From Escherichia coli (GTDB lineage Bacteria; Pseudomonadota; Gammaproteobacteria; Enterobacterales; Enterobacteriaceae): a stretch of DNA of 443 nucleotides. Below are positions 1-443 of this stretch, one piece after another (positions within the stretch are counted from its first letter, which is position 1; every line of letters starts with the position of its first letter). The notes below the pieces were generated by a model. The model was given only the letters and a program-made list of their open reading frames with translations. It searched no databases and was not told the DNA's origin. A program made the translations under genes and the position numbers. The stretch is taken from NCBI RefSeq assembly GCF_003334385.1, contig NZ_QOWN01000180.1, one strand, 5' to 3'.

Positions 1-245
1 ATGCCGCTACACTTTAGCCAGCCCATGTTTTCCACCGGGGAATGGGCTGACGGTATCCATAAAGTGACAAACCTTTTCAACAACTGCCACATTGAACGGC
101 ACGGGTGATTTCGGATTATTGTCTCATGAAGCGCCTGCCACAACCGTTCGACATGATTCACCCACGGCGAGTAAACTGGCTGATAAATCATCCTGAACTT
201 CGGATCAATATCCGGCACTTCATTCTCTGATATCTCCGACCCGCA
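1..245 (-). pseudogene. IS630/Tc1-mariner-like (DDE_3-type) transposase, 5'-truncated C-terminal remnant; open frame runs off the window at position 1
   Basis: Minus-strand translation from 245 down to 1 is open for about 81 codons: [81 protein letters not shown]. The motif YSP-x-V-N-H-V-E-x-x-W has the same spacing as the IS630-family YSPxLNPIExxW motif that carries the catalytic Glu, and is followed by the usual basic/hydrophobic tail. An in-frame TAA (plus-strand 246-248) lies only about 32 codons upstream of that Glu, so the rest of the catalytic domain is absent. First in-frame ATG is at 192-194 with no good Shine-Dalgarno. Family call is from memory of motifs, not a search. Confidence 0.5.
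19..49. repeat. Inverted repeat with 8-bp arms (cagcccat / atgggctg) and a 15-nt spacer
   Basis: Read directly: 19-26 cagcccat is the reverse complement of 42-49 atgggctg; spacer 27-41 is gttttccaccgggga. It lies inside the minus-strand transposase remnant. No U/T run follows on either strand, so it is not an intrinsic terminator. Confidence 0.25.
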
Positions 246-250
246 TTAAT

Positions 251-370
251 CTGAAAGAAATAGAAATTCACTGGTGTGAAGTGCTACGTCTGGCGACCTC
301 AATAAAACAGGGAACAGTGACAGCATCCCTGATGCTGAGAAAACTTGCCAATTACCCCAAACAAAAGTAA
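251..370 (+). pseudogene. Tn3-family transposase (TnpA) internal fragment, truncated at both ends
   Basis: Plus-strand frame (codons at 251, 254, ...) reads [39 protein letters not shown] then stop TAA at 368-370. This resembles the conserved C-terminal-region block of Tn3-family TnpA, recalled as roughly HWDD-LLRLA-S-K-GTV-AS-LL-KL-AYPRQNGLA. The frame is open back to 197 but has no start codon or ribosome-binding site, and it stops where intact TnpA would continue. No Tn3-type 38-bp terminal inverted repeat is present. Confidence 0.7.
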
Positions 371-391
371 GCGTACAGCCTGAACCGTCTG

Positions 392-404
392 GTCAGAATC
401 TGAC
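392..404. repeat. 13-bp perfect palindrome gtcaga-a-tctgac
   Basis: Read directly: 392-397 gtcaga is the reverse complement of 399-404 tctgac, around a single central A at 398. The loop is too short for a stable hairpin, so if functional it is more likely a dimeric protein-binding site. Function is unknown. Confidence 0.3.
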
Positions 405-443
405 GAATTAGACAAAGTGGTGTCCACCAAATAAGTAGTGGGA

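Follow-up and report, generated by a model that had tools for sequence, protein, structure and literature searches.

Large virulence plasmids of E. coli and Shigella, among them pINV, pO157, pAA and the plasmids of ETEC, carry dense arrays of nested and truncated IS and transposon fragments by their virulence or adhesin loci, and relics of IS elements nested near adhesin and toxin genes are well known from such plasmids. The stretch of E. coli DNA analysed here (the window, 443 nt) is of this kind. BLAST and profile searches found three broken pieces of mobile elements in it: a relic of the IS630 type, a relic of the Tn3 type and an end of the IS66 type. The same relics recur beside lpxM, virK and capU in ETEC plasmids and beside pet and senB in pAA-like plasmids, and the window does not differ in kind from the relic mosaics of virulence plasmids; only its joint is limited to one plasmid lineage.

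Each of the three pieces has a described relative. ISEc33/IS630 belongs to the IS630 family (Tc1/mariner-like, with a TA target), and its transposase is about 85% identical in amino acid sequence to the IS630 relic over the C-terminal region that the window retains. Unlike ISEc33/IS630, the relic has lost its left end together with the first two of the catalytic residues, is frameshifted, and is incapable of transposition. The Tn3-type piece is 98-99% identical in DNA to genes that RefSeq assigns to TnEc1, a transposon of the Tn3 family known from E. coli plasmids, for example those of O55:H7, but the window lineage has only 54 codons of it, with no terminal repeats, resolvase or res site nearby. 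A literature search for TnEc1 yielded plasmid-annotation papers only, and one on IS-relic mosaics turned up nothing specific. Members of the IS66 family, as known from IS679 and IS66, have GTAAGCG termini and are flanked by 8-bp duplications.

All three elements come from known, named families, the same fragments in relatives have already been annotated by the RefSeq pipeline as incomplete transposase pseudogenes, and the finding is already known in kind. We consider it very probable that the window is non-functional scar tissue on an IncF-type plasmid of E. coli, made of three abutting mobile-element pieces, the first two of which meet at an illegitimate joint. Its biological weight would be small, that of a neutral scar like those that fill the virulence and colonisation plasmids of E. 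coli.

The IS630 and Tn3 relics

The IS630 relic occupies positions 1-203 on the minus strand and represents the 3' end of a transposase gene like that of IS630/ISEc33, as judged by BLAST, alignment and the NF033545 profile. The original prediction, made from the letters alone, had recognized an IS630-family relic on the minus strand and a Tn3-family tnpA fragment on the plus strand, and both are real. The IS630 relic covers profile positions 248-290 of 299 (E 6.7e-12), which is a fragment match below the full-length cutoff, and at the DNA level it is 97-98% identical to genes and pseudogenes annotated as IS630-family. Plasmid NZ_CP042297 carries an intact relative (L025 1501-2658) that is 1,158 bp long, has CTAAATA(A/G)CTG termini, encodes a 344-aa transposase, and is 96-97% identical in DNA to the relic. 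The window retains residues 279-344 of this transposase, and the relic corresponds to the last ~219 nt of the element. The right terminus of the element, CTAAATAACTG, was defined by five copies with different flanks; it lies next to TA, ~16 nt to the left of window base 1, and a TA adjoins it in three of the five copies compared.

The relic has the transposase homology of the IS630 family. It does not have a complete catalytic domain or a full-length transposase, nor does it have two terminal inverted repeats with a TA duplication, and its left terminus is replaced by Tn3 DNA at base 204. It also cannot be read as a single frame from 245 to 1, as had been proposed. A 1-nt deletion in the T-run at 74-77 (T4 instead of T5) causes a frameshift, and the authentic frame ends with the stop codon at 9-7.

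The terminal repeat has a second, degenerate copy (CTAAATAAGTGATAGTCTT...; L007, reverse complement, 4300-4331, and L011 2780-2835) immediately beyond the right terminus of IS630. This copy is common to the window lineage and to the plasmids with an IS481-family element that are described below, and it is not found at other IS630 copies. It may be a remnant of an older IS630 end.

The Tn3 piece, on the plus strand at positions 201-366, comes from the interior of a Tn3-family tnpA of the TnEc1 type (BLAST, alignment and the NF033527 profile). It covers profile positions 775-828 of 954 with an E value of 1e-15, and DNA that is 98-99% identical to it is named 'Tn3-like element TnEc1 family transposase' in RefSeq. 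Its 166 nt correspond to residues 788-841 (54 codons) of an intact 995-aa TnpA, with 94% amino acid identity, and are missing the N-terminal 787 and the C-terminal ~154 amino acids. Homology to TnpA is the one feature of the Tn3 family that is present; the ~38-bp terminal inverted repeats and a resolvase with res, or an equivalent, are not, and the flanks of the piece in L007 and L017 are the IS630 relic and IS66.

The remainder of the window, positions 367-443 on the plus strand, is the left inverted repeat and leader of an IS66-family element, identified from the annotation of a relative, from BLAST and from both inverted repeats. The original prediction had only two elements. It extended the Tn3 fragment from 251 to 370 and missed the IS66 end.

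Position of the joint

The IS630 and Tn3 relics are divergent, 5' end to 5' end, and each is without its N-terminal part; they abut at a point that is internal to both genes, as had been predicted. Local BLAST matched window positions 1-203 to an IS630-family pseudogene adjoining lpxM on the ETEC plasmid NZ_CP024237 (98%), and positions 201-443 to plasmid NZ_JBLWMF010000004 (L004; 99%), where a 'Tn3 family transposase' pseudogene precedes an IS66 element. Positions 367-436 also match a solitary IS66 end in the ETEC plasmid. In base-by-base alignments with L003 and L004, the IS630 parent tracks the window through ...AACTTCGG, and the Tn3 parent tracks it from CGGATCAATA... on. Beyond the joint, the IS630 parent goes on as ...CTTCGGGTTTGC and the Tn3 parent reads ...GTAAAGCGGATCAA. 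Both parents depart from the window exactly at the joint, and because they have only CGG in common there, the joint is at 201-203, a 3-bp microhomology on which the side-by-side alignments and the BLAST endpoints agree. Profile searches gave nearly the same point from the protein side: NF033545 begins to match at base 203 of the minus strand and NF033527 at base 200.

The breakpoint had been placed by eye near 245-250, with the IS630 relic read from 245 to 1 and the Tn3 fragment from 251 to 370, and this placement is refuted. The open frames that speak for it are there as claimed: the minus-strand frame is open up to 245, with a stop at 248-246, and the plus-strand frame is open from 197, after a stop at 194-196, and closes at 368-370. 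However, bases 204-245 lie 100% within Tn3 context and have no relation to the IS630 parent, the Tn3 homology crosses 245-250, which the original prediction itself had named as a result that would refute it, the profile matches start some 45 nt further left, as do the DNA homologies, and the TAA at 368-370, where the Tn3 frame closes, comes from the IS66 inverted repeat. The minus-strand frame over 204-245 is a chance extension of 14 codons into Tn3-derived DNA and has no IS630 homology. That both frames stay open across the joint is due to chance, and it misled the by-eye breakpoint; frames open across a joint can shift such calls by tens of bases.

Occurrence of the joint

The exact window is present in at least 12 independent assemblies and belongs to an E. 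coli plasmid lineage in which ccdAB and a partition ATPase are nearby. The exact 24-mer at the junction was found in four ENA metagenome contigs and was absent from contigs representing one genome per species. Eight further contigs, reached via the neighbouring fimbrial chaperone, are 99.8-100% identical to the window, and six of these are NCBI assemblies. Among the records of PLSDB and 5,426 complete E. coli genomes, megablast breaks the window into separate matching pieces; no record spans the joint and none covers 80% of the window.

An assembler that collapses repeats could in principle make a chimera of this kind, since all three pieces are repeated elements, and several contigs do end inside the IS66 copy. 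Against such an origin, 12 contigs that differ in project, sample and assembler share the identical joint, the isolate assemblies among them have 10 kb of consistent flanks on each side, and the joint lies in DNA of unique context, 166 nt from the nearest full repeat. An artefact is extremely improbable, and for practical purposes it is excluded. The exact IS630, Tn3 and IS66 arrangement can serve as a lineage-specific marker for a plasmid family with an AT-rich chaperone-usher fimbrial module.

Formation of the joint

Alignments and comparison with intact copies revealed no coincidence of the joint with a terminus of either IS630 or Tn3. The IS630 coding sequence continues past this point elsewhere (to L003 3252 and to L005 ~5105), and the Tn3 tnpA sequence continues leftward past it in L004 and L009. 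Because there is no terminus at the joint and both parents continue beyond it as authentic coding sequence, a simple insertion is ruled out, which agrees with the earlier claim that a single insertion is insufficient. The joint is illegitimate and connects internal points of two genes that were already dead. Most likely, it was formed by a deletion that would have removed all of the DNA between the two points by way of the three shared bases, CGG. Use of the microhomology is suggestive only, and a 3-bp overlap is expected by chance at ~1/64 random joints. The ancestral arrangement, with the relics apart and DNA between them, was not found, and inversion or intermolecular joining are less likely alternatives. 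An illegitimate joint such as a deletion fits the successive events that the original prediction had guessed at.

An IS481-family element probably took part in formation of the joint. In three plasmid records (NZ_CP104790, NZ_JBTWTT010000003 and NZ_JBWDPW010000003; L011-L013), the IS630 relic runs to base 56 and is followed by a 1,094-bp IS481-family element with both of its ends, and then by TnEc1 tnpA from the equivalent of base 201. These plasmids and the window lineage have in common a degenerate flank to the left of the IS630 terminus. From the same IS630 relic, the same Tn3 breakpoint and the same degenerate flank, we conclude that the window-type and IS481-type arrangements are related by descent. 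The element could have set the Tn3 breakpoint and later been lost between flanking CGG repeats, or it could have inserted when the joint was already in place and gone on to delete IS630 bases 57-200. We give these two orders of events about equal weight.

If the IS481-family element came before the joint, it would have inserted in TnEc1 tnpA at CGGA and fixed the Tn3 boundary at 201; an IS-mediated rearrangement would then have joined its other end to the IS630 relic, and slippage between the CGG repeats would have removed it, whereas in the sister lineage it would instead have deleted IS630 bases 57-203. This is a real possibility that stops somewhat short of an even chance. It would explain why, in L011-L013, the IS481 terminus forms the boundary of Tn3 and falls on the same base as the joint in the window, and an IS-mediated deletion would account in one step for both missing 5' parts. 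The CGG overlap would be the expected residue of excision between short flanking repeats. However, two intermediates are predicted, with junctions that read AAAGGTAAAGCGGA+TGTATGGGTCC (left part of TnEc1 tnpA and IS481) and CCTGAACTTCGG(G)+TGTATGGGTCC (IS630 relic to base 203 and IS481). Chimeric queries found none of the former in the 5,426 complete E. coli genomes and none of the latter in those genomes or in PLSDB. An IS is seldom lost cleanly, and the target duplications of related IS481 copies (GAGA, ACAT) have no preference for CGG, so that its presence on the two flanks would take a coincidence of 1 in 64.

The opposite order begins with a plain microhomology-mediated deletion in which no IS took part; the IS481-family element would have entered later at CGGA, in one sub-lineage, and deleted IS630 bases 57-204 from its left end. 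We hold this to be just as credible as the first order. It calls on standard events only (illegitimate deletion, simple insertion and IS-mediated adjacent deletion) and is consistent with the distribution of the two types, the window type being widespread (its linked chaperone is in 460 index blocks) and the IS481 type rare, with three records. It does require that the IS, by chance, hit a joint already in place to within 0-4 nt, and for this order too no intermediate turned up. SNPs in the 166-nt Tn3 piece give no lineage order, and the window has just two private substitutions relative to near-identical DNA. The characters themselves conflict: the IS66 insertion of the window is as in plasmids of the L004 type, and its breakpoint at 201 is as in the IS481-type plasmids, which are without IS66. 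Because of this conflict, at least one extra recombination or parallel event must have occurred.

A rather tentative suggestion, put forward with slightly less confidence than either order of events, is that an IS481-family element first fused the IS630 relic to TnEc1 tnpA and was then cleanly lost, leaving the CGG joint, free of any IS, as its footprint. If so, the locus would show in nature how an element of the IS481 family can be lost, much as by excision, between 3-bp repeats, and L011-L013 would keep the boundary as it was before excision. The coincidence of the joint with the IS481 terminus would be a small natural case of IS elements creating, and possibly vacating, joints.

The 1,094-bp IS481-family element (L011 2909-4002; also L014-L016) has the ends TGTATGG...ACACAG and 4-5 bp duplications. 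Copies that are ~82% identical occur in more than 1,000 complete E. coli genomes, in several cases next to hok/gef toxin genes, and the RefSeq label for the element is often just 'integrase core domain-containing protein'.

Tests for function

No function is indicated for the window. The joint could conceivably have made a useful hybrid gene, promoter or RNA, and there are two features that might be taken in this sense: an 85-codon ORF with a GTG start that spans the joint on the minus strand, and one weak sigma-70-like site at 148-177. The ORF is the frameshifted tail of the transposase with 5 chance codons. The single promoter-like site is not above what shuffled sequences give (0.5 expected), the same scan found no terminator, and an Rfam scan of the window had no match at E<=1. 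In addition, the sister lineage has deleted bases 57-200. A functional role for the joint is highly improbable.

The IS66 end and its later reshuffling

The IS66 end begins at 367 with GTAAGCGTACAGC... and belongs to an element of 2,442 bp with matching inverted repeats and the gene order tnpA-tnpB-tnpC (TnpA, TnpB and TnpC family matches), so that both the GTAAGCG... inverted repeats and the three ORFs of the family are present. The window holds 77 nt of the element, and tnpA starts 16 nt past the window end. The target site, AAACAAAA, is at 359-366. In the L004 relative, an 8-bp duplication of this site flanks IS66 and the Tn3 tnpA resumes in frame on the far side. Because the 8-bp duplication is kept in relatives, IS66 entered by simple transposition.

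The copy in the window lineage differs from typical members of the family in that it is a recombinant of two IS66 variants and is without the right-hand duplication, which was lost through later recombination. Over ~1.6 kb this copy (L007, reverse complement, 4716-7157) matches the L004 copy at 99-100% identity, which falls to 85-93% beyond that point, and the right flank of the copy is IS91-like DNA rather than tnpA. Because of the drop in identity at ~1.6 kb and the non-Tn3 right flank, we interpret the copy as a product of homologous recombination between two variants. In some contigs (of the L017 type) it stops after 547 nt.

Chimera and truncation of the IS66 copy support the general view that this region repeatedly takes up and rearranges mobile DNA. 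The same had been predicted, and related loci bear it out, with IS66 and its 8-bp target duplication, IS3, IS91 and IS481 elements, and the recombinant IS66.

In ETEC plasmids (L003 3205-3328), the IS630 relic is 53 nt longer and is then truncated by a solitary IS66 left end of 70 nt, with an IS3-family element cutting into that end in turn. The truncation of the relic here is an independent event caused by the same IS66 family.

Plasmid neighbourhood and fimbrial operon

The IS630 relic of the window is one arm of a 224-nt inverted repeat with 98% identity (L005 219-442 and 4695-4918). The arms enclose a 4.25-kb chaperone-usher fimbrial operon of 32-36% GC (L007 4291-8540; L017 9612-14311), which encodes a chaperone of 247 aa, an usher of 812-813 aa and a FimG/StaE-like subunit of 186-199 aa. 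Neither megablast against 5,426 complete E. coli genomes nor blastn against PLSDB found a DNA match to the operon, and the chaperone is present in many E. coli draft assemblies and in gut metagenomes. The operon may be an uncharacterised plasmid-borne adhesin module.

Both arms carry the same 1-nt deletion, T4 instead of T5 (window 74-77; L005 4716-4918). Because they share this frameshifting deletion, the arms must have been duplicated or gene-converted after the death of the IS630 element. We also considered whether the arms and the operon form an IS630 composite transposon and rejected this: both arms are frameshifted relics without their outer parts.

About 3.5 kb upstream of the fimbrial operon there is a gene for an AraC/HilD-like regulator of 272 aa (L017 5636-6454, minus strand), with E 1e-30 to HilD, a match below cutoff. 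This arrangement recalls the Rns/AggR-type regulators of ETEC and EAEC fimbriae.

Follow-up and report, generated by a model that had tools for sequence, protein, structure and literature searches.

A one-base deletion in an IS630-family transposase remnant of Escherichia coli and the two reading frames at its 3′ end

The two reading frames found at the 3′ end of an IS630-like remnant in Escherichia coli very probably belong to a single transposase tail, which the loss of one A from a run of five has divided, in a fragment of the gene that was already dead. The window, that is, the whole 443-nt stretch of DNA analysed here, carries this remnant on its minus strand, and for positions 1-110 the initial annotation had offered two alternatives, an indel that had frameshifted the true C-terminus or a second frame open by coincidence. 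The first is borne out, as the window has a run of four T at 74-77 (T4; A4 on the gene strand), against five (T5; A5) in the relatives. The features concerned are the following.

1-203, minus strand: 3′ remnant of an IS630-family (ISSpu2-like) transposase gene, about codons 279-343 of 343 by alignment to the plasmid element L014
1-7, minus strand: inner part of the right terminal inverted repeat (innermost ~7 nt), the element ending 17 nt left of position 1
7-9, minus strand: native transposase stop TAG, where all relatives stop and where the PGAP pseudogene CDS of the plasmid copy L001 ends
10-73, minus strand: native C-terminal 21-22 codons, now out of frame (the second frame), (K)VCHFMDTVSPFPGGKHGLAKV, matching the C-terminus of the relatives
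19-49, no strand assigned: perfect 8-nt inverted repeat, arms 19-26 (CAGCCCAT) and 42-49 (ATGGGCTG), 15 nt apart, lying in the codons S-P-F…H-G-L
74-77, minus strand: frameshift site, a T4 run (gene-strand A4) in place of an ancestral run of five, at codons K321-K322
78-203, minus strand: native-frame part of the remnant (in the main frame), 42 protein letters plus (K), 51.3 bits against the full-length profile
204-366, plus strand: internal fragment of a Tn3-family transposase, 54 protein letters, NF033527 positions 778-828/954 at 55 bits, cut at 366/367
367-443, plus strand: apparent left end of an IS66-family element, starting GTAAGCGTACAGCC… (GTAAGCG…), with tnpA, tnpB and tnpC next in L005 and L002

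When both strands were translated, the main frame proved to be minus-strand frame 1, with 67 protein letters and the YSP…E…W motif, open to position 1 exactly as had been described. The second frame is minus-strand frame 3 and reads DNNPKSPVPFNVAVVEKVCHFMDTVSPFPGGKHGLAKV before its stop, with the tail …VVEKVCHFMDTVSPFPGGKHGLAKV; its TAG stop at plus-strand 7-9 and its upstream closure, a TGA at plus-strand 124-126, had also been reported correctly, and the ORF listing gives it as 7-102 on the minus strand. Neither the open second frame nor the inverted repeat, taken as a bare observation, rises above chance: among random frames of sequences with the window's length (443 nt) and composition, 81% have 38 or more codons open in a row. 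The openness of the second frame therefore carries no weight of its own, and it is homology that makes this frame meaningful.

Restoring one base joins the frames into …MWQLLKKVCHFMDTVSPFPGGKHGLAKV followed by the stop, and this joined ending is the C-terminus of 19 close relatives, of the 343-codon ISSpu2-like element and of 13 full-length IS630-family transposases. The close relatives, which carry PF13358 (DDE_3), all end in …LLKKVxHFMxTVSPFPGGKHGLAKV (19 of 19); the last 56 residues of one of these, P0002, are those of the repaired window, and the L001 copy has its ending, …RSMWQLLKKVRHFMDTVSPFPGGKHGLVKV and stop, in a single frame. Full-length transposases of 341-358 aa were recovered in a profile search of 1.84 billion representatives, their match to the profile reaching ~139/140 with few residues left, and the repaired window is collinear with the 13 full-length proteins through the conserved PFPG and almost to their ends, a few residues excepted. 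The unrepaired window does not encode such a C-terminus in a single frame; one base is needed at 74-77. The alignment of both frames to full-length members, which had been proposed as the decisive check, thus identifies the second frame as the family C-terminus, both by the PFPG motif and by the position of the stop.

The profile scores describe the same split. With NF033545 the joined protein scores 53.2 bits (250-298/299) and the main frame alone 43.2 bits (to 290/299), the cut-off of this profile being 100 bits, which a fragment as short as that in the window cannot pass alone. In an HMM of our own (346 positions), built from the 13 full-length transposases of 341-358 aa, the joined protein reaches 84.1 bits at positions 282-343, the main-frame read-through 52.3 bits at 282-327 and the part common to both frames 51.3 bits at 282-321. 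Taken by themselves, the second-frame tail scores 18.7 bits at positions 320-344, and the main-frame tail −2.7 bits with no meaningful positions. Past the run the continuation of the main frame, the shifted ending of which reads …KRFVTLWIPSAH…, has no match to homologs.

What is left of the gene was assessed against a nearly intact relative. L014 (positions 715-1872 of NZ_CP100878, an E. coli ET979 plasmid) is a 1158-bp element of the IS630/Tc1-mariner superfamily, within the ~1.1-1.2 kb that IS630-family insertion sequences span between their terminal inverted repeats; both of its inverted repeats, which are imperfect, begin CTAAATAACTG…, and PGAP names its product "IS630-like element ISSpu2 family transposase". 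Its single 343-codon ORF, ending …KKVHHFMDTVSPFPGGKHGLAKV (…MWHLLKKVHHFMDTVSPFPGGKHGLAKV) at the stop, has one internal stop, a TAG replacing CAG in …VIYQPVY…; once this codon is replaced, NF033545 matches the protein at 247 bits over profile positions 1-298/299, against the cut-off of 100, and the element is useful as a reference for all the remnants. Read from the sequence, window positions 1-203 hold only the region of the third catalytic residue (YSPWVNHVERLW), while the first D (FYEDEVDIHLNP) and the second D (LIVDNYIIHKS), present in L014, are gone from the window copy with its truncation at 203. The copy thus lacks the DDE catalytic triad, and it has neither the helix-turn-helix N-terminus nor a start codon. 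Judged by these features, it is a remnant of an IS630-family member and not a functional member. Its DNA (window 1-203) has 98% identity to IS630-family pseudogenes on ETEC plasmids.

The position of the missing base follows from pairwise alignment, in which the gene strand of L001 reads TTG AAA AAG GTT and that of the window TTG AAA AGG TT. A run of T5 stands at this site in L001, L003, L004, L009, L012, L013 and L014. All the outgroups have A5 (Pantoea L012 and L013, Edwardsiella L009 and the ISSpu2-like L014), and among 5,426 complete E. coli genomes T5 is common, occurring at 125 places in 82 records of 65 genomes, with no instance of T4; A4 is for these reasons the derived state, and the change a deletion. 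In this lineage the ancestral run of five A has lost one A to give A4, most likely through replication slippage, as the homopolymer context suggests. The deletion has split the transposase tail, leaving the native frame in the main frame upstream of the run and in the second frame downstream of it, as far as the TAG at 7-9, and the shifted main frame runs through the terminal inverted repeat and stops in flanking DNA.

The T4 allele is likewise absent from PLSDB plasmids and, by exact scan, from GTDB representative genomes. It does occur in metagenome contigs. An exact scan of metagenomes for the 203/204 junction returned four contigs, one of which (L007) stops short of the run; the other three, L005, L006 and L008, have T4, although OAWT and OAWU are possibly one study, so that the three need not be wholly independent of one another. 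Over 421 nt the sequences of L006 and L008 are identical to that of the window, and a single mismatch is seen in the 443 nt of L005. L006 (~4722-5240, minus strand) and L008 (minus strand) have, in addition, a longer IS630-like remnant with another flank, and this second remnant is also A4; L005 ends within it, before the run. The shared allele may mean either that the deletion is older than the duplication or that it spread by gene conversion. In an ENA contig, L004, the insertion site and the flank downstream are those of the window copy, but the run is A5 and the body is longer and untruncated; over the ~200 nt that it shares with the window, the sole differences are the extra base and a 2-nt GG/AT change. 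From this comparison, L004 looks like the ancestral state of the window locus.

These distributions also bear on the reading that the one-base difference is a homopolymer sequencing or assembly error and that the source DNA carries A5. The absence of A4 from the complete E. coli genomes, the PLSDB plasmids and the GTDB representatives would fit such an error, homopolymer runs being classic places for sequencing indels; yet a run of four to five bases is short for a systematic error, T4 recurs, within the same mosaic, in three metagenome contigs that were assembled separately, and on two of the three it is found again in the paralogous copy with its different flank. We consider an error very unlikely.

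Exceedingly unlikely, in our judgement, is programmed recoding, by which a ribosomal +1 frameshift or transcriptional slippage on the A run would give the full-length C-terminus. The shift does sit in an A run; efficient transcriptional slippage requires runs much longer than four A, and known IS recoding, to our knowledge, joins a DNA-binding orfA to a catalytic orfB and not the last 22 codons. The region is in a single frame in all relatives, including the 343-codon ISSpu2-like ORF and the 13 full-length transposases, so that no recoding signal is conserved here, and the analysis found no frame change that is conserved among the relatives and needed for a full-length protein. The remnant itself, truncated at 203, has neither N-terminus nor start. 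What speaks for recoding is that frameshifting does serve the decoding of some IS630-family elements (PMC5009743), as in a Roseiflexus IS630, which is decoded by transcriptional realignment (PMC5009743).

A natural two-ORF (orfA/orfB) organisation had been suspected because the first homolog search gave only proteins of at most 142 aa. It was rejected: the Edwardsiella and Pantoea loci are truncated remnants, and the full-length relatives are single-ORF.

Where the main frame stops was followed beyond the window edge. The boundary of the element lies between ...GCGGCAT and TAGGATCAGTTATTTAG. In seven insertion contexts the flanks diverge directly after …CAGTTATTTAG / TTATTTAG, a sequence that in L014 forms the outer end of the right inverted repeat; this places the end of the element 17 nt left of window position 1. 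The remainder of the right repeat, outside the window, is seen in L005, L006 and L008; the left end is missing from the window copy. A TA, as the family's target-site duplication would leave, follows the right end in L001, in L004 and in both the A and B copies of L006, and is not found there in L003, L009, L012, L013 and L014. In L005, L006 and L008 the main frame continues as …LKCSGIRISYLVLRLSLI to a stop 14 codons beyond the window, past the element boundary; from the run onwards it comprises 37 unrelated codons (RFVTLW…LRLSLI and stop). Extension past position 1, as the initial annotation had advised, thus takes the main frame across the terminal inverted repeat to a termination in flanking DNA, and the outcome that it had named as contrary to a frameshift, an early stop with a C-terminus aligning unshifted to intact homologs, is not what is seen: the frame ends 14 codons on, with a tail to which no homolog aligns.

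That the second frame is a coincidence, with the main frame giving the real C-terminus up to the window edge, has next to no probability: the recognisable YSP…E…W motif of the main frame and the ease with which 38 codons stay open by chance would allow it, but the second-frame tail, and not the main-frame tail, scores at the correct C-terminal positions of the HMM, all relatives end in the second-frame sequence with an identical stop position, and the main frame enters flanking DNA, which differs between insertion sites.

The inverted repeat at 19-49 had been noted as lying in the overlap of the two frames. Both arms were found, and their location there is a positional coincidence only. A perfect 8-nt inverted repeat with a loop of at most 30 nt occurs in ~14% of random 443-nt sequences of the window's composition; the RNA fold of the repeat is only modestly more stable than those of shuffled sequences (gene strand, z = -2.0; plus strand, z = -1.5), and its stem is broken, without compensation, by a synonymous CAT to CAC change in L014 and by two changes in the Edwardsiella L009. 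With a modest z, this chance rate and uncompensated substitutions in both relatives, a functional hairpin was rejected, and the repeat is most likely a by-product of the coding sequence.

An antisense ORF of 41 aa lies at 105-230 on the plus strand (33 protein letters…), and in L003, L006 and L012 it reaches 68 aa; this ORF is probably a mirror of the conserved coding region.

To the right of the remnant, the junction with the Tn3 fragment has a 3-nt overlap (CGG) at window 201-204. The same Tn3-fragment boundary is joined to unrelated DNA in pF8704-2_3 (L002 3001), which suggests that it is older than the join seen in the window. As regards the IS66-family element, the first annotated gene of its transposase operon begins at window-equivalent 459 in L002, and a 133-aa ORF at equivalent 459 in L005 matches IS66 TnpA. 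L001 has the same IS66 end joined to the IS630 remnant at another point, with an IS3-family element interrupting this end at equivalent 436/437. No complete E. coli genome or PLSDB plasmid was found to cover at least 80% of the window, and an exact scan of GTDB representative genomes found no 203/204 junction.

To the left of the window, a chaperone-usher fimbrial operon adjoins the IS remnant (L005 4440-8358 and L006 611-4529, both on the minus strand), with genes for a 199-aa FimG/StaE-like subunit, an 813-aa usher and a 247-aa LpfB-like chaperone. It has no megablast match in PLSDB or in the 5,426 complete E. coli genomes, where the flank matches are IS pieces only, and may represent a fimbrial locus not yet catalogued, on a virulence-type plasmid. 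One could imagine that the A4 shared by the two dead IS copies flanking this operon is the footprint of gene conversion between them, and that the copies have perhaps been recombination substrates mobilising the operon as a composite unit, an idea that we regard as doubtful.

In terms of annotation, positions 1-203 are to be described as one IS630-family pseudogene fragment, frameshifted and N-terminally truncated, with its native stop at 7-9, and not as two ORFs or as a long ORF running out of the element. Nothing functional is likely to depend on the shift, because the remnant keeps ~65 of 343 codons, with neither the DNA-binding domain nor more than one of the three catalytic residues. The one-base deletion serves as a lineage marker, linking the window to a few gut-metagenome contigs that carry the IS630Δ–Tn3Δ–IS66 mosaic beside the fimbrial operon.

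Compared with known systems, the remnant shares with the ISSpu2-like L014 the C-terminal peptide …KKVxHFMDTVSPFPGGKHGLAKV, the stop and the right terminal inverted repeat, identity being high across the shared 3′ end (91.8% DNA identity for L014 over the 85-nt match of a sister copy); unlike L014, it retains only the last ~65 of 343 codons, has a 1-nt deletion in A5 and is joined at 203/204 to a Tn3-family fragment. The pseudogenes of ETEC virulence plasmids (for example NZ_CP029980, locus B4O06_RS00825, and NZ_CP024227) are likewise N-terminally truncated remnants, which PGAP describes as "IS630 family transposase, incomplete" (for that of NZ_CP029980, L001, with the addition "missing N-terminus") and which stop at the equivalent of window 7-9; they differ from the window in having A5 and a single frame, other truncation points and other neighbouring IS elements. 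The event is one of ordinary gene decay, which has produced a frameshifted, truncated IS630-family pseudogene and involves no new mechanism. Programmed frameshifting or slippage, as in IS1, IS3, IS5 and some IS630 elements, also places a frame change at a homopolymer within a transposase gene (PMC5009743), whereas that in the window is lineage-specific and not conserved, lies 22 codons from the end and not at an orfA/orfB junction, and is found in a dead fragment; it is to be seen as a mutation rather than a mechanism.

Follow-up and report, generated by a model that had tools for sequence, protein, structure and literature searches.

The closest described relatives of the locus analysed here are insertion sequences of the IS630 family, whose target specificity is CTAG/TA, and among them the ISSpu2-like elements, intact copies of which are carried by plasmids of Klebsiella (L004) and Pantoea (L010). 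The intact relatives have terminal inverted repeats of 20–22 nt, with CTAAATAACTGATCCTAATA in the right arm, and the protein of the Klebsiella copy scores 252 bits against the NCBIfam profile of the IS630 transposase (NF033545). An IS630-family pseudogene also occurs on plasmids of enterotoxigenic Escherichia coli (ETEC; for example NZ_CP024237.1 and NC_009790.1), downstream of capU-virK-lpxM (msbB2). Another element that touches the locus is IS2, the indigenous promoter of which, PIRL, has its extended −10 motif at IS2 base pairs 48–56 and has been described as a weak promoter that IS2 OrfA can repress (Lewis et al., PMC3299598).

Here we analyse a 443-nt stretch of DNA, referred to as the window, which opens on the ATG of a 35-codon plus-strand frame. 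The coordinates, the peptide and the TGA stop that the initial annotation had given for this frame were reproduced exactly (Table 1). We conclude with high confidence that the frame is a shadow frame in the debris of a dead ISSpu2-like IS630-family element and that it is non-coding, a result that prevents a spurious 'hypothetical protein' call in insertion-sequence debris.

Table 1. Coordinates of the features in the 443-nt window, with the observations on which they are placed
Feature	Positions	Strand	Detail
35-codon ATG..TGA open frame	1–108	+	ORF listing and translation; peptide MPLHFSQPMFSTGEWADGIHKVTNLFNNCHIERHG
ATG start codon	1–3	+	A-to-G at position 3; inverted-repeat positions 18–20 of the IS
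3′ end of ISSpu2-like IS630-family IS	1–203	−	IS positions 18–219 of about 1158; cut at 203/204
Transposase stop codon TAG	7–9	−	Aligned ends of PGAP pseudogenes/CDSs in L001, L002, L004 and L005; translations end in ...GKHGLAKV-stop
Imperfect inverted repeat CAGCCCAT...ATGGGCTG, inner 4-bp stem	19–49		Within the last transposase codons
T4 run, T5 in homologues (1-bp deletion)	74–77		Gap in every BLAST alignment to relatives; T5 in 15/15 database homologues
Plus-frame TGA stop	106–108	+	Reached only in the deletion-bearing lineage
Tn3-family transposase gene fragment	204–365	+	Translation of 206–370 against NF033527, positions 778–828 of 954, E=3.4e-15
IS66-family left end, putative	366–443	+	Starts GTAAGCGTACAGCCTGAAC...

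The first part of the window is an IS630-family remnant

In a megablast search of 72,556 plasmids and 5,426 complete E. coli genomes, positions 1–203 matched minus-strand features annotated as "IS630 family transposase" or "IS630-like element ISSpu2 family transposase", and the matches to the remnant comprised 855 records from E. coli genomes (804 genomes) and 776 from plasmids, the two sets partly overlapping. BLAST of the intact L004 element against the window placed window position 1 at IS position 18 and window position 201 at IS position 219, and in the alignment of 16 homologues the tip of the IS lay 17 nt before the first position of the window. Of the element, the window therefore retains about 65 C-terminal codons (10–203), the transposase stop codon and, from the right terminal inverted repeat, the inner 3 nt; the full right inverted repeat is present just upstream in the two contigs, L018 and L019, that are described below, and the left end is absent. 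The frameshift-corrected minus-strand translation matched NF033545 at profile positions 250–298 of 299 (E=1.3e-14) with a score of 54 bits, which falls short of the cut-off of 100 bits set for the whole protein, no more than 64 aa being left. A complete and intact DDE transposase gene is not present in the window, the deletion in the T run having shifted the frame of the surviving codons, which break off at 203/204, and the element must therefore be regarded as a remnant and not as an active IS. As the initial annotation had stated from the letters alone, the 35-codon frame lies wholly inside this minus-strand remnant and is entirely antisense to it.

Two smaller observations concern the same stretch. 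At window position 69, a G-to-A difference from most homologues changes a conserved transposase Arg (KKVRHF) into Cys, and from the alignment this reads as a further sign that the remnant is drifting. The imperfect inverted repeat at 19–49 has a longer equivalent in the intact Pantoea copy (13 nt, 92%); folding gave unremarkable values (plus strand, z −0.12; minus strand, z −1.87), and the repeat is probably incidental, with no sign of function.

The start and the stop of the plus-strand frame are recent and lineage-specific

The length of the frame is at chance level and carries no information. When the window was shuffled 5000 times with its dinucleotides preserved, 90% of the shuffles had an ORF of 35 codons or more that began with ATG, and 99% of the same shuffles had one when any of ATG, GTG or TTG was accepted as start. 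The window itself contains eight further ORFs of 20 or more codons, and two, at 43 and 41 aa, are longer than the frame at 1–108 and are no better supported.

Sixteen homologous copies with 84–98% identity were aligned together with their flanks, and the equivalent plus frame was translated in 15 of them, the truncated E. albertii copy (L013) being left out of the per-copy counts that follow. The plus frame is codon-aligned with the transposase, plus codon position 1 corresponding to transposase position 3, so that a plus-strand stop needs a TTA, CTA or TCA codon in the sense strand. None of these three codons occurs among the last 30 transposase codons, and in the relatives the plus frame ends at codon 32, which lies across from the Ser codon (TCA) of ...CRSMW....

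The triplet at 1–3 is ATA in 10 of the 15 aligned homologues, including both intact elements (L004 and L010), and the left-arm counterpart of the inverted repeat in the intact copies (TATT) also gives ATA. ATG was found at this place only in the window lineage and in five close relatives (L001, L002, L005, L006 and L016). With ATA in most copies and in both arms of the repeat, the start codon is best explained as a derived A-to-G change in the inverted repeat. The stop has a separate origin: the T5-to-T4 deletion frameshifts the transposase remnant and lets the plus frame skip the TGA at codon 32 and run on to the one at 106–108, so that it has 35 codons in place of 31. In 11 of the 15 relatives the plus frame has 31 codons and a different tail (...NLFQQLPH-stop), and in the other four (L008, L009, L014 and L017) it ends after 5 codons; the stop position thus differs in every relative. 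Given these differences in ATA/ATG, in T5/T4 and in the tail, start, stop and C-terminal sequence are each specific to one decaying lineage.

Three things together account for the frame. The antisense frame is open by virtue of its codon register, the last 30 transposase codons giving no plus-strand stop; a G in place of A within the terminal inverted repeat has turned ATA into ATG, and a 1-bp deletion in the T5 run has shifted the frame past the TGA of the relatives to 106–108. The codon-aligned antisense register, the change at the start and the deletion can each be read directly from the comparison of the aligned copies. The case shows how two trivial mutations (ATA to ATG in the inverted repeat and the loss of 1 bp from a T run) can yield a tidy-looking ATG-to-stop frame.

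The pattern of substitutions points in the same direction. Variable columns at transposase codon positions 1, 2 and 3 numbered 11, 5 and 15 in the overlap and 18, 9 and 32 over 195 nt, the position that varies most being plus codon position 1. The Nei-Gojobori pN/pS summed over pairs for the same stretch was 0.25 in the transposase frame versus 0.64 in the plus frame, values that are descriptive only, with about 30 codons and non-independent pairs. On this descriptive basis, the direction of the substitutions is what one would expect had the transposase frame alone ever been constrained, and the variation fits that frame and not the plus frame.

No counterpart of the 35-codon frame in the sampled annotations or in exact look-ups of predicted proteins

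No plus-strand gene was called at 1–108 in any of 80 sampled annotated hits, in which the match carried 'IS630 family transposase', 'transposase' or nothing, and none was found in 17 fetched annotated regions. The exact 35-aa peptide, its 31-aa relative and two other ORFs of the window were absent from about 15 billion predicted proteins and 153 billion gene positions, and the 35-aa peptide had no match in NCBIfam. The reservation in the initial annotation, that the frame might be a small annotated hypothetical gene, is thus not borne out, since all 80 sampled hits showed transposase or nothing and the exact peptide is missing from the collections.

Among the 72,556 plasmids and 5,426 complete E. 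coli genomes, no record contained 80% or more of the whole window, and no complete E. coli genome or PLSDB plasmid reached 99% or more identity over 1–203. Within the databases searched, the 35-codon variant was confined to three metagenome contigs. The junction at 186–225 had 0 exact matches in contigs of species-representative genomes. The window is a mosaic, the parts of which occur separately.

The upstream region of near-identical contigs offers a putative promoter remnant and no ribosome-binding site

Because the window opens exactly on an ATG, the window alone leaves an upstream continuation possible, in which case the frame would be the tail of a longer plus-strand gene. The sequence upstream was inferred from metagenome contigs 99.8–100% identical to the window and not from the window's own source. 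An exact scan of metagenome contigs with window positions 58–115 retrieved three: L018, which covers the whole window at 99.8% identity, and L019 and L020, which cover positions 1–421 at 100%. In L018 and L019 the sequence that runs into the ATG is ...TAGACTGGCCCCCTGAATCTCCAGACAACCAATATCACCTAAATAAGTGATAGTCTTAATA followed by CTAAATAACTGATCCTA, and an in-frame TAA at −12 closes the plus frame, which refutes a longer gene for the near-identical contigs. Moreover, the 80 nt that precede the ATG consist of the IS630 inverted repeat and the IS2 inverted repeat, the last 17 nt being the former and the preceding 63–64 nt the left end of IS2. The nearest plus-oriented ORF, a homologue of a fimbrial subunit, ends about 190 nt upstream of the ATG and is followed by a strong, terminator-like hairpin with a T-run (AAATAGGGAC-TTT-GTCCCTATTTTT, in RNA letters AAAUAGGGAC-UUU-GUCCCUAUUUUU; −13.4 kcal/mol, z −3.4). 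This hairpin, on the minus strand of L019 at 565–592 and about 150 nt upstream of window position 1, was not reported by a consensus terminator scan but was confirmed by folding; hairpin and T-run together would be predicted to limit read-through from the fimbrial operon. A longer gene is, on this evidence, scarcely conceivable.

The IS2 left-end fragment (L019 436–498, L018 4265–4327) has 63–64 nt, lies directly upstream of window position 1 and is 98.4% identical to annotated IS2. The tip of the IS630-family element abuts IS2 at CTAG (IS2 positions 62–65), CTA precedes all the aligned copies and the other IS end is lost; since the IS630 repeat adjoins the IS2 left end at this very place, an IS630-type element was in all likelihood inserted at the CTAG of IS2. 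The fragment carries one substitution (T39 to C) in the stretch protected by OrfA/transposase, and retains the PIRL motif TGATAGTCT, oriented toward the ORF, with the hexamer ending 22 nt before the ATG in L018 and L019.

This arrangement allows one to imagine a recently born micro-gene, in which the PIRL remnant of IS2 would drive transcription, the mutated base of the repeat would supply the ATG, and a 35-aa peptide would be made without a Shine-Dalgarno (SD) sequence. If so, it would be a very young de novo micro-gene of 35 aa built of transposon wreckage, with a 1-bp deletion setting its stop, on a plasmid of the enterotoxigenic/enteroaggregative E. coli type, beside a chaperone-usher fimbrial cluster. 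The extended −10 of PIRL, kept 22 nt upstream in the correct orientation, is in its favour, and downstream of the in-frame TAA at −12 no canonical start precedes this ATG. The sequence around the start is rich in A/U and lacks structure (MFE −6 kcal/mol, z +1.3), which would permit initiation without an SD sequence. L019 has the remnant a second time, inverted (4699–5109; L019b), and the same ORF recurs there, with the same ATG and the same deletion; the frame is open over 31 codons in 11 of 15 relatives, although this is expected for an antisense frame of this register.

The remaining evidence weighs heavily against such a gene. No SD sequence was found in the 20 nt that precede the ATG: in the near-identical contigs and relatives, the most stable pairing with the anti-SD ACCUCCUUA was +0.6 to +1.8 kcal/mol. 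The value for the near-identical contigs was +0.6 kcal/mol, whereas the two controls, lacZ and a consensus SD, gave −4.3 and −12.9. A consensus scan of L019 250–800 (which begins about 380 nt before the ATG and extends about 170 nt into the window) gave no sigma-70 promoter on either strand. That scan misses the weak PIRL defined in the literature, so that PIRL, besides being weak and repressible by OrfA, fails the consensus search. Furthermore, L019b has the ORF without any IS2 fragment upstream, and the ORF is therefore not tied to the PIRL promoter. Start and stop each hang on a single lineage-specific mutation in decaying DNA, the length is what chance would give, and the peptide has no family, yielded no homologues in exact look-ups and in NCBIfam, and has never been called as a gene. 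It is conceivable, from the sequence of the predicted PIRL remnant, that the ORF is transcribed at a low level and even that some SD-independent initiation takes place; a micro-gene is nevertheless very unlikely.

The non-coding shadow frame thus remains the reading that we prefer. From the lack of an SD sequence, the unconserved start and stop, the substitutions that follow the opposite strand and the absence of any recorded product, we infer that no functional peptide is made. The initial annotation had called the frame "most likely a shadow frame", and that call gains from both lines of evidence on which it could have failed: the recovered upstream sequence holds no ribosome-binding site, and the frame is not conserved among the homologous copies.

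An antisense or structured RNA finds little in its favour

The candidate promoter, PIRL of IS2, points across the remnant, and the remnant is 93% identical to intact ISSpu2-family elements of Enterobacterales plasmids. A plus-strand RNA antisense to the 3′ end of the IS630-family transposase mRNA could thus be imagined to damp transposition of intact ISSpu2-like elements in trans. The juxtaposition of IS2 and IS630, however, is accidental (an insertion at CTAG in IS2) and is found only in this lineage. No Rfam match was obtained for the window, even at a permissive threshold, the plus-strand fold of 1–108 was no better than that of shuffled sequences (z −0.12), and the rest of the remnant downstream contains no terminator. 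Where antisense RNA is known to control IS elements, it targets the 5′ translation-initiation region and not the 3′ end, which also counts against such an RNA, and we consider it extremely improbable. A structured RNA at 1–108 was likewise considered and rejected, the fold being no better than shuffles.

The rest of the window and its wider neighbourhood

The Tn3-family fragment stands where the ETEC plasmids continue the IS630 remnant. Positions 201–443 are contiguous, at 98.8%, on a plasmid of E. coli O39:NM that also has pet. Beyond the Tn3-family fragment, the sequence of 366–443 probably represents the left end of an element of the IS66 family. In L003 it runs, 15 nt past the window end, into an annotated 'transposase' gene and then into an IS66-family tnpB; in L001 the same stretch is interrupted by an IS3-family pseudogene.

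In L019, and likewise in L020, two inverted copies of the IS630-family remnant (L019 221–438 on the minus strand and 4699–5109 on the plus strand) bracket a 4.3-kb segment, with the IS tips pointing inward; the ATG and the T4 deletion are present in both copies in L019. Genes for a fimbrial chaperone, an usher and a FimG/StaE-like subunit lie within the segment, and an AraC/HilD-like regulator as well as IS91, IS110 and IS66 transposases are found near it. The bracketed segment looks like a composite-transposon-like or recombined module on a plasmid of the ETEC/EAEC type. The mosaic as a whole, made up of an IS2 end, an IS630-family remnant, a Tn3-family fragment and an IS66-family end, is typical of virulence plasmids and represents no new biology.

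Comparison with known systems

Compared with the intact ISSpu2-like elements of the Klebsiella and Pantoea plasmids (L004 and L010), the window has 93% nucleotide identity over 1–201 and shares the right inverted repeat, the transposase stop, the C-terminal sequence YSPWVNHVERLW...GKHGLAKV-stop and the match to NF033545. It differs in having IS positions 18–219 of about 1158 only, in the 1-bp deletion and in the Tn3-family fragment that cuts the element at 203/204, and it has neither the left end nor the DDE core.

The IS630-family pseudogene of the ETEC plasmids is closer still, with 98% identity over 1–203, and PGAP annotates it as an incomplete minus-strand transposase with no plus-strand gene called. 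Its insertion site is different, however, with lpxM upstream in place of IS2, and it has T5 and not T4, hence a 31-codon plus frame with another tail; the remnant there runs 50 nt further before an IS66-family end is reached. With respect to IS2, the fragment upstream of the ORF in L018 and L019 has the PIRL motif TGATAGTCT together with the flanking left-end sequence, 98.4% identical and in the same orientation as the ORF, whereas the IS2 leader, its SD (GGAG) and the orfA start have been removed here by the IS630 insertion at 62–65.

Finally, the frame resembles the antisense, codon-aligned shadow ORFs in its register with the transposase codons, in a sense strand without TTA, CTA or TCA, and in its chance-level length; as in such ORFs, the frame of the relatives closes opposite a TCA Ser codon. 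It departs from them in that the sense gene is dead here, both truncated and frameshifted, and in that the start and the stop were each made by mutation in a decaying remnant.

Follow-up and report, generated by a model that had tools for sequence, protein, structure and literature searches.

A Tn3-Family tnpA Fragment That Stops at the Left Terminus of an IS66-Family Element in an Escherichia coli Mobile-Element Mosaic

Composition of the window

The window, i.e., the whole stretch of 443 nt of DNA that was analysed, is a mosaic of three mobile-element pieces. They are listed below together with the smaller features that lie at their borders; the evidence on which each assignment stands is given in brackets.

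1-203, minus strand: C-terminal fragment of an IS630-family transposase gene, a pseudogene (match to NF033545, PGAP labels).
201-203, no strand: CGG microhomology at the novel joint between IS630 and tnpA (comparison with IS630 and tnpA copies).
204-366, plus strand: internal fragment of a Tn3-family tnpA, 54 codons, 163 bp (NF033527, PF01526, comparison with a Shigella sonnei plasmid).
299-442, minus strand: spurious chimeric open frame (no family match; crosses an element junction).
359-366, no strand: target octamer AAACAAAA, left copy of an 8-bp target-site duplication (L006 against the uninterrupted L003).
367-388, plus strand: left inverted repeat (IRL) of an IS66-family, ISEc22-like element, GTAAGCGTACAGCCTGAACCGT (pairing of IRL with IRR, 34 flanks).
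368-370, plus strand: TAA stop of the TnpA-like frame, formed by bases 2-4 of the IRL (direct reading and comparison with the uninterrupted site).
389-443, plus strand: 5' leader of the IS66 element, between the IRL and the element's own accessory gene tnpA (identical to L004 3023-3077).

The records to which the window was compared include the EAEC-type plasmid pF8704-2_3 (L001), an ETEC plasmid (L002), the S. sonnei plasmid CP022460.1 (L003), a chromosomal IS copy of E. coli E110019 inserted in fhuE (L004), and the E. coli RMDEC364 plasmid NZ_JBLWMF010000004.1 (L006). In PLSDB and among 5426 complete E. coli genomes, no sequence matched the window over 80% or more of its length. The window recurs with 100% identity in the E. 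coli draft-assembly loci L042, L044, L045, and L046, and it differs by one mismatch from L008, L043, and L047; the draft assemblies, to which the neighbouring chaperone protein led, include GCA_012649405.1 and GCA_002245075.1 among those with the exact window, and exact matches of the neighbouring proteins carry E. coli protein names in NCBI. A promoter scan returned a single weak promoter-like site at 148-177, which is within the expectation from shuffled sequence, and a terminator scan of the window found none. Function is not expected of any of the three pieces.

The first piece, read on the minus strand, matches the IS630 model NF033545 at positions 248-290 of 299 (E = 5.8e-12), and PGAP labels matching sequence either "IS630 family transposase" or partial transposase. 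The model is not matched over its full length, and what the window holds is a frameshifted remnant, with a run of four T at about 75-78 in place of the five T of the ETEC copy L002, a difference of 1 nt. The four-T run splits the C-terminal frame of IS630 in two, of which one reads RSMWQLLKRF... and the other ends in ...VCHFMDTVSPFPGGKHGLAKV and a stop.

IS630 copies (L002, and a second copy in L042) read ...CTTCGG/GTTTGC across the point at which this piece gives way to tnpA, while tnpA copies (L001, L003, L006) read ...AAAGCGG followed by ATCAATATCC, which starts ATCAAT, and the window reads ...CTTCGG followed by ATCAATATCC. By these alignments the passage from IS630 to tnpA at 203/204 is a true novel joint, with only CGG common to both sides. 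Neither PLSDB nor the 5426 complete E. coli genomes nor the GTDB species-representative genomes contain it, and it turned up only in draft E. coli assemblies and metagenome contigs (four, exact search). On its 5' side the tnpA fragment of the window is shorter than that of L001 and L006, and the 5' boundary in L006 adjoins an IS3-family element. It was also considered whether both inverted IS630 pieces of this locus end at the same coordinate, which would mark a defined element end; this was rejected because the other copy continues as IS630 past the switch.

The second piece carries the frame around which the original prediction was built. The +2 frame stops at the TAA at 368-370 and ends in YPKQK-stop, as had been read at first, and its 56-residue translation matches the NCBIfam Tn3 transposase model NF033527 at positions 776-828 of 954 (E = 1.3e-15) with 56.5 bits, below the full-length cut-off of 500 bits, as only 53 of the 954 positions are present. 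The same translation matches the Pfam family DDE_Tnp_Tn3 (PF01526) at positions 214-266 of 389 (E = 2.8e-13), and these significant matches assign the fragment to a Tn3-family transposase gene. The nearest intact relative retrieved is the 1012-aa TnpA of the Citrobacter freundii plasmid pE51_001, whose tnpA shares 86% DNA identity with the fragment and, counted by eye, 47 of 54 residues over the span 788-841. This protein extends for 171 residues beyond the Q of YPKQ, which agrees with the earlier expectation that intact relatives run on for well over 100 residues.

The window does not encode a complete Tn3 transposase (about 1000 aa, catalytic domain intact), as only residues 788-841 of 1012 are left. 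Missing from the fragment are about 787 residues on the N-terminal and 171 on the C-terminal side, where 123 of the 389 positions of the Pfam DDE domain are also lost. The glutamate of the catalytic DDE triad in Tn3 transposases, which we take to sit in the LNKGE motif, would lie downstream of the break, the motif being found at residue 877 of the C. freundii relative. The tnpA piece is thus a gene remnant, not a functional member of the family.

Window 204-366 is 98.8% identical in nucleotides to the tnpA pseudogene of S. sonnei CP022460.1. Compared with the sister copies in L001, L003, and L006, the window has T for C at 269, which turns HWREV into HWCEV, and A for G at 351, which turns ASYPKQ into ANYPKQ. 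Both changes are non-synonymous and consistent with pseudogene drift.

The break at 366/367 and the terminus of the IS66-family element

Both breakpoints of the mosaic were placed by a three-way alignment of the window with L001 and L002. L001 has window 201-443 in common, and L002 matches 1-203 and then again from exactly 367, at GTAAGCG. The second break therefore falls exactly between 366 and 367, at the outer end of an IS66 terminal repeat, which bears out and sharpens the original prediction of a breakpoint at about 365-370 in preference to a point nonsense mutation. The last lysine codon of the frame, AAG, is a hybrid, AA being supplied by tnpA and G by the IS, and the stop TAA falls within the GTAAGCG of the terminal repeat. 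The junction between tnpA and the IRL occurs in 3 of the 5426 complete E. coli genomes, where the annotation each time gives a partial transposase of the Tn3 family.

A nonsense or frameshift mutation alone, in an otherwise continuous tnpA, would explain that the frame does end in one in-frame TAA, and it explains nothing else. No TnpA sequence follows 366 in any of the three forward frames, so that the frame-shifted continuation downstream of 370, the one result named beforehand as fatal to a breakpoint, was looked for and is absent. The true continuation of tnpA, TGGGTTGGCTAAAGC, is missing from the window; of the five loci searched, L003 alone has it, and 367-443 is instead identical to an IS66 end. 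Such a mutation is refuted by the uninterrupted site in L003, described below, and it retains practically no probability.

The third piece is that IS66 end. Window 367-443 is identical at 77 of 77 positions to the left end of the chromosomal copy in E. coli E110019 (L004), counted from the first base of the element. The transposase of L004 is named "IS66-like element ISEc22 family" by PGAP, and the name ISEc22 as it is used here rests on the PGAP labels of copies that are 77/77 identical to the window. The stretch 371-443, which could not be assigned at first, belongs to an IS end and consists of the IS66 left repeat and the leader upstream of the IS tnpA. According to PGAP, the CDS of this accessory gene starts at position 3093 of L004, i.e., at IS position 93, which puts its ATG 16 nt past the window end.

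The position of the terminus follows from the flanks of other copies. All 34 distinct upstream flanks, which were taken from E. coli, E. albertii, Klebsiella, and the approximately 20-copy strain Escherichia sp. MOD1-EC7003, diverge exactly at the G of GTAAGCG, and therefore the element starts at window position 367. An IS3-family end at TGAACCG (382), which was the first guess, was rejected because all comparisons put the terminus at 367 and because the downstream genes are of the IS66 type.

The inverted repeats of the IS66 family are 20-30 bp long and start with GTAAGCG (PMC11946415), and insertion of its members produces direct repeats of 8 bp (PMC11946415; PMC6778807). A terminal repeat that starts with GTAAGCG is present at window 367-388; in L006 this IRL, GTAAGCGTACAGCCTGAACCGT, pairs with the IRR ACGGTTCTTGCTGCACGCTTAC over 22 nt with 86% complementarity, the two lying 2398 nt apart. 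The 8-bp duplication is found in the sister locus L006, and none is visible in the lineage of the window, in which the element is truncated or recombined. The gene order tnpA-tnpB-tnpC, the last encoding the DDE transposase, is found outside the window in L008, where the ORFs downstream of the window match TnpA (NF047595), TnpB (NF033819), and the transposase (NF033517, E = 1.3e-137); IS66 tnpA and tnpB genes also lie downstream of the match in L001.

About 22 contig ends of the draft assembly of Escherichia sp. MOD1-EC7003 (L014-L039) stop in an ISEc22-type IRL, and the coverage of the IS contig is about 20 times the typical value (2245 versus approximately 110), which indicates a large recent expansion of ISEc22-type elements in this strain.

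The frame on the minus strand, described at first as lying at 302-442, open to the window end and antisense to the TnpA fragment and doubted for its composition, deserved that doubt. The ORF list of the window gives it 43 aa from a TTG at 430, whereas in the full contig it extends over 67 codons from stop to stop, and it lies on the strand opposite to that of the tnpA fragment, the IRL, and the IS leader. A separate gene or a structured RNA, residing in 371-443 or in this frame in its initial length of 47 codons, would be compatible with a frame that stays open to the window end; however, an Rfam scan of the window on both strands gave nothing at E ≤ 1, the ORF has no NCBIfam protein-family match, its 67 codons cross two unrelated elements, and a known IS has its conserved leader here. 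Hardly any weight can be given to this alternative. Because the frame spans the junction of unrelated elements, it cannot predate the insertion, and it is a chimeric artefact.

Uninterrupted and occupied sites and the history of the junction

Two plasmids carry the same tnpA with and without the element. In S. sonnei CP022460.1 (L003), tnpA is uninterrupted at this place, CCCCAAACAAAA being followed directly by TGGGTTGGCTAAAGC, the frame reads on, and AAACAAAA is present as a single copy. In the RMDEC364 plasmid (L006), the junction of the window is followed by the complete element with tnpA, tnpB, and tnpC, by an IRR that ends in ...GCACGCTTAC, by a second AAACAAAA, by the remainder of the Tn3-family tnpA, and by a Tn3-type terminal repeat, in this order. 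The octamer AAACAAAA thus flanks both ends of the element (6035-6042 and 8485-8492), and removal in silico of the IS and of one octamer yields a single open frame up to the tnpA stop. The arrangement in L006 is what a simple transposition of an IS66-family element into tnpA at AAACAAAA leaves behind. The breakpoint, the identities of the three pieces, the uninterrupted site, and the target duplication of the sister plasmid are all read directly from these sequences. That the octamer forms part of the element ends was considered as well, and it is contradicted by its single copy in the uninterrupted site.

Further along this tnpA, about 450 bp in the downstream direction, L003 contains a second and different IS66-family element, with an IRL that starts GTAAGCGTCGTCTCAGCC... 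and a duplication AAACAACC at 5606-5613 and 8066-8073, which shares AAACAA with the target in the window. At this second insertion the GTAAGCG of the IS likewise supplies the stop of the tnpA frame.

The insertion of an ISEc22-type IS66 element into tnpA at AAACAAAA is almost certainly the explanation of the frame stop. An element of this type would have inserted itself into a Tn3-family tnpA, in the 3' third of the gene, with AAACAAAA as its target, and would thereby have brought the IRL GTAAGCGTACAGCCTGAACCGT against codon 841 of tnpA. By chance the TAA inside GTAAGCG falls into the tnpA frame and produces YPKQK-stop, and 367-443 are the left repeat and the untranslated leader that precede tnpA-tnpB-tnpC of the IS. 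Later rearrangements would then have fused the IS630 fragment at 203/204 to the tnpA fragment on its 5' side through the 3-bp microhomology, removed the 3' part of tnpA, and, in the lineage identical to the window, reduced the IS66 copy to a 547-bp stub of its left end.

We infer that the junction of the window descends from the same insertion event as that of L006, and likewise the order of the later rearrangements; for the insertion in the lineage of the window the argument runs through the junction common to L006, because the lineage itself lacks the target duplication and the remainder of tnpA. In L042 and L044-L046 the IS66 copy is the 547-bp left-end stub, cut within tnpB (L042 14475-15021), which keeps the IRL and the accessory tnpA and lacks the transposase. 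L008, L043, and L047 carry a complete element of about 2442 bp (L008 1443-3884, minus strand), and its right flank is a fragment of an IS91-family transposase (TTTTGTGG...) with no matching octamer. The element in L008 looks like a hybrid, with its left 267 bp 98.9% identical to one copy and the remainder 97% identical to another. Homologous recombination between IS66 copies yields mismatched flanks (PMC6778807), and the composition of the element in L008 points to such recombination as having also acted in this lineage group.

The missing right-hand duplication is also what speaks for another origin of the joint at 366/367, namely illegitimate recombination or a deletion that ended at the IS66 terminus, or an adjacent deletion mediated by the IS; for the last of these, the other IS66-family insertion, some 450 bp further downstream within the S. 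sonnei tnpA, could in principle provide the seed. This downstream element, however, differs in its IRL and is flanked by a duplication of its own, and L006 displays the identical junction as a complete insertion, together with the 8-bp duplication and the tnpA remainder. A deletional origin is therefore very improbable, if less so than a point mutation, and transposition into tnpA at AAACAAAA is the reading kept in what follows.

Meaning, plasmid setting, and comparison with known systems

The stop of the TnpA-like frame is now fully explained by known elements, and the locus is known biology, ordinary mobile-element debris on an E. coli plasmid. Nested IS insertions in transposon remnants are commonplace on IncF virulence plasmids. 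The annotation that is due is that of a Tn3-family tnpA pseudogene fragment, interrupted where the left end of an ISEc22-like element of the IS66 family begins, and the labels to avoid are truncated gene of unknown cause and new ORF; past annotation, the finding has little importance. The junctions 203/204 and 366/367 can nevertheless serve as lineage markers for E. coli virulence-type plasmids, as the joint of tnpA with IS66 occurs in 3 of 5426 complete genomes and that of IS630 with tnpA in 0 of 5426.

Two further observations concern the target of the element and the surroundings of the window. In the 34 left flanks, most of which come from one genome (MOD1-EC7003) and were taken as raw counts that include no background control, G is found at -8 in 16, a pyrimidine at -5 in 29, and a purine at -4 in 30 of the 34, and C never occurs at -3. 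The target in the window, AAACAAAA, fits this weak, roughly palindromic octamer pattern. Independent IS66-family insertions into tnpA number two, about 450 bp apart, at AAACAAAA and AAACAACC.

Directly upstream of window position 1 lie genes for a chaperone (247 aa), an usher (812 aa), and a fimbrial protein (186 aa). This cluster occupies L042 10001-13919, which corresponds to L008 8358-4443 on the minus strand, and in L042 it is bracketed by inverted IS630 pieces (9611-9835 and 14088-14311); a gene for an AraC-family regulator is located about 3.5 kb upstream of it. Neither PLSDB nor the set of 5426 complete E. coli genomes contains DNA close to that of the cluster, and among sequences translated from PLSDB plasmids nothing exceeds 33.5% identity to the usher. 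The exact proteins are found on 64-211 contigs each, under generic E. coli fimbrial names, and there is no obvious major-pilin gene upstream of the chaperone. The cluster may be an uncharacterised plasmid adhesin locus. A wider proposal would combine a weak palindromic target preference of ISEc22-type elements, approximately G-W-W-Y/R-W-N-N, with tnpA as a recurrent target and with the upstream chaperone-usher cluster as an uncharacterised plasmid-borne adhesin locus; as a whole it is speculative and probably does not hold.

Each piece of the mosaic has counterparts among known systems. Members of the Tn3 family have a TnpA of about 1000 aa, a serine resolvase, and 38-bp inverted repeats. The fragment in the window fits the Tn3 transposase models, the related loci L003 and L007 have a resolvase gene in divergent orientation, and L006 has a terminal repeat that reads GGGGTCAGTTTGGATCTCGAAAATTATTGTACGTTAAGG on the reverse complement and ends in the motif ACGTTAAG, which we presume to belong to the Tn3 inverted repeat. 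The window differs in that only 54 codons are left, cut on both sides and with substitutions relative to the sister copies.

ISEc22 and its relatives in the IS66 family (IS66, IS679, ISEc8) resemble the element described here in the GTAAGCG start, the 22-bp IRL and IRR, the 8-bp duplication, and the order tnpA-tnpB-tnpC. In contrast to these, only the first 77 bp of the element are in the window, the copy of its own lineage is a 547-bp stub, and the copy of the sister lineage is a recombinant of two IS66 copies that lacks matching flanks.

Finally, the locus recalls the nested IS "graveyards" of ETEC, EAEC, and Shigella virulence plasmids, which are built from the same IS630, IS66, IS3, IS91, and IS1 pieces and in which, on related IncF plasmids, these pieces adjoin the virulence loci pet, senB, virK, and capU. 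What sets the window apart from them is the joint of IS630 with tnpA at 203/204, which neither PLSDB nor the 5426 complete E. coli genomes contain.

Follow-up and report, generated by a model that had tools for sequence, protein, structure and literature searches.

A perfect 13-bp palindrome in an Escherichia coli mobile-element mosaic lies in an ISEc8-type left end, and its symmetry is probably incidental

Introduction

The closest described system to the DNA analysed here was ISEc8, an IS66-family insertion sequence first described in Escherichia coli O157:H7. The name ISEc8 and the genes L0013-L0015 were used for this element in PMC2762410. According to PMC12898284 (2026), the transposition mechanisms of the IS66 family were still insufficiently characterized. 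Our own literature search for data on IS66 ends and promoters returned only descriptive mentions.

Sister IS66-family elements of Enterobacterales were present in Klebsiella, Enterobacter, Salmonella, Pantoea, Serratia, Lelliottia and others, and their left ends were 78-93% identical. They shared the terminal pattern GTAAGCGT.CA.C, the motif CCGTCTGG at bases 19-26, the TGA at bases 35-37, a near-identical leader and the tnpA-tnpB-tnpC gene layout. More remote systems such as IS10, IS50, IS2 and IS911 had a terminal block common to both ends, an inner block specific to one end, and a left end located directly upstream of the first gene. IS2 and IS3 elements also encoded a small helix-turn-helix protein related to TnpA, and a fold-back of the IS10/IS50 kind was possible for the element described here. 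These likenesses were treated as analogies and not as membership in those groups.

Here we analysed a 443-nt stretch of E. coli DNA, which is referred to as the window throughout. It ended within an insertion sequence with the same left inverted repeat (IRL), palindrome and leader as ISEc8, and no difference was found within the visible part, the first 77 of 2,442 bases.

Results

The window was a mosaic of three mobile-element pieces, derived from an IS630-family element, a Tn3-family element and ISEc8. The first piece (window 3..203, minus strand) was a fragment of an IS630-family transposase gene covering its C-terminal part (NCBIfam NF033545, transpos_IS630, E = 9.7e-12, profile positions 249-290 of 299), and it was annotated as a partial transposase or an IS630 family transposase in the matching ETEC plasmids. 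It was followed by an internal fragment of a Tn3-family transposase gene (203..366, plus strand; NCBIfam NF033527, transpos_Tn3, E = 2.1e-15, profile positions 777-828 of 954) with a translation of 55 residues. The in-frame TAA at 368-370 that closed this reading frame was part of the insertion-sequence end GTAAGCG. The last piece (367..443, plus strand) was an ISEc8-type left end of the IS66 family, comprising IS bases 1-77 at 100% identity to ISEc8 copies. A longer palindrome with 7-bp arms (CAGCATC and GATGCTG) and the 3-nt loop CCT was also noticed at window 321-337, within the Tn3-family transposase fragment.

No record covered at least 80% of the window in the three collections that were searched. 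Plasmid pF8704-2_3 carried the same junction between the Tn3-family fragment and ISEc8, with 98.8% identity over window 201-443. In many ETEC plasmids, about 55 bp separated the IS630 fragment (window 1-203) from an ISEc8-type left end, and the 163-bp Tn3-family fragment was missing; one such locus was L002 4007-4328, which matched window 1-203 and 367-436. Thus, the arrangement in the window was a different mosaic of the same pieces.

The first-pass annotation had described the DNA beyond the Tn3-family fragment as an unassigned segment, and it could be assigned. Window 366-443, with the insertion-sequence part at 367-443, matched E. coli O157:H7 copies with 100% identity along all 78 nt. A survey of 5,426 complete E. 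coli genomes found the 78-nt segment in 3,482 of them, at 10,575 places in total and at up to 22 places in one genome. The identity was at least 99% in 3,689 of the 4,339 matching records. A full copy at L003 3502-5943 was 2,442 bp long and carried tnpA, tnpB and a CDS annotated as 'IS66-like element ISEc8 family transposase'. Window base 367 thus corresponded to IS base 1, and it was this insertion that interrupted the Tn3-family gene between positions 366 and 367.

The inverted repeats of the L003 copy were 22 nt long and imperfect, and both began with GTAAGCGTACAGC, that is, they were of the GTAAGCG type. The window contained only the IRL (GTAAGCGTACAGCCTGAACCGT, 367..388, plus strand), which was 82% complementary to the right inverted repeat (IRR, L003 5922-5943). 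Imperfect repeats of the same type were also found in four other full-length relatives, and in all five full-length elements the match between IRL and IRR ended at IS base 22. Full-length copies were flanked by 8-bp target duplications, namely AATCTTAA in L003, AAATGTGC in L008 and TCTATGCA in L019; the right end of the copy in the window lay outside of it. The genes also lay beyond the window, with the ATG of tnpA at IS base 93, a would-be window position 459 just past the window end. In L003 the gene trio matched the NCBIfam profiles of IS66 TnpA (E = 6e-28), IS66_TnpB (E = 3e-35) and transpos_IS66 (E = 1e-137). TnpA further matched Pfam HTH_Tnp_1 (E = 2.4e-12) and weakly resembled the IS2 repressor TnpA (E = 1e-6) and IS3 OrfA (E = 1.8e-4). 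The sequence identity and all family features that were examined (repeat type, 8-bp duplication, trio of genes) place window 367-443 at the left end of ISEc8, an already known and very common insertion sequence.

The palindrome itself was present as the first-pass annotation had described it. Window 392-404 (GTCAGAATCTGAC) was its own reverse complement, with the 6-bp arms GTCAGA and TCTGAC around one central A, and the symmetry did not extend further, as both position 391 and position 405 were g. It corresponded to IS bases 26-38; 3 nt separated it from the 22-bp IRL, and the tnpA start codon followed about 55 nt downstream. Its location right after the TnpA truncation point also held, since the Tn3-family TnpA fragment ended at 366 and the palindrome started 26 nt later. 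The 443-nt window was simulated 1,000 times with a first-order Markov model. Palindromes with arms of at least 6 bp and a 1-nt loop occurred in 10.9% of the simulated windows, those with a loop of 0-1 nt in 17% and those with a loop of 0-4 nt in 36.9%. Since about 11% of the simulated windows contained such a 6+1+6 arrangement, the palindrome was not beyond chance, in agreement with the low priority that it had been given. The 13-mer occurred 20 times in the 487 kb of retrieved loci, each time in an ISEc8-type left end, and the surrounding 78 nt recurred at about 10,500 places. The suggested recurrence at mobile-element boundaries was therefore borne out, and the refuting case named in the first-pass annotation, a motif unique in the genome and not conserved in related loci, did not apply. 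It recurred with the insertion sequence because it was part of a multicopy element, not because the palindrome was a site of its own.

Conservation of the symmetry was assessed on two sets of left ends. The first set consisted of BLAST hits of graded similarity (78-93% identity) in plasmids and E. coli. For the second one, a single genome of each species was scanned with a pattern whose fixed bases all fell within IS positions 1-25, so that bases 26-38 were unconditioned; this yielded 63 stretches with 36 distinct ends. Pair statistics were calculated on 24 distinct alignable left ends that were 93% identical overall.

The perfect 13-mer was found only in ISEc8-type ends, three of the 24 aligned ones, which also had the lineage signature GAATTAGAC just downstream. 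Most sister elements had GTCATAATCTGA(T/A) at bases 26-38, with GTCATAATCTGAT or GTCATAATCTGAA as the commonest form outside the ISEc8-type ends, and preserved four of the six arm pairs. The pair 30-34 was G-C in the three ISEc8-type ends only and unpaired in the other 21, and the pair 26-38 was G-C in four of the 24 ends and otherwise G-T, which is not a DNA pair, or unpaired. Compensatory changes were absent, as none of the palindrome pairs had changed on both sides among the 24 ends. The perfect symmetry came down to two bases, G30 and C38, whose combination was confined to the ISEc8 lineage, whereas the sister elements had T at base 30 and A or T at base 38. A single template switch on a quasi-palindrome was considered as the origin of the dyad and rejected by reasoning, because the two changes corrected opposite arms (30->34 and 38->26). 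The palindrome centre GAATC (window 396-400) was likewise found only in the ISEc8 lineage, and the relatives had TAATC. The pentamer fits GANTC, the methylation motif of the HinfI/CcrM type.

Six distant IS66 ends shared bases 1-25 and were unrelated at bases 26-38, where they formed between zero and three of the six pairs. The right end of the same element lacked the palindrome, with GACGGGGATGTGT at its bases 26-38 and ATTGAC at its bases 23-28. L019 (GTCATAATCTGAT) and L008 (GTGATTTTCTGAC), two sister elements of full length in which the dyad was imperfect, were each flanked by identical 8-bp duplications. Since these duplications were intact, both elements must have transposed without the dyad. 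Thus, the symmetry is lineage-specific and dispensable in the sister elements. These results spoke against the three roles proposed in the first-pass annotation. A pair of operator half-sites did not agree with a dyad that was kept neither in sister nor in distant ends and showed no compensatory change. A recombinase core site would not be missing from the right end, and the match between the inverted repeats already stopped at base 22. Finally, a restriction-like site was not supported, as the symmetry was absent in sister elements and the recurrence was explained by the multicopy insertion sequence. The palindrome should accordingly not be catalogued as an operator or a recombination site.

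When the left ends were compared base by base, it was an asymmetric sequence that was conserved and not the dyad. Bases 1-13 were conserved at both ends of the element and bases 14-18 varied. They were followed by an inner end block at IS bases 19-37 (window 385..403, plus strand; consensus CCGTCTGGTCAtAATCTGA), in which C19, C20, G21, T22, C23, T24, G25, T27, A29, T35, G36 and A37 were invariant in the 24 distinct ends. Bases 19-27 (CCGTCTGGT) and 35-37 (TGA) were invariant or nearly so, and bases 38-44 varied again. From base 23 onward the block was specific to the left end. The constraint on it was moderate and not strong, as judged from the alignment: the most divergent relative, L008 (78% identity), had three changes in the 19 block bases, which was little better than average.

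Several distant IS66-type ends were found nested in leaders of the ISEc8 group, at L032 from about 2653 onward, at L041 from about 14481 onward and at L042 from about 1007 onward; such nested ends read GTAAGCGTCGTCTCAGTACCGTCTGG... and GTAACCGGCTCATTTAAACCGTCTGG... The first eight bases of the block, CCGTCTGG, occupied the same position (19-26) in two of them, L032 and L041. These two ends read GTAAGCGTCGTCTCAGTACCGTCTGGCTCAGAAACC and GTAACCGGCTCATTTAAACCGTCTGGTCTGTTTC, respectively, and neither fitted the pattern used in our search. This suggests that CCGTCTGG is a family-wide inner inverted-repeat motif.

Downstream of the palindrome, the tnpA leader contained an imperfect inverted repeat (L003 3546-3590, IS bases 45-89) formed by GACAAAGTGGTGTCCACC and GTAGTGGGAACCAAAGTGTC and ending 4 nt before the tnpA ATG. 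The window held its 5' half (411..443, plus strand), with the left arm at 411-428, the loop at 429-437 and the right arm from 438 past the window end. The leader was nearly invariant in the 24 ends, and the overall covariation of the repeat was no different from that of shuffles. In L008 (S. proteamaculans), two changes strengthened the repeat (pair 56-78 as UA and pair 57-77 as CG), and in L027 (Intestinirhabdus) the leader had an 18-bp perfect stem with a folding energy of -32.1 kcal/mol (z = -8.7). In the leader of the distant element L017, a similar motif (GTGGACACC, CCCACT) was present in inverted order. We considered this leader repeat to be a more convincing dyad in the ISEc8 end than the palindrome.

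The leader repeat was also a place where IS66 left ends were interrupted. The breaks fell repeatedly in its loop (window about 432-438, IS bases about 66-72), as in L002, L009, L016, L032, L070 and L074. At least five different junction partners were seen at IS bases of about 66-72, including other IS66-type and IS3-family ends, and about 11 breaks were located between IS bases 45 and 125. It is because of the breaks in this loop that the matches of the ETEC plasmids to the window ended at 436. The loop of the leader repeat may thus be a hot spot of insertion.

Discussion

The palindrome is bases 26-38 of the left end of an ISEc8 copy whose insertion truncated a Tn3-family transposase gene, and the lack of conserved symmetry was shown by the comparison of the ends. 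On this basis we considered it likely that the symmetry is incidental and that the asymmetric end block is the part that matters. The left arm of the palindrome overlaps the inner inverted-repeat motif CCGTCTGG(TC), and the right arm falls in a stretch that is specific to the left end and moderately conserved among close relatives. Any function would be carried by the asymmetric CCGTCTGGTCAtAATCTGA and not by the dyad. The most likely role of bases 19-37 would be to form the inner portion, specific to the left end, of the end that the IS66 proteins recognise. Candidate binders would be the DDE transposase TnpC, possibly together with the helix-turn-helix protein TnpA, and the block may also overlap the tnpA promoter region. 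Both the binding and the promoter role may apply by analogy with other insertion sequences.

The promoter role can also be taken as an explanation in its own right. IS bases 28-33 could be the -10 element of a tnpA promoter with a transcription start near base 40, and the palindrome would then be a by-product. The proteins of the element would autoregulate tnpA by binding to the adjacent inverted repeat, which means that this possibility partly overlaps the explanation we preferred. Most relatives had CATAAT at bases 28-33, a match to TATAAT in five of six positions, and A29, the most important -10 position, was invariant in the 24 ends. The block was specific to the end that lies upstream of tnpA, and many insertion sequences, for example IS10, IS2 and IS911, carry their transposase promoter in the IRL. 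On the other hand, a consensus scan for sigma-70 promoters (at least 9 of 12 consensus bases, 16-18 bp spacing) gave no sites in ISEc8 (L003 3440-3700) or in an E. cloacae relative (L005 2540-2800), and no acceptable -35 element could be read 16-18 bp upstream of bases 28-33, where CGTACA matched in three of six positions. Moreover, an intact E. cloacae element had CATAAC, with the critical final T lost, and S. proteamaculans had GATTTT at the -10-like position. It was therefore unlikely that a -10 element accounted for the conserved block, even though this was the best of the alternatives. ISEc8 itself had CAGAAT at window 394-399; the G that perfects the palindrome weakened the match to the -10 consensus.

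Another possibility was that the conserved bases act in RNA. In transcripts reading through from outside the element, IS bases 20-36, with both palindrome arms, could pair with the first tnpA codons, thereby enclosing the start codon, and block translation; native transcripts would lack the 5' arm. Such inhibition of read-through transcripts by fold-back is of the IS10/IS50 type. IS bases 20-36 (window 386-402) were complementary to L003 3597-3622, which encodes tnpA codons 2-10, through the pairings CGUCUG/CAGGCG, GUCAUA/UGUGAC and UCUG/CAGA. This pairing was predicted by RNAalifold on the 24 ends. In the alignment, 96.1% of cells could pair compared to 20-53% with a slid partner, and one pair had changed on both sides, but the structure was derived from the same near-identical sequences, and therefore the slid control was biased. 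RNA of bases 1-125 folded better than shuffles (z = -2.07 in ISEc8, -3.35 in L004 and -3.03 in L008); removal of the first 39 nt abolished the signal in ISEc8 (z = 0.10) and weakened it in L004 (z = -1.60). The duplex energy compared with that of a shuffled 5' arm gave p = 0.019-0.076 within the close group. However, the covariation was weak, with 16 of 500 shuffles reaching the observed level, and the distant element L017 had no such complementarity (z = +0.58). The G30 of ISEc8 itself broke one of the fold-back pairs by a G-G mismatch, and the 3' partner was a coding sequence constrained by the protein. Taken together, the predicted fold-back was suggestive within the close group but an improbable explanation of the stretch, more so than a -10 element.

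The next explanation gave weight to the dyad itself, as an operator or a binding site for a dimeric protein, either a TnpA dimer or a host regulator, that was gained in ISEc8. Both ISEc8-specific bases, G30 and C38, improved the symmetry, TnpA was a helix-turn-helix protein related to regulators of the IS2/IS3 OrfA type, and the dyad was located between the inverted repeat and tnpA, where an operator could act. Nevertheless, the symmetry was kept in neither sister nor distant elements and changed there without compensation, the dyad was absent at the right end, and sister elements transposed without it. Furthermore, the arms were only 6 bp long, and such palindromes were expected by chance in 11-37% of windows. 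We considered an operator at this position very unlikely.

A more far-reaching version of this idea concerned the success of the element. The ISEc8 lineage was by far the most abundant one, which we counted against the explanation we preferred, and the fact that two separate substitutions both perfected the dyad in ISEc8 hinted mildly at selection for symmetry there. One could speculate that a dimeric protein, most plausibly TnpA, gained a new symmetric site through G30 and C38, that this changed the control of tnpA-tnpB-tnpC or the use of the left end, and that it aided the success of ISEc8; we gave this chain of events slightly less credence still than the operator itself. If it were true, the new site would be part of the reason why ISEc8, with up to 22 copies per genome, is more successful in E. 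coli than any other IS66 lineage.

Two other candidates for protein recognition were examined and rejected. For an IHF site (WATCAANNNNTTR), inspection by eye showed that AATCTGACGAATTAG fitted only with the wrong spacing and that the relatives had AATCTGAAGCATCCG without the TTR. Regulation by Dam methylation was discarded because no GATC was present in IS bases 1-45. An Rfam search gave one sub-threshold chance match (15.9 bits compared with a gathering score of 50, E = 0.55).

Finally, the view of the palindrome as a structural signal in DNA or RNA (a cruciform at the end, a small terminator or an attenuator) was largely refuted and hardly credible: a stem of 5 bp closed by a 3-nt loop is possible, but as single-stranded DNA the hairpin was weak (-3 kcal/mol, z = -1.55, with 18 of 200 shuffles folding at least as well), the relatives kept just four Watson-Crick pairs that were broken by a mismatch, no T-run followed the stem, a terminator scan found none on this strand, and folds of larger regions put the palindrome bases in other pairings.

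The explanation by an ISEc8 left end had a direct use for annotation. The tail of the window should be recorded as the ISEc8 left end, and the Tn3-family TnpA fragment as one that takes its stop codon from the terminus of the insertion sequence. For the IS66 family as a whole, whose ends and regulation are poorly characterised, the inner block (IS bases 19-37) and the leader repeat (IS bases 45-89) represent concrete targets.
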